From assembly GCA_963799845.1 (NCBI GenBank), contig CAWCYI010000006.1, forward strand, positions 1,344,001 through 1,408,000: a stretch of DNA of 64,000 nt, read 5' to 3'. A model generated the notes under the pieces. It was not told the origin of the DNA, did not search any database, and saw only the letters and a program-made list of their open reading frames with translations. Source of the DNA: an uncultured Nitrososphaerota archaeon. Lineage in GTDB: Archaea; Thermoproteota; Nitrososphaeria; Nitrososphaerales; CADDZS01. A program made the position numbers and the translations under genes. How positions within the stretch are numbered: position 1 is the stretch's first letter; each line of letters begins with the position of its first letter. Shown here piece after piece: positions 1 to 64,000 of the stretch.

Positions 1-4
1 AATT

Positions 5-163
5 CTAGTCTGCCATCAGGTCTTCCATTACGATGATTGTCGCGTTGTGTCCGGGTAACCCGCACACTCCGCCCCCTGGATGACTTGCTGGACTGCACAT
101 ATACAACCCCCGGATTGGAGTTCTGTATTCTGACCAATTCGGGAAAGGCTTCAGTGCCAGGGA
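5..163 (-). pseudogene. C-terminal remnant of phytoene-desaturase-like FAD oxidoreductase (COG1233-type)
   Basis: Manual minus-strand translation gives LKPFPNWSEYRTPIRGLYMCSPASHPGGGVCGLPGHNA...*, the family's typical C-terminal motif. An in-frame TAA lies immediately upstream, with no N-terminal part. Confidence 0.7.
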
Positions 164-571
164 TTAATCCAACGTTGGCTTGTCCAAAATGAGGATCCGA
201 TATGCATCGATTTGACCGCCATCCCGTAATGCTCGTCATCCAACACGAACATTGGATTGCTGCTTGGAGCCGCGGCGAACTTTCGTTCTGGCGCTTCCTC
301 TCCATTGTATCCAACATTTCTCATCCTTCTTGTTTTTGGATTTCCGGGTGAGGATTCATACATTACTTGATTTCAGAAGTCACGACATGACATCGTTCGG
401 TATTATGCCATTTTGCCTTGTTGATCAGTTTAGCGGTCTGCGAAAAGCATTCAGTTTTCGAGGTTGTTCTAGAAATTCTAGTTGGAATTTGAGGCAACCA
501 ATTGGAACAACTTACGGCTCTGCTCGAAAAAACCGGAACAGATTCACACGGGGGCGCTCACTGTTACGAAG

Positions 572-589
572 AGAGGACCGCCGGTGGGA
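572..589 (-). repeat. Copy of the tRNA-His 3' end (putative distal att site of island)
   Basis: AGAGGACCGCCGGTGGGA matches 11971-11988 (AGAGGGCCGCCGGTGGGA) at 17/18 in the same orientation. Confidence 0.7.
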
Positions 590-756
590 CTATTATCTGT
601 TCCTTTCAAATCCCACCGTCATGATCGAAAAGATAAATCCGTGGATAGGTGACTTGGGTAAGAATTGTTCAGAAGAACATGGCTTTTGTTCATGGCGGGT
701 GCAAATCCTCGGGCGGGATTAGGAACCTTCGGGACACAATCCCCAACATAGTCAAG

Positions 757-788
757 TGCGGGGGGCGGGAATTGAACTTTAGGTTCGA
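757..788 (-). repeat. tRNA-Leu-like 3'-end fragment, copy 1 of a ~31-bp direct repeat
   Basis: Reverse complement reads GTTCAATT-CCCGC-CCCCCGC-A (T-loop, T-stem, acceptor, discriminator). Near-identical to 11679-11709, including the flanking TTGAACTTTAGGTTC. Confidence 0.65.
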
Positions 789-1042
789 TGCGGTCTTTTT
801 TGCTATCTTTGACAACTCTCTCGAATAGAAGTCATCCACAATCGGCAAAAGGGATGGGATTTGACCCTAATTATCTTCAAATCGTAGTCGCAAACAATAC
901 CATTCTCTCGCATCCTTGACCAGCAATTAAAATAGAAGTTCTATTTTGCTCTGCGAAGAAAGGATGGTAAAGCCCTGAACATCGTCCAATGGTTACAATA
1001 GCTTTAACTCAATTAGAGTCAGTCCAATTTCTCGATACGTCT

Positions 1043-2395
1043 ATGGAAGCTCCTAAAATCAGTGTGATTGGAGCCGGAAGTGCTGAATTTTCTGTTTCCC
1101 TTGTTAGAGATATCTGTCTGACAGATGGTCTAGTCCGAAGCACTATCTCGCTCATGGATACAAACAAGCAAAGGCTTGATGCAATCTATGCTATGGCTAC
1201 AAGGTATGCCGAAAAACTAGGGAAAAAAATAAGATTTGAGAAGACAACTTCAAGGGCCAACACTCTCCAAGACTCAGACTTTGTCGTGAACACCGCTTTG
1301 GTCACCGGACACGAGAGAGAAGAGCGAATGAGAGAAGCCGCCCAAAAGGAGGGTTATTACAGAGGTCTTGATGCGAATTGTGGTTTAGCGATATGTCTGA
1401 AAGATCATCATCAATACAGGCTTTTTCTCGACTTGGCTCAGGACATGCATGATATATGCCCCTCTGCCTGGCTCCTACAAGTCGCTAACCCGATGTACGA
1501 AGGCATGACTCTGCTGCTAAGAAAAAGCAAAGTCAAGTCTCTCGCAGGTTTTTGTCATGGAGGACAACACGGGATGGAGGCTATCGCTGGAGCACTAGGA
1601 ATCAATTATGACGAAATGTATTATCAGGTCGCAGGTTTCAACCATTGGATTTTCCTCACCCAATTCCGCTACAAGGGTGAGGATGCGACTCCTCTTGTGG
1701 ACGAATGGATATCAAAAAGAGCTGAGAATTTTTGGAAGACTAACGATCTGATATTTCAACAGACAATGAGCAGAGCTGCTGTTGACATGTATAAACTGTG
1801 GGAGCTTTACCCTATAGGCGATACAGCCAGGTCAGGCCTCTGGAAGTATCATTATGATCTTAAGACTAAGAAGAAATGGTATGGCAAATACGGTGGGTTT
1901 GACTCGGAGATAGGTTGGGGAATTTACCTAAAGAAGCTTGAGAATAGAACGATGAGAATCGCAAGTTTGTTAGACAAACCGATAAGTGCCCTAATGAACG
2001 CATTTCCTCCTAAAAAGAGTTCGGACAGCATCGTGACATTCATCAATGCTATGACGAACGGTACTCGAGAAAGGCTCATCCTCAATATTCGCAATAACGG
2101 CGTAATTCGTGGTGTCCCACAAGATATGGCAGTTGAGGTGCCGTGCTTAATCGATAAAGGTAAGATCCATCCCGAGAAAGTCTCATTCTCTTCAGATACT
2201 ATGAATAGGGTTATGATTCCTAGGATAAACCGAGCCGAACTTGCTCTAAATTCCTTTCTAAGTGGCAGAAAGGACATTCTCTTAGAGATACTATACCGAG
2301 ACCCTCGGACGAGAAGCGATGCTCAGGCTCAAAATGCATTGGATGCAGTTTTCTCCCTTCCTTTCAACAAGGACTTGTGTAAATATTACAATTAG
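1043..2395 (+). CDS. Glycoside hydrolase family 4 (NAD+-dependent alpha-glucosidase/galactosidase/galacturonidase-like)
   Basis: KISVIGAGS Rossmann motif, ANP motif, GFCHG Cys motif and AGFNH. Confidence 0.9.
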   Translation: MEAPKISVIGAGSAEFSVSLVRDICLTDGLVRSTISLMDTNKQRLDAIYAMATRYAEKLGKKIRFEKTTSRANTLQDSDFVVNTALVTGHEREERMREAAQKEGYYRGLDANCGLAICLKDHHQYRLFLDLAQDMHDICPSAWLLQVANPMYEGMTLLLRKSKVKSLAGFCHGGQHGMEAIAGALGINYDEMYYQVAGFNHWIFLTQFRYKGEDATPLVDEWISKRAENFWKTNDLIFQQTMSRAAVDMYKLWELYPIGDTARSGLWKYHYDLKTKKKWYGKYGGFDSEIGWGIYLKKLENRTMRIASLLDKPISALMNAFPPKKSSDSIVTFINAMTNGTRERLILNIRNNGVIRGVPQDMAVEVPCLIDKGKIHPEKVSFSSDTMNRVMIPRINRAELALNSFLSGRKDILLEILYRDPRTRSDAQAQNALDAVFSLPFNKDLCKYYN

Positions 2396-2647
2396 GTTAG
2401 AATTATTATCTCGAAATCGGTCCAGACTAAAAGTTTGGCCGATTCCATATGCTGTAACAGTCCTAGTAACGAAAGTTGGTTGAATCTTTGAAACGGTCGA
2501 AAAAATCTTCGAAATCAATTACAATTCGCTTCCTCAGTCTAAGGATATATCGACCATCAAAGGAATGAAACAGACAGCAACGATAAAGTGATGTAACTCC
2601 AGGCAAAGCCGAATACCTTATGACTACATACCTGCCCATTTGTAATC

Positions 2648-4126
2648 ATGACTGATTTCTTTGTAGAACCTGAAAGAAAGACTCCAATAATGTTCAAAGA
2701 ACCATTTGATGTGGTTGTTGTTGGGGGTGGGTCCGCAGGGATAGCTGCATCTCTAGCGGCAGCCAGAAATGGAGCCAAAACCATCTTGATAGAGCAACAT
2801 GGAACACTTGGGGGTACTTCGACTTTGGGACTTTGTGATAACTTTGATGGGATTGATCGTTCTGTGCAAGGAGGAATATTTATCGAGATGCTCGATAGAC
2901 TTCGCGCCGAAAATGCCGCGTTGGAGCGATGGGAAGGATTGTACGATCGAGAGATCCTCAAAAGGATTGCGTTTGAGCTTATGGAAAAGTCAGGTGTTAA
3001 CCTTCTGCTGTATGCGCATGCAGTCTCCGTGGTAAAAGAAGATAATGAGATTCGAGCGGTCATTATAGAAGGCAAGTCAGGTCGTTTAGCCGTTACCGGA
3101 AAAGTATTCATTGATGCATCGGCCGACGCCGATATTTCCCAAAGGGCAGGCGCTCGCATAATGAAAGGAGGAAAAGATGGTCGCAGCCAAGCTATAACGC
3201 TTTTGTTTGTAATTTCTGGGTTCGACATTGAGAAGGTAAAGCAATTTCAAGAGAGCATTTCTTTGGGATGGGAAGGTCCCTGCTCTTGCTTGCACGGCAG
3301 AATAAAGAATGCAGGGTGCACTTGTGGAAGACTCTTCTTTGTTCCTCATCAGATGGTAAAAAAAGCAAGAGATAGTGGAGAATTATATTTGACGCACGAA
3401 GGTCTCGGCGGTTGGTTCTTGTTGAGGCAAGGTCAGCTTCACTTTAACTCCATTCACATCATTGGTATTGATCCATTAGATATTCAACAGCTCACGCGCG
3501 CGGAAATTGAAGCAAGAAAGCAGGTCACATCAATCTTGAATTTCTTGAAAAAGAACGTATCTGGCTTTGAAAATGCCTACGTTTTAACCACGGCAAGCAT
3601 GATCGGAGTCAGAGAAAGCGCCAGGATAGTTGGAGATTATGTACTCGAGGAAGAATCCACGACAAGTGGTGAAAGTTTTCCAGACTCAATTGGCATCGGA
3701 AATTACATTCAAGATCTTCACGGTCCAGACGAATTTCATTATTTTCTTCCGGCTCATTATGTAATTCCTTTCGATATTCCATATCGTACTCTTTTAGTTA
3801 AAGGCATAGACAATCTCCTTGTGGCTGGAAGATGTATATCGACTGACTTTAGGACTCAGTCGATTACAAGGCAGATTCCAGTTTGTTATCAGACAGGAGA
3901 AGCGGCTGGCATTGCTGCAGCTCTCGCAACAATGAAAGGAATTTCTATAAGACACATTGAAATCGAAGACTTACAATCCATCCTAATAAAACAAGGTGGC
4001 AAAATCCTCAGGACTATTCAAAATTTGAAATCGATCAACGAGAAGTACGATCGTCAGAATAAGATTTTCAAAAGGCTTGATGATATGCGGGATATGTCGA
4101 AACCAGAATTATATTCTTCCGGATAA
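2648..4126 (+). CDS. FAD-dependent oxidoreductase (FAD_oxidored/PF12831-like)
   Basis: DVVVVGGGSAG, FIDASADAD, GVRESARIVG and IPYRTL...NLLVAGRCIS motifs. Confidence 0.85.
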   Translation: MTDFFVEPERKTPIMFKEPFDVVVVGGGSAGIAASLAAARNGAKTILIEQHGTLGGTSTLGLCDNFDGIDRSVQGGIFIEMLDRLRAENAALERWEGLYDREILKRIAFELMEKSGVNLLLYAHAVSVVKEDNEIRAVIIEGKSGRLAVTGKVFIDASADADISQRAGARIMKGGKDGRSQAITLLFVISGFDIEKVKQFQESISLGWEGPCSCLHGRIKNAGCTCGRLFFVPHQMVKKARDSGELYLTHEGLGGWFLLRQGQLHFNSIHIIGIDPLDIQQLTRAEIEARKQVTSILNFLKKNVSGFENAYVLTTASMIGVRESARIVGDYVLEEESTTSGESFPDSIGIGNYIQDLHGPDEFHYFLPAHYVIPFDIPYRTLLVKGIDNLLVAGRCISTDFRTQSITRQIPVCYQTGEAAGIAAALATMKGISIRHIEIEDLQSILIKQGGKILRTIQNLKSINEKYDRQNKIFKRLDDMRDMSKPELYSSG

Positions 4127-4197
4127 GTAAGGGCGGTAATATTAATTATATCAGTAGAAATGTGGAGAATTAGCAAGAATTCTATTACTGGTGTTTC

Positions 4198-5088
4198 CTA
4201 AAGTCCTCTTTCCCTCTGCAGCGCGACCTTGAGTCCGTCTCCCAAGAGTGCAAATCCTATCGTGACTATGACGATTACTGCTGCGGGAATAAGAGGTAAC
4301 CACGGATACAAAATAATATACTGTTGATACTCGGCGACCATGAGTCCCCAATCAGGGGCGGGAGGCGAGACTGAAAATCCAAGGTATGCCAATCCAGAGT
4401 AAGCCAGAACAACCATGCCTATGTCGAAAGTTGCATAAGTAAGTAGAGTTGCGCTCGCTATTCGGAAAATGTGACGAAAGAGTATCCTAGAGGATGATAG
4501 TCCAGAAAGTTTCGCCGACTCTACAAATGAGCTATTGGTTAACTTCAGAGCTTCCGACCTCGCAATTCTGGCATAAGGCGGCCACCAAAGAACAGTCAGA
4601 GCAAACGTGAGATTAAGAACACTCGGGCCAAGAACAGAGACAATTACAATAGCCAGAATTAAACCTGGAATGACAAAAAAAATATCTGTAAGTCTCATCA
4701 GAATTTCATCGAGTATGCCACCTCTGAAACCAGCAGTTGATCCAAAAACACCGCCGACAAAGAACGAAAAACCGACAACACAGAAGCTGACTAAAGCGTC
4801 GTTTGGAGTTCCCGCAATTACTCTGCTGAGCATGTCCCTACCGAAATCCTCGGTTCCAAAAGGATGAGTGAACGTTGGAGGGAGGAAAGTTTTTCCAACC
4901 GTAGCTAAAGGATTATACGGAAGAATTCGGTCACCAAACACTGCGACCAATATTGCGCTACCGACGAATATTGAAACAATAAGGAATCCAATCTTAGTTT
5001 CATAATTGAAGGTAACAAAAGTCCACAGGTTGCCTAAACGTCGATGCATTCTTTGCTCTATACGCTGATACATCTCGTTCGCTCCCAC
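4198..5088 (-). CDS. Dpp/Opp-family ABC transporter permease (DppC-like)
   Basis: HPFGTEDFGRD, EAA-like loop FVESAKLSG, PPAPDWG and hydrophobic helices. Confidence 0.9.
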   Translation of the reverse strand: MGANEMYQRIEQRMHRRLGNLWTFVTFNYETKIGFLIVSIFVGSAILVAVFGDRILPYNPLATVGKTFLPPTFTHPFGTEDFGRDMLSRVIAGTPNDALVSFCVVGFSFFVGGVFGSTAGFRGGILDEILMRLTDIFFVIPGLILAIVIVSVLGPSVLNLTFALTVLWWPPYARIARSEALKLTNSSFVESAKLSGLSSSRILFRHIFRIASATLLTYATFDIGMVVLAYSGLAYLGFSVSPPAPDWGLMVAEYQQYIILYPWLPLIPAAVIVIVTIGFALLGDGLKVALQRERGL

Positions 5089-5130
5089 AAATTCTAGGAA
5101 ATAAAATGGATGTACTATCCCAAATGTGGC

Positions 5131-6147
5131 TCAGAGCCTTACTCGCGGGTCAACAGCTGCATATAGGATGTCTGCTGACAAATTCACGGCTACAACAAAG
5201 ACTGCATAAACTAGAGTAACGCCGAAAAGGCCGGCATAATCAAATGCTAATGCAGTTTGCAACGCATACCTTCCCATGCCTGGGTAAGAAAAAATCTGCT
5301 CTACAAAAAGATCTCCGATTAAGGTAAAGGTAAAAACTAAGGACGATAGAGTTACAAGCTCGATTAAAGAGTTCTTGAAAGCATAACGGTACAGTACCTG
5401 CGAAGATGAAACACCTCGCGCTTTTGCAGCTCGAACAAAATTGCTTCCTAGTTTCTCAATTAAGGACGATCTTAAGATTCTTGTCATCATTCCGTAGTTA
5501 GTTATAGCTAATGCCACGCTTGGTAAAATCAAATGCTGAATAAGACTTCCAAAAGCTTGCAATTTTCCTTCAAGTAACGCATCAATGAGTGGAAATCCGG
5601 TAATTGGACGAGGGAGCTGAATTGTAAGTCCTATCAGTCCTCCACTTGGCAGTATAGGAATTACATAAGAGAAAACAACTACGAAAAGAAGAGCTATCAA
5701 AAAGGGTGGAGAGCCTTGTCCCAGCATATATAGCAGCCTAGTCACCTTGTCCGGAAGTCTCCCAGCGAAACTCGCCGACAACAAAGCCCCGGCAAGACTT
5801 AGGAGAATTGTGATCACTACCGAAAGAACTACTAATTGCAGTGTTATAGGTAATGTCTGAGAGATTGCTTGCGAAACTAATTCATCTTTCGTAAATGAGA
5901 ATCCGAGCTGCAAGTGAAGAAGCCCATTTATGTAATAGAAAAACTGGATGTAAAGAGGATCGTTCAAATGATATGTGCGATCATATAACGCGGCCAAACC
6001 CGGATTGAACAGTGCGGTCTTCCCAAGCCAAGCGACCAAAGGATTGAAGGATAATGAATGCGCAAGCGTGAAAGTAATTACGGTGACTCCGAGGAGGACA
6101 CCAAAGCCCGTGCCAATCCTTCTCACGATAAATCCTAGCAGGCTCAT
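5131..6147 (-). CDS. Dpp/Opp-family ABC transporter permease (DppB-like)
   Basis: HLILP, FVRAAKARG, VEQIFSYPGMG and C-terminal DPRVR. Confidence 0.9.
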   Translation of the reverse strand: MSLLGFIVRRIGTGFGVLLGVTVITFTLAHSLSFNPLVAWLGKTALFNPGLAALYDRTYHLNDPLYIQFFYYINGLLHLQLGFSFTKDELVSQAISQTLPITLQLVVLSVVITILLSLAGALLSASFAGRLPDKVTRLLYMLGQGSPPFLIALLFVVVFSYVIPILPSGGLIGLTIQLPRPITGFPLIDALLEGKLQAFGSLIQHLILPSVALAITNYGMMTRILRSSLIEKLGSNFVRAAKARGVSSSQVLYRYAFKNSLIELVTLSSLVFTFTLIGDLFVEQIFSYPGMGRYALQTALAFDYAGLFGVTLVYAVFVVAVNLSADILYAAVDPRVRL

Positions 6148-6237
6148 CTAAGAACACGCACAAGAAGGCGGAGCCGAAATTTCCTTTGACTCAGGGAAAT
6201 CGTACGATTACCCCAATGCTAATGATTGTTGACTATA

Positions 6238-8199
6238 TCATCCAGGTTGAATCGTGTTTAGAGCAGGGAGATCGCTCACACCGGTGTCATCAGGTACCAT
6301 CAAGAGTCCAGCCACAGCCGCTTTGCTATAGACCCAAGAACCATCAGTGAAAAGTAGTTTTGGAGCAAACAACCAAGCAAAAGGCGCAGCATTGTAGACC
6401 TGCTGCTGAGCAATCTTAAGTTCAGCTAATGTCGCCGCCGTGTTATTCCCGGATAATAGAGTTAGAGCTGTGTCGGCTGCAGGACTATTATACATCGACC
6501 AGTCTCCAGCAGCAGAAGAATTCGTAACGAATGTTGTCCAGTAATCTGAAGGAGCAAGGTAGTCTGGACAGAAAGCGCTACTACTTCCCAGCAATATATT
6601 GGGAACAATGGAAGGATCCTTTATCAGGGTACCATAGGGAACCGTGAGTATTTGCGAAACGATGTAGCTCCTGGCTTCGACCTGTAACGACACTTTGATT
6701 CCGATCTGAGCGAGGCCTTGTTGAATTATCTCCGCTGCTGGTAGAGCCCAAGTCGTAGATCCGCTGTTGACAACAAGTGGCATTGTTGGAAGACCAGTCC
6801 CGTTTGGAAAGCCAGCAGCTGAAAGATATTGATTAGCTTCTGTAATATTGAAATCATAGGGAGGAAGATTGCCTGGATCATAATATTGGCCATAGTTAGG
6901 CGTCTCAGGCCCCATAACTGGTATCGCCTGACCTGAAACAGCTTGATCAATTATGGCTGTATAATTTATTGCATGTACAATTGCTTGCCTAACATCCGTG
7001 ATATTAGTCGGATAAATCTGAGTGTTGAGACCCATTCTAACTATGCACGCCGGGTAGGGAAGCGAAATATATCCAAACTGTGGGCTCTGCTGTACAGCTT
7101 GAAAATTCGCCCCCTCCACTTGTGCTATTTGCGCTTTCGAGCTTGAAAGGTCGAGGTACTCTGAAGTCGGATTGGGAACTTGGTTCACTACTATAGTCCC
7201 AAATTGTCCTGGTTGAATCAGAGGGTTTTCTGAATCCTCAGTTGTTGTCAAGTTATTACCCCAATATCCAGAGTTTTTCGTGAAGGTAAGAGATGAGTCA
7301 ACAGCGATGTTCGACATAACATATGGGCCAGTTCCTGGGGGAGGATTCGCGTTCAGGTAAGCGTTCGGAGAGACAGGAGTCCCAGGTCCACCATGTTGCA
7401 TAATGTACAACGGATCAAACATCATACTTCCCCAACCGACAAATGAGTTCAGAAAGAATTGGAAAGGCGTGCTCAAATGGAACACTATTCTGTCCGGGCT
7501 AGTGACATACACCGGCCAAGACGAATTGGACATTAAAGCCATTAATTGAGATGAAGGATTTGCCAAGCTAGTGCCGTTCATCAAAGAAAGCGTCGCAGGA
7601 CCAAACTCAACGGCAGATGAGTTAAAAATTGGAAGTGGTACCCAGAAGAATGTTGAATTCGAGGAGGCATAGTAGAAGAGGTAAAAGTCTTCCCAAGCTG
7701 TGTATGCATTGAATGAATCTCCGTTTGAAAACTGAATGCCAGTTCTAATGTTGAAGGTATACGTCTCACCATCGGAGGACACGTTCCAACTAGAGGCTAA
7801 CCCTGGTAAGAATTGAATTTGTCCCGAATACTCTGCTGCTGTCGCATTCATAACAACAAGTGGTTGATAAACTGCATATTCCTGCCAGTAGGGATAGGGA
7901 AACGCTAATGGATCCAGAGAAGGACTCGGCCAAGTCGGATCATCGATAATGAGTGTAGACGGGACAGCAGAAGTTGATGTTGTCGAAGTTGACGTGGACA
8001 GAGAACTTGCTGCGGTGGTAGAAATTGAGCTTGATGCTGTAGTCAAAGTCGAGCTAGTCGCGATTGAAGAGGAAGTAGTAGTAGTTGAACTCGTACTTAG
8101 AGAAACATAGACAGCGGCCGCTGCGATAATGAGAATGACGACAACTATCGCGACAATAATAAGAATAGTTCTGGCAATTGCATTTTTGTTTCTGTCCAT
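6238..8199 (-). CDS. ABC transporter substrate-binding protein (family 5), membrane-anchored
   Basis: N-terminal hydrophobic helix and S/T-rich linker, followed by LASSWNVSSDGETYTF, GTGPY and VRQAIVHAIN. Confidence 0.9.
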   Translation of the reverse strand: MDRNKNAIARTILIIVAIVVVILIIAAAAVYVSLSTSSTTTTSSSIATSSTLTTASSSISTTAASSLSTSTSTTSTSAVPSTLIIDDPTWPSPSLDPLAFPYPYWQEYAVYQPLVVMNATAAEYSGQIQFLPGLASSWNVSSDGETYTFNIRTGIQFSNGDSFNAYTAWEDFYLFYYASSNSTFFWVPLPIFNSSAVEFGPATLSLMNGTSLANPSSQLMALMSNSSWPVYVTSPDRIVFHLSTPFQFFLNSFVGWGSMMFDPLYIMQHGGPGTPVSPNAYLNANPPPGTGPYVMSNIAVDSSLTFTKNSGYWGNNLTTTEDSENPLIQPGQFGTIVVNQVPNPTSEYLDLSSSKAQIAQVEGANFQAVQQSPQFGYISLPYPACIVRMGLNTQIYPTNITDVRQAIVHAINYTAIIDQAVSGQAIPVMGPETPNYGQYYDPGNLPPYDFNITEANQYLSAAGFPNGTGLPTMPLVVNSGSTTWALPAAEIIQQGLAQIGIKVSLQVEARSYIVSQILTVPYGTLIKDPSIVPNILLGSSSAFCPDYLAPSDYWTTFVTNSSAAGDWSMYNSPAADTALTLLSGNNTAATLAELKIAQQQVYNAAPFAWLFAPKLLFTDGSWVYSKAAVAGLLMVPDDTGVSDLPALNTIQPG

Positions 8200-8450
8200 T
8201 TTCAGCAATCCCGTTCAAATACATGCGCATAAATAAACGTTACGTGAAAGAACGAGAGAAAAAATTCAAAACAGAATTCGAGTCCTTAACTTTCACACTT
8301 TGAATCCGAATCATAGTTTCCAACCAAGCTAATTATAGATTGAAAATAAGAGTTGAATCCTGTCACTTATGCAGCAATTGTCGCTATTACGCCCGTTCTG
8401 GTTTTCTGGGCATAAGTCATAAGTTAATAGAATGCATTAGAGTGGCACTA

Positions 8451-9511
8451 ATGGCAGCACAAAAAACACAAGATTCCATTTTGCTGAGGGTTGAACAGCT
8501 TCTCTTGTGTACAAAACTTTCAAACGCTCCATTTATGCATTAGACAAAGTAAACCTTAATGTTAGAAAGAAGGAATTTTTGGCAATAGTTGGCGAATCTG
8601 GTGCAGGAAAAAGTACTCTTGCTCTAACAATAATTGGTCTTTTTCCTTCTTCGGCGACTGTTTCAGGAACTGTAATCTACAAAAATGTGAATCTTCTTGA
8701 TCTCAGTAAGAAAGCGTGGGATGATTATCGTGGCACTGAAATCGGAATGATTTTCCAAGAGCCCGCTAGTTCGCTTAATCCCACCGAAAAGGTAGGAAAG
8801 CAAATGTTAGAGGCTCTAAACATCGAGAAAAAAAGGAGATACGAAAATGCTGGCTCTATGGTTTCTTCAGCTGGTGCTAATGAACAACAAGATAGAATCA
8901 AGGTGGAGAGAAAGGAGAATGAGAAAGCCGAGTTGCAAGAGGTCTACGAGTGGCTGAAAAAGGTCAGAATACCGGACCCGGAAAGCGTGGCGGAAAGATA
9001 TCCCTTCCAGTTGAGCGGAGGAATGATCCAAAGGGTCATGATAGCTATGGCGCTTTCTGAGAGACCGTCTGTGCTTCTAGCTGATGAGCCAACAACCGCC
9101 CTCGACGTGACAACTCAGGCTCAGATATTGAAATTGATGAAGGAGCTGATAGATACTCAAGATACCGCAATAATACTAGTTACTCATGACCTAGGCGTTG
9201 CTGTCCAAGTTGCTGATAGAATAATTGTCACATACGCGGGGAATATTGTAGAAGATGGGAGCACTGAGAGAATATTTAGCAATCCTCTGCATCCTTACAC
9301 CAAGGCTTTGCTTATGTGTTATCCAAAGTCCGCAAAATCGAAGGAGAGATTACAAACCCTTCCGGGCTCGATTCCAGATATGAGCAAGTATATTGTTGGC
9401 TGCAAGTTTTCTGACCGTTGTCCCTACGTGAAAGACATCTGCCGTCAAGCAGATGTGAGATTTGTCGAAGTTGAGCAAGACCACTATGCAAAGTGCACGC
9501 TATACTATTGA
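8451..9511 (+). CDS. ABC transporter ATP-binding protein (DppD-like), with 1-nt frameshift near 8500
   Basis: GESGAGKS, LSGGM, DEPTT and a C-terminal Cys cluster. The N-terminus MAAQK...VEQL joins LVYKTF if one T is added. Confidence 0.88.
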
Positions 9512-10502
9512 AGACAAAGTCGTTCTCAGAGTAGAGAACATTACAAAGAGAATTACTATTAAGACCGGCCGTGGTTTTGGAAAAAAGAAGCCTACCACAC
9601 TAATTAATGATGTTACTTTCGATGTTCATTCTGGCGAGACGCTGGGAATCGTGGGTGAAAGTGGTTCGGGAAAAACCACTTTGTTGCGTGCCCTCGCGAT
9701 GATATCAAAACCATCGTCTGGCAAGTTGATTCTTAATGGAGAATTGGTTTTTGATAACGGCAAAATCATTTCAAATGTAAATGGAAAGATACAGATGGTG
9801 TTTCAGGATCCCGATGCTTCACTAAACCCAATGCTAACTGTGAAGGAATTGGTGAGAGAACCATTAATCCCGTTTAAGCTGAGCAAGGAAGAGAGTTCTA
9901 GTCGGGTTATCAACTCTTTGAAACGGGTCGGTATTGATGACACTTTTCTCGAGAAATTTCCAGCACAATTGAGCGGAGGTCAGAAGCAAAGAGTTAGTAT
10001 CGCTCGTGCGATTGTTCCAAATCCATCTTTGATCTTGCTCGACGAACCTAGCAGTGCATTGGATGCAGCGGTACAAGCGCAGGTTTTGAATCTATTGTTG
10101 GATCTGCAGGAGACTCTTAAACTCACATATATTTTCGTTACTCACAATATCTCCGTTGCTAGATATGTTTCTGATTACATCGCTGTGTTTTACGCAGGAT
10201 CCATTCGGGAGTTCGGCCCTGCTCAAGAAGTACTGAATCATCCAATGCACCCGTACACTTCCACATTGATCGATGCTTTTCCAGTATTGAATCCTTCTGC
10301 TAGAACCCTGCTAAAGACCGAAGTCATGGGCGAACCACCGAGTCTTATTAGCCCTCCGGCCGGATGCAAATTTCATCCGAGGTGCCATTATGCCAGAGAT
10401 GTGTGTAAGTCTAAGGAACCTGATCTGGCTCTAGTTTCAGACGATCATCTAGCCGCTTGCTATTTTGCAAAGGAAATTCAGAATCAAAAGACTCTAAGTT
10501 GA
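9486..10502 (+). CDS. ABC transporter ATP-binding protein (DppF-like)
   Basis: GESGSGKT, LSGGQKQR, LDEP and GCKFHPRC. The start codon is uncertain. Confidence 0.9.
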   Translation: MQSARYTIEDKVVLRVENITKRITIKTGRGFGKKKPTTLINDVTFDVHSGETLGIVGESGSGKTTLLRALAMISKPSSGKLILNGELVFDNGKIISNVNGKIQMVFQDPDASLNPMLTVKELVREPLIPFKLSKEESSSRVINSLKRVGIDDTFLEKFPAQLSGGQKQRVSIARAIVPNPSLILLDEPSSALDAAVQAQVLNLLLDLQETLKLTYIFVTHNISVARYVSDYIAVFYAGSIREFGPAQEVLNHPMHPYTSTLIDAFPVLNPSARTLLKTEVMGEPPSLISPPAGCKFHPRCHYARDVCKSKEPDLALVSDDHLAACYFAKEIQNQKTLS

Positions 10503-10589
10503 CTTGTTAAAGGTCACTATTCGACGGTTGCATCCAGAAACTTTAACCTTAAATCAATTAGCAATTTGAACTTCTCCTTGAGATAAATC

Positions 10590-11489
10590 TTGGATAAACC
10601 CAGAGGTATCATTCCAGCTTTAAGCACAGTTACCTTGGATAATGGAGATCTTGATCAAGTAGGGTTGAAGTGTCTTGCTAGTAAAAATATCGAGTGGGGT
10701 GCTGACGGTGTTGCAGTATCGGTTGTCGCTGGGGAATTTTACAAATTTTCTGATGAGGAAAGAAAAAAATGTTATGAATTGGTCGTGGACAAAGTTGACG
10801 GAAAAGTGCCTGTCTGGGCAGGCGTATCCCACATGGGTACTGAACCATCAGTCGAACTGGCTAAGTTTGCAAAAGAAGTTGGAGCTGATGGCATCATTGC
10901 TATGCCACCTTTGGTGGGAAGAGAATCTTCTATGGCATTCGAGGAACATTTCACAACCATTATGAGGAAGGTGGATTTGCCATTGATGATACAAGACGCA
11001 GAGGGTTTTGCGCCTATCTTCATGAGCCCGACATTGTATCTAAGACTCAGTGATGAATACTCCAATCTTGTTTCAGTCAAGATAGAAGGAGGAAACACTC
11101 TTGCCAAAATTAGGGATGTCAAAAAATTAGTCGGAGGCAGGTTAACAATATTGGGAGGTATGGCTGCCGTTCAGATGTTCGAGGAAATGGAATTGGGATC
11201 GGAAGGCAATGTTCCAGATGCTTGTTTGACTGACATGCTGGTCAATGTCTACAAGAATTACAAAAACCGTAATGTGACCGCAGCTCGAAGTATTTTTGCA
11301 AAGTATTTACGATGGGCAAATTTTATGATGCTTCATCAAAGGTCAGCGTCCGAAATAGAAAAAGAAACGTTGCGATTAAGAGGAGTAGTCGGTTCGTCGC
11401 ACACACGGAGTCCTCACGTTCCATTGAAAGATGAGGAAAAATTTGAACTACGAACTCTGCTGAATCAAATCGGCACGACGCAGGGATGA
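10590..11489 (+). CDS. Dihydrodipicolinate synthase/N-acetylneuraminate lyase family aldolase
   Basis: GIIPAL, AGEFYKFSDEER, VPVWAGV, GADGIIAMPP and a Schiff-base Lys in VKIE. Confidence 0.85.
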   Translation: MDKPRGIIPALSTVTLDNGDLDQVGLKCLASKNIEWGADGVAVSVVAGEFYKFSDEERKKCYELVVDKVDGKVPVWAGVSHMGTEPSVELAKFAKEVGADGIIAMPPLVGRESSMAFEEHFTTIMRKVDLPLMIQDAEGFAPIFMSPTLYLRLSDEYSNLVSVKIEGGNTLAKIRDVKKLVGGRLTILGGMAAVQMFEEMELGSEGNVPDACLTDMLVNVYKNYKNRNVTAARSIFAKYLRWANFMMLHQRSASEIEKETLRLRGVVGSSHTRSPHVPLKDEEKFELRTLLNQIGTTQG

Positions 11490-11678
11490 CGATTGTATTT
11501 CCTGCGCCGATAGTCGAAGAGTTATTGATAACAATAGGTTCTAAGAAAAGGACGACCTGGGTCTACAGGAAAAGCTCAGACGATGAGAAATTGGGTGCGC
11601 GACTTCGACCTTATGTGTACGAAAGTCATGTGAAACCAATCGAATTTGCGGAGAACGAATTTGCTAGTAAAAGACAAA

Positions 11679-11709
11679 TGCGGGGGGTGGAGTTGAACTT
11701 TAGGTTCAA
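11679..11709 (-). repeat. tRNA-Leu-like 3'-end fragment, copy 2
   Basis: TGCGGGGGGTGGAGTTGAACTTTAGGTTCAA is a direct repeat of 757-788. Confidence 0.65.
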
Positions 11710-11792
11710 ATCGCACTCTGGCCGCTATCACCTGTAGCGGCAGTTTGCACACTTTCCCCTTTCCTTGCCATCTCCCTTCTGATAGATTACGA

Positions 11793-11930
11793 TCAGAAGA
11801 AGGTACGATCTTTTGAGATTCCTAAATCCTCATAGAAATCGAGCAAAATTAAGCCATAGTTGTATTTCGTGTCCCCGTTGTGGAGTGAGCTAAAGTACTC
11901 AGCCAAGGCGTCTATCTCGGAGATTTCCAT
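11793..11930 (-). pseudogene. Short ORF, possible N-terminal remnant of a tyrosine integrase
   Basis: MEISEIDALAEYFSSLHNGDTKYNYGLILLDFYEDLGIS loosely resembles integrase N-terminal SAM-like helices and lies directly downstream of tRNA-His. Weak call. Confidence 0.3.
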
Positions 11931-11974
11931 CGGGTCAGGTAATAAGGATCGATTATCTAAGACCCGAAAAAGAG

Positions 11975-12099
11975 GGCCGCCGGTGGGATTTGAACCCACG
12001 ATCGAGAGGTGTCTGCTCTCACTCGAGAACCACAGCCTCCTATGCTAACCAAACTGCGCCCGTAGCAGAAGATTTGCTGCAGTCTGCACCACAGCGGCC
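11975..12099 (-). tRNA. tRNA-His(GTG) with two introns (15/16 at 12054-12083; 37/38 at 12011-12029) and encoded G-1
   Basis: Removing the introns gives a full cloverleaf: GCCGCTG/CGGCGGC acceptor, GTGC/GCAT D-stem, GGAGG-CTGTGGA-CCTCT anticodon arm, GTGGG-TTCAAAT-CCCAC T-arm and C73. Both introns form bulge-helix-bulge-type junctions. Confidence 0.93.
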
Positions 12100-12138
12100 A
12101 AGGAGTAAGCGATTGATTCGAAGGAGATTCGGCCGACC

Positions 12139-12155
12139 GGATATAACGCTTTTCG
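12139..12155 (-). promoter_or_regulatory. BRE/TATA promoter of tRNA-His
   Basis: Reverse complement CGAAAAGCGTTATATCC lies ~40 nt upstream of the tRNA. Confidence 0.55.
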
Positions 12156-12192
12156 GGATTGTCCGAGCGTAATATTCTTATCAAATGAATTC

Positions 12193-12732
12193 ATGTTAGT
12201 CCAATTACAAACAAAAATGGAATTACTGAGTGGCGAAGCGCTTTCCAAGTACTTGCTGGAAAAATATTCCAGAAATCCGAAGGGATGGAATTTTACGATT
12301 GCGCCGGCGGCCAAAGACAACTTCTTCGATGCACTGGTCTCTGGACCGGAAGAAAACTGGCAGCTGAAGATCGACTCGATCTTCAAACCGTCTCCCATCG
12401 TTCTTGGCGCGAAGGTCGAAACACCACTAAGAAGGTCTGTGCCTAAAGGAGTCTTCCCATCTTACGGCTACCGAAAGCTGGAACCTGAAGTCATTCTAAA
12501 AATCCTCAGAGAACAAACTTCGGATGAGCCCGAAAATTCCGGAAATCTGGACAAGATAATCGGCTCACTGGAACCGACCGCTCCAACTCGTGGTGAAAGC
12601 TATGCTGAGGGCCCGTTCGTATTTACAAATAAGAAGATCCTAGATATCTCAGATAGCCAGAAGAAGCTTGACGAAAGGCTCAGTTCCGGAATCAGGAATC
12701 TGCTCAGAGAAAAGTACATCGGCTATGGCTAG
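12193..12732 (+). CDS. Hypothetical protein
   Basis: 179-aa ORF with protein-like composition and no motif recognised. Confidence 0.65.
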   Translation: MLVQLQTKMELLSGEALSKYLLEKYSRNPKGWNFTIAPAAKDNFFDALVSGPEENWQLKIDSIFKPSPIVLGAKVETPLRRSVPKGVFPSYGYRKLEPEVILKILREQTSDEPENSGNLDKIIGSLEPTAPTRGESYAEGPFVFTNKKILDISDSQKKLDERLSSGIRNLLREKYIGYG

Positions 12733-13127
12733 ACGTGGCGAGCTAGCCGCTCTGCGTAAGGAGTGAGCTCTTCTACGTGTCTGATCTTTCCCTTACTCGC
12801 CGGGAGCAGCTCCCTCTGATAAAAGGTATCGATGCGAACCCTTCCCTGGAGGATCTTCCTAGTTCTGTCGGCAAGCTTTCTTCCCTCGCTGTCGTTGTCT
12901 AGGAGCAGTATGGTCTTCTTGAATCTCGCCGCGGTTTCTTCCAGCGTAAGTATGTTGTTCTTGTGGCAGAGCATGAACAGCTCCCCATCAAATCCGGCTT
13001 CGCGGAGTGCATTCGCATCCCTTATCCCCTCGACTACAACGAGCGCGTTCTCCTCGTCGTTGAGTTTTCTCATAAAGCTCGAAAGACTCTCAATCAGTGA
13101 GGACTCGGCTGCGAGGATTTTATCCAT
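12729..13127 (-). CDS. Small Toprim-domain protein (primase/RNase M5-like)
   Basis: VVVEGIRD and LLLDNDSEG Toprim motifs. Start reassigned to the ATG at 13127 because the longer ORF runs into the IS. Confidence 0.85.
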   Translation of the reverse strand: MDKILAAESSLIESLSSFMRKLNDEENALVVVEGIRDANALREAGFDGELFMLCHKNNILTLEETAARFKKTILLLDNDSEGRKLADRTRKILQGRVRIDTFYQRELLPASKGKIRHVEELTPYAERLARHV

Positions 13128-13195
13128 GAGGATGATTGCAAAATGGTCTCGGCTCACTTCATAGTTAAACTGTCCTGAAGTCCGGGAATCTGCTG

Positions 13196-13861
13196 TTAAG
13201 ATAGCGCCATCGCTTCCTTGATCTCTTTTATGAATGATTTCTTGTATTCGGGCTGATTGTGCAGCCAAAAGAGGTTGATCCAGTTGAAGACATGTTTCAG
13301 CCTGCATCGAGTACCGCGGCTCCTGCAAGGAAACAGATCGTCGAATGATTCTGTCCTGTCTTTCAGCTTCTCCATCTGCCTCTCCATGACCTTCCAGAGC
13401 CAAGAACCGTGCATGTAGGTGTGGTGTTTGAGATTCGTCGACACACAAGCCGGAGGGTACCAGTCACCTCCATCCGTCCAGACAGGATGGTGGCCGTACT
13501 TGCTCACTAGATCCCGAAGAAACATTTCTACTGATATGGAATTTGGATTCCATGCGAAATATAATCCAAGGATCCTGTTTGCGAATGGCTCGTATGCAAC
13601 GAAAAAGTATGCTTCAGCACCGGCAACGTTCACTCCGGTCTCGTCGATTGCGAATATTTTAACTCGCTCTCTTCCAAGCCTGAATAATCTGTGCATCTTC
13701 TCGTACGAGCCCATCTCCTGGCACCACTGCCAGACAGCAACGTGGCTTCTCTTAGTGAATGGTTCGATTGCTCGAGAGCATGCCCTGAAGGACAGTCCCT
13801 CGAAAACTAGATAGATGGCGTAGTATATTACCTCCAATGGAGTTCGTTCTCTTTCCATCAT
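13196..13861 (-). CDS. IS6-family (IS240-like DDE) transposase
   Basis: GLSFR...SHVAVWQW HTH, AIDET, WTDGG and MER...LKDRT. Confidence 0.88.
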   Translation of the reverse strand: MMERERTPLEVIYYAIYLVFEGLSFRACSRAIEPFTKRSHVAVWQWCQEMGSYEKMHRLFRLGRERVKIFAIDETGVNVAGAEAYFFVAYEPFANRILGLYFAWNPNSISVEMFLRDLVSKYGHHPVWTDGGDWYPPACVSTNLKHHTYMHGSWLWKVMERQMEKLKDRTESFDDLFPCRSRGTRCRLKHVFNWINLFWLHNQPEYKKSFIKEIKEAMALS

Positions 13862-14020
13862 TCAAAATCAAATGGTAGGAGAGCGAGCTCTCGGCCCAGA
13901 CTGTCTGAAAACCCTTCGTCAGGATGTCAGAATTGTTCAATGAATTAAGCCCAACATTCGAAAGTGCCGCAAAAGATTTTCGTAAGTCGAGCGATTGTGG
14001 TAGAAGCGTTTGAACTGTCC

Positions 14021-14428
14021 ATGGCACGTTCGTGGGAAGACAGGGTCGCAGAGTATGTTGATTCACCAAGACTGCGCCAACGTCTGAAGCTCAATCAACA
14101 GATCTCGTGTGCAGTCGATGGTAACTACGGCATATACAGAACTCAAGCTTCCTTGAAGGGGGGAATGAAGTCTTTTTCCTGTTCCTGCCCTTCAGACGAG
14201 TACCCCTGCAAGCATGTGGGCGCCTTGTTACGAACTTACAAAATTCATCCGCGATCCTTCCTAGATCTTGATACAATCATGAAAAGGTTAGTCAAGATGG
14301 AGAAAGTCGAGCTTCTAAAGATAATACGTAAGATGGTCATTGTATCTCCATCGTCGCTATCCGCATTGGGTGTGAAGGGCTTTGAAGAGCCTCAGAGAGA
14401 CGAGTACGAGGAGGAGGAACATTGGTAA
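14021..14428 (+). CDS. SWIM zinc-finger protein
   Basis: CSCPSDEYPCKH (CxC-x5-CxH) preceded by V-x-G-x-x-G-x-Y, with an acidic tail. Confidence 0.85.
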   Translation: MARSWEDRVAEYVDSPRLRQRLKLNQQISCAVDGNYGIYRTQASLKGGMKSFSCSCPSDEYPCKHVGALLRTYKIHPRSFLDLDTIMKRLVKMEKVELLKIIRKMVIVSPSSLSALGVKGFEEPQRDEYEEEEHW

Positions 14429-14489
14429 TCGATTTGTGCCCTCCTCGAAAATGAGAAGGCCTTTATTCTGGTACGCCCTAACGGCTCTC

Positions 14490-16007
14490 ATGAATAGCTC
14501 AAACAATGTTTATGTGAAGGGGCAAGATAGGAACCAGCTCATCCTGTTTCCTGGAAGCATTGAAGAGTATATCGACCAAGACAACTCTGTCAGAGTGATA
14601 GATGAATTCGCAGATGGCCTTAACCTAGAAGAGCTTGGGTTCATTCACTTCGAGCCTAAGGATCTTGGTGGGAGACCAGCTTACGACCCTTACGATTTGC
14701 TGAAACTCTATCTCTACGGATATTTGAACGGGATTCGAACCAGCAGGAAGCTCGCCAGGGAATGCAAAAGAAACATCGAACTGATGTGGCTCCTAAGAAA
14801 GGTCACGCCAGATTTCAGGACCATTTCAGATTTCAGGAAAGATAATATCGACTGCATCAAGAAGGTGTTTCGGAAATTTGTCGAGCTATGCAAGAGTCTT
14901 GACCTGATAGGAGGAGAGCTCGTTGGGGTCGACGGAACAAAGCTCAAGGCTCTTAATTCAAAGGGCAGGAATTTCAACAAAGCGAAGCTCGAGTACAGGA
15001 TAAAGAGGCTTGAGCTCCATATAGCTGAGTATCTGAGGGAGCTTGAAGAGAACGATCAAAAGGCATCCAATGATGAGGAAGAGCAGGAAGAAGAACAAAC
15101 TACTCAGCCGTCACCATCGGAAGTTCAACACGCCAAAGAAGAGATAGAGAAACTCGAATACAGGAAGACCAAATACAACAATTTGCTAGCAAAACTCAGA
15201 GAAACGGGACAATCCGAGGTCTCGCTCACAGATCCTGAGTGCAGGACAATGAAGAATAACGAGAGACTAGAACCATGCTACAACGCTCAGGTTTCCGTGG
15301 ATTCCAAATTTCATCTTATCCCTGAGTATTACGTAACGAATGAACCAGTTGATCATTCGCAGCTTTCAAAGATTGCAATCAGCACAAAAGAAGTTCTTGG
15401 GGTTGGGAGATTGGATGTTACAGCTGATAAGGCGTACTTCAATTCGCAGAAGATCAAGGAATGTTTAGAGAGCGGAATCGTCACATACGTTCCTGAATTA
15501 GGAAAAGACGGAATTGTTGCCAATCCAATCGGCGTGCCAAAACCCGCGTTTTACAGAAACAAATTTCATTATGACAGTGAGCAAGACATCTACATCTGTC
15601 CAGCCAATCAAGAGCTTCTCTTTCGAAAGTGGCAGACTGACAGGTACGGCAAGAGAATGAAAATCTACAGAACTGAACGCGGAACGTGCAGTGCCTGCCA
15701 GTTCAGAGCCAGGTGCACAAAAAGTAGCTCAAGAGCAATAGAAAGGTGGGAAAGTGAAGAGATAATCGAAGAGTTAAGGTCGAAGCTCAAAACTCGTGAA
15801 GCTTCGAAGATAATCGAAAAGAGAAAGGAGCTTACTGAACATCCATTTGGAACGATTAAGAGAGCGTTCAATCAGGGTTATTTGCTCTTGAAGGGTCTTC
15901 GTAAAGTCAATGGGGAAGTCGGTCTCACAATGCTATCTTACAATTTGAGGAGAGTAATCAACGTGCTTGGAAGCAAAAATCTCGTCATGGCAATCAAGAA
16001 AGCGTAG
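14490..16007 (+). CDS. IS1182-family transposase
   Basis: DUF772-type GRPAYDP...PDFRTISDFR, VDGTK, TDPE, ADKAY, a Cys Zn ribbon and EHPFGTIK. Confidence 0.93.
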   Translation: MNSSNNVYVKGQDRNQLILFPGSIEEYIDQDNSVRVIDEFADGLNLEELGFIHFEPKDLGGRPAYDPYDLLKLYLYGYLNGIRTSRKLARECKRNIELMWLLRKVTPDFRTISDFRKDNIDCIKKVFRKFVELCKSLDLIGGELVGVDGTKLKALNSKGRNFNKAKLEYRIKRLELHIAEYLRELEENDQKASNDEEEQEEEQTTQPSPSEVQHAKEEIEKLEYRKTKYNNLLAKLRETGQSEVSLTDPECRTMKNNERLEPCYNAQVSVDSKFHLIPEYYVTNEPVDHSQLSKIAISTKEVLGVGRLDVTADKAYFNSQKIKECLESGIVTYVPELGKDGIVANPIGVPKPAFYRNKFHYDSEQDIYICPANQELLFRKWQTDRYGKRMKIYRTERGTCSACQFRARCTKSSSRAIERWESEEIIEELRSKLKTREASKIIEKRKELTEHPFGTIKRAFNQGYLLLKGLRKVNGEVGLTMLSYNLRRVINVLGSKNLVMAIKKA

Positions 16008-16223
16008 AGAGCCGAAAGAAAAAGAAATCATGTCATGAAGAGGATCTAAAACTCGGCTGAACTCTAGACTAGGCGGTAATGAAGAAACAGTGGCAAAATG
16101 AGGTTTTCAGACAGTCTGGGCCTTAGGCCGTTCGGTTCAAATCACGCTTAAGTTAACGGCAGAGTCCGGGAAAACAGACATCATTATATCTTCGTTTGTT
16201 CCATTATTCTGGTTCGAGTCAAC

Positions 16224-17114
16224 ATGTTCGGCAGGTTAGTTCTGATGTTTACGACGCTTACTCTGTTCCTTGTAGCATTTGCTCTCGTAATCGGCTACGC
16301 GCTTCAGCTTGATCCCTTATCCATGGTAGTCATAGCACTTGTTTTCTCGGCGTTGATCAACGTCGCAACATACGTTTGGAGCGACAAGCTCGTTCTCTGG
16401 TCGACCCACACCAGGTTGATATCTGAACAGGATAATCCGCAGCTATATTCCATAGTGAGAAATGTCGCGGCGAAGGCAAACATTCCCATGCCACGCGTCG
16501 GCATCGTGGATTCTCAGCAGCCGAACGCTTTCGCGACCGGCAAAGGTCCGGACAAAGCGATCGTCGTAGCGACGACTGGAATCCTGCGGACGCTAACTCC
16601 GGGCGAACTGGAGGCCGTAATCGGTCACGAAATCAGCCACGTGACGCACCGCGATGTCCTGGTCGCAAGCGTTGCTGCGGCAATCGCGGGAACTATCTCT
16701 TTTCTCGGGCAGATGGTTCTGTTCAACTCATTTTTTGGCGGGAGTAACAGCAAGAACAGGAGCAACGGCAATTTTGGAGTCCTGATTATCGCGGCGTTCT
16801 TAATTCCGATCGGAGCGATGCTCGTTCATCTTGGCATCTCAAGGAGCAGGGAAAGTTCCGCGGATGCAGCCGGAGCGAAGTTGACCGAAAAGCCGCAGGA
16901 GCTTATCAATGCACTTCGCAAGATTTCAAAGCGCGCTTCCTCGTCTCAATGGAACCAGTCTAACGCTCCAGCGCCGGCAACCGCTTCCTTGTGGATAGTC
17001 AACCCGCTAAAGGGATCAGCTTGGACGGAGCTCTTTTCGACTCACCCGAGCCTCGATAAACGCGTTGCAAATATCTCCAAAGTGGCCCAAGAGATGGGCA
17101 TCCTTGTTTCTTAA
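16224..17114 (+). CDS. htpX: Zinc metalloprotease HtpX (M48)
   Basis: PNAFATG, HEISH, SRSRE and STHP motifs with TM helices. Confidence 0.93.
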   Translation: MFGRLVLMFTTLTLFLVAFALVIGYALQLDPLSMVVIALVFSALINVATYVWSDKLVLWSTHTRLISEQDNPQLYSIVRNVAAKANIPMPRVGIVDSQQPNAFATGKGPDKAIVVATTGILRTLTPGELEAVIGHEISHVTHRDVLVASVAAAIAGTISFLGQMVLFNSFFGGSNSKNRSNGNFGVLIIAAFLIPIGAMLVHLGISRSRESSADAAGAKLTEKPQELINALRKISKRASSSQWNQSNAPAPATASLWIVNPLKGSAWTELFSTHPSLDKRVANISKVAQEMGILVS

Positions 17115-17132
17115 GGCGCAGGTATCCGTCAC

Positions 17133-17783
17133 CTGTCTTCGCCAAACGCGGAATTCATCGGTGTCTACGACAATTCTCGAATCGAGCTTAATAGCGGAAT
17201 TACTGTATCGTTCCATGAGGAGGGTGAGGAATCCAAACCACCTCTCGTTCTTCTGCACGGCTTTAATGCGCATTCAGGAACCTGGCGGAATAACATCCCG
17301 GTTCTTTCAAGAGAGAGGAGAGTTATTGCGCCTTCACTTCCGCCGTGGCACGGCCCCCCTGTATCTCTGGAGATTTCCAACTATGTAGAAATTGTGGATG
17401 AGCTCCTTTCAAGGATGAAGCTCTCCAAACTTGCAATAGGAGGGAACTCCATGGGAGGATGGATTGCGATGCGAATAGCAAGTATTCGTCCTGAACGTGT
17501 CCAATCTCTTATTCTGGAGGACTCTGCTGGTGTCTCCGATCCGAGTGACGATCAGTCGATCCTAAATCTCAATTTTTCCGGAATTCCAGTCTTGATTGTA
17601 TGGGGAATAAACGATCGGATCATTCCAGTCGATGCCGCGAGGTACCTCCACTCGAAGATAAAGTCAAGTTCTTTGAATGTCCTGCAGGGTACCGGTCATG
17701 TGCCTCACTGGGAAAAACCTGATGAGTTCAACCGTCTAGTGCTGGATTTTCTCAGGCAAGAGAAAGAAAGACAAAGAAAATGA
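17133..17783 (+). CDS. Alpha/beta hydrolase
   Basis: The frame extends upstream of the listed ORF and includes LVLLHGF, then GNSMGG, WGIND and GHVPH. CTG at 17133 is the most plausible start. Confidence 0.8.
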   Translation: MSSPNAEFIGVYDNSRIELNSGITVSFHEEGEESKPPLVLLHGFNAHSGTWRNNIPVLSRERRVIAPSLPPWHGPPVSLEISNYVEIVDELLSRMKLSKLAIGGNSMGGWIAMRIASIRPERVQSLILEDSAGVSDPSDDQSILNLNFSGIPVLIVWGINDRIIPVDAARYLHSKIKSSSLNVLQGTGHVPHWEKPDEFNRLVLDFLRQEKERQRK

Positions 17784-17907
17784 AACAGGGGACAAGCATC
17801 ACGATCGTTGCGGATCTCAGGAATTTTGAGCAGAGTTGAGTTATAGTTAAAAGTGCATTCACTAAGCTTTGAAACAATCACTTGGAGATTCTTGCGACTA
17901 AAGAGGC

Positions 17908-18552
17908 GTGATTTACATGGAAATATCGAAAACTCCCTACGAGGAGTATCTGAGGCAGTCTATTACAGATGAAAAGGCCCGCCTCGACTCTCTGTACAAC
18001 GAGTTCGCAAAGTCAAATCCGATCAAAAAGCAGATTCTGAAAAGGCAAATCGAAGAGGTGATGCAGAACATCGAACTCCTTTCCGCTGATCTGGAAAAAT
18101 ATGGTCACGGTCTATCTTGGCTCCGGGAGCCCAGCAAGGAAAGAGATGAAAAGGCAGAGCATCTGCCTAAATTAGAAAAGGAAGCAGCTCCTCCTGCGCC
18201 AGCCGCACAGAGTGCAGCCCCAGGTCAGGCGAGACCAGTCCCGACAAGGCCCGTGATTGGAAAACCAGTCGGCGCAACAAGCGCTCCACAAACGAGTCAG
18301 CCAGTAGCACCGCGACCCTCTGTTGGCACCCCGGTTGCGAGACCGAAAATCGGATCGCCCGTCGGAACTCCGAGCGCTCAGCCATCGAGCGGAACCCCTC
18401 AGGCGCAAGGTTCGAACACGTCGCAGACGCCAGCGGCGAAACCGATTATTGGGACTCCAGTGAAGAGGCCGGTAATCGGGACGCCAATTGGCACTCCAAA
18501 GACTCAGAAAAAAGACGAGAATCAGGAAACCAAAAGCGACGAGTCAGCCTGA
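17908..18552 (+). CDS. Coiled-coil protein with Pro-rich repeat tail
   Basis: Helical N-terminus followed by five [RK]Px[IV]G[TKS]P[VI] repeats. Confidence 0.7.
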   Translation: MIYMEISKTPYEEYLRQSITDEKARLDSLYNEFAKSNPIKKQILKRQIEEVMQNIELLSADLEKYGHGLSWLREPSKERDEKAEHLPKLEKEAAPPAPAAQSAAPGQARPVPTRPVIGKPVGATSAPQTSQPVAPRPSVGTPVARPKIGSPVGTPSAQPSSGTPQAQGSNTSQTPAAKPIIGTPVKRPVIGTPIGTPKTQKKDENQETKSDESA

Positions 18553-19212
18553 CTTTCCGAGAACATTCTCCTTGTAGTATTTGCACATTTTCTTGACAGG
18601 GCAAATCTGGCACTTTGGCCCAACGGGCCGGCATATAGTCTGACCAAAACTGACAAACAGTTCATTGACGTCGAGCCAGTATTTCCGCTTGTACAACCGT
18701 AGCAGTTCTGCTTCAGTTTCCTCAGGGGTTTTAGTTTGCACTAGACCGATCCTATTCGGGATCCTGTGGACGTGCGTGTCAACAGGAATCGCCGGCTCTC
18801 CAAAACCGTAAACTATCACGCAACCGGCGGTCTTTCTTCCGACGCCGGGCAATTCCATCAGCTCCGGATAACTTTTTGGAACTTTCCCATGAAATCTCTC
18901 GACTATTTGCTTTGACGCTTCCACGATGTACTTCGATTTCTGATTGTAAAATGAAACGGGCATGATCATATTTGCGACTTGGCGCGGATCAGCCTTTGCT
19001 AGCGATCTGGCATCATCATATTTCGCAAATAGCCGGGCCGAAGCTTTCTCGGTCACCGGATCTCTGGTTCGAGCTGAGAGGATGGTCGAAATCAAAATCC
19101 TGAAGGGATCAGAGTTGCTGACTTCCCTTATCTCTCCAAGGGCCGTCGTCGTGTGAACGGCTGAGCGAATCAGCTTCAATACTCTCTCTGCTTTCGTCCG
19201 ATCGGCGTTCAT
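18544..19212 (-). CDS. nth: Endonuclease III
   Basis: HhH LPGVGRKTA, VDTHV and a C-x6-C-x2-C-x5-C FeS motif. Confidence 0.93.
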   Translation of the reverse strand: MNADRTKAERVLKLIRSAVHTTTALGEIREVSNSDPFRILISTILSARTRDPVTEKASARLFAKYDDARSLAKADPRQVANMIMPVSFYNQKSKYIVEASKQIVERFHGKVPKSYPELMELPGVGRKTAGCVIVYGFGEPAIPVDTHVHRIPNRIGLVQTKTPEETEAELLRLYKRKYWLDVNELFVSFGQTICRPVGPKCQICPVKKMCKYYKENVLGKSG

Positions 19213-19457
19213 CGGATCGCGCGTCAATTTATCCTCGATCCTCCAAAGACAGTCACAATTCAGTTTTCTTCCTATTTGAAGACACAAAAATTTCTCACAT
19301 GAGCAAGTACGAGGATAAGGATCTTTTTCATGAACCAGCATCTAGGGACCTACATAAGGCCTGAAAACTTTCTCGGAGCGCAGTAATCGAGGCCAACAGT
19401 GGAATACTTTTATCTATTTTATTCTATCGCATTATCCATCGCTGGCCCCAAATTTCG

Positions 19458-19799
19458 TTGACTCATTTCTTTACTCCCGAGGAAGCAAACAAAGCTATAC
19501 CTGAAATAGTAATCCTTGTTACTCAGGTCGTTGAGCTCAAGAAAAAAATTGACCGCTCTCGTGATTCTGAGAGAAGTTCCGACCTTGATAAGCTCTCAAC
19601 TTTGATGGCGAAGATTGAAGAAAAGGGCGCTGAACTAAAGGATGCGGACGTTGGTTTGATCGATTTTCCAGCGCTTAGGTTTAACGAACCGGTTTATCTT
19701 TGCTGGAAGCTCGGGGAAGACGAGGTTCTTTACTGGCACGGGTCAGAGGGCTTCCGAGGTAGAAAACCGCTAAGGCCAGAAGCGACAAAAATCGTTTGA
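19458..19799 (+). CDS. DUF2203-family protein
   Basis: FTPEEAN...GLIDFP...YLCWKLGE...WH...GFRGRKP. Confidence 0.85.
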   Translation: MTHFFTPEEANKAIPEIVILVTQVVELKKKIDRSRDSERSSDLDKLSTLMAKIEEKGAELKDADVGLIDFPALRFNEPVYLCWKLGEDEVLYWHGSEGFRGRKPLRPEATKIV

Positions 19800-20016
19800 A
19801 TCGAGCTACGCATAGTAGCAAGATATCAGAAAGTTGGGTTCAGCTCGATTTGAACCTGCGATTGGGAAGTACGAATTCGAAGGCTGGGCTTCTTTGAAGA
19901 ATGCAATCGGAGAATTTTCTGAATCGTATCGTCTATATCCGTCGATCTCCGAACTGCTTTTTTTGTTTGAGTTGGCAGATGTCTTACATTTGCGTCGAGA
20001 AATTAGTAATGTTCAG

Positions 20017-21600
20017 CTAATTCTTCTTATCGCCGTTCTTCGTTAGCTCCTCATAGAAGGAGATGACAGCTTTTTCCTGTTTCTTCTCGATTGATCCTGG
20101 TCTTTTTGATCTTATCTTGGAGATAGCCTCGTCAGGAGCCAAGCCATACATCTTGCAGAGGTAGGCGGCAAGAACCGTTCCTGTCCTGCCTTTTCCCGCC
20201 GCGCAATTATGAACGATTGCACCATTTGCTAGGTAAGTATGGTTATCTTCAATTTCAAGGTTGTAAACAAGTCCGGAATACATCGATTTCTCAAGCGATA
20301 CAACCGGCATGCAATAGTAATTTGACCATAGAGCAGTATAGTGAGATGTGCTCTTCTCCCTCCACTCGACAATCCAAGCCGGGGATGGCCTTTCAAATCC
20401 GCTGTGCCGTTTGAATTGTCTTATGTACGGATGCCATCCGTTTTCCAGCACTAGATTCCAAACCTGAAAGGCCAGCGTCAAAGAAGTAGAGAAAAACGAC
20501 GAGCTTTCTCTTTTAGTCGAATAATAGGCATCGCCGTCGGTTACACCCTCCAGCACTGCCTTAGAATCGCATCCATGAAGGAACCCCGGCAAGCGTTTTT
20601 CCAATGAATTCGTCCCGAACCAATTTCGGAAATTATATGTCAACGTTCTCGAGTAGACTTTGATCCTTGTGTAGTTCTCGTGCTCGTCGACCTTCGGTTC
20701 AACCCCAAATTGGCCGAAAGCTCGTAGGGCCCGATCAATATCATCATTTTTTCCTAGAGTTAGTTGCAAACCTCTCGACCCGATCGATGAGCCGTCTGCC
20801 GCGTAGAGACCCATCAGCCATGAGACGTCAGCAGAGGCTAAAGGCTCAACCACTTTGTTCGAATTCGGATTGTCTGATTTCCACTCGAATCTGATCTTGC
20901 CTTCTTGTCTAGATTTCTGAGCAACTATCGGCGAGAGAAGAAAATCCCCAGGTACCAAATCCTTTGCCAAAACCCAGATTGGTTGTGTCTTATCCCAATT
21001 TCGGAGGATCGGATATTTTTTGCGACCTTTTCCGATCCAGTTTGGCTTGTAAGAGTAACCTTTTGGCTCTCTGTGCGGTCTGTAGATTAGAAACGGGTGC
21101 TCTGGGGTGCAAGTAATCGGCAAGGTCCCCCTTGATCTTATCTGAAACACCGGACCGTTGTAATAACGCTCGAATTTTTTGACTATCTTGTTCGATACTC
21201 CATCGCTACTGGTAACATATCCGAAGATTCTGTTTATCGGCGTGGGTAATGAAGACCCTACTACCGTGGACGGGATGAAGCAATGGACGTCAGTCTTATG
21301 ATTGAGTCCTCGCTCTGAAACCAGGAAATCGACGGACTCTCGCAATTGGGAGATGGTTGGAATCGCATGGTTTACCATTGGTACATTCTTGAAGTCTAGC
21401 CCGTCGATCCAATTCTTGTTGATTGGCTCTTCGGTCAGGGAGAGTAGCGCCTTGACACCATTTCTCTTCAGCCAGTCGACCTCTCTCTGAGAAAAGGGTC
21501 GCGCAGAAGCGCTCACGTAGTCGTCTATGAAGGAGAAATTCATTGGCTTCCCCAAAACTCTCCCGTAAATCCATCGGACGATATCCCCTGGTTCAAACAT
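20017..21600 (-). CDS. Dual-specificity/tyrosine protein phosphatase containing an intein
   Basis: Joining the exteins gives VHCAAGKGRTG (HCx5R) and AISKIRSKRPGSIE, a 168-aa mature protein. Confidence 0.92.
   Translation of the reverse strand: MFEPGDIVRWIYGRVLGKPMNFSFIDDYVSASARPFSQREVDWLKRNGVKALLSLTEEPINKNWIDGLDFKNVPMVNHAIPTISQLRESVDFLVSERGLNHKTDVHCFIPSTVVGSSLPTPINRIFGYVTSSDGVSNKIVKKFERYYNGPVFQIRSRGTLPITCTPEHPFLIYRPHREPKGYSYKPNWIGKGRKKYPILRNWDKTQPIWVLAKDLVPGDFLLSPIVAQKSRQEGKIRFEWKSDNPNSNKVVEPLASADVSWLMGLYAADGSSIGSRGLQLTLGKNDDIDRALRAFGQFGVEPKVDEHENYTRIKVYSRTLTYNFRNWFGTNSLEKRLPGFLHGCDSKAVLEGVTDGDAYYSTKRESSSFFSTSLTLAFQVWNLVLENGWHPYIRQFKRHSGFERPSPAWIVEWREKSTSHYTALWSNYYCMPVVSLEKSMYSGLVYNLEIEDNHTYLANGAIVHNCAAGKGRTGTVLAAYLCKMYGLAPDEAISKIRSKRPGSIEKKQEKAVISFYEELTKNGDKKN
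20206..21282 (-). mobile_element. Intein with LAGLIDADG homing endonuclease (359 aa)
   Basis: Starts CFIPST; block B ITCTPEHPF; LMGLYAADG and LEGVTDGD; VYNLEIEDNHTYLANGAIVHN followed by Cys+1. Confidence 0.93.
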
Positions 21601-21682
21601 ACTCAGACACCTGTTTTGATATTCGGTTGCTTTCCCAATCCTCGAAGTAGTACGTTTTGTAACTTTTCCTCTTCCCTAGTCG

Positions 21683-22437
21683 GGTACCGGCCACTTAAGG
21701 ACAAAGGATATGGCCAGGGAACTATCTTCTATCGTTTTTGGTGACGAAACAATGGAGGACGAGTTCTACCTAGCCACACTCGACCGTAAGATATTTCGTG
21801 AGAAATAAGGTTTCAAGAGAAATCAAGGCAGAAGCTGTCAGGCTCTACTTGGAGGGTCTGTCTCTCAGGGTGATAGCAAGAAAGTTTTCTGTGAGCAAGG
21901 AGTCTGTCAGGCAGTGGGTGCTCAAATTCGAGGAAGCTTTTGCAGAAAAGAAGCTTACAGGGAAGAAGGAGAGACCTGTAATTCTATTGGATGAGACCAA
22001 GCTCAAGAGGCATGGAAGGATCGTGTACGTCTCAGTGTGCCTAGATCTCGAACGAAGAGAGGTAATTTCAACGCAGTGCATGAGGTCCATTACACTGGTA
22101 AACACGGTGGGGATCGTGAGGGAGGCTCTCAAATCATGCGCAAATGAGAAACCACTTTTAATCGTGGATCATGCGCCATGGTACAAACCAGTCTTCGAAT
22201 GGCTAAAAGTAGATTTCATACAAAGGACGTTTGGAATCAGGAATTACATCGAGAGGTGGTATAGAACGTTCAAGGAGAGGACGAGGAGATTCTACAACAA
22301 CTTCCCTATCAAAAATGAGGCAAGAGCTATCGAGCGAATAGCTAGATTCCTTCATCTGTTCACCTATTGGTACAACCACATGCGACCTCATGAGACGTTC
22401 AAAGGGAGAGTTCCATCGTCCTTATCTTGACGGTACC
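21683..22437 (+). mobile_element. IS6-family element (755 bp)
   Basis: Imperfect IRs GGTACCGGCCACTTAAGG / CCTTATCTTGACGGTACC, with direct repeat CCCTAGTCG (21674-21682, 22438-22446). Confidence 0.85.
21798..22430 (+). CDS. IS6-family transposase
   Basis: GLSLR...SVRQWV, LLDETK, IVDHAPWY and NYIERWYRTFKERT. The true start may be ~21710 via a 1-nt indel. Confidence 0.88.
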   Translation: MRNKVSREIKAEAVRLYLEGLSLRVIARKFSVSKESVRQWVLKFEEAFAEKKLTGKKERPVILLDETKLKRHGRIVYVSVCLDLERREVISTQCMRSITLVNTVGIVREALKSCANEKPLLIVDHAPWYKPVFEWLKVDFIQRTFGIRNYIERWYRTFKERTRRFYNNFPIKNEARAIERIARFLHLFTYWYNHMRPHETFKGRVPSSLS

Positions 22438-22665
22438 CCCTAGTCGCTAGATCAGATTTTATATGGTCGATATAATAGCGGCGGTCGAAGATAGCAGACT
22501 GAATGTCTGAGGAGTTAGATCAATCAAATTAATTGCTGGCAAACTGAGAACATGCAGTTCTCAATTGCGATCAATTCATATGGAATTGCCTTTGGTTCGG
22601 GTGAGCAAATCAAGAGTGAAACCCGAAGGGAATTTGAATCGAGGTTGACCAAGGCTTATCTAGAA

Positions 22666-23756
22666 TAGGAGTTACGCATTTGGCCGAAAAGAATTTGGCC
22701 AGGATTGTTTCTCTGGTTCATCAGACGCTGCATGAACCCTCCAAAATGCGATGACAATGACTACATAGACTTCCTGATAGCATCCCAGAAATCATTCGCT
22801 TGCACCGAAGCTGCTAGATGTCAGCCTGATGATGATGCAGGAGTCACGCCGCCAGCACACGATAGCTTCACCCGCCTTCTGGAGAGACTGCCTGCGGATA
22901 CAGAAGCGCTCTGGGATGAGGCGAAGAGGATCATCGCCGTTACTGCGGGAGGAGTACTGATAGTCGATGATTCAACTCTGGACAAACCGTACGCGGAGAA
23001 GATGGATTACGTCACGTACCACTGGAGCGGAAAACACCACAGTGTGGTGAAGGGGATAAATCTCATCACAACACTATGGAGCGATGGTAACGCCCTCATT
23101 CCATGTGACTTTAGACTCTACAATGCGTCAAAAGACGGTCTCACCAAGAACGATCACTTCCAGGACATGTTGTTGGTTGCAAAGCAGAGAGGGATGGAAC
23201 CAAAATACGTCCTCTTTGACAGCTGGGTACTCGAGCATGGAAAATCTGAAGCTCATCGCAAGGGAGCTCGGGTGGCATTTCTTCTGCCGCCTCAAGGAGA
23301 ACAGGCTCGTCAATCCAACGGGCAGAAAAAAAGGAAACAAACCAATCAAGGACGTGGAGATCCCGCCTGAGGGAACCACGGTTCATCTCATGGGATTCGG
23401 AATGGTCAGGGTGTTCAGGACAGCCTCCAAGAAAGGAGACATTGAACACTGGGCTACCGATGACGTTGGGATGAATGAGGAAAAGAGAGATGAACTCTCT
23501 GACCAAGGATGGGGAATCGAGGAGTACCACAGAGGAGTCAAGCAGTGTTGTGGCATTGAGAGGGCTCAGGTCAGGAAGGCGACATCCATTCTGAATCACA
23601 TCCACATGTCAATAAGGGCGTTCATACGTCTAGAATTGTGCAGATTGATGACCGGGATAAGCTGGTACGAAGCGAAGGCGAGAATCGTCAGAGATGCGAT
23701 AAGGAGCTGACATTGCACACCCAATCTATCTTCTTGGGTCAACCGCGTAACTCCTA
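22666..23756 (+). mobile_element. IS701-family element
   Basis: IRs TAGGAGTTACGC / GCGTAACTCCTA with 5-bp target duplication TAGAA. Confidence 0.85.
22732..23750 (+). CDS. IS701-family transposase (two 1-nt frameshifts, ~23227 and ~23709)
   Basis: YIDFLIAS, HDSFTRLL, IVDDSTLDK, FDSW(Y) and WGIEEYHRGVKQCCG. Confidence 0.82.
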
Positions 23757-23901
23757 TAGAAGATGTGTCACTGTTTGAGCCTCGATCGCAAATGGTCGTA
23801 ACAGATCGCCCTGAGTCTCAATTGGGCTCCTTTAGTCACGTTGTCAATATCATTTGGGTTCTAATGATCACCAGACGCAAATCTGCGGGGGTCAAATAAA
23901 T

Positions 23902-24516
23902 TTGGGCAGTTTAACTCCAGAAATGGTCAAGAGAATTAACGAAGTTTATGCTGAAATTCCTGTTTACAAAAAAGTAGCCCAAAAAATCAGTGCTGAAACG
24001 GGCACGAGACTTGATTAGCGTACAGTCAAGAAGTATGTTAAAGCATCTTCACGCCGATCAAGCCGAGCGGAAGTAAATGTACGTGCTCTTGCCAATAAGT
24101 CTCATTCCGATGCGCAAGCGACGAGCACTGCTTTCAAGATGTTTCGCGGGGGCAAATCGGCAGTAGACGTTGTGACGGTCATTGGATTGGATCCAAAGAA
24201 AGCACTCGAACTGCACAAGGGATTCCAGAGCCTGAAGGAAATAGAGATGCAGACAGAAGGGGAGCCTTGGTCGTACAAGATAAAGTTGGAAGAATTGCAG
24301 AGGAATTATGATGCCCTTGATCTCGCAAGCTCAAAAGATGCCGCTATCAGTGCGAGTGTAATTCGTTCACTCCAAAAACAGATCAGAGTGAAGGACCTGC
24401 GGATCCGGGACCAGAAGGACGAACTCGATGCGCTCAAAAGTATGATCACAAACGGTGCTTTCGCGACTATTTCGCCACTCCAGAAAACCAAGAGTTTGAA
24501 CCTCCAACAATCCTGA
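23902..24516 (+). pseudogene. HTH/coiled-coil protein with in-frame TAG at 24016-24018
   Basis: MGSLTPEMVKRINEVY...KKVAQKISAETGTRLD*RTVKKY continues in frame into the 24139 ORF. Confidence 0.5.
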
Positions 24517-24722
24517 CTGGTACGACCGCGATCAATGTTGTCGACATATCCCATTTCATTAGGTTTAGCCGTTAAGCTCCAGACTCTCCTGCCGTAGGAT
24601 GTAATGGATCTATCTTATCATCCTGCTCAAGTTGCTCTTCTCAGATTCAAAGCCTTCTTATAACCAGTTCTGGGAGTTGATGCGAAGAAAAGAGCGATAG
24701 CATCATCGGAGGAATGCATTGA

Positions 24723-27350
24723 ATGGCAAATTACGATTATGATGTAATAATCGCGGGCGGCGGAATGGCCGGCCTCATTACGGCTGCCTCGATTTCTGTC
24801 TACTCCAAACAGAAAGCTCGCATACTTGTGGTTGACAGAAACCCCCCACAGGATCCCGGAAAGAAAACGATAAACGGGTGGACCTGTGGCGACGCGGTAA
24901 GTAAGCGAAGCGTCGATTACATAGCGGACAATATCGGAATTCGTTATGGAACACCTGAACTGGAGCATCCGGTGGAAGGCGTGCTCGTTTACTCTCCAGA
25001 CCACGAAACAAAGGTATTGTTTGAAGGTCAGGGTTTCATCCTCAATCGCAAGATCCTTCCACGCAGACAGGTCGAGGATGCAAAAAAACTCGGCGTAGAG
25101 TTCGTGTATAACGTAATTTGTGACAGACTTTACTCCGAGGACGGGTTTGTTCGCGGAGTAACTGGCCGCTCAATGCCCGAAGGAACTGCTTTCAAGAAGA
25201 CAGCGAAGATGGTAGTCGATGCGGCAGGCTCTGCAACAAAACTTCGCCCCAATCTTCCGTTTCAGACGAAAATCGATGCGAATATTGATCGGGATGATCT
25301 AGAAAGCACAGGCAGATACATCTTTGATTTTGAGGTTGGAACAGAAAATCAGACATGGTTTGATTCCCGTTATGCCCTGATTCATTTAGATCAATATCTC
25401 GCTCCAGGTGGTTACTGCCTTGCCCCCGATACCCCAGTAGTATGTCAAAACAGCTTGAAGCCAATTCAAGATGTAAAATTGGGCGATGAAGTCCTTACTT
25501 CCATGGGCTGGATTCCGGTGGTTGACACGAGTGTCAGGAATTACGAAGGTGAACTCGTCGTCGTCACTCCAAGTATGATAAACTATCCAATTCGACTCAC
25601 TTCGGATCACCTTGTAAGAGTGTGGAATCCTCGAACAGGGGAGTCTTGGAAGAGGGCCGAGGATCTTGTCAGAAGCACTGTCGCTAACCGTCGCAAAAGT
25701 GACTATTTGGTATTTCCCTTACCGAAGAAGAAGGAGTCGCCACTGGAGATTCTGGACATTACGGAATACTGCGAAGGGATTGTTGAGGGAGATTACATGC
25801 ATGTGAGGATTAGACAAGAATTCTACGCCGGAAGATCTCCAGATGGAAGCTATCTCAGAAGAACTGGATATGCAAAACATCCGAAGGGCACGAGATTACC
25901 CACGAAGATACAGCTCGATTCGGACTTCCTTGAACTTTGTGGCTGGTACCTGTCCGAAGGTTGCATAAAGAGAGGTCATGTTACGATCTCGAATACCAAT
26001 GAAGGGCATGTGGATCGAGTAACGTCGTTAATCGATAGATTAGGCTACAATTGGCTTGTTTGGGACAATAGAAGTAATGGGAGGAAACTGTGTCACAACA
26101 TAGAGATTACGAATTCACTTGTCGGAATGCTGTTTTCTAAATGCTTTGGCGTGGGTTCTCATAGTAAGAAACTTCCGAGTTGGGTGCATAACATAAGCGA
26201 GGAAAACAAGCTCGCATTGCTCCGGGGAATGTACTTGGGAGATGGTAGCATCGAACGGGGAAAAGACGGTCGTTCAGACAAACGAGACTACACTACCGTA
26301 TCGCGAGGTTTAGCCGTAGATCTTTGGCTGTTGCTGGCCGGAATGAAGATTGTCGGTTCACTCAAATTAATCAAAAAGAAGAACGCTTGGGCCGTAATAG
26401 TTCCTGGTCACCAAGCTGGATTCTTGGGAGAAAATCTGAATCAATCAAAGAAAAAGCAGAGAGGCGGATTTTTCATTGGAGACGACTGCATTTATCTTCG
26501 AATCAGATCCATCGGCCACGAGAAGTATTCCGGTCCAGTTTACGACATCAACTCTGCAGGGGACTTTACACCCCTGTTCAGTGTTCACAACTGCTGGACC
26601 TTCCCTAAAGGTAAAAGCAAGGTAAATATCGGCCTCGGCGTCCAGAAAAAGCTCTGGACGAGAGAAACAAAAATTTCGGTAAGAAGGACGGATTGCAGGA
26701 TCTGATAGACCAGTACGTTGGCATGAACAAGGTGATCAAAAATCCCGTCCAATCAAAGGAGGAGGACGACGGGGGCAATACGAAAGGGAGCTGGCAGGTC
26801 TCCGTAAGGAGACATAACGATTGTCTTGTAGCCAATGGGTATGCCATGGTCGGGGACGCCGCCTGGATGGCGCGGCCCATTGATGCAGGGGGGATTGGCC
26901 CTTCGATCTACGCAAGCGTGATGCTAGGCAAGGTAGTCGCTCGTGCGATCGAAGCAAACGACACGAGTGAGGAAGGGCTGTGGCAGTATAACCTGGATTA
27001 CATGAAGCATCACGGCTACCAGATGGCGAGTTTCGAGGTTCTTCGTAGGTACTTGCAAACTCTCACAAATGAGCAGATCAGTTATGGAATGAAGTACTTC
27101 CTCTCCGAAGACGATATCTCAAGTATAGTGAATCGCGAGCACCCTCGGTTCAGCCGGCTGAGATTTTTGAATCCGGCGATGATGGTTCGGATTGCAAAGG
27201 AGTCTAAGCTGAGCTTCCGGCCTGAAACACACAGCGGATTCAAGTGAGGAGCTGATAGCGCACAACATGAACTATCCGGAAAAACCAAGTGGTTTCGTCG
27301 AGTGGAAGAGCCAGTTTTTGTCAAAACTTCAGGAAGCCTTCAGGTTCTAA
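24723..27350 (+). CDS. Geranylgeranyl reductase family (digeranylgeranylglycerophospholipid reductase-like) with intein; frameshifts ~26650 and ~27213
   Basis: DVIIAGGGMAG, CGDAVS, spliced PGGYCWTFPKG...VNIGLG, and VGDAA...PIDAGGI. The corrected frame ends at TAA 27348-27350. Confidence 0.9.
25416..26591 (+). mobile_element. Intein with LAGLIDADG homing endonuclease (392 aa)
   Basis: Starts CLAPDT; block B LTSDH; LCGWYLSEG and LRGMYLGDG; VYDI...SVHN followed by Cys+1. Confidence 0.92.
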
Positions 27351-27550
27351 TTTCTCCAATCCCGTGGACAGATTGCAGAGATCGTTCTGAGTTACCTACG
27401 ACCGGATCAAATGTATCATATCGGTGCGCGTTAGTGATTTTTCCCAAAGATGGAAAATCATCATTTCGACTTACGCCAAATTTGCTTACATTGGGGGGAT
27501 TTCGTCTGGTATGTTCATCGAGTTTAACGTTTGGCAACTGGAGCAGGAAA

Positions 27551-27718
27551 ATGACCTTGGCAGCAAAAGAAGAGTTCACAAAAGAAGTCAGGTATGAGAT
27601 ATATTCGTGTGCGTTCTGCGAGTTCGTTCAAAATTCAATGGGAACTGAACGCCTCGAAGCGATTGACGAGAAAAAGTATCTGTTCCATTTGAAACATGTT
27701 CATAACCTTGAACGTTAA
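27551..27718 (+). CDS. Small CxxC-x22-H-x4-H zinc-finger protein
   Basis: SCAFCEFVQ...EKKYLFHLKHVH, with a paralog at 61773-61982. Confidence 0.7.
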   Translation: MTLAAKEEFTKEVRYEIYSCAFCEFVQNSMGTERLEAIDEKKYLFHLKHVHNLER

Positions 27719-27836
27719 TCGGCAGTAGTCCAAGACTTATTGCGAGATTAGAATATCTGTCGCGGGAATTGCCTTAGTCGTTCCAGCAGTAGAATGCGCA
27801 ATTTTCATTGACAAAGGCAGGGGACTTGCGATATGC

Positions 27837-29117
27837 TTACTCTTGCACAGCGTCCTCAAACCAGAGCTCGTTTGAACCCAGGTCGTCCTCGTCATCTTCT
27901 TCATTTTCCTTGATACTTTTTATCTCAATCACTCTCAAAGGCTTCTTATCTTCTTGAGGGTGCTTCACTTCGACTTTGGGTACTTCAACCTCCACCTTCT
28001 GCCTAATTTCCTCTTCGGGGGCTTCGACTGCTGGCGACTTAATTTCTTTGATCACTTCAGGTTCAATCGGCGGCGCCTCTACTTTTGGGGCTTCGACCGG
28101 TAGCGGACGAGCAACTTCCTTTACTGGTTCAAGTCGTTTTTCCTCTATGCCAGATTGTTGGACTAGAACAACGGGTTTGGGCTCCTCCTTTGTGATCGGG
28201 CTGGTCTCGATTTCCATTTCGTCAAGTTCGACAGATCGAATTACTTTTTCGACCTCTTCGAGCGCTCTAACTTCGACTGATTTCGAAATCTTCTTCTCAG
28301 CTGGAGATTCCAATCTTTTTACTTCGATTCGAAGTTCTGAAAGCATCAGTGTCAAGGACCTTGTATCCTGGCTGTATACTTCTTCAGCCAGCATGAATTT
28401 CTTTTTCCGAAATGATTCAACTAGGCCCGCAGCCATTCCATGAAGAAAATAATTCCCAACCGCCTTTCCTGAAAATATTGGAGGATCGATAACTACTATC
28501 CGTTCAAAAGTCGTTTCAGATTCCCAGGTAAAAGATCCCCAACCCGCTGCCTTGAGATATCCTCTGACATTCTCCTGGATTGCATCTTCGGAAAAGCCGG
28601 GCGACATTTTGGTTCGCACCTGCTTCACGACATCCAGCGCATAATTGCGCCCCACGTCTCGCAAGGCAACTTTCGATTCCTCAGAGTTCAGGCGTTCTTG
28701 GATGAGAAAAGTAATGTTCGAGTCGATTGATACGACTCTATTTGTTAGCAATATTGTTTGCGGGAAAAGAAACCCGTCAAACATTCTGTTTTTCAGGCAG
28801 ATCGCATTAGCGTTTCTGACCTGTTTCATCCGTCTTAGTTCAATGATGAGGTCGTCAGGGGTTACACTAACTTCGCCTAGATCGCAAGATATGCAGAGAG
28901 TGAATTCTCTGTTTTTCTCATCGACATAACCCGTCTGCGAGACTATCCTTGCACCACGTTTTAGCAGAGTGTTCAATATCTGAACTTGGATTCCCCGATC
29001 TTCTCGACCATATACCAGGAACGCGTAACTTCTAGGAGTGCCGATTGCTAAATTGCCGATATTATTCGGATAATATTCAACCGAGGGGAGCCGCGGTTTT
29101 CCGAGATGGAAGCTCAT
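27837..29117 (-). CDS. ACT + V4R-domain protein with acidic Pro/Glu-rich tail
   Basis: ACT-like EDRGIQVQI..., V4R-like VGRNY...LKAAGWG...FLHGMAAGLV. Paralog at 60462. Confidence 0.75.
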   Translation of the reverse strand: MSFHLGKPRLPSVEYYPNNIGNLAIGTPRSYAFLVYGREDRGIQVQILNTLLKRGARIVSQTGYVDEKNREFTLCISCDLGEVSVTPDDLIIELRRMKQVRNANAICLKNRMFDGFLFPQTILLTNRVVSIDSNITFLIQERLNSEESKVALRDVGRNYALDVVKQVRTKMSPGFSEDAIQENVRGYLKAAGWGSFTWESETTFERIVVIDPPIFSGKAVGNYFLHGMAAGLVESFRKKKFMLAEEVYSQDTRSLTLMLSELRIEVKRLESPAEKKISKSVEVRALEEVEKVIRSVELDEMEIETSPITKEEPKPVVLVQQSGIEEKRLEPVKEVARPLPVEAPKVEAPPIEPEVIKEIKSPAVEAPEEEIRQKVEVEVPKVEVKHPQEDKKPLRVIEIKSIKENEEDDEDDLGSNELWFEDAVQE

Positions 29118-29523
29118 CCGGCCTTTCCTACGAGATTGAATGGAATAAGACGCAATTATAGGATTATGGACTTCAGATCTAGATCCTAGCCAACCCCCCA
29201 GTTTCTTCGAGTCGATCTGTTCTGAGCTATTTTGAATTTTGTAAACTCTAGCATCTTACAAACCACCTGGAGGAAGAAATCAAAGGAACCCCACAAAATC
29301 AATTTCGTTTATTCATCACCATTTGATTTGATCGTAGCTTATATCGTGGTGTCTTGGAAGAGTCAATAATTCTGCCTTGAAAAGGGAAATAATTCAGCAC
29401 CTTTCTACCGATCCGAATAGTGCTCGGGCCAGCGAGTTTGTACTGCCCACAAATCCGGAGCTCTTCATGAAAAGAGGGCATTATTCGATTTGAATCTGGA
29501 TTTTCTCGACTATGTTTAATTGA

Positions 29524-30902
<1,379 letters not shown>

Positions 30903-30920
30903 CGTGATGGTCGATCAATC

Positions 30921-31727
30921 ATGCCAGATGACGGCCAGACGAAGTTCCTATTCATCGCCTATTCGAAGAATGCTGAGAAAAAATATGCAACCATTACCCT
31001 GAACAGACCGGAAGTGATGAATGCTCTAAATCTTGAAATCAGGAAGGAGATCCTTGCCGCTCTTGACCTCGCCGAGAAAGATGAAACCGTGCGCGTCGTT
31101 GTTTTGACTGGAGCGGGAGAAAAAGCGTTCAGCGCAGGGGCAGACATCAGAATGTTTCAAACGATGACTCCCTTCTTGGCTAGAGAGTACCTGAAAACGA
31201 GCAAGGGAGCTTCGAGTCGGCTTGAAAACTTTCCCAAACCAGTAATCGCCGCGGTCAACGGTCATGCAATCGGCGGAGGACTGGAACTTGCGATGTCGTG
31301 CGACATTATCGTAGCATCGGCGAATGCAAAATTTGGTCAGGCCGAAATCAATGTAGGAGCCATCCCTGGAGTCGGAGGGACACAGAGGCTGCCGAGACGG
31401 ATCGGACTTTACAAAGCCAAAGAACTAATTTTCACAGGTGATCTAATTGATTCAAGTGAAGCCTTGAGGCTTGGGCTTGTCAACCGGGTGTTCCCCACAA
31501 TAAAGGAGATGATGGAATTTGTCGATAATCTCGCCGAAAAAATTTCTTCGAAGAGTCCGCTCATATTGAAGCTGGCGAAAGACTCGATCAATAGTTCAGC
31601 ATCCGGATTGCAGGAGGGACTTGATTACGAAAGTACGCTGTTTGCTTTCTGTTTTTCGACAGCCGATCAAAAAGAGGGAGCGAATGCCTTTCTGGAAAAG
31701 CGGAAGCCTGTATTTACAGGATCCTGA
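30921..31727 (+). CDS. Enoyl-CoA hydratase/isomerase family
   Basis: LNRPEVMNAL, FSAGAD, GGGLELA, FGQAE and PGVGGTQRL. Confidence 0.92.
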   Translation: MPDDGQTKFLFIAYSKNAEKKYATITLNRPEVMNALNLEIRKEILAALDLAEKDETVRVVVLTGAGEKAFSAGADIRMFQTMTPFLAREYLKTSKGASSRLENFPKPVIAAVNGHAIGGGLELAMSCDIIVASANAKFGQAEINVGAIPGVGGTQRLPRRIGLYKAKELIFTGDLIDSSEALRLGLVNRVFPTIKEMMEFVDNLAEKISSKSPLILKLAKDSINSSASGLQEGLDYESTLFAFCFSTADQKEGANAFLEKRKPVFTGS

Positions 31728-31754
31728 TTTTTTAAGAGATTATTTTTAAGGGTC

Positions 31755-32210
31755 TCACTTCCCTAATTCGAGTTCCATCTGTACACCGTTTCTGCCCCGT
31801 CCATAGTAATTCCTTATCGTCCCGCGAAATTCGAATCCGAATTTTGTGTATAGCGACTGGGCGGATGTGTTGTCGGCAGCAACTTGAAGGATGAGCTTCT
31901 TGATCGCATTTACAGGAGAAACCTCCTTCGCGATTCGAATTGCATCACCTAGGAGACTTGAGCCCACACCCCGATTTCTGAAATCGGGATGGGTTGCTAG
32001 GGAGCTCAATACAAGTACTCTTCGCAATTTCAGCGGAGAAATGACGCAGTAACCAACGATTATATTTTCGAGAATCGCGACCCTAAACCCTTGGGGGAAA
32101 ATCTTCAACAGATGAACGAAGAGTCCTAAAGGATATGGCTCGTCGAATGATGCATTTTCGATTTCACTAACTGCGTTTAGATCTGCTGGCATGCAGTCGC
32201 GTATCTCCAT
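31755..32210 (-). CDS. RimI/Ard1-type N-acetyltransferase
   Basis: IENASF, RNRGVG, N..AQSLY and NYY. Confidence 0.88.
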   Translation of the reverse strand: MEIRDCMPADLNAVSEIENASFDEPYPLGLFVHLLKIFPQGFRVAILENIIVGYCVISPLKLRRVLVLSSLATHPDFRNRGVGSSLLGDAIRIAKEVSPVNAIKKLILQVAADNTSAQSLYTKFGFEFRGTIRNYYGRGRNGVQMELELGK

Positions 32211-32296
32211 TCCTGACTAAGATCCCCCGAAATAGACTTTTGACCGAAACTGCAAAATAAGAATTAGTCTCTCTTTGAAGGTGCATTAGAGCAGAC

Positions 32297-33136
32297 GTGC
32301 AAGTGTCGGAACGATCAGCATCGAGTGTCGCTAAGAATGTGAGCGGAAGCTCAGGATCTGATAAGAAATTACGATTTCTGGTGGAATTATCGGGATCCGA
32401 TAGTTCCGGATCAGTCTGCGTGAAGGTCAAATCAGTCTCCAGCTCGCTAACTTCGAGAAATGGCTGGAGGTACAGACGAATGATCGTCAATGATTCCTCA
32501 TTAGAAGCCGAGATGCTGATCTCAGAGGCAAACTTTGAAGAGTGGAAGTTCAAATCTGGCGACTTTCTCGCCTGCTCCGTCAGGAGCAATGGAGTGGATA
32601 ATGAAGGTAAGTTGAGCGTCTTTTTCAACTCCTTTTTGGGTCCCTTTGAGATTGCAGAACTCCTCTACGAGATTAACGATGATCTGCGCGAAATTGAAAC
32701 GCGTGGCGCGGGCCGTATGAAGCCCAGCGAGACCGTGTACCAGATCTCTGCTCGTGAGGCAAAGTCTCTGCTGGGCCTCATAAGGCTCTGGATCGATGAG
32801 GGAAAGCCCCAACACTACACTAAATGGTGCCAGATGCACCAGATCGTCGCAACCAACCTGTTTTACATGGGCCTCGTCAAAAGAACAGGTTCCATGTCAG
32901 GATACTACTACCCTACTGAAGAAGCCATGGAGTTTTTTGAAGGCAGGAGAAACATCTCGAAGAAGAGGGTTTTCACGAAGGGCAAAGACGGCCAGCACGT
33001 TTTGGCGGGCGAAGAAGGGGAGAAACGGTCTTTCGGCCAGTATTTAGAAGATTATGCCGACAGAGCATCTGCGCTGAAAGAGTACTCGGACGCCTTGGAG
33101 TCTTATCGAAGCAAGATTAAGGCAGAAAATGCCTAG
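32297..33136 (+). CDS. Hypothetical protein (possible C-terminal winged helix)
   Basis: 279-aa ORF. LFYMGLV...GYYYPT resembles a wHTH wing. Confidence 0.65.
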   Translation: MQVSERSASSVAKNVSGSSGSDKKLRFLVELSGSDSSGSVCVKVKSVSSSLTSRNGWRYRRMIVNDSSLEAEMLISEANFEEWKFKSGDFLACSVRSNGVDNEGKLSVFFNSFLGPFEIAELLYEINDDLREIETRGAGRMKPSETVYQISAREAKSLLGLIRLWIDEGKPQHYTKWCQMHQIVATNLFYMGLVKRTGSMSGYYYPTEEAMEFFEGRRNISKKRVFTKGKDGQHVLAGEEGEKRSFGQYLEDYADRASALKEYSDALESYRSKIKAENA

Positions 33137-33279
33137 TTTTTGGGGCTTTGACCTAACAAACGACTCCTTTTTGGAAACTCTAACGAGATTTTGGGTTGAA
33201 AATATCCCTAAAACCGTCTTAATTATGCACAAATAACGCTTATTTAGCAATCATATCCTCCCTCTGGATTGAACGAATA

Positions 33280-33750
33280 ATGGTCTCAGACAATGATATG
33301 AGCACTGAAGAATCAGGTACGGAAGAAATGGAAAATGAGAGTATGCATTCGGAGAATACGTCTAGCTCCGAGGTGAGCAGTCCCAGCCAAGAAACGGGGG
33401 CAGGTACCGCTTCGCAAGCGGCCAAGTCGAAATCGAAGGCGGGTGGTAGACGAGCTGCTCTGAGGATTCTACGAGAGAATGTAGACAATGTATCGAAAGA
33501 TCTCTCGAGTTTTAGAAAGAGCCATGAGGTTGGTTCTAAAAGAATGGAAAAACAGGTGTCCTCTCTTCGAAATGAGGTCGCTGGCCTGAAGAGTTACATC
33601 GCAAAGGAGAACTCGCGAGCGAAGGGTAAGCAGGAAGTGCTCTTGAATAAGATACTAGCAAAAGTGAACACGCAAAAAGCAAAGGTCTCGGCCGAGAAAA
33701 CCAGCATCAAGAAAAAAGTGGCCGCAAGGAAATCAAAAGGCAAGAAGTAG
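33280..33750 (+). CDS. Hypothetical coiled-coil protein with acidic N-terminus and Lys-rich C-terminus
   Basis: 156-aa ORF with strong charge polarity. Confidence 0.7.
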   Translation: MVSDNDMSTEESGTEEMENESMHSENTSSSEVSSPSQETGAGTASQAAKSKSKAGGRRAALRILRENVDNVSKDLSSFRKSHEVGSKRMEKQVSSLRNEVAGLKSYIAKENSRAKGKQEVLLNKILAKVNTQKAKVSAEKTSIKKKVAARKSKGKK

Positions 33751-33893
33751 CCAAAACAGACTTCATGTTTGTTATGCAGGGGATTTCTTTTTTCAAAAAT
33801 CTCCTAAATCCCTTTTTTAAGCCAAAGCCCGTATATACTTCAGTCCCTCTAATCTTCTTTTTGTCGTTCTAGTTTCCTTGGAGTTTTGGAAGG

Positions 33894-35275
33894 TTGTCCG
33901 TTCGCAATAAAATCTCTGAAGCTGTATTTCCCGATCGAAGCCGAGCTTCGCAAATCTCCGTGCTGGTTTTCGTTCTTGTACTGCTGTCAATGTCTTTAGC
34001 TTTTCCAAATTTAGGGACGCGAAGGAGTACGATTGTTTCCGCACAATCCACTGTGAATAACGAAGTTGTCGTAATCGAGCTTAACGTTCCTATAGACCAA
34101 GGAGTCTGTTAGCTTGGTCTCTCGCTCAATCGCGAGGGCGGAGGCAGATCACGCAGCGGCTGTGATCATTAATATGAATACGCCTGGTGGGTCGTTAAAC
34201 GACATGATATCAATCGTGGATTCTATTTCGAACTCCACCGTGCCTGTTTATACTTATGTTGGAAATGATTCCGGTGCGACTTCAGCTGGAAGTTACATTG
34301 CAATGGCGACAGACAAAATTTTCATGGGACCAGGATCGCAGATCGGCCCCTCTACTCCATACATTCTGGGAGGTGGTACAGCATTGGAACAAAATCACAC
34401 GACTGAATATGCCGTCTCGTTCTTGCAGGCCCTCGCCAGTGAGCATGGGAGAAATGTTACAGCGGCTACTCAAATGGCCACTTATGACATCGCGTATTCA
34501 TACTCTGATGCTCTAAAATATCACGTGGCAGATGCTAGCTCGTTCAGCCTTTCACAGACAATTTCAATGCTGAACTTGACTGGGGCGAGCGTAGTAACGA
34601 TCAGTGAAAGCCCAACAGAACAGCTCGTCAGTCTGTTATCAGATCCCACGGTTGACGGGATAATTCTGTTATTGGGCATCGTGGCGATTGTTTTGGACTT
34701 TTTGCATCCGACGATCATCCTTTCGATCGCAGGGGCAGGTACTGATCGCCCTTGGAATTATTGGGACTGAAGCTATCGAGAATGGAAACGGTTCATCTGC
34801 GGTCGCGTTACCCTTAGTCCTCTTTGCTGCAGCAGCGGTGCTGATCGTGCTTGAATTGAAGACGGGACACGGTTTTAGTCTTCTAGCAGGCGTGGGTGTC
34901 GGGGTGCTGGCAACTATTTTACTTGCATATCAAGTGCCATATTCGCCGTCACCTTTTGGGGATCTTCAGTACCTTGAACTGGGAATATTGTTAGTCGTAG
35001 GAGGATTGCTCGCGCTGTATGCTAGATGGGTGGGGGGCACTATCCGTGAAAGGCCGGTAACCGGAGTAGAATCGATGATTGGGAAAACGGGGATAGCATT
35101 GACTGATCTTGCTCCCAAGGGTGATGTCTCTGTCGACGGTATTATCTGGGAGGCCCAGATATCAAACCCCGCAGTTAGCAAAATTGAGAAGGGTACGAGC
35201 GTTAAGATTCTTCAAGTAAATGGACTTGTGCTTGAGGTTGAACCAGAAGCCATAAAGCAAAATGTAGAACTATGA
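33894..35275 (+). CDS. nfeD: NfeD-family membrane serine protease (frameshifts ~34104 and ~34739)
   Basis: NTPGG, ATSAGSYI, TM segments and C-terminal OB domain (GIIWEA), upstream of a stomatin gene. Confidence 0.85.
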
Positions 35276-35294
35276 GTGATAGAGCGTAATTTGC

Positions 35295-36161
35295 TTGGTT
35301 GACATTGCAACTCTTGCGGTTGTCATTTTTATCATCGTCGTGATCCTAGCCATCTTTCTATCAGGAATCAAGATCCTGAAAGAGTGGGAGAGAGCACCGC
35401 TTTTGACGCTCGGCAGATACCGAGGTCTTAGAGGCCCAGGACTAATTTATGTACCGCCTTTTATCAGCAAGATTCCCTACATCATTTCAACGAGACTTCA
35501 AGTGGCCTCTTTTAGGACGGAGCAGACACTCACGAGAGATAACGTTCCGGTCAATGTTGACGCTGTAATGTATTTTCAGCCTGTTGATGTCCAGAAGGCT
35601 ATTTTGAATGCCGAGAATTATAGCGCAGCGACTCAACTCGCAGCTCAAACTACTTTGAGAGAAACGATAGGTGGCGTCAGCTTTGACGACTTGCTTTACG
35701 AAAGAGAAAAAATTGGAGCTTCAGCTAGAGCGATAATCGATTCGAAAACGGAGGCGTGGGGCGTCAAGGTAACGGCCGTTGAAATCAGGGATATTGCGAT
35801 TCCTCCATCTCTTCAGGAAGCTATGTCAAGACAAGCGCAAGCTGAAAGGGAAAGACGGGCGCGTGTCACGCTAGCAGAAGCAGAGTTCCAAGCAGCGCAG
35901 AAAATGGTAGACGCGGCAAATCTGTATTCGGCAAATCCAAGAGCCATGGAATTAAGATGGATGAACATTCTTTACGAGCTCGGTTTGCAAGGAAGAGGCA
36001 CACTAATGCTCGTCCCGACGAACATGCCCACAGCTGGTGGATCTGTGATACCTCCATATGGAATCTTGGGAGTGAAGGATATCCAAGAAACGGGAGCCGC
36101 TCAGCCCTCTGTTTCGGGCGCAGGCGGGATGTCCACTCAGAAAAGCGGTACAACTAAGTAA
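35295..36161 (+). CDS. SPFH/stomatin family protein
   Basis: GPGL, TRDNV.V.VDAV, AQTTLR, WGVKV and QAEAER-like motif. Confidence 0.93.
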   Translation: MVDIATLAVVIFIIVVILAIFLSGIKILKEWERAPLLTLGRYRGLRGPGLIYVPPFISKIPYIISTRLQVASFRTEQTLTRDNVPVNVDAVMYFQPVDVQKAILNAENYSAATQLAAQTTLRETIGGVSFDDLLYEREKIGASARAIIDSKTEAWGVKVTAVEIRDIAIPPSLQEAMSRQAQAERERRARVTLAEAEFQAAQKMVDAANLYSANPRAMELRWMNILYELGLQGRGTLMLVPTNMPTAGGSVIPPYGILGVKDIQETGAAQPSVSGAGGMSTQKSGTTK

Positions 36162-36564
36162 GGGAATACGAGTAAAAGTTTCGCTTGCCGGTTCTCTTCA
36201 ATCGGCTTTTCTCACGGAGGATGCCAAGCGCTTGGCTTACTTTTCGGCTCGTAAAGTATTTTTCAGTTACCTCGCGCAGTTTTTCCCGGGTCTCACCAGT
36301 AGTTCTCGGCATCGAGAAAAACTTCGAGGGCATTACGGTAGATTCGAGTTCTCTCAATATTATGGCCGTCTCACTGACTCCTAATGCAGGATTCTTCTTC
36401 TTTCTCGAGCTAGTTCGAACAGAATTTTTTGAAGTGACATTCTTCCTAGAAATGCGTCCAGCGAGGTCTCGTAGCATCGGATAAGCCCTGATCAAATCCT
36501 CGGGATCTTTGCTCTCAACAGAGACAGAACCAAATTTCGTGGTGTATGAGATAATGTATTTCAT
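36154..36564 (-). CDS. Hypothetical basic protein with wHTH-like C-terminus
   Basis: FFSMPRT...VSQALGIL...LKR...YSY. Confidence 0.65.
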   Translation of the reverse strand: MKYIISYTTKFGSVSVESKDPEDLIRAYPMLRDLAGRISRKNVTSKNSVRTSSRKKKNPALGVSETAIILRELESTVMPSKFFSMPRTTGETREKLREVTEKYFTSRKVSQALGILREKSRLKRTGKRNFYSYSLT

Positions 36565-36724
36565 TGAAACGTCGCTCGATTTTTTCCTTGGATATTATCT
36601 TTGAGCAATCGTCTTTAGTTATATGGTTTATTTGAAATCCGTTCGATTGATGAAGTAAAAGGCCTATGAAAATTGACTTTGATTGTATTCATGATTCGTC
36701 AGAATTCGTCTCTCGTTAGAACCC

Positions 36725-37642
36725 TTGGCAACGGTTTCGTCAACCAAAGCATCGACTCATCACAGGGTCATCTTTGGAAACTGCATGGATATGCATGAGC
36801 TTGCCAAGGAATCCGTTGATTTGGTGGTTACCTCTCCGCCCTACTACAATGCTCCCTTCGATTATCGAGGGATGTACAGAGATTACGACGAATATCTTGA
36901 CATGCTCTCCCGAGTTGCAGACGAGCTCTTTCGAACAGTTAGAGATGGGAGGATAGTTTGCTTCGTTATCGACGACATGCTGGTCGACGGTGAAAAATTA
37001 CCGATAGTTGCGGATGCTACGACGATAATGAGGAAGACCGGCTTCAGATACCGAGATCGGATAATGTGGGTAAAGCCGAAGGGATACTCGAGAATCAGTC
37101 GCAGGTCGGGGGTTGTCATCCAGCATCCCTACCCCATGTACTTTTACCCGGACAACATTCAGGAAAGTATTCTCATCTTTCAGAAGGGGAGATTTGATTA
37201 CAGAAAGGTTCGGGAAATGGATCAGGCAGTTTTAGAGGCCTCGAAAATTGACAGCCGGGCCATAAACCAGAATGAGTGGAACCTAACTGTCTGGCCTATA
37301 ACAAACGTCCTTCCCACAAATAATCCACTTGAGAAAGGGATTGCGGCCTATCCGGAGGAGCTCGCTTCCAGGCTCGTGCAACTCTTTTCTTTTTACGGCG
37401 ATACCGTGCTTGACCCATTCCTGGGATCGGGAACGACAAGCAAGGTCTCGGCACTATTGGGTAGGAATTCTATCGGCTACGAACTGAACTCTTCACTAAA
37501 GGATCGGATCTCTTCGAAAATATCCTCTGCAGGACGCCTGGAGCTGAAGACTGAGCGGAGGCACGACTGTATAACGCCAATCGAGAAAGGCGAGGAAGAG
37601 GCCCCACGAATGATCGGTGGGCCTCGGCAGAGTCTGAGATAA
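36725..37642 (+). CDS. Orphan beta-class DNA methyltransferase (probably N4-cytosine)
   Basis: VVTSPPY precedes VLDPFLGSGTT. No adjacent restriction enzyme recognised. Confidence 0.9.
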   Translation: MATVSSTKASTHHRVIFGNCMDMHELAKESVDLVVTSPPYYNAPFDYRGMYRDYDEYLDMLSRVADELFRTVRDGRIVCFVIDDMLVDGEKLPIVADATTIMRKTGFRYRDRIMWVKPKGYSRISRRSGVVIQHPYPMYFYPDNIQESILIFQKGRFDYRKVREMDQAVLEASKIDSRAINQNEWNLTVWPITNVLPTNNPLEKGIAAYPEELASRLVQLFSFYGDTVLDPFLGSGTTSKVSALLGRNSIGYELNSSLKDRISSKISSAGRLELKTERRHDCITPIEKGEEEAPRMIGGPRQSLR

Positions 37643-37644
37643 GA

Positions 37645-38307
37645 TTATTCGACCGTGAGTATGTGAACCTCGCAGTTTTTCACTGCGCTCTTGAATTTCT
37701 TGGCATCAACTTCGGTACCAACAATCGCGCCATAGTGCATTGGGATCGCGATTTTCGGCTTGATCTTGCTGACCGCCTCAACTGCTTCGTCTGCAGTCAT
37801 GACGTAGGTGCCGGAGACTGGTAACAACGCTATGTCCGGTCTGAGATTTTCCATCTCAGGAATCAGGTCGCTGTCTCCGGTATGATAAATCGAGACGCCT
37901 GATTTCGTGGTGATTATGTATCCCACTTTTCCATCTTGCTTCGGATGAAACGGCTTGCCCGGCTCTGCAAATTTGTTTGTGTTATACGCCGGAACCGCCT
38001 TCACCTCAAAAGAGCCAAGCTTCACCCGATCACCGGGTTTAACAGTCTTGAACTCTTTTGGCGAAACTTTGTTTACCTCCTCTCTTGCCGCGGGGATTGA
38101 AACTACAATTGTGGAGTTAGGCTTTACTACTTTTTTGAGATCCTCGGGGTTTAGGTGATCAAAGTGCTCGTGAGAAATCAGAACGTAATCCGCCCGGACA
38201 TCGTGCTTCAGTTTGAATGGATCTACAACCAGTGTTTCTCCACCGTCTTCGATCTTGAATCCGTCATGCCCCAGCCAGGTTATTTTTGCGCCCTTGTATT
38301 CGAACAT
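37645..38307 (-). CDS. Metallo-beta-lactamase-fold hydrolase (UlaG-like)
   Basis: WLGH, SHEHFDH, YHTGD and IPMHY. Confidence 0.9.
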   Translation of the reverse strand: MFEYKGAKITWLGHDGFKIEDGGETLVVDPFKLKHDVRADYVLISHEHFDHLNPEDLKKVVKPNSTIVVSIPAAREEVNKVSPKEFKTVKPGDRVKLGSFEVKAVPAYNTNKFAEPGKPFHPKQDGKVGYIITTKSGVSIYHTGDSDLIPEMENLRPDIALLPVSGTYVMTADEAVEAVSKIKPKIAIPMHYGAIVGTEVDAKKFKSAVKNCEVHILTVE

Positions 38308-38439
38308 CCAAATCACACCATTAAACGGAAATTAGGCAGGCGAGAAAAGCTTTCCTTGATTTTTCCCGATCGCATTAGTTCCTGACGAAAGGCTTAAACT
38401 AGCCTGGGGAACTTCGCAGAGAGAGTAGAACCCGAATTC

Positions 38440-39276
38440 TTGCTACCTTCCTCATCTTCTCCGGGAGAGAGCACGAGCGAAGCTCAGCTCAACGCCCTTT
38501 CATCTCTTGGACTCTCGCAGTATGAGAGCAAGTGTTTTCTCGCATCGCTCCAAACAGGACCAGCCACAATAAACCAGATCGGAATAGTCGCCGGAGTTCC
38601 TCGAACGAAGGTTTACGGTGCAGTCCGGAAGCTAGTGGAGAGGGGTTTGATCGAGCAGAATGAAGATGATTTGAAGATTTTCGTCGCTAAATCGCCAAAA
38701 GATGTCCTGATCCCGCTTCTCGAAAAAGAGGATAAAAGGATCAAGCAGGGGATTGAGGCGCTAAACGAGCTTGAGGTAATCCACAAGTCGATGGCATTTG
38801 TGAAAAGAGCGGATGCGCTAAGGTCCAAGGTATCGAGATATTATCCGAGGTTTGTTGTCACGAGGAAAACGAGGGAACTCTTCCAGAATTGTCGGAAAAA
38901 AGTAGTGATATTGACGACTGCGAATGGACTCATCAGGCTGACGAAGATGTCAGGTATCTTATTTGAACGCGCTAGGCTCGGGATGACCCTTCAGATATTT
39001 ACTTCGACTCTCGATGAGCCGGTTTTCAACACGACGATCCAGAATTTGAAGGAGATTGAAAATTCGACGATTTCGCTCTTGCCTTCGGCCGCGCCAATTC
39101 AAGTTATTCTGGTCGATGAGCAGTATGTTCTCATCACTGAAGTAAAGCCGGATGATATTCGAGACGAGGGACAAGACGTGGCTTTTCTCATTCACAGCAC
39201 CGAGCTGACTGAAATGATGGAGAGCTTGATCCGCGTGTTGGCGACAGTTCACGCGGAACTCCAAACTGCGCGATGA
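38440..39276 (+). CDS. TrmB-family transcriptional regulator
   Basis: LGLSQYE...GVPRTKVY...LVERGL. Confidence 0.88.
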   Translation: MLPSSSSPGESTSEAQLNALSSLGLSQYESKCFLASLQTGPATINQIGIVAGVPRTKVYGAVRKLVERGLIEQNEDDLKIFVAKSPKDVLIPLLEKEDKRIKQGIEALNELEVIHKSMAFVKRADALRSKVSRYYPRFVVTRKTRELFQNCRKKVVILTTANGLIRLTKMSGILFERARLGMTLQIFTSTLDEPVFNTTIQNLKEIENSTISLLPSAAPIQVILVDEQYVLITEVKPDDIRDEGQDVAFLIHSTELTEMMESLIRVLATVHAELQTAR

Positions 39277-39342
39277 GAATCCGTTGCTACAAGTTTCTTC
39301 GATAACAGATTCCATTTGATAAACGGGGAGTAACTTAAGACG

Positions 39343-39925
39343 ATGGAAAAAACTCGCAGGTTCGTCGTCGGAATCTCTGGTGCGAGCGGTGTCATCTATG
39401 GTATTCGTCTGCTAGAGGTCTTGAAAAAGGCGAAGATCGAATCCCATTTAGTCCTGACTCCGGCAGCTAAGATTACGATCGCCGCAGAGACCCAGTATTC
39501 TGTACAGTCGGTCGAGAAGCTGAGCTTCGCGAATTTATAGATACAACGACATTGCGGCTGTTATTTCCTCCGGCTCATTCAAGACCGATGGAATGATTCT
39601 GATCCCCTGCAGCATGCATACTCTAGGCGGCCTTGCTTCGGGAGTCGCAGACAACCTACTCCTGAGGGCGGCTGAGGTGACGATGAAGGAGCATAGGCCG
39701 CTCGTAATCGTGCCAAGGGAAACACCTCTTTCCCTCATACATATCGAGAATATGGAGCGCCTCGCCAGGGCTGGTGTTATTCTTCTTCCCGCGATGCCCG
39801 GATTTTACGAGCGACCGAAGAGCGTGTCCGAGATCGTTGATCATATTGTGGGCAAAGTACTGGACATTGTCGGAGTAGAACACAACCTATTCAAAAGATG
39901 GGGCGGAATATCCGTTGACAAGTAG
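39343..39925 (+). CDS. ubiX: Flavin prenyltransferase UbiX (frameshift ~39535)
   Basis: GISGASG, ISSGS, PCSM.TL, VPRETP and PGFY. Confidence 0.9.
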
Positions 39926-39934
39926 GTCTTTCCA

Positions 39935-40492
39935 TTGCCTCTTTCCGATGTTACGTTGCAAATCACAGGCTGGATAAGAAAGAGAAGGTTTGCGAAAAAT
40001 CTTCCCATTCTTTTAGAGATGCTTTCTCCCAAGAAAGAAGATATTATACTTGACGTCGGCGCCGGCACAGGGATGATTGCAAACGAGATTTCTTTGCGTT
40101 GCGACGAGGTCTTTGCACTTGAACCAAACCCCAAGCGGGTGGAATATATGAAGAAGAAATATCCTCAGGTCAAGGCATTTGACGGGTCTGCTGAAAGCAT
40201 TCAATTTCCGGAATCGTATTTCACGAAAATTTACGTGATTAGCGCGTTTCATCACTTCAGAGACCGAGACGCGGCACTGTACGAATTTCATCGTGTGCTG
40301 AAGCCCAAAGGTGTACTTGTCATCAACGAGTGGGACCCCAGCTCAACCAGCTCCAGAGTAGAGAATTCTGTGGGAAAAGTCCAATTTCTAAGCAATAAAG
40401 AGCTCGAGGAAAAATTGCAGAATAACGAGTTTGTCGTCAAGGAATCCAGGAAAGCGGCGAGGGGTTATTTTGTCTCGTCAATCAAGACCTAG
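39935..40492 (+). CDS. Class I SAM-dependent methyltransferase
   Basis: LDVGAGTG, FHH and RVLKPKG. Confidence 0.88.
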   Translation: MPLSDVTLQITGWIRKRRFAKNLPILLEMLSPKKEDIILDVGAGTGMIANEISLRCDEVFALEPNPKRVEYMKKKYPQVKAFDGSAESIQFPESYFTKIYVISAFHHFRDRDAALYEFHRVLKPKGVLVINEWDPSSTSSRVENSVGKVQFLSNKELEEKLQNNEFVVKESRKAARGYFVSSIKT

Positions 40493-40818
40493 GCCCACGC
40501 TTCAGAATCAGTATCGCGAGGTACTAGGTTTATCATGTATCGGTCGATCGAGTCCACATCGTTGTCGATCCTCTCGACGGAGATCCGTCTGAATTTTTCG
40601 AAAATGTCCTTCAGGGCTTCCTGGTCTAAACCGTTTACCATTTGCGGATTCGTCAGCAGCGAAGCCCATCCTATGTTGCTCTGCTTCATGAACTGTATGC
40701 ATTCCATGATGTGGCTGACGTAGTCGAGGCGGTCTTTCGGGGTCGCCCTTTCGAGATCTTGCTTCAGGCTCATGATTGCTTCGCGGATTTTTGAAATATC
40801 CTTGTTCCAGTCGCTCAA
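40489..40818 (-). CDS. DUF2153-like helical protein
   Basis: DRLD...GW...L.NP pattern. Confidence 0.65.
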   Translation of the reverse strand: MSDWNKDISKIREAIMSLKQDLERATPKDRLDYVSHIMECIQFMKQSNIGWASLLTNPQMVNGLDQEALKDIFEKFRRISVERIDNDVDSIDRYMINLVPRDTDSEAWA

Positions 40819-40899
40819 CTTACTCTACCAATTACAGGATTTCGAGATATATTGATTTCAATACTTTGAAAAGCCGTAGAAGACTAGATCCGATTCGCG

Positions 40900-41538
40900 A
40901 TGCCCGAAGAAGCAAGGTTTGTGACCGTTGACGGGATCAGAATGCGGGTCAGAACTTCTCCCGATCTCGGCAAGGACTATTCGAAGCCGATCATTCTCCT
41001 GTTCCACGGTTACTCATTTTCTCTTGATGTGTGGGAAGGTACCGGCACTTTTGCCGCCCTTTCGCAACATGGCCTGCCTTACATTGCAGTAGACCTTCCA
41101 AGGGGCAAGGCGACAAAGTCGCAGAAGATCGAAAAAAAGTCGTTAAGCGACTACGTTCCGTTGTTGAATGATTTGATCAAGGAACTGGGCGTAAACTTTG
41201 GCAATTCAAAGTTTGTGATTATCGGTCCATCAATGGGCGGCGGGTTTGCCCTTGCGTTTGCGGTGGAGAATAGGGACAAAGTTCTTGGGCTTGTGCTCGT
41301 CGCACCGTCGTTGTCCGGAGTAAACGAGGAATCGCTGGGCAATTTGGAGATTCCAGTTCTGCTGATCTGGGGAGACAAAGATAATGTGTTTCCGGTGGAG
41401 CAGTATGGACGAGAACTGAAGCAACTCCTTCCACGATCCAAGTTATTGATCCTCAAGGGAGCCAGGCATCCAGCTTATTTGGATCGGCCGCAAGAATTCC
41501 ATGAACTGCTTTTCGACTTCATCGAAGAGATCTCCTGA
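40900..41538 (+). CDS. Alpha/beta hydrolase (ABHD14-like)
   Basis: FHGYSF, GPSMGG, WGDKD and HPAYLD. Confidence 0.88.
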   Translation: MPEEARFVTVDGIRMRVRTSPDLGKDYSKPIILLFHGYSFSLDVWEGTGTFAALSQHGLPYIAVDLPRGKATKSQKIEKKSLSDYVPLLNDLIKELGVNFGNSKFVIIGPSMGGGFALAFAVENRDKVLGLVLVAPSLSGVNEESLGNLEIPVLLIWGDKDNVFPVEQYGRELKQLLPRSKLLILKGARHPAYLDRPQEFHELLFDFIEEIS

Positions 41539-41654
41539 GTCCAAGAAATCTTTTATCCGTTGCTTCGTGAGTGTGTCTGAAATTGAGCCAGCCGACTACA
41601 CTTGTTTCAAAGGCACCGATTCTCGGCGAAGGGAAGGAGCAGTGGATTGTGAAC

Positions 41655-41759
41655 ATGAAATTTACCTGCGTTCACTGCGATGAGACATTTCTAACGAGGC
41701 CTGATCTCATGCGTCATTACGACGGCACAAGACACGACAAGTATTCGGCATGGATATGA
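41655..41759 (+). CDS. C2H2 zinc-finger microprotein (34 aa)
   Basis: MKFTCVHCDETFLTRPDLMRHYDGTRH fits F-x-C-x2-C-x3-F-x5-L-x2-H-x5-H. Confidence 0.65.
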   Translation: MKFTCVHCDETFLTRPDLMRHYDGTRHDKYSAWI

Positions 41760-41777
41760 CCCGATGATAGGTGAAGT

Positions 41778-42186
41778 GAGCTGTTTCAATTGAACGGGGC
41801 ATGAAACGAGCTGTCCTGAGCCTACAGAGATCGAAACGAGCTGATAGAAACCAATCTGTGGAGTACACGTGAACGGTTGTGGAACTTTCCTAGGGGCTCC
41901 CTCAATAATCGCTGAAACCATGTCTCCCATCAAAACGTACGCGCGCATGTAAAACGCAGAGAAAATTCAGTTCTAAAGATGTAAAGTTCTCGAACAAAAA
42001 TCTGCTAGATCGGCTCATGAAATTTCCAGAACATCCTCGAAAACTCGAAAATCCAATATGGAATGATCAACCCGACGATTGTCGAGAACGCTTCTTTGTG
42101 CATCCGTTCAATTCGTTCTGAGCTCTCTAAGCTCCGTTCGACTTGAAACGAGCTCTTCCGAGCTTACAGAGCTTGAACGTCAGCTC
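41778..42186. repeat. Non-coding block with two ~40-bp related repeats and 10-bp-phased AGCT motifs
   Basis: TGAAACGAGCTGTCCTGAGCCTACAGAG (41802) resembles TGAAACGAGCTCTTCCGAGCTTACAGAG (42144). Confidence 0.6.
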
Positions 42187-42472
42187 TTCACTCAGAAATT
42201 ATCTCCCCGTGTGCGAACGCAGAAAAATTCTTTCTTAATGAAACAATGAAATCTAATACTAGAGCATCGAGCTAACTGGGCTGTCTAATTTACCCGCAAG
42301 TCAAGACTTGAATTAGATGCAGGTACAAGCTTATGTCAAATGGTGAATTATTCTCCAGCATTGATACCTTGGGTGAGTCTCGCTTGAACTTGTAATCATC
42401 AGATTCCGGAAAGGAATATCCATAAAACCAACCATTTGCATTAGCTTTTGCGTCACGTGATTTTCTGATAAA

Positions 42473-43048
42473 TTGCTTCCGTCGATTGATGAGCTGAAAA
42501 AACGTAGGATAAAGCTCGGACTGAGCCAGAGAAAGTTTGCTTCCTACCTAGGTGTAAGCCAGTCGACCATAACGAAGATCGAAAACAGGAAGCTTAGTCC
42601 GAGTTATGAGCTGGTGAAGAAAGCATACGACATACTCGACTCATTCGGCAGTCCTCAGATCGGCCTCGCCGGTGACATTTCAATCAAGAAAGTCATCAGC
42701 GTGCAAGACAACGACGTGATTTCAAAGGCCGTGCAGATTCTCCAGCAGCAAGGCTTCAAGCAACTCCCCGTCCGCGACAAAGAGAACCACTGGGTGGGTA
42801 GCATTTCGGAGAGAAGCATCTCGAACAGGTTGCTCAAGGTATCAAATCCGAAACTGCTTTTGTCGCGGGAAGTTGCGGATGTAATGGACGAGGCGTTTCC
42901 AACCATCGCGGAAGACACGCCTATTTCGATCGCTATACCGCTCCTCCAGCATTTTCAGGCCGTGCTAACTACCAAAAAAGGTCGCGTGACCGGCATTGTA
43001 ACAAACGCCGATCTCGTTAGAATGCTCTCTTCAGACAGAGTACAGTGA
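42473..43048 (+). CDS. XRE-HTH + CBS-domain transcriptional regulator
   Basis: LGLSQ...GVSQSTITKIE followed by a CBS pair. Confidence 0.9.
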   Translation: MLPSIDELKKRRIKLGLSQRKFASYLGVSQSTITKIENRKLSPSYELVKKAYDILDSFGSPQIGLAGDISIKKVISVQDNDVISKAVQILQQQGFKQLPVRDKENHWVGSISERSISNRLLKVSNPKLLLSREVADVMDEAFPTIAEDTPISIAIPLLQHFQAVLTTKKGRVTGIVTNADLVRMLSSDRVQ

Positions 43049-43245
43049 TCGGTTAAATTTCAATCCAAGCTTATCCCCTTCGAGCCACATTTCAAAATCA
43101 CCTGGAAACTCTTTGCGACGGTATGAAGCAGGGGACGGAAAGTTTGATAATCGTCAAACCATGATTTCAACGCTCATTACAGACTGTGAGATCCAACTGA
43201 CCGCATCGTGACTTGAATCCAAATTTCTGAGAATAATGAAGATCC

Positions 43246-44139
43246 ATGTCTGAAGCCTTCAAACCCAAGCAGTACCGGAGAGCCCTATCTGAGGAGGAGA
43301 CATCCGAGCTCTTGAAGCAATATGGGGAGAAGGGGAGAATCATCGCGGGAGGCACCGGAATCTATGAAGTCGCTCATCGAGGGCTATTATCTGAAGTTGA
43401 AGCATTGATCGACATTAGCAGCTTGAATTTGAGTTATGTCATAATAGGAGATCAATTCGCGCGTATCGGCGCGTCCACGACGATGTCGAGCGTTTTCGAA
43501 TCCAAACAATTGGCAGAATATCCGGAACTGTCAGGATTGTTCGATGCTCTAAGAGCTATCCAGCCTCTTCAGGTGAAGAATGTGGCGACGATCGCCGGGG
43601 CCATATGCACGGCTCTCCCATTCTTTGATCTGCCCGTTTCATTGATAGCAATGGACGCGGATGTCGTTATTTCCCCCGAGAATAGAATCACAAAGCTCAC
43701 GGAGTTTATTCAGGGTTACTTTTCAGTAGACCTGCATCCCGGAGAATTCGTGAAGGAGGTCCGGATTCCACGCTCGCACAAAAATGGAACTGGAGGCAGC
43801 GCTTTTCAAAAATTCGCAATCACAGGCGACGACTGGGCTATCATTAATTGCGGGGCTTCCCTGAAAATAGAAGGTAACAAAATTTCCAAACCCAGAATAT
43901 GTTTCGGCGGAGGAGTGGGCGAAAAGCCAAAAAGAGTTTTTCAAATCGAAAAAATGTTACACGGAATTAGGGCGACTGATGAGATCGGGATCAAAACCGT
44001 TCTCGAAGAGAGCATAGAAAAGGATCTCGAAACCGTCTCAGACATCCGGGCCTCTGCGCAGTATCGAACGAACCTTGCAAAAGTTCTGGGAAGAAGGACG
44101 ATATTGCGTGCCGCAAAAATAGCAATGGGGGAAAAGTAG
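43246..44139 (+). CDS. Xanthine/CO dehydrogenase family FAD subunit (CoxM-like)
   Basis: IAGGT, QVKNVATIAG and SDIRAS..YR. Confidence 0.9.
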   Translation: MSEAFKPKQYRRALSEEETSELLKQYGEKGRIIAGGTGIYEVAHRGLLSEVEALIDISSLNLSYVIIGDQFARIGASTTMSSVFESKQLAEYPELSGLFDALRAIQPLQVKNVATIAGAICTALPFFDLPVSLIAMDADVVISPENRITKLTEFIQGYFSVDLHPGEFVKEVRIPRSHKNGTGGSAFQKFAITGDDWAIINCGASLKIEGNKISKPRICFGGGVGEKPKRVFQIEKMLHGIRATDEIGIKTVLEESIEKDLETVSDIRASAQYRTNLAKVLGRRTILRAAKIAMGEK

Positions 44140-44610
44140 ACGGAAAGTATCTCCATTTTTGTCAACGGCCAGAGAATCAATCTATCCGTCGAGCCGGGTG
44201 AGTCACTCAACCATCTTATTCGAGAGAGACTAGGGCTTATCGGAACGAAACGAGGCTGCGAGACTGGGGGCTGTGGCTCCTGTACGGTTATTGTTGATAG
44301 TAAGGCGGTGTACTCCTGTATGATGTACGCCATGCAAGCTTCCGGAAAGCGGGTGATTACGATCGAAGGGCTTCAGAATGGAACTAAGCTTGATCCCATC
44401 CAAGAAAGCTTCATGGACAAAGGGGGCCTTCAGTGCGGTTTCTGCACGACCGGGTTCATAATGTCGTCAAAAGCTCTTCTGAACAAGAATCCAAATCCAT
44501 CGCTCGATGAGATAAGAGATGCTCTTGTCGGTAACCTCTGCCGATGCACCGGTTACAACAAGATATTCGATTCCGTCATCGCAGCTTCGAAATCGATACG
44601 CAAAAATTGA
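44140..44610 (+). CDS. Xanthine/CO dehydrogenase family 2Fe-2S subunit (CoxS-like)
   Basis: GTKRGCETGGCGSCTV, QCGFC and GNLCRCTGY. The start is obscured, probably a GTGA overlap with an inserted A. Confidence 0.88.
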   Translation, partial: TESISIFVNGQRINLSVEPGESLNHLIRERLGLIGTKRGCETGGCGSCTVIVDSKAVYSCMMYAMQASGKRVITIEGLQNGTKLDPIQESFMDKGGLQCGFCTTGFIMSSKALLNKNPNPSLDEIRDALVGNLCRCTGYNKIFDSVIAASKSIRKN

Positions 44611-44655
44611 TCCCCGAATTACTGAAATATTGCGGAGGCGCGGGTTGAACAGAAA

Positions 44656-45201
44656 TTGAAATCGAATCAGGAGTCGACCGATGGCGAGCTCGACGAAATG
44701 ATCTACACCTCTGATGAATCTGGCAATCTGCTCATTCTTGAATCGAGAAAAAGACTCCACCTCGCCCGGTCCTCAAGACGGCATGCCGCGGTGATCGGAA
44801 TGATCATGAAGAACAACGGGACATATCTGGTCCAGTGGAGAGCGGCCAACAAGCTTGGTGGAAGCAGGCTGGATGTTTCCGCGACGACGCATGTGAGAAA
44901 AAACGAGACCTATGAAAGAGCTCTGCAACGCTCGTTTTCAAACGAGCTCAACATCAAGCAGGCAGTTCCGCTGAAACACGCTTTTGATTTCAGGTATGAA
45001 GAAGACCTAGGAGAGCGCAGGGAGAACGAGTACTGTAAAGTGTTCATCGGAAAGTACGAGGGCAAGTACACCCCAAATCCAGATGAGGTCGATTCAATAG
45101 AGTTCATGACTCTCACCCAGCTCAAGGATTTTGTAAATAATAATCCGGCTAAGTCTACAAAGTGGTTGAGGGAAACCGTGAAGCGGATGGAAGTTTCGTG
45201 A
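44656..45201 (+). CDS. NUDIX hydrolase (IPP isomerase type 1-like fold)
   Basis: H...RH.A, LVQWRA, THV...ET, ENEYC and PNPDEV. Confidence 0.78.
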   Translation: MKSNQESTDGELDEMIYTSDESGNLLILESRKRLHLARSSRRHAAVIGMIMKNNGTYLVQWRAANKLGGSRLDVSATTHVRKNETYERALQRSFSNELNIKQAVPLKHAFDFRYEEDLGERRENEYCKVFIGKYEGKYTPNPDEVDSIEFMTLTQLKDFVNNNPAKSTKWLRETVKRMEVS

Positions 45202-45203
45202 AA

Positions 45204-45647
45204 CTAGGCGACATTTTCAAGTCGGGATTTTACACACGACGCAAATTCGCTTGCCTGCTTTTTCACCAGGTCTTTGCCTATTATCGTCACCGCGGTTTTT
45301 CCGGTAACCGAGATCGGCTTGATCTCGACGTTGTACCTGATTTTGGTTTTGTCAGAAAAACTGACTAAATCCACAGTTCCTGTTACTTCAGCATCCTGGC
45401 CCTCACCAGTGAACTTCATCCGCGTGCCCTCGATTTTCTCAACTATCTTCGCCTTTAGCTCGAACGTCTTCGACAGGTACCCGACTTTCAGCTTCACCTT
45501 GAAAACCGCGCTGGATTCATCGATGGACTGAACGCTTTCGCATCCTGGGATGCAATTTCCAACGTTGGATAAAATGGAAAAGAACGTCCAGCATTTGCCT
45601 TGAGATGCGTTTACTTCAAACTCTTCGCTAGCTTGAACTGATGGCAA
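45204..45647 (-). CDS. CoxG/SRPBCC family protein
   Basis: CIPGCESV, KVKLKVG and START-like fold pattern. Confidence 0.85.
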   Translation of the reverse strand: MPSVQASEEFEVNASQGKCWTFFSILSNVGNCIPGCESVQSIDESSAVFKVKLKVGYLSKTFELKAKIVEKIEGTRMKFTGEGQDAEVTGTVDLVSFSDKTKIRYNVEIKPISVTGKTAVTIIGKDLVKKQASEFASCVKSRLENVA

Positions 45648-45690
45648 CGGTGTACAGTTTGACCTGTTGCCTAATTAACAGGTTCGGGAG

Positions 45691-45999
45691 TTAAGCTAAC
45701 TGAGCAACTAATTGAGGGGATTCAAGCTGCTTTCTGACGTTGGCGTAGGTGTCTAGGACTCTACTTCCCTTCTGGGTAAGGACGTAATTTTTCCTCCCCT
45801 CGATCACGCTCGAAATCACTAGTCCCTGTTCTTCCAGCGCCTTTATGAAATTCCGCATAACTGCCCATGAAAGATTTGATCGATACATGATGTGAGTCGG
45901 TCTGCCGGCTCCCTCGGAAATCGCTTGGAGTATGTCGATCTTGACTTCCATTTTGGACCTTCTAGGTCCCGCAAGAATATTCGTCTCTACCGTTTCCAT
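45691..45999 (-). CDS. Winged helix-turn-helix protein (HTH_45-like)
   Basis: RRSKMEVKIDIL...PTHIMYRSNLSW...YVLTQKG. Confidence 0.88.
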   Translation of the reverse strand: METVETNILAGPRRSKMEVKIDILQAISEGAGRPTHIMYRSNLSWAVMRNFIKALEEQGLVISSVIEGRKNYVLTQKGSRVLDTYANVRKQLESPQLVAQLA

Positions 46000-46151
46000 T
46001 CACTGGTCTCTCAGATACGTCCCTGGTTCTTTTACGTTATTATCCGCCGATCAATAATCTGCGGTTACATATCCAAAAAATTTCGAGAATGAAGCTTAAC
46101 GTACTGTTTCAGGATTCATAATCGAAATAAATAGCTTGAGAGGAATCGAAC

Positions 46152-46403
46152 TTGAAATTGATTAGGCGAACTAAAGACAACATAATTGCCTCTGTGGTTG
46201 ATGTCGCAAGTATAGTCTTCGCCTATAGACTTGGTGTCTCCCAGCTTGGTATAGCGGCGGGGCTGGGCTATGGCTTATTCGATGCATGGATTGTTATTTG
46301 GCAGAGGGACAGGATCGCAAACGGAGTGAGGACCTTTTCTAGCAGGGTCAAAGATCACTCGTCTTTCAGGAGAAAGGATGCACTCCCCTGGGCCGCAAAC
46401 TAG
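46152..46403 (+). CDS. Small membrane protein
   Basis: 83 aa with two hydrophobic segments. Confidence 0.55.
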   Translation: MKLIRRTKDNIIASVVDVASIVFAYRLGVSQLGIAAGLGYGLFDAWIVIWQRDRIANGVRTFSSRVKDHSSFRRKDALPWAAN

Positions 46404-46430
46404 TCGACGAGCCTATTGAAAAGTTGAACC

Positions 46431-47210
46431 GTGGGATTGTCCCTAAATGTCCTGACTCTTCCTCCCAGAATCTTTCGCAGCGTACGTGCGGGCATAATCT
46501 ATGACAAGACCGAATTCGAAAAAAGCGAGCTCGATTCCATAGAAAGATTGTATCGCCGAATAAACGTCGAGCTTATCCCATTCGAAAAGTTGCAAAGTCT
46601 TGATAAAGAATTTGGAATTCTTGGATTGATGGGGCCGCGAGCTCTGAGAGGATCAAGGGAATTCATTGAGAATTTCAGCTGCTTGAAGGTGGGATTTCAC
46701 CCAGCAGGAGGGAGCCTGGAGCCCCTGAGAAAGTCGCTGAAACATGTCAACGCCGCGATTATCTGTCTTGGATCGAAAACTCTTATCCAATCATTGTCTA
46801 GCAGCGTGTATCATTTTTATGAAAGTCTGACCCTTCCGAGCCTTCTGAATATTGATCTGGCCGATGTGGAAAGCATTGCGGGTGGAATAGGCATCTCCTT
46901 CAACGAATCGGGAGATTCTTCAGAGGACGTTATTTCTCAGCTTCCATCTGAATGCTACTCTGCGAAGAGCGCACTCTTGCATTTTTCCTGTTCGCGAAAC
47001 GTTACTCTAGAAGAAGTCTACCGGATTTCAAAAATGATTTCGACAAGAAAGGCTGCGAGTCCGTTTGCGCACAACCAGACACCAGATCAAATCAAGATGT
47101 ACAAGAGGATCAGATTGAAGATGGGTCTGAGGATAGCACAAGATTTGGGCGAGGGTAAAATAATGCCCAGGATCTCCTTGACAGGCATCTTATTCGGTAT
47201 CAGGGACTGA
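46431..47210 (+). CDS. Degenerate FtsZ/tubulin-like protein (C-terminal domain retained)
   Basis: PSLLNIDLADV, AKSALLHF...VTLEEV and MGLRI...ISLTGILFGI match the FtsZ T7 loop and C-terminal domain. No GGGTG motif. Confidence 0.6.
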   Translation: MGLSLNVLTLPPRIFRSVRAGIIYDKTEFEKSELDSIERLYRRINVELIPFEKLQSLDKEFGILGLMGPRALRGSREFIENFSCLKVGFHPAGGSLEPLRKSLKHVNAAIICLGSKTLIQSLSSSVYHFYESLTLPSLLNIDLADVESIAGGIGISFNESGDSSEDVISQLPSECYSAKSALLHFSCSRNVTLEEVYRISKMISTRKAASPFAHNQTPDQIKMYKRIRLKMGLRIAQDLGEGKIMPRISLTGILFGIRD

Positions 47211-47244
47211 GCTTCTTCGCGCGCCCTATCTTATAAACCGAGAT

Positions 47245-48283
47245 ACTCTCTTTTCCGACAATTATTTCGCAAGCTGGTAAACAGGAGTAGACTGGGAGAG
47301 TTTTGGAAGAGCGTAACAAAGCGTTACGAGAAACATGTGCCCGCGAAGCTTGATAGCGACAAGATCAGTTACCTCTTCAGAGCTAGAGAAAGGGGCGAGA
47401 CCTGCGCAAACATTGCTCTCCAGCTCGGGGTGTCAAAGAGGAGGGTTGAGCAGATACTTGCCCAGCATAGGAAAGGTGGGGGTGTGCCTCTCCTCCTCAA
47501 GAAACCAGGAAGGAAAAGCATTCCAATTACCGACGAGGAAACTTCACTCGTCATTGATGCTTATCAGAGATATAGGGCAAACGCCCTCTACCTTGAACGA
47601 AAGATCGAGAGCGATAGCAAGATTCACATCAACCACAACAGGATACACAGGGTGCTCCTGATGAACTCCTTTGCGTCAAACTCTAGGAAGAAGTGGATAA
47701 GGAGGAAGTGGGTCAGATACGAGAGGGAACACTCGAATTCATTATGGCATACGGACTGGCACGAGGTAAAGGATCCGAGGTGGAAGGGCAAGTGGCTCAC
47801 CTGCTATGAAGATGATGCTTCTCGTCTCATTACCGGATTTGGGGTCCATGAAACGCTGACCTCGGAGTACTCTGTTTCCTGTCTTGAGAGCGCCATGAAG
47901 GAACACGGCAAACCTGCATCGATCCTATCCGACCACGGAACCACATTTTACACGATGGAATCTGAGAGGAGGGAGAAGGGGATGACAGAATTCGAGAGGT
48001 GTCTCTTGAAGCACAAGATAAGATTCATCCTCGGAAGAGTCAACCACCCCCAGACGAACGGCAAGATCGAGAAGTTCTTCGACATATTCGAGAGTAAGAT
48101 CAAGTGGTTCTCCTCGATAGATGAGTTCATGAAGTGGTACAATGAAGTGAGGCCTCATGGAGCCCTTGACCTCAAGACGCCAACCCAGGCTTACTACGAG
48201 AAGATGCCGCAGTTAGATGCTCTTGAATATCCTTTGTCTATGGAGGTCTCCTGACAGATGCGAAATGATTTCTGGAAAAAACA
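47245..48283 (+). mobile_element. IS481-family element with 15-bp target duplication
   Basis: Imperfect 25-bp IRs ending ...AAACA. CTTATAAACCGAGAT is duplicated at 47230-47244 and 48284-48298. Confidence 0.85.
47337..48254 (+). CDS. IS481-family transposase
   Basis: RYEREHSNSLWHTD, DDASR, LSDHG, PQTNGKIE and YN..RPH. Confidence 0.92.
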   Translation: MPAKLDSDKISYLFRARERGETCANIALQLGVSKRRVEQILAQHRKGGGVPLLLKKPGRKSIPITDEETSLVIDAYQRYRANALYLERKIESDSKIHINHNRIHRVLLMNSFASNSRKKWIRRKWVRYEREHSNSLWHTDWHEVKDPRWKGKWLTCYEDDASRLITGFGVHETLTSEYSVSCLESAMKEHGKPASILSDHGTTFYTMESERREKGMTEFERCLLKHKIRFILGRVNHPQTNGKIEKFFDIFESKIKWFSSIDEFMKWYNEVRPHGALDLKTPTQAYYEKMPQLDALEYPLSMEVS

Positions 48284-48474
48284 CTTATAAACCGAGATCA
48301 GAAAAACTTTAATTTCAGTCGGCCGTTTCTGTGGGAACGGCAATCTCGACTAGATTAGTTTGGCATGAGTTGAAGGAGAGAAAACTATCCTTGGCAAAGT
48401 TATTGGGTGCACTTGATCTCTTTCTCAGTGCTAAATGGGGAAGGATGTCTATGAAGAGGCCTTGAAATTACCAG

Positions 48475-50160
48475 ATGGCAAAATACGTACTTATTTCCGA
48501 CCTCACTCTATCACACGACTACCAAAACTTCCCTCTACTAGATTTTCTGCCCAGTGCGCCTTCGGATAATCTTCCGAATTTCTTATACAAATACCTGAAG
48601 GGCAGGCCGCCCCCTGACATTAACGGCCGCGCTTCAATGGCCACTTACCCGCTGAGGAAGCTTGAAGCGTCCCTGCTCCAAAGGTATTCGGAAAGCGATG
48701 TAGTCGTCGCCCACGAAGACCATTTCGAGGAATTCATCAAAGACGATACCGAAATCATCGGTGTAACCACCATGGATCCGCTGGGACTAGCGCCGTTGAC
48801 GATGTCCTATACCTTGTTTTTTGGTTCAACCGCGCCTTCTTACGTCCAGAAGGAGTTCGAATCTCTGATTGGCAGGATCAACCGGATTAGACAGGGGAAG
48901 AAGGCCAAGCTAGTCATTGGCGGCCCGGGGGTTTGGGAGTTCACCGTCCATCCTCAGGAAATGGATCGCCTAAATATTGACTACGCCTTTCAGGGAGAGT
49001 CCGAGGATATCATAAATGATCTCTTCGATTATGTTCTGAATGATTCTACTCGGAGCAATGAATTCTTCAGGGGTTTTCAGACGTTCGACAGCGATTATCA
49101 CAAGAGCTTTGTCGGTGACCATAGGTTCATCTCCAGATATCAGTTCTCCAAACAGTTCCCGAAGCTCGAAGACATACCCGAGATAGTCAATCCGACGATC
49201 AAGGGCTTCTTGGAGGTCATGCGGGGTTGCGGGATCGGTTGCGATTTCTGCGAAGTTACTTTACGCCCCCTGAGATACTATCCCCCGGAAAAGGTCAGGA
49301 GGGAGATCGAGGTCAACGTAAAGAAAGGCGGGATTGACAACGTCTGGACCCACAGCGACGAGATCTTTGCGTACAAACACGGAAAGAATTTCGTACCAGA
49401 CTACGACGCGCTAGTTGATCTGTTCAGCGTGATCATGGGCACGCCTGGAGTCCGTCACACCAACCCGACGCACGGTAGGATTTCAATTCCGCTAGGATAT
49501 CCGGAGCTCATTAAGAAACTTTCGGAGATCATGACGGCGGGCCCCGAGAATTGGATTGGTCTCCAGGTGGGCGTCGAGACCGGAAGCGATCGACTCGCCA
49601 AGATCCATATGCCCAACAAGACTCTGCCACTCAAGATCGGACCCGACGGTACTTGGCCGGAGATTGTCTGGAAGGGCACGTTTGTCATGAACAAGTATTA
49701 CTGGCGTCCGGCCTTCACGGTTCAGGTTGGGCAGGAGTCTGAAACGGATGAAGACAATTGGGACACGGTTGCGCTGATAAATCAGATGAGCAACTCAGAA
49801 GTCGATGGAAGACCTTTCGAATTCACGATTACACCAATGCAGAACGTGTCTTTGGGTCACTTGAGAAGCAGAGATTTCTCAGCCTTTGCCTTGAACGAAT
49901 CGCAACTGGCTGTCTACTATGCGTCGTACCGGCACCTGGCCAAGGTTGCGTCGAGAGATGCCTTCAGGAATGGCAGAAATGGCCGAAACCGGAATATCTT
50001 CTCACTCGTGGGAACTGGCTCGCTCATAAGTCTCGGCGGAAAAGTGATGCTTCGCACGATAGCGAATACATGTCGAAGACAAGGCCTGGATCTCGAGAAA
50101 GCTGCAAGGTACGGCCTGAATCAAAAGGTTCCTCAAGCACCTTCGATTCCCGCGATGTAA
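48475..50160 (+). CDS. B12-binding-domain radical SAM protein
   Basis: RGCGIGCDFC, TMDPLG, IGGPG and GVETGS. Confidence 0.9.
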   Translation: MAKYVLISDLTLSHDYQNFPLLDFLPSAPSDNLPNFLYKYLKGRPPPDINGRASMATYPLRKLEASLLQRYSESDVVVAHEDHFEEFIKDDTEIIGVTTMDPLGLAPLTMSYTLFFGSTAPSYVQKEFESLIGRINRIRQGKKAKLVIGGPGVWEFTVHPQEMDRLNIDYAFQGESEDIINDLFDYVLNDSTRSNEFFRGFQTFDSDYHKSFVGDHRFISRYQFSKQFPKLEDIPEIVNPTIKGFLEVMRGCGIGCDFCEVTLRPLRYYPPEKVRREIEVNVKKGGIDNVWTHSDEIFAYKHGKNFVPDYDALVDLFSVIMGTPGVRHTNPTHGRISIPLGYPELIKKLSEIMTAGPENWIGLQVGVETGSDRLAKIHMPNKTLPLKIGPDGTWPEIVWKGTFVMNKYYWRPAFTVQVGQESETDEDNWDTVALINQMSNSEVDGRPFEFTITPMQNVSLGHLRSRDFSAFALNESQLAVYYASYRHLAKVASRDAFRNGRNGRNRNIFSLVGTGSLISLGGKVMLRTIANTCRRQGLDLEKAARYGLNQKVPQAPSIPAM

Positions 50161-50219
50161 TGCAAGCTAAGAGTTAGTTTTAACAGCTCAAATTCGAAAA
50201 CCCCTGACGAGTTATTTTC

Positions 50220-50954
50220 TTGGTCAGGTTTGATGTTTACACTGCTTCCAACAGCGTGGGCGCTGGCCACTCTGAAAATCAAGACTCCTACCTCGCCGAC
50301 ATGTCAACTATGCTTTTCGCGGTTGCCGATGGCGTCGGAGGGTACCAGGGAGGCAAGGAGGCAAGCGAACTTGCCGTTGCCGCCCTGCGAAACAGGGCGG
50401 GCATGATGCAGGATGAATCTTTAATCATAACCAGCCTCGAAGACATCCACGAGCAATTAATCCATACGGCGAAGGCCCGGCATCTGCCTAACATGGGAAC
50501 GACGATCGCCCTCGTAAAGATTTTTCCAAATTTTCAGACCGGGATAGGAGGCAAGGTGATTACAGCAAACGTCGGAGACAGCCCAATACTGCTATTCTCC
50601 AAGAACGAAACGGATTTTGAATCCAGCTCCTATCGTAAAGTTTTCACCGATGATTCTTTCAGAGACAAAGCTCCTGGCTCGATGTGGGCCATAGTCCAAT
50701 ATCTGGGAATAGAGTCGCAAGAAGTTGATGTTCATGTTCAGAATTTTGATTTCCAAAATGGGGATGTGATTCTAATATGTTCAGACGGAGTGAGTGATAA
50801 CCTCCTCGGGGAAAACACGTATTCCCGAGGGAGGGGAGCGGGTGACATCGAAGAACTGGTGAGGCGGAATGGCAGTGCTCAAAAAATCGTGGAAGAGGCG
50901 ATGCGCGCCGGAGTCAAAAATGATGATATGACGGCGCTCCTAGTGTTTCTCTAA
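50220..50954 (+). CDS. PP2C/PPM-family Ser/Thr phosphatase
   Basis: NQD, VADGVGG, MGTT, NVGDS, CSDG and DDMT. Confidence 0.92.
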   Translation: MVRFDVYTASNSVGAGHSENQDSYLADMSTMLFAVADGVGGYQGGKEASELAVAALRNRAGMMQDESLIITSLEDIHEQLIHTAKARHLPNMGTTIALVKIFPNFQTGIGGKVITANVGDSPILLFSKNETDFESSSYRKVFTDDSFRDKAPGSMWAIVQYLGIESQEVDVHVQNFDFQNGDVILICSDGVSDNLLGENTYSRGRGAGDIEELVRRNGSAQKIVEEAMRAGVKNDDMTALLVFL

Positions 50955-51385
50955 TCTGATTGTGAAGAGTCCAACCGCCCTTCGAACCAGGATTCTCGAA
51001 ACAAACTATGTCAATAACGCGATATAGCGGAAACTGATATACTCCTTTGGAGCATAATTTCTCTCTTTAGGGCCTTTAGAGAAAATAGAAACGATTTTAG
51101 TACCAGAGGAGAAACTATCGATTGACGCTCTCTTTGGGAAGCACGGCCGAAAGGTTCGCCCCGGAAGATGATGGGAAGCACACCAGATTTCTGTGCGAAT
51201 CCTGCGATAAATTCTTCTGCTGACCTGCTGGAAGGCCTGTCCCAGATGTAGTTAGGCTCGTTCTCAGCTCATCCTTTCCCGAACTAAACCTTTGATCGTG
51301 TTACTATGTCGGCATCACGAACACCGGAACCCGGTTCAAAACAAAATGCCTTCTCCACTATTCTGCCGTGATCAGAATGACGGAC

Positions 51386-51742
51386 TTACGCAGAAAGGAC
51401 GGAAAAGATAGTAATGAAGTTATTCACAGAGATAAGCGCGAAGATAAACCCGAATACGATTACTGTCAAGAGAATCGTCCTTCTCATACCTTGATTCCTA
51501 GTGACCAAGCCCAAAATCACGAGCCCTCCCACACCGACAAAGAATACGGATTTTATTAACATAAAGGCATTCACCAGTCCTACGCCAAGGCTTGACGAAA
51601 AGAGGAGTAGAGCAGAATTTGCCTCTGAAAGCCCCAGCCTCAATGCGAGGATGGTACTGGAAAGATCAAACAGGTTGAAAATTATGAAATATGCAAACGC
51701 GATCATGAGAGATGAATAGGAAACCACAACCTGAGCTTTCAT
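51386..51742 (-). CDS. DUF5658-like small membrane protein
   Basis: FNLFDLSST...G..EAN...K...NN. Confidence 0.7.
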   Translation of the reverse strand: MKAQVVVSYSSLMIAFAYFIIFNLFDLSSTILALRLGLSEANSALLLFSSSLGVGLVNAFMLIKSVFFVGVGGLVILGLVTRNQGMRRTILLTVIVFGFIFALISVNNFITIFSVLSA

Positions 51743-51919
51743 GATACATTAATCAGTAGTTGGTGATATTTATCTTCTTTACAAAAACTCTCCATGAACT
51801 CACCCGTATTACTCGGTGAGTAGAAAGCCGTCGTTGTATGCCTCTACCATTCGTTGATAATTGATGCCGCCTAGTTTCGAAAGAACCAGTTCGTCCTGAT
51901 CTTGAATTCAAGTGGCGAA

Positions 51920-52288
51920 TCATAATCCGTGGTCATAACTGAGTAGAGACGAACCAGTCTCAGAAATCGTCTCACTTGCAAGAGTATTGGTTAACGAGGC
52001 ATTAGAACTAGAAACGGTTGAATCTCCCGTAGTCGACGGGATTGAACAACCAGCCGAAGTTAGTGAAGTAGAAGAAACTACTGAAGATGAAGTCGAGACA
52101 CTTTGCGATGACGAAGATGAAGGAGCAGAAGATGAGGATGTCGTTGTCGTACTTGAAGAGCTAGAAAGAGCGACATAAGCCCCGACTATTAATACGAGAA
52201 TTACGATCACGACGATTCCAATCATTGCGCTTCTTGCAAGAGCGCTCTGTTGACCATACTTTCGAGTGGGATTGATAGAACGTACCAT
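51920..52288 (-). pseudogene. pstS: Truncated phosphate-binding protein PstS (N-terminus only)
   Basis: Membrane anchor and Ser-rich linker, then TISETGSSLL (PstS N-terminal motif) and an immediate stop. Adjacent to the polyP genes. Confidence 0.6.
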
Positions 52289-52492
52289 TAATAGCACAAA
52301 AAATTGAGACGTCTGTTACAAGAAATATTTACTTCGAAGATAGAATACGGTTTCTATATCTCAATATAGACTCCATATAAAAAGAATCATCAGTAGTTGG
52401 CCAACTTCTCGCTGGCCTGGTAAGAACTTCGAAAAGTTCACCTAAAGCTCGAAGTTCCTTGGCCTATGATTCAGCTTTTTGATTAATTGTCA

Positions 52493-52972
52493 TCAGTCCA
52501 AGTGTTTTGATAATGAACCATCTTTTTTCAGCTTGCTGCGGAGCACAGCGTTTGATGTCATTCCCCTCGCCGACAAATTGGACATTCGATAACTTACGAG
52601 GATAGCCCTACTTCGAATTCTCTTGTAAAATTCAACATCCCTAGTCAACAGAACCTTCTCCTTCTTTGTGCTTCCCCACTGATCCAAGCTACAAGTTAAC
52701 AACTGTCTCTCTATTTCATCATCACTCACACCATCGCCCAAAATCGCCGGCACCCATATGGCATTAACACTGTTTCTTCTCAAATCATTTGCAAGCTTGG
52801 GTGGTAAGCAAGCATCTACGACTGCATCCCTGTCGCCGATTTTCTTAATCAAGGATAGAATTTCAGCGTCAGGATCGTGATAAGATTGTGCGAGGGAGTA
52901 GGTAAAATCGCGTCTTTTCCAGTTAACGCCGGTTGCATCTATTGTTGCCCTAAGATTATTTCGCCAACTCAT
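52493..52972 (-). CDS. PIN-like protein (Mut7-C/DUF5615)
   Basis: VVDACL...SDDEI...LLTRD.EF. Confidence 0.7.
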   Translation of the reverse strand: MSWRNNLRATIDATGVNWKRRDFTYSLAQSYHDPDAEILSLIKKIGDRDAVVDACLPPKLANDLRRNSVNAIWVPAILGDGVSDDEIERQLLTCSLDQWGSTKKEKVLLTRDVEFYKRIRSRAILVSYRMSNLSARGMTSNAVLRSKLKKDGSLSKHLD

Positions 52973-53100
52973 GCGGAATATCCTTTGTTATCCGGGGATC
53001 GAATAACGATTTCCTCATTCTAAATAGTTAATGTAATTAGAATAAAGTGGCCAAAATAGATATCCGAGTATCTACCCGGTTTAGAGCAGAACCGTTCAAG

Positions 53101-53886
53101 CTACCTCGACGGAATGGAGATTCCGTCCGTTTTCGCACTACGTACGAACGATCTGAGCATCCCATCTCGTGATATCTTAAGGTTGACAATCACCCCTTCA
53201 AGCTCTTCGGACAAACCTCTCTCGTCTACAAAATGCTCCGTAATGTCAATGTCTCTTATAGCGCCGAGAAGTGTCTGCCATTCTTCCATCTGTCTAATCA
53301 GCTTGTCATCGTTCTTTGAAGGAAGAATTTCCAGGGTGTACCGAAGTATCTTGCATTGCTTTCTTATGTCATGCAGTTCGTCAATTTTTCGAAAATCTTT
53401 GAGAATTAAGGGAAGTCCTTCTTGCAATTTCGCTTGAATCTTATCGACGATTTTTTTTCTACGCTTTGTAATTGCCTTTGACGAGAGTTCTTCTCCGTTA
53501 ATCTTCGGAGTTTTGATCTTTGCAAGATTTTCAGCATATAATGAGCAGCGGAGGAGCATGTGGTACCTTTCATTCTCAATTTTTGCGAGCGCGCGTTGGA
53601 CGTTCGGGTCGTTTTCGTATTTCAAGAGGTTGGAACCAATTATGTCATTGTCCCTGACTGGCGTCGTTGATTTGAACAGCTTGCTGCAAGCGGACAGATA
53701 TTTTCTGATTTTTCGTTTTTGTCGAACCTGCTTTGGTAGCAGATCGAACGCGGCTTCTACCCTTCTAATAGAAGTCCTGACGTCGTGAACGTTGTCTGAG
53801 CTTTGGTCTTTGCTAAACGAAGCTACTCGTGAATCGAGTTCAGCCATAGCTTTGGCGCATTTTTTGCAGAATCTTGTGACTTTCAT
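53101..53886 (-). CDS. CHAD-domain polyphosphate-binding protein
   Basis: VHDVRTSIRR, RD.D, LHDIRK..K.LRY.LE and LG.IRD.D. Confidence 0.92.
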   Translation of the reverse strand: MKVTRFCKKCAKAMAELDSRVASFSKDQSSDNVHDVRTSIRRVEAAFDLLPKQVRQKRKIRKYLSACSKLFKSTTPVRDNDIIGSNLLKYENDPNVQRALAKIENERYHMLLRCSLYAENLAKIKTPKINGEELSSKAITKRRKKIVDKIQAKLQEGLPLILKDFRKIDELHDIRKQCKILRYTLEILPSKNDDKLIRQMEEWQTLLGAIRDIDITEHFVDERGLSEELEGVIVNLKISRDGMLRSFVRSAKTDGISIPSR

Positions 53887-54122
53887 AACTCGACACCGCA
53901 GAGTACCTTCATTATCTTCTTTCAGTTTTAGACTTTCCTTCGATCCTCGCTCAGATTTACACTAGTTCCTGAGTTGATTGGGAAGCTTCCCTTTCTTACC
54001 TCTTGTCAAACCAAAGAATCTCCAAGGCAATGGCGCATTTCAACATTCCTATTTATTATAATTAGACCTATATTGAATATCTAGGTATGGCGTTTAAGGG
54101 ATTAATGCATCGGTATTAGAGT

Positions 54123-54305
54123 ATGAAAAGCAAGAAATCGGATAAACTTGCCTCCCAGCTTGAGAATCGCAAGAGAAATTTGGCTGTAATTGAAGAAACT
54201 ATTCGATCCGATCCGCAGTCGGGCGAGAGTCTGGCTCCCGTAAAGGAGTTTTTGTCTCACAGGATTGAATCCATTGAGCTCGAGCTGAAGATTACAAAGA
54301 ATTAA
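54123..54305 (+). CDS. Small coiled-coil hypothetical protein
   Basis: 60-aa ORF with upstream TTTAAG box. Confidence 0.45.
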   Translation: MKSKKSDKLASQLENRKRNLAVIEETIRSDPQSGESLAPVKEFLSHRIESIELELKITKN

Positions 54306-54986
54306 GGTATTTGTCTATACTTTCCTGAAGTGATATATTCAATTCGCCGATCGGCTTGTTTCCGTCGATCCGTATCATTCCGTACTGTTTTGCCATGTGC
54401 GAGAATTCTCTCGCCATTCTCTCCTGATATGCGATGAAAGAGTCGTAAAGATCGTCGGATAGCCCGATGTCTGCCCCGGACTCGTAATAATCAAGGACGC
54501 CATATTTCTGAAAAACCCGGTGGAACAGTTCGTCGGGTTGCACGTCCAGGTAAAAGACGAGATCTGCTTTCGGCGCGAAGCCGTACAGGTCATGCGACCA
54601 TCTGCTACTAATCCCCCGCACTATGCTTCTCGCGATCAACGTGTAGATGTACCGATCCGCAAGCACCACATATCCGGCCTGCAAAGCTGGTATTATTTTG
54701 TGCTCCAGCTGTTCAACAAAATCCGCCGCATAGAAAAGTGTCAAAGTCTTCTTGCCGAGCGGGAGCTTCTGTTTGGCTTCCAAAATTCCCTGCCCGATCA
54801 ACTCTGAACGCTTCAGCCCTGTGTTTATCACCGCGTGGCCGTCCGATTCGAGCTTTGAAGTTATCGACTGGATTTGAGTACTCCGCCCGAGCCGTCAGGG
54901 CCTTCTATGACTATCAATCTGCCCTTAATTACGACGTCTTTGAGATACGGGATCCCCTCGCCATAATACTCCACCGGTCTCGGCAT
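54292..54986 (-). CDS. Thymidylate-kinase-like protein 2 (putative PPK3-type subunit), frameshift ~54886
   Basis: MPRPVEYYGEG...IVIEGPDGSG(R)STQ after adding one C, followed by ADRYIYT and YYESG.D. Confidence 0.85.
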
Positions 54987-54997
54987 AGACTGGTGAG

Positions 54998-55744
54998 CTA
55001 GCATTTTTGGCTCGCCTCAACGGACGGAATAGATGCTGTCGTCGCAGTTTGGCCTTTGATCTGATTCACGAGCTGCTGAGGAAGCGTTTCCAATACTTTT
55101 TGCCTGACGATTATCTGCTGCTCTTCAATGTCTCGGGTCGCGTCGATTACTGTAAAATCTTCATGCTCGACCATAGATTCGTATTGGTCGATGATCCTAC
55201 TTTGGAAAATTCTGTAGCTGTCAAAAGGGTCGTTGCTCAGGTTCAGGTCCATGCCGGCCTCGTAGTACTTTAGTTTGGAGCGTCCAACGAGGATCCTGTT
55301 TATCGCAATGTCAATGGGAACCTGGAAGTAAAATGTGACATCAGGCTTTGAGGCAAAGCTGTAGACCTTCCGAACCCAGGTAGGGCTGCACCCTCGCACG
55401 ACGTCCCTTGCGAAAGCAGTGTAAGCATACCTATCCGCAAGTACGATGTACCCAGCGCGGAGGAGGGGAGCGATGTTTCTTTCGTATCTATCAGCAAAAT
55501 CCGTGGCATGCAACAAGCTGAACGTCGTCGGAGTCAGAAGCGCCTTCTTCTTTCCCTTGGAAGTAATTTCCTTTACGACATCGGACGAATTCCATTCGGT
55601 CGTGAAAACTAAAAGCCCCTTGCTCCGGAGCCATTTATCAAGAAGATGGAGTTGAGTAGATTTACCTGAACCGTCTATCCCTTCGACTACTATCAGAAAG
55701 CCCTTACTTTTCGGATCACCCGTCGTATGATTTCTCGTTCTCAA
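54998..55744 (-). CDS. Thymidylate-kinase-like protein 1 (putative PPK3-type subunit)
   Basis: VEGIDGSGKSTQ, EWNSS, ADRY.YT and YYEAGMD. Confidence 0.9.
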   Translation of the reverse strand: MRTRNHTTGDPKSKGFLIVVEGIDGSGKSTQLHLLDKWLRSKGLLVFTTEWNSSDVVKEITSKGKKKALLTPTTFSLLHATDFADRYERNIAPLLRAGYIVLADRYAYTAFARDVVRGCSPTWVRKVYSFASKPDVTFYFQVPIDIAINRILVGRSKLKYYEAGMDLNLSNDPFDSYRIFQSRIIDQYESMVEHEDFTVIDATRDIEEQQIIVRQKVLETLPQQLVNQIKGQTATTASIPSVEASQKC

Positions 55745-57281
55745 GATTTTCTATTTCTGCTCCGGTTTGGACTTCCTCTGGAATTGATTTTTTGGCGCTC
55801 TTTACCTTGTACTCGACAAATCTGTCGAGCTCGTTCCCAAGTTCGCTTATCGAATCTCCTAATATCTTTTGGGGAAATCTCTCTTCGGGGGTTTGCGAGA
55901 CAATCTTGAGGCTGATTCTAGAGCCCCTTTCAGGGAACGACAGCTGGATTTTCGAGTCTGACCTGACAATTATTTCGAGAAAGCGCGAAATGGCCGCGAA
56001 CCGCTCGATTATTTTTTCGCTATCTTGCTTGAGAATGGATCGGTACCTGACGTAAAACCAGTTGGCGCTTCTCGCCTTACGCAGCTCTATCACGGCCAGC
56101 GAGCCAAGAAGTTGGTCTCTGTGCTGCAATGATGAATCCTCATCCATCATCAAAGAGAAAACGGATTCAGGTCTTAGTGAGGAAGCTTCTCCCATTAGCC
56201 ACTTTAATGAAAATCGAATGATGCCGGCCTCCCTTGATTCTATTAGGTCAAACTCCTCCAGTTTATTGAGAAATCTTCCAATGACCAGCTCATACTCGCT
56301 CTCTTTCTGGGATTTGATTTTTTTCGGAGGAACTCTTCCAACATTCCCCTTGTGATACCCCAATGGATCTTCGAGAAACGATGACAAAATTCCGTCTCGC
56401 AGCCCATGGGTGCTGACGACAACCCTTCGAAAGCCAAGTTTCTTCATTACTGAATCGACTACAAGCGAACCTGCAGTGAGAGTCTCGGCGCGATCTCTTC
56501 CTATGACATCTATTTCGGCTATCTCTCTTGTCGAAAGTTTTGAAAGCTCTTTGCACAATGCCTCGACTGATTCTCGTTTGATTGAATAGTTGTGGATCTT
56601 GTTGAAAGGATAATTTTTGAGTTTCTGATCCCATCTCGCCAGCGCTCTAAGGCTCCCACCGACTCCGGCGAGCACAGTTTCGTCCTTCAGAACCAGCTCC
56701 TCTCTAGTAGGGAGAAGATCAAGAATGCTCTTCTGCATTCGCACGTAAGACTTTTCCTTGAATAGTCCGTCCTTGTCAGAATATAGCTGAGTCAGTCGGA
56801 GTCCCCCCAAAGGCAACGACAGGATATTGCGAACCTTCTGGCCATCGCAATAGACGAATTCTAGACTTCCGCCACCGATGTCAAAAAATAGCATGTTCGA
56901 TGTTCCAAGGGCTCTTGCAGCTCCCGAATAAGAGTACAGCGCCTCTTCTCTTCCGGAAAGTACCCTGAATTTGAGCCCGGTTTCGTCAAATACCTGTTTC
57001 AGGAACATTTCCTTGTTACCAGCCTCCCTTACGGCGCTCGTTGCGACCGGCAGGGAATGGCGGACTCCGTAGAGGCCGTTGATCTCTTTGAAAAATTTCA
57101 GGCCCTCGATTGCTCGTCTGATCGGCTCGGTTCCCAGAAAACCGGTCTGGCTCAAACCCTCCCCGAGTCTTGCCGGCACAGACTCCTGATCGTAAGCTAC
57201 AAACGAAGAATTGTCATCCTTTACATTATAGCTAATTAGCTTCAGCGAGTTGAACCCTAGGTCTATTACTGATACCTTCAT
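55716..57281 (-). CDS. ppx: Exopolyphosphatase Ppx/GppA
   Basis: IDLGFNS, ATSAVREA, LSG.EEA, DIGGGSLE and GLRDG. Confidence 0.93.
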   Translation of the reverse strand: MKVSVIDLGFNSLKLISYNVKDDNSSFVAYDQESVPARLGEGLSQTGFLGTEPIRRAIEGLKFFKEINGLYGVRHSLPVATSAVREAGNKEMFLKQVFDETGLKFRVLSGREEALYSYSGAARALGTSNMLFFDIGGGSLEFVYCDGQKVRNILSLPLGGLRLTQLYSDKDGLFKEKSYVRMQKSILDLLPTREELVLKDETVLAGVGGSLRALARWDQKLKNYPFNKIHNYSIKRESVEALCKELSKLSTREIAEIDVIGRDRAETLTAGSLVVDSVMKKLGFRRVVVSTHGLRDGILSSFLEDPLGYHKGNVGRVPPKKIKSQKESEYELVIGRFLNKLEEFDLIESREAGIIRFSLKWLMGEASSLRPESVFSLMMDEDSSLQHRDQLLGSLAVIELRKARSANWFYVRYRSILKQDSEKIIERFAAISRFLEIIVRSDSKIQLSFPERGSRISLKIVSQTPEERFPQKILGDSISELGNELDRFVEYKVKSAKKSIPEEVQTGAEIENLENEKSYDG

Positions 57282-57323
57282 TCCCTGTGAAACCCCGTAT
57301 ACTTTACAGATTCGTCCCCGAGA

Positions 57324-57824
57324 CTAGTCATTCATCTTTTTCAAGTGCTTTGGCGTGAGAAGCCACCGTAGCTCACCGCTTGCTTTTGGCGCGAAAGAGA
57401 GGATCTGGACCTTGGCAATTCCTCCCTTCTTGAGTAGGATTCGGCTCGAGCTTCCAGAAATGATCTCTCCGATCATCGAGCTTAGGTAGGGTTCATGTCC
57501 TACGAGCAGTACATCGGAATCCTGTTTCAGTCTCGACAACCTCTGCAGGGTTTCCTGCCTACTTCCTTCGGGCCGAAGCTCTTCCCATATCTCCAATTTC
57601 GGAGAGCTTTCTTCGTACACTTTTGCAACGATTTCAGCCGTTTCCTTAGCACGCTTTAGGGGGCTGGTGGCAATTTTATCGAAACCAACACGCAATTTGT
57701 GAAGAGAAATAGCAACCATTTCAATGTCTTCTCGACCGGATTCAGTAAGTGGACGCTCGAGATCTTTGCTCGGCATGGTTGTGTGGCTGCCAGCTTCACC
57801 ATGCCGAAGAACGAAAATATTCAC
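57324..57824 (-). CDS. sixA: Phosphohistidine phosphatase SixA
   Basis: LRHGEA, D.ERPLT..G, TSPLKRA.ETA, VGHEP and LKKGG. Start set at GTG 57824. Confidence 0.92.
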   Translation of the reverse strand: MNIFVLRHGEAGSHTTMPSKDLERPLTESGREDIEMVAISLHKLRVGFDKIATSPLKRAKETAEIVAKVYEESSPKLEIWEELRPEGSRQETLQRLSRLKQDSDVLLVGHEPYLSSMIGEIISGSSSRILLKKGGIAKVQILSFAPKASGELRWLLTPKHLKKMND

Positions 57825-58067
57825 GCCGGCCAACACGGGAGCAAACGTGTCTATAAGAAGATCGGTGACAAATTCTCCAAAAGAATGAAAAGAAATTTGG
57901 ATTAGGGCAATTGCGAGTGGTTGCGTATTGAAAATATATCTCACTATTGAGTCAAATATAGGATTGAAGTGTTTCGACAGTTCCTGCGGTGACCATGTAA
58001 TTATGCCATTTATTTTCAATAGGTAGAGTTTATTCGCAACGAAAAGCCCTCGATTTCCCGAAGAATA

Positions 58068-58472
58068 TTGGCTGAGACAAGTCTCGGAATACTAGCTATG
58101 CCAGAACGTGAACTGTCGAAATCAAGGGAAATCACTCAGAAACTTGCTGACGTCGAAATACTCTACATTCTGGCTTCCAAACCAAAGAGCTTGACGGAGT
58201 TGACTGCCCGGCTGAAAAAGACTTTCGGGCTCGAAACGACCTCGGCCGTTGTGAAGGAAAATCTCCTAGACCTAAGATTGCGAAAGTTTGTAAGGTCTTT
58301 CTCAAATCATCCTGTCGCGAATCAGTCAGTTGCTGACAATTTTCATCATGAATCATTTTCAATTACTCCGCTAGGTTTGAGCACTCTGAGCGAGTGGATT
58401 GAATCGCTCTCGGAGGTCACCCTAACGATGCAACTCGGCTTAGATCAAAGAGTTACCGTTGCCGAAGAGTAA
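58068..58472 (+). CDS. PadR-like winged-helix protein
   Basis: ILYILA..P...L...FSITPLG...L. Divergent from the polyP operon. Confidence 0.65.
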   Translation: MAETSLGILAMPERELSKSREITQKLADVEILYILASKPKSLTELTARLKKTFGLETTSAVVKENLLDLRLRKFVRSFSNHPVANQSVADNFHHESFSITPLGLSTLSEWIESLSEVTLTMQLGLDQRVTVAEE

Positions 58473-58564
58473 TAACGATTCCCAAAGCCGTCAGGACTGG
58501 ACCCGTCGTTCGCAATAAGCCCTTTTCACAATTCAGTCTAGAGAATTTCAATCGAAACGCACGA

Positions 58565-58858
58565 CTAGACAACGTTCCTTATCTGAGAATTGCGCAGCGC
58601 AAGCTCCGATATGTAATCCAATACCTCGATGACCTTGGACAATGGGAGGGTACCATCGCTTCTTATTTCCTGTTCAATCTCACCCAAATATTCCGAGTGA
58701 CCAGGAAAACTCGATTTTGATATTCTGAGCAAATTCTCAAGTTCTGCAATTACGAGACGATCCGAAACATGCTTACCGTTATAGTTGATCGCGTGTGACA
58801 GCGGGCCTATCCTGCTCTGAATTGATTGCGAAAGTAGTAAGATTTTGTTAGGCTCCAA
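58565..58858 (-). CDS. Hypothetical protein
   Basis: 97-aa helical ORF. Confidence 0.5.
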   Translation of the reverse strand: MEPNKILLLSQSIQSRIGPLSHAINYNGKHVSDRLVIAELENLLRISKSSFPGHSEYLGEIEQEIRSDGTLPLSKVIEVLDYISELALRNSQIRNVV

Positions 58859-59092
58859 CTGCGTCTAAGCTTGGAGTTAGGCGGTTCCACTATTTTAATT
58901 AGAAGTGAGTATCGGAACGAAGCATATCGGGCAGCTAAATAGCTGATTTATCTTCTAGTGGATTCAAGATCAGTACTGCGTCTTCACGCGGATAGTTGTA
59001 GTGTCTATCCCTGTTGTGCGTTGGGGACTTGCTTTTGCGAGTCCCCATCAAGATTTCCAAGTGAACGCAAATAAAAAGAGAAATTGGTAACA

Positions 59093-59245
59093 ATGACAGA
59101 GTACAACCCGGCATTTTGCAAGACGTGTCAAAACAAGAATCGATCGGCACCAAACTTGGCGAGAGTACAATTTAGTGACTGCGACGAACATTATCGTCAA
59201 AGAATGAAGCGACTTGTGCTCATCGGTGGAGTCTATTACGCCTGA
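59093..59245 (+). CDS. Putative 50-aa Zn-binding microprotein
   Basis: Manual translation gives MTEYNPAFCKTCQ...SDCDEHYRQRMKRLVLIGGVYYA* (CxxC...CxxH). Below the ORF-track cutoff. Confidence 0.5.
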   Translation: MTEYNPAFCKTCQNKNRSAPNLARVQFSDCDEHYRQRMKRLVLIGGVYYA

Positions 59246-59354
59246 TCAGGACTCTTCGAATGAAACGGCACTGTTTCATTTAGAATTGTACTTGTTGCCT
59301 GCGCCCTCCCGAAGAACTTTAAATGATTTCAGAATTTTTCTACGATATTGGGAA

Positions 59355-59891
59355 CTACAATAGTCCTTCTTCATCTTCCTCAGTGGGCCGAGACTCGTCT
59401 ACTTTCAGACTGGGGCTCTTTTTTCCGACTGTCTTGGGTGGAGGCTTCCATTCGTGGACAGTGATCCGTCTTTCAGAATCAGTCGCTCTGACGGTGGGTG
59501 AAATCGATTCCGCCTTCGTCTTGATCATTTCGTCGAGTCTCGAGTTTAGATTGTCGAGCTTTGCTTCCAGCCTTCTGATACCAACGTCGATCTTCGTCTC
59601 GTCGAGTCCCGACTTCAACGCATCATAGGTTCGTAAAACGGAGATTGAGAAAAATATCTGCTTTTCCAAGAATTCGAATTCTTCTCCCGCAACAGCTCCG
59701 GAGACATAATCGGAAATGTCTCGAATCAACTTTCCAGCAGTGACACTAATCAACTCAACATCCTGAGGTCGCCATTTTTTTTGGTCAACGCTCAGGTATA
59801 ATTTGCCGTCAGAGACATTCTTGACGAATTCGGAAACGGTCTTCCGTCTGATTTCGATCGGCGAAGCTTGGCTCGCTCCATCAGATTCCAT
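59355..59891 (-). CDS. Hypothetical protein
   Basis: 178-aa ORF with a coiled-coil segment. Confidence 0.6.
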   Translation of the reverse strand: MESDGASQASPIEIRRKTVSEFVKNVSDGKLYLSVDQKKWRPQDVELISVTAGKLIRDISDYVSGAVAGEEFEFLEKQIFFSISVLRTYDALKSGLDETKIDVGIRRLEAKLDNLNSRLDEMIKTKAESISPTVRATDSERRITVHEWKPPPKTVGKKSPSLKVDESRPTEEDEEGLL

Positions 59892-60018
59892 GCTCTAAAT
59901 TCAACCAGGGTTTCTTGGAGTTTAGCAGCATTCCGGTTCAAAGGCTCCAACTACGGCCGAAGCCCAGTCGCCTGACCGATAGAATGTGAAATAAGATAAT
60001 CGGTTATCCGAAGCTGGA

Positions 60019-60339
60019 TCACGTTTCGGCTACGTCTTTTACCTGCTCGACCAATGTCCTTGTCGGAGTGCGGCTGGCTGGTCTCGCCTGCCCCGCTCGA
60101 AACACGAAAAACCCTCCAACGCCAATTGAAACGAACGCCAGTAGTTCCAGATACGTGTTATACGCCAAGAAGGGCAGCAGACCGAATCCGAAAGACCTCA
60201 GAGAGACGGAGGAGAACGCCAATACAAGAGCGGAGACGAGGAACGCTATTCCAGTCGCAAGATTGAAGAAAGATTTCCGGAACGGCGACATCTCAGCAGT
60301 CGACCCACATCGATAATTGAGAAGATATACGTCTTTCAA
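60019..60339 (-). CDS. Small membrane protein
   Basis: Two TM helices. The true start is probably MSPFR. Confidence 0.55.
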   Translation of the reverse strand: MKDVYLLNYRCGSTAEMSPFRKSFFNLATGIAFLVSALVLAFSSVSLRSFGFGLLPFLAYNTYLELLAFVSIGVGGFFVFRAGQARPASRTPTRTLVEQVKDVAET

Positions 60340-60461
60340 GGCAAAAGCAGCGACATCAGCAAGTAGTAATGGTTTACGTCGAATCGCAAGTACTGACTTT
60401 AATTCGGTATTTGCTGTGCAGAACGGAGATAATTCAAATTTGCTGATCTTAGTCCATCATC

Positions 60462-61259
60462 TTGCTCGCTAGTGCTTCCGAGAGTCAAAACCGCTTCCCA
60501 ATTAAACTCGCGAATCCGGGTCCGCTTAGGGAACGATTCTTCGAGTGTCTGATCGAAGGAAGGACCGAGCCTGGGATTTTTCTCCGATTATTAGCCATTT
60601 TCGAGTCTCGCCGGATTAAAGTTTCAAAGTGCAATTTTGAATCAGACCCGCAAAGTGAGACCTTTGGAACTACAATGCTTCTGGAGCTGAAGAATTCCAG
60701 ACAAGATATGGTAGGACTCGTTGAAAAAGTGATGGAAACCAAGGTCGTGACTAGTGTCGAATTTTCTCCATTGGAAGGAAAGCTGTTCAGCAATTTTCAT
60801 TTCCCAATACTTCTCTTCCCCAACAAGCGCGGGATAATTCTACTGGCGGAAGAGTTGATCAACTTTGAAAACGATCTGAATAGCAAACTAGGATCCGGGG
60901 CTAGTCCTGTCATTTTTGAGGAAGGAAGGAGGTATGGTTCTAACCTTGTCAGCCAATTTCCCGACAATAACTTTCGTAAGAAAGAGGGTTTGGAAAATTC
61001 AATCGAAATCCTCAAGGCGACGGGCTGGGGGATAGGCAAATGCGAGACTGACAAAACTGGGATCATCAAATTTTCATTGAGCGATCCATCGATCAACCCT
61101 AGGATAGAAACGAGGAGCAGATTTCTAGTCGGAATGGTTCAAGGAATTCTCGAAAAGATATCTTGCCAGAACATGCGGGTCATTGAAGAGCGTTTTGATG
61201 CCCAGAAAAACTCCCTGAATTTTACGTTTGCCAAATCTGGCTCGAATCATGTACCTTAA
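60462..61259 (+). CDS. ACT + V4R-domain protein
   Basis: TEPGIF.., EEGRRYG, LKATGWG and FLVGMVQGIL. Paralog of 27837-29117. Confidence 0.78.
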   Translation: MLASASESQNRFPIKLANPGPLRERFFECLIEGRTEPGIFLRLLAIFESRRIKVSKCNFESDPQSETFGTTMLLELKNSRQDMVGLVEKVMETKVVTSVEFSPLEGKLFSNFHFPILLFPNKRGIILLAEELINFENDLNSKLGSGASPVIFEEGRRYGSNLVSQFPDNNFRKKEGLENSIEILKATGWGIGKCETDKTGIIKFSLSDPSINPRIETRSRFLVGMVQGILEKISCQNMRVIEERFDAQKNSLNFTFAKSGSNHVP

Positions 61260-61485
61260 GTTCGATAAGAATAATTCTCCTGTTTCAGGGAATTATCGAC
61301 GCCGGTTGGAATTAGTTCTTTGACCGATTTACAGTTCTGAAAACTCAGGGTTAAGCTAAATACATTGGGAGATCATCTCATGGTCTAATCCTAGTTCCCA
61401 AGCTTTCCTTTGTCCGACGAAACTCTGGAGGCTTTTGACTGGATTCTCAAAGTGACCAGATATATTCTCTGAAGACCTCGGCGAG

Positions 61486-61752
61486 ATGAGTGATTCTGAC
61501 ATCATAATCAGAATGCTCTGGTTCTGTGAAGAGCCAAAACTCCCCGCCCAAATAATGAATTACTGTCATATCGACGGAATACAATTCAGGCGATTTACCG
61601 GTCATTCAATCAAGAGGGGACTAATGAGGGCGGTCGCTTCGGAGCTGGGGTTGTTTGCGATGGAAACCACCGATCGCGGAAGGGAAGTTCTTGAGACTGC
61701 AGATAAAATAATGTCGGCTCTCGGGCTTGAACCCGACGAGCCCCTGAAGTAG
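61486..61752 (+). CDS. HTH_45-like winged-helix protein
   Basis: DIIIRML...AQIMNYCHI...RGLM...TTDRGREVL. Confidence 0.7.
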   Translation: MSDSDIIIRMLWFCEEPKLPAQIMNYCHIDGIQFRRFTGHSIKRGLMRAVASELGLFAMETTDRGREVLETADKIMSALGLEPDEPLK

Positions 61753-61772
61753 ATTTCGAGTATTTTATGAAT

Positions 61773-61982
61773 CTACGGCTCGATGCCGTGGGCGTTACGG
61801 AGATGCGAGAGGTAAATCCATTCTTCGACCGGGAGGGCGTTGCCCTTCTCGATTTCTTTCTGGACAAAATTGCAAAGTGGGCAACTGTTCTTGTTTAACC
61901 TTACTTCCCTTCCGAACCTGTGTTCATGGCTAAGACTTGAATCTTCGAAATTCTGTGCTGATTCATTGGGCGAATTGTGCAT
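61773..61982 (-). CDS. Small CxxC-x22-H-x4-H zinc-finger protein
   Basis: SCPLCNFVQ...EWIYLSHLRNAH, paralog of 27551-27718. Confidence 0.7.
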   Translation of the reverse strand: MHNSPNESAQNFEDSSLSHEHRFGREVRLNKNSCPLCNFVQKEIEKGNALPVEEWIYLSHLRNAHGIEP

Positions 61983-62326
61983 GAAAAATTAAAAGCTAGA
62001 TCTAAGGTATTAAGAAAGTTTGCCGAATTAGCAAAACAGATTTTTTATCCATAATTGGATAAATTTGATTCGATAAACCGAGTACCTTGATCATGATACA
62101 CTTAGTTTGAGGAATAACGATTTTGTATTTCTCGCGGCCATGAAAAAGATTTGATTTTTTCGAGACGTTTGCAAAAACAGGGATCTGTTTTATGTCGTAG
62201 GAAAAGTGTGGAAAAATTCTTGGATTTAGAATTCAGAAAGCTATGGCGGATAAATTCCCGTTTGATTTGATTTAGCTTCGAAAAGAATACATTTTATCTT
62301 CGGTTCGAGGTGATCATTTCTGAGAA

Positions 62327-63517
62327 ATGTCCTCGATCGACTTTGAGTTTGAAGCTAAGAATCTTGAACCCGAGATCATAGCAATTCGGAGAGACCTTCA
62401 CGAGAATCCCGAACTTTCGTTCATGGAACAGCGTACCGCCAAAGTAGTTGCGGGTCATCTGAAGCGCCTGGGAATCGAGGTCAAGACAGAAATTGGAGGT
62501 ATCCATGGGGTTCTTGGCATTTTAAAAGGAGCGAAGGAAGGAAAAGTCGTGGGACTGCGCGCAGATATGGACGCCCTGCCAGTCACTGAGGATGTCGACC
62601 TTCCCTTCAAGTCGAAAACTTCCGGAGTAATGCATTCTTGCGGACATGATACTCATGTTGCGATGCTCCTAGGTGCTGCTGAGCTCCTGGCCAAACATAA
62701 AGCTGATCTCCACGGTACTGTGAAATTCTTTTTCCAGCCGGCAGAAGAGGATGGGGGGAGGGGAGGAGCGAAACCTATGATTGAGGCCGGAGTCATGGAA
62801 AATCCAAAAGTCGATTACGTGTTCGGCTTGCACATTGGCGGCGAATATCCGTCGGGAACGTTTGGGGTTCGAGCTGGTCCGTTCATGGCGGCACCTGACG
62901 GGTTCAAGATCAGGATCATAGGAAAGGGCGGTCACGGATCAAGGCCCCATGAAACGATTGATCCGATTTTCATCTCTGCAGAGCTGATTGTTGCGCTTCA
63001 AGGTATCTCAACCCGAATAATCAACCCCGTAGAGCCGTTTGTTATTTCGGTCTGCAGCATTCACTCTGGTACCAAAGACAACATTATTCCCGACGATGCC
63101 GAGCTCCTGGGAACTATTCGCACGATGAACGAAAAGACACGAGAACTCGCGAAGAAGAGCGTTGGCCAGGTTACAAAGTCAATTTGCGAAGCTTACGGAG
63201 CAAAGTACGAACTTGAATTCAAGCAAGATGCGTATCCCGTCACCTACAACGATGAAAAAGTGACTGAAAAAGTGAAGGAAATTCTGAAGACAGTCCGGGG
63301 GACGAAGACAAACGAGATCGACGTCAAACTGGGTGCCGAGGATTTTTCGAGATTCCTTCAGAAGGCTCCGGGGACGTTCTACTACTTGGGAACGAAGAAC
63401 GAGCAGAAGGGTTGCATTTATCCGAACCACAGCTCGAAATTCAAAGTCGACGAAGACGTCTTAAAGTTTGGATCTGCCTCACTCGCGAAATTGGCGCTTG
63501 AATTTGGAAAGCAATGA
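62327..63517 (+). CDS. M20D amidohydrolase/carboxypeptidase
   Basis: RRDLHENPELS, RADMDALP, HSCGHD, FQPAEE, GGHGS, AEDF and NHS. Confidence 0.93.
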   Translation: MSSIDFEFEAKNLEPEIIAIRRDLHENPELSFMEQRTAKVVAGHLKRLGIEVKTEIGGIHGVLGILKGAKEGKVVGLRADMDALPVTEDVDLPFKSKTSGVMHSCGHDTHVAMLLGAAELLAKHKADLHGTVKFFFQPAEEDGGRGGAKPMIEAGVMENPKVDYVFGLHIGGEYPSGTFGVRAGPFMAAPDGFKIRIIGKGGHGSRPHETIDPIFISAELIVALQGISTRIINPVEPFVISVCSIHSGTKDNIIPDDAELLGTIRTMNEKTRELAKKSVGQVTKSICEAYGAKYELEFKQDAYPVTYNDEKVTEKVKEILKTVRGTKTNEIDVKLGAEDFSRFLQKAPGTFYYLGTKNEQKGCIYPNHSSKFKVDEDVLKFGSASLAKLALEFGKQ

Positions 63518-63730
63518 TCGTTTGCTGAATTTGCCCTCAGGCTTTTTAACTTGAAAAATTCCCTTTGTCCATTGAGTTGAAAAAAGGAAACCACCTCGTC
63601 ATTTGTCCCAAATGCTCTCAAGCTTTTCCGATCGATGATATTGTTGCTCATGTTCTTACCCACATGAAGGATCAATCAAAGCCGGTCGAATCAAAACCGT
63701 CCGGCGCATGAAACGCGTTCGAAGCTTGAG

Positions 63731-64000
63731 ATGTCACTCGACAATTTCCTCCACGATCGCTCGGGATACGATGCGCCTTTAACCAAAGGCGATAAGGAAA
63801 AATTCGAGTCCTGGGTCTCGAAAATCCTTTCCGATCCAAAATCGATCGCTTCAACCATCGAAGACGCTCTAAAACAGGGTATGTATTCCGAATGGGAATC
63901 GGAATCTGCGACTCACAAGTTCAAACTAGGTTCCTACTATCCGAGCATGATTGAAAGGTGCCTCCGGGCCCAAGCTTACTCGTACCTGTTTCCTGAACCC
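63731..64000 (+). CDS. Cas4-like/PD-(D/E)XK nuclease, 5' part (runs off window)
   Basis: Open frame MSLDNFL...YYPSMIERCLRAQAYSY resembles the Cas4-like N-terminal S-x4-C-x-R motif. Confidence 0.55.
   Translation, partial: MSLDNFLHDRSGYDAPLTKGDKEKFESWVSKILSDPKSIASTIEDALKQGMYSEWESESATHKFKLGSYYPSMIERCLRAQAYSYLFPEP

Follow-up and report, generated by a model that had tools for sequence, protein, structure and literature searches.

An intein in the signature motif of a predicted phosphatase

A gene of a soil archaeon that is predicted to encode a small Cys-based phosphatase is interrupted, directly in front of its signature cysteine, by an in-frame insert of 359 codons. Judged by its sequence, the insert is very probably a canonical class-1 intein with a two-motif LAGLIDADG homing endonuclease, an invader of the best conserved codons of the host gene (VH/CxxGxxR; the slash denotes the splice junction) that would most likely be selfish and constitutively spliced.

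The whole precursor gene, comprising the phosphatase and the inserted intein, occupies positions 20017..21600 on the minus strand of the analyzed stretch of 64,000 nucleotides, hereafter referred to as the window. It represents a single ORF with an ATG start (527 codons plus the stop codon), and the deduced protein of 527 aa contains the Pfam domains PTP-SAK/DSPc, Intein_splicing and LAGLIDADG_3. All features described below are located on the minus strand. According to the translation, the precursor reads ...NHKTDVH/CFIPST...GAIVHN/CAAGKGRTGT with 359 aa between the two junctions. The N-extein (residues 1-106; 21283..21600) ends with KTDVH, as delimited by the translation and by alignment with 168-aa intein-free alleles, and is devoid of cysteines. 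The N-terminal junction VHCF is located at 21277..21288. The intein itself extends from Cys1 (CFIPST...) to ...GAIVHN (residues 107-465; 20206..21282); these borders are given by a clean insert relative to the homologues P0020-25, P0053 and P0120, and the structural model of the intein matches 7qsu, PI-SceI and PI-PfuI. The C-terminal junction HNCAAGKGR (20185..20211) leads into the C-extein of 62 aa (residues 466-527; 20020..20205), which was assigned by its match to DUSP23 and SsoPTP and by the alignment with intein-free alleles. The C-extein starts with the Cx5R phosphate-binding loop CAAGKGR (20185..20205), running from Cys+1 (residue 466; codon 20203..20205) to Arg472 and aligning with the HC(X)5R loop of DUSP23 (2img/4erc). 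The intein separates His106 from Cys466 of this loop. The original prediction of a 359-aa LAGLIDADG intein that splits ...DVH/CAAGKGRT was borne out for residues 107-465 by translation, Pfam and a clean gap in the alignment, as was its claim that the +1 Cys of the intein is the signature cysteine of the HCx5R motif, which was identified as Cys466 by Pfam, structure alignment and intein-free homologues.

Intein-free alleles and conservation of the locus

The original prediction had proposed a search for intein-free alleles, and such alleles were found. A search for shorter proteins yielded 511 matches, the best of which were P0020-22, proteins of 168 aa that their source records call protein-tyrosine or atypical dual-specificity phosphatase. 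The two exteins (106 and 62 aa) together correspond to the full length of P0020-P0022, and intein-free alleles of exactly 168 aa share 77-89% identity with the exteins, P0020 being the closest (89%). When eight homologues without the intein (P0020-25, P0053 and P0120) are aligned with the precursor, they lack the 359 residues in one clean gap between VH and CAAG. This precise insert pattern is far beyond chance.

The gene order endonuclease III (nth), DUF2203, phosphatase and divergent geranylgeranyl reductase is common to an intein-bearing locus (L002 of genome G072) and an intein-free one (L006 of genome G034), and the phosphatase locus is orthologous between intein-bearing and intein-free genomes. 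The window contains additional transposase-like ORFs (21798..24516) between the phosphatase and the reductase gene, and this neighbouring geranylgeranyl reductase gene is frameshifted. The reading frame of the G072 copy is also intact, with no internal stops.

Class, fold and conservation of the intein

The precursor scored 41.3 bits with the Pfam profile Intein_splicing (cut-off 35.8), 22.9 bits with LAGLIDADG_3 (cut-off 22.5) and 31.8 bits with the NCBIfam profile intein_Cterm (cut-off 15.6). The features of a class-1 intein are present, namely a Cys at position 1, the block B motif TxxH, the terminus HN/C, the HINT fold and exteins that can be rejoined. The Cys1 codon (residue 107; 21280..21282) specifies the predicted nucleophile of the first splicing step according to translation and conservation. 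Block B reads TPEH with T165 and H168 (21097..21108), and the intein ends with the penultimate His464 and the terminal Asn465 (20206..20211). The features of a double-motif LAGLIDADG protein are likewise present: two motifs with an acidic residue each, WLMGLYAADG with D269 (20791..20820) and VLEGVTDGDA with D357 (20527..20556), together with the LAGLIDADG fold. The positions of block B and of both LAGLIDADG motifs are given by the translation and by the alignment A3 of 33 phosphatase-hosted copies (the window copy and 32 relatives), and the second motif also by a Foldseek match to I-DmoI.

An AlphaFold model, for which 12 intein-bearing sequences served as input, reached a mean pLDDT of 76, with 10-residue block means of 81-92 in the endonuclease (residues 251-400). 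Residues 101-104 and 468-472 at the junctions remained below a pLDDT of 50, so the junction geometry of the model is uncertain. The best Foldseek match was the TliVMA intein 7qsu (E 1.6e-19), followed by PI-SceI, PhoVMA and PI-PfuI; after the inteins, the free LAGLIDADG enzymes I-DmoI and I-Tsp061I were matched over about 178 columns (E about 1e-6). By sequence, the nearest solved intein is that of Mja KlbA (E 6e-4).

Eight residues are invariant in the 33 sequences of A3: T165, H168, G270, H464, N465, C466, G469 and R472. A further six, H106, C107, D269, K335, G356 and D357, are conserved in at least 90% of them. Cys1 is a Cys in 31 of the 32 phosphatase-hosted relatives, and the D269 and D357 columns contain Asp in 29 and 31 of them, respectively. 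Since the key residues are conserved across the 33 copies, the predicted active sites of both splicing and endonuclease function look maintained.

The block F Asp was not found in the window intein; where the Spl DnaX and Mja KlbA inteins have this Asp, the aligned residue is Asn447. Among the matches listed, 129 of 149 relatives have Asn at this position and eight have Asp. A review names the block F Asp as a splicing helper that is usual in class 1 (PMC10663303); this residue is common in the class but does not strictly define it. Because Asn447 replaces the Asp, the chemistry of splicing may differ in detail or rate.

The host phosphatase

The exteins are predicted to constitute a Cys-based phosphatase of the DSP/PTP superfamily that resembles DUSP23 and SsoPTP. 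The precursor matched the Pfam families PTP-SAK (54.5 bits; cut-off 27) and DSPc (40.6 bits; cut-off 33.5). Without the insert, His106 and CAAGKGRT form the signature HC(X)5R(S/T), which is contiguous in the intein-free alleles. The C-extein matched human DUSP23 (2img, 4erc; E 4e-13) and Sulfolobus SsoPTP (2i6i; E 1.6e-8), in both cases with an alignment that starts at the HC(X)5R loop and runs to the end, and the N-extein aligned weakly with these structures up to VHC. Unlike the window phosphatase, DUSP23 and SsoPTP lack an intein. They also differ in the column of the general-acid Asp that precedes the signature: no Asp was found there in the window phosphatase, which has Asn77 followed by His78. 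Among 120 intein-free homologues, this column is occupied by Asn in 89 cases and by Asp in 31, and a His follows it in 118. Cys482, located 16 residues along the helix after the loop, is present in 95 of the 120 homologues; it was considered as a 'backdoor' cysteine and set aside.

Since the insert separates His106 from Cys466, it is a reasonable inference that phosphatase activity would require splicing. This family of small Cys-based phosphatases is widespread in the archaeal order to which the organism belongs. The same genome encodes a second DSPc protein (L016, with the loop HCKNGRDRS) and an LMWPc protein (low-molecular-weight phosphatase).

Distribution of the phosphatase intein

A word-indexed search for proteins of similar length provided 19 matches, 11 of which (P0001-P0011) share the same junctions; with the exception of P0009, these 11 proteins have a phosphatase-like C-extein. 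An exhaustive search of 1.84 billion cluster representatives resulted in 5128 matches at E <= 0.001, the best 150 of which were listed. In total, 149 long proteins were examined, comprising P0001-19 and the long proteins among P0140-280. A regular expression detected the pattern xN/Cx5R in 41 of them, and the 32 with a phosphatase-looking loop were kept for A3. The remaining nine (P0178, P0189, P0191, P0198, P0202, P0207, P0209, P0230 and P0278) were dropped since their loops are unlike that of a phosphatase, and P0009, which carries the intein next to a non-phosphatase C-extein, was also excluded. At least 32 further database proteins, archaeal and actinophage-type phosphatases, have a homologous intein inserted at this junction. 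When each A3 member was scanned separately against Pfam, DSPc was detected at E <= 0.001 in 24 of the 33. The loops fall into the subfamilies CAAGKGRTG (archaeal), CQAGLNRS, CAAGISRS and CxxGxNRG.

The exteins of P0007 matched genes annotated as 'dual specificity phosphatase' or 'PTPc tyrosine phosphatase' in phages of Mycobacterium, Gordonia and Rhodococcus. The phage records with matches, 43 in number, all cover less than 80% of the P0007 query and are therefore intein-free. IMG/VR contains 59 loci with genes for relatives of the intein, and one of these loci (L020) has the junction HN/CQAGLNRS.

The 201 genomes of the archaeal order include that of the window itself (G000) and the unpublished genome G102, which matched with the N-extein only. 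Among the best matches listed, a full-length match was obtained in G000 and G072 only; a further 370 matches were weaker, and a full-length copy would rank at the top. The other top matches were restricted to the exteins, in ORFs of about 165-225 aa, or to the intein in other genes. A scan of a genome collection with the whole protein gave three short matches to the intein ends in unrelated MAGs and did not return the genome of the window. Contigs from a single study of soil metagenomes (four runs, X1-X4) were inspected over positions 19800..21800: no joint skipping the 1077-bp intein was seen in these contigs, which drop rare variants, and one X1 contig spans both intein junctions (20066..21525). 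The gene amoA was not found in the window's genome (86.7% complete), and control genomes were equally silent.

Evidence for mobility

An extein tree was calculated from 57 rows (the window protein, P0001-5 and P0020-70) after removal of the intein columns. The six intein-bearing rows appear in several places of this tree and require six changes, at least four of which are forced by well-supported branches. The window protein and P0001 group with the intein-free P0020 (support 97), and P0005 is the sister of the intein-free P0051 (support 99). A shuffling of the labels on the tree gave values as low as the observed one in 500 of 500 shuffles, so that this control carries no weight. The patchy presence fits repeated gain and loss by a presumed homing process.

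Members of the archaeal group differ by about as much in the intein as in the exteins (identities of 90.5 and 90.5%, 64.6 and 68.3%, 54.6 and 50.0%), the exteins of the window protein and P0001 being 90.5% identical. These parallel values would also fit long vertical descent with losses. Between the subfamilies, the inteins resemble each other more closely than the exteins do, with intein vs extein identities of 57 vs 24% for P0007 and P0011, 54 vs 15% for P0007 and P0009, and 37 vs 27% for the window protein and P0007. This difference points to movement of the intein from one phosphatase gene to another, distant one, with insertion into the same motif, probably followed by descent with repeated loss or re-invasion. 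The GC content of the intein is 46.2% compared with 48.9% in the exteins, and GC3 is 50% compared with 59%; this difference is small, and composition was set aside as a mark of recent arrival.

The near-equal divergence of intein and exteins in the archaeal group and the similarity of GC and GC3 to those of the host gene would also be expected of a decaying element that still splices, contains an inactive endonuclease and is heading for loss as a vertically inherited passenger. The contigs of the four soil runs, which hide rare variants, likewise contained no intein-free form. Such a decay is nevertheless rather unlikely, as both LAGLIDADG aspartates are kept, Lys335 is conserved, the endonuclease domain is modelled with high confidence (pLDDT 81-92 over residues 251-400) and very close intein-free alleles exist, P0020 sharing 89% extein identity.

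The insertion site

The position of the intein at the catalytic cysteine appears to follow from a conserved DNA target and from the habit of its relatives to reside at His/Cys junctions. Among the best matches listed, residue -1 is His in 29 of the 32 phosphatase-hosted relatives. In relatives with other hosts, His is present in 57 of the 76 with an aligned column (41 more are unaligned there), and the pair Cys1 and Cys+1 occurs in at least 98 of 117. The intein is a member of a broad clade that is characterized by Cys1, Cys+1 and, in most cases, His at -1. The same genome encodes a relative at CPH/C in a zinc-finger-like protein (L013), and another is located at GGY/C in the adjoining geranylgeranyl reductase. 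Members from the same archaeal order occupy NuoB at AC/C (L012) and a pyruvate dehydrogenase E1-alpha-like protein (L008), and further relatives are present in proteins of about 1,900-2,060 aa at MGH/C...HN/CVGGYC. At the phosphatase site, the junction DNA ...GTNCAY/TGCGCNGCNGG is conserved in L006, L007, L002 and the window. This clade apparently finds a natural landing site in the HC of the phosphatase signature, where the DNA is conserved and the residues that the clade uses are available. A survey describes inteins as favouring conserved active-site motifs and as seldom residing at catalytic residues (PMC4760082).

The original prediction had regarded the phosphatase as an atypical host. 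This assessment holds with respect to older surveys but not within the clade: metabolic hosts are presumably normal for these inteins, since the same-order relatives occupy NuoB, pyruvate dehydrogenase E1-alpha and geranylgeranyl reductase, in addition to the zinc-finger-like protein.

Predicted splicing route and the question of regulation

The individual splicing steps were assigned from textbook class-1 chemistry. Cys107 would initiate an N-S acyl shift at the His106-Cys107 bond, aided by T165 and H168, and the thiol of Cys466 would accept the N-extein by transesterification. Cyclisation of Asn465, aided by His464, would then release the intein, and an S-N shift would create a normal His-Cys peptide bond, restoring the HCAAGKGRT loop of a 168-aa phosphatase. 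At the DNA level, the endonuclease would cut intein-free alleles across the same codons, and repair would copy the intein into them. Such homing would explain why closely related genes differ in the presence of the intein.

In the original prediction, the intein was regarded as a candidate for redox- or metal-conditional splicing. In such a scheme, splicing would be reversibly blocked when Cys107, the low-pKa Cys466 or both are oxidised or bind a metal, active phosphatase would be produced only when conditions permit, and the intein would provide a post-translational switch. There are precedents in other inteins. In M. smegmatis DnaBi1, H2O2 causes a reversible inhibition by way of a disulfide that involves the catalytic cysteine (PMC6195587), and inhibition of DnaB splicing by zinc and reactive chlorine has been reported (PMC7360933, PMC8557812). 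In the window intein, both splicing nucleophiles are cysteines and Cys466 is also the predicted nucleophile of the phosphatase; with Asn in block F, the second step could additionally depend on the phosphate-binding loop for the activation of Cys+1. Against this background, nothing specific to the window copy was found in its sequence. The N-extein contains no cysteine, which makes a trap of the Cys(-3) type impossible. The Cys1/Cys+1 pair and Asn447 are common to relatives in unrelated hosts and do not represent an adaptation to the phosphatase. There is no sign of a conserved regulatory requirement, as 199 of the 201 order genomes lack the intein-bearing form, and the patchy, homing-like distribution fits a selfish element. 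A regulatory switch of this kind is therefore considered improbable. The further claim that splicing gates phospho-signalling assumes a hypothetical protein substrate, and the second DSPc protein and the low-molecular-weight phosphatase are present in the same genome.

A more specific version, slightly more doubtful still, holds that the clade with His at -1, Cys at +1 and Asn in block F leaves the activation of the +1 residue to the host. The low-pKa thiolate of the phosphate loop would then serve transesterification, and maturation would become sensitive to oxidation and act as a redox gate. If so, a redox gate on phosphatase production would be built in and common to the archaeal and phage-borne copies, and oxidation would hit the same cysteine that governs the redox control of such phosphatases.

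That the gene is dead, its precursor being unable to splice and the role of the lost phosphatase being covered by the second DSPc and the LMWPc protein of the genome, is highly improbable: despite these two proteins, the adjoining transposase ORFs (21798..24516) and the frameshifted geranylgeranyl reductase gene, the 527-codon frame is intact as in G072, all splicing residues are retained, and the exteins, with an unchanged catalytic loop, are 90.5% identical to P0001 and 89% to the intein-free P0020.

The intein of the window gives the picture of a common selfish element, not of a proven regulatory switch, and its effect on the biology of the organism is probably neutral.

An apparently new host family and comparison with known inteins

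Full-text literature searches did not reveal any natural intein hosted by a tyrosine or dual-specificity phosphatase. The word 'phosphatase' does not occur in the main texts of the intein surveys PMC4760082, PMC5050341 and PMC10663303. For these main texts, the host family is new to intein surveys, and an intein at this site has apparently not been described for the phosphatase family. Some of the copies were already flagged by annotation pipelines, as evident from automatic source names such as 'intein/homing endonuclease'.

The predicted canonical intein has an apparently new host family, in which it is represented by at least 33 copies, mostly cluster representatives. Cys-based phosphatases of the DSP/PTP superfamily join the list of intein hosts, and they do so at the catalytic nucleophile itself. 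The insertion point shared by archaeal DUSP23-like and actinophage-type phosphatases suggests transfer between very different hosts. As an easily assayed activity is expected only after splicing, the protein might serve as a handy natural reporter for splicing kinetics or conditional splicing.

The intein of Mja KlbA (MJ0781; 2jmz) aligns with the window intein in blocks B, F and G. It is a class 2 intein with Ala at position 1 and, in contrast to the window intein with its endonuclease and Asn447, a mini-intein without endonuclease that has Asp in block F. With DnaBi1 of M. smegmatis, the window intein might share the principle of an oxidisable catalytic splicing cysteine; DnaBi1, however, is a class 3 intein located in a replicative helicase, and its redox sensitivity was demonstrated experimentally (PMC6195587).

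The closest structural counterparts are the TliVMA and PhoVMA inteins (7qsu, 7qss, 7qst), PI-SceI (1vde and others) and PI-PfuI (1dq3), which have the same architecture of a HINT domain with an inserted double LAGLIDADG endonuclease. Foldseek matched them to the window intein with E values of 1.6e-19 to 2.5e-12 at a sequence identity of 12-15%, and Cys1, the terminal His-Asn and Cys+1 are common to all. The differences concern the residues in block F (Asn) and at -1 (His), both of which distinguish the window intein from this group, as well as the hosts, which are V-ATPase and ribonucleotide reductase for the known inteins and a predicted phosphatase for that of the window.

Related inteins share a junction habit in unrelated host proteins

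The phosphatase intein carries an asparagine (N447, window 20260..20262, minus strand) at the block F position of the splicing domain, and asparagine instead of aspartate occupies this position in 129 of the 149 intein relatives compared by residue, which were drawn from the database proteins P0001-P0280. Across this intein clade the residue at position -1 is mostly histidine, and the resulting H|C junction (vertical bars mark the borders between exteins and intein) is a habit of the clade that recurs in unrelated hosts. The closest non-phosphatase relatives among the BLASTP matches listed, at 33-37% identity, are the inteins of four very large database proteins of 1880-2063 aa (P0158, P0162, P0173 and P0174), which share the conserved junction MGH|C...HN|CVGGYC.

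A homologous intein with 38% identity was detected in P0009, a database protein of 670 aa, in which the C-extein reads CTFGANSPG... and lacks the arginine of the Cx5R motif as well as any DSP Pfam match. P0009 would thus be a host of another kind or a phosphatase that has decayed.

A further relative with 31% identity resides in a 522-aa protein encoded outside the window in the source genome G000 (locus L013 1363..2931, minus strand, corresponding to contig C6 at approximately 672.4-673.9 kb), with the junctions CPH|C...HN|CGRRFPTDIQLSMHTKLH. As judged from this sequence, the spliced host would display a zinc-finger-like C-x2-C-x12-H-x3-H motif, in which the +1 cysteine would therefore serve as a metal ligand. 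Related inteins were also identified in two other genomes of the same order. One splits the tandem cysteines of a putative NuoB-like subunit (ETAC|C...HN|CSVEV; L012 1150..3036 of G131, minus strand), and the other is inserted in a putative pyruvate dehydrogenase E1-alpha-like protein (TTRL|C...HN|CWHKQG; L008 1306..3339 of G167, minus strand), both hosts being read from the sequence.

Inteins and transposase-like genes in the source genome

At least six intein-bearing ORFs are present in the 4.6-Mb, 9-contig genome G000. They include two large ORFs of 1094 and 1062 aa on contig C4, located approximately 650 bp apart (L014 1262..4546 and 5200..8388), in which no other Pfam domains were found at E-values up to 1e-4, as well as a family B DNA polymerase on the same contig (L015 1227..3797).

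Close to the phosphatase intein, another LAGLIDADG intein, 392 aa long (window 25416..26591, plus strand; GGY|CLAP...SVHN|CWTFP), interrupts the neighbouring geranylgeranyl reductase gene (24723..27247, plus strand), and the orthologue at the intein-free syntenic locus L006 of G034 carries alanine at the +1 cysteine position. The reductase frame is shifted by one base about 20 codons past the intein, near an A-run (about 26645..26660), and the remainder is encoded by an ORF at 26693..27247 (plus strand); the shift is either genuine or an artefact of assembly at the homopolymer. The phosphatase and reductase genes are separated by a block of transposase-like ORFs (21798..24516, plus strand) with HTH_23/HTH_Tnp_1, DDE_5 and DDE_Tnp_1 matches, the DDE portion of which is split over two overlapping frames. 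No such block was found at L006 by locus comparison.

General-acid column of the phosphatase

The DUSP23-type phosphatases possess a general-acid aspartate, whereas the window phosphatase has Asn77 in the same column, followed by His78 (21367..21372, minus strand). Among the 120 intein-free homologues, this column contains asparagine in 89 and aspartate in 31 proteins, and the subsequent residue is histidine in 118. The asparagine column along with the near-invariant histidine suggests that the catalytic acid of this archaeal phosphatase family may differ from the textbook one.
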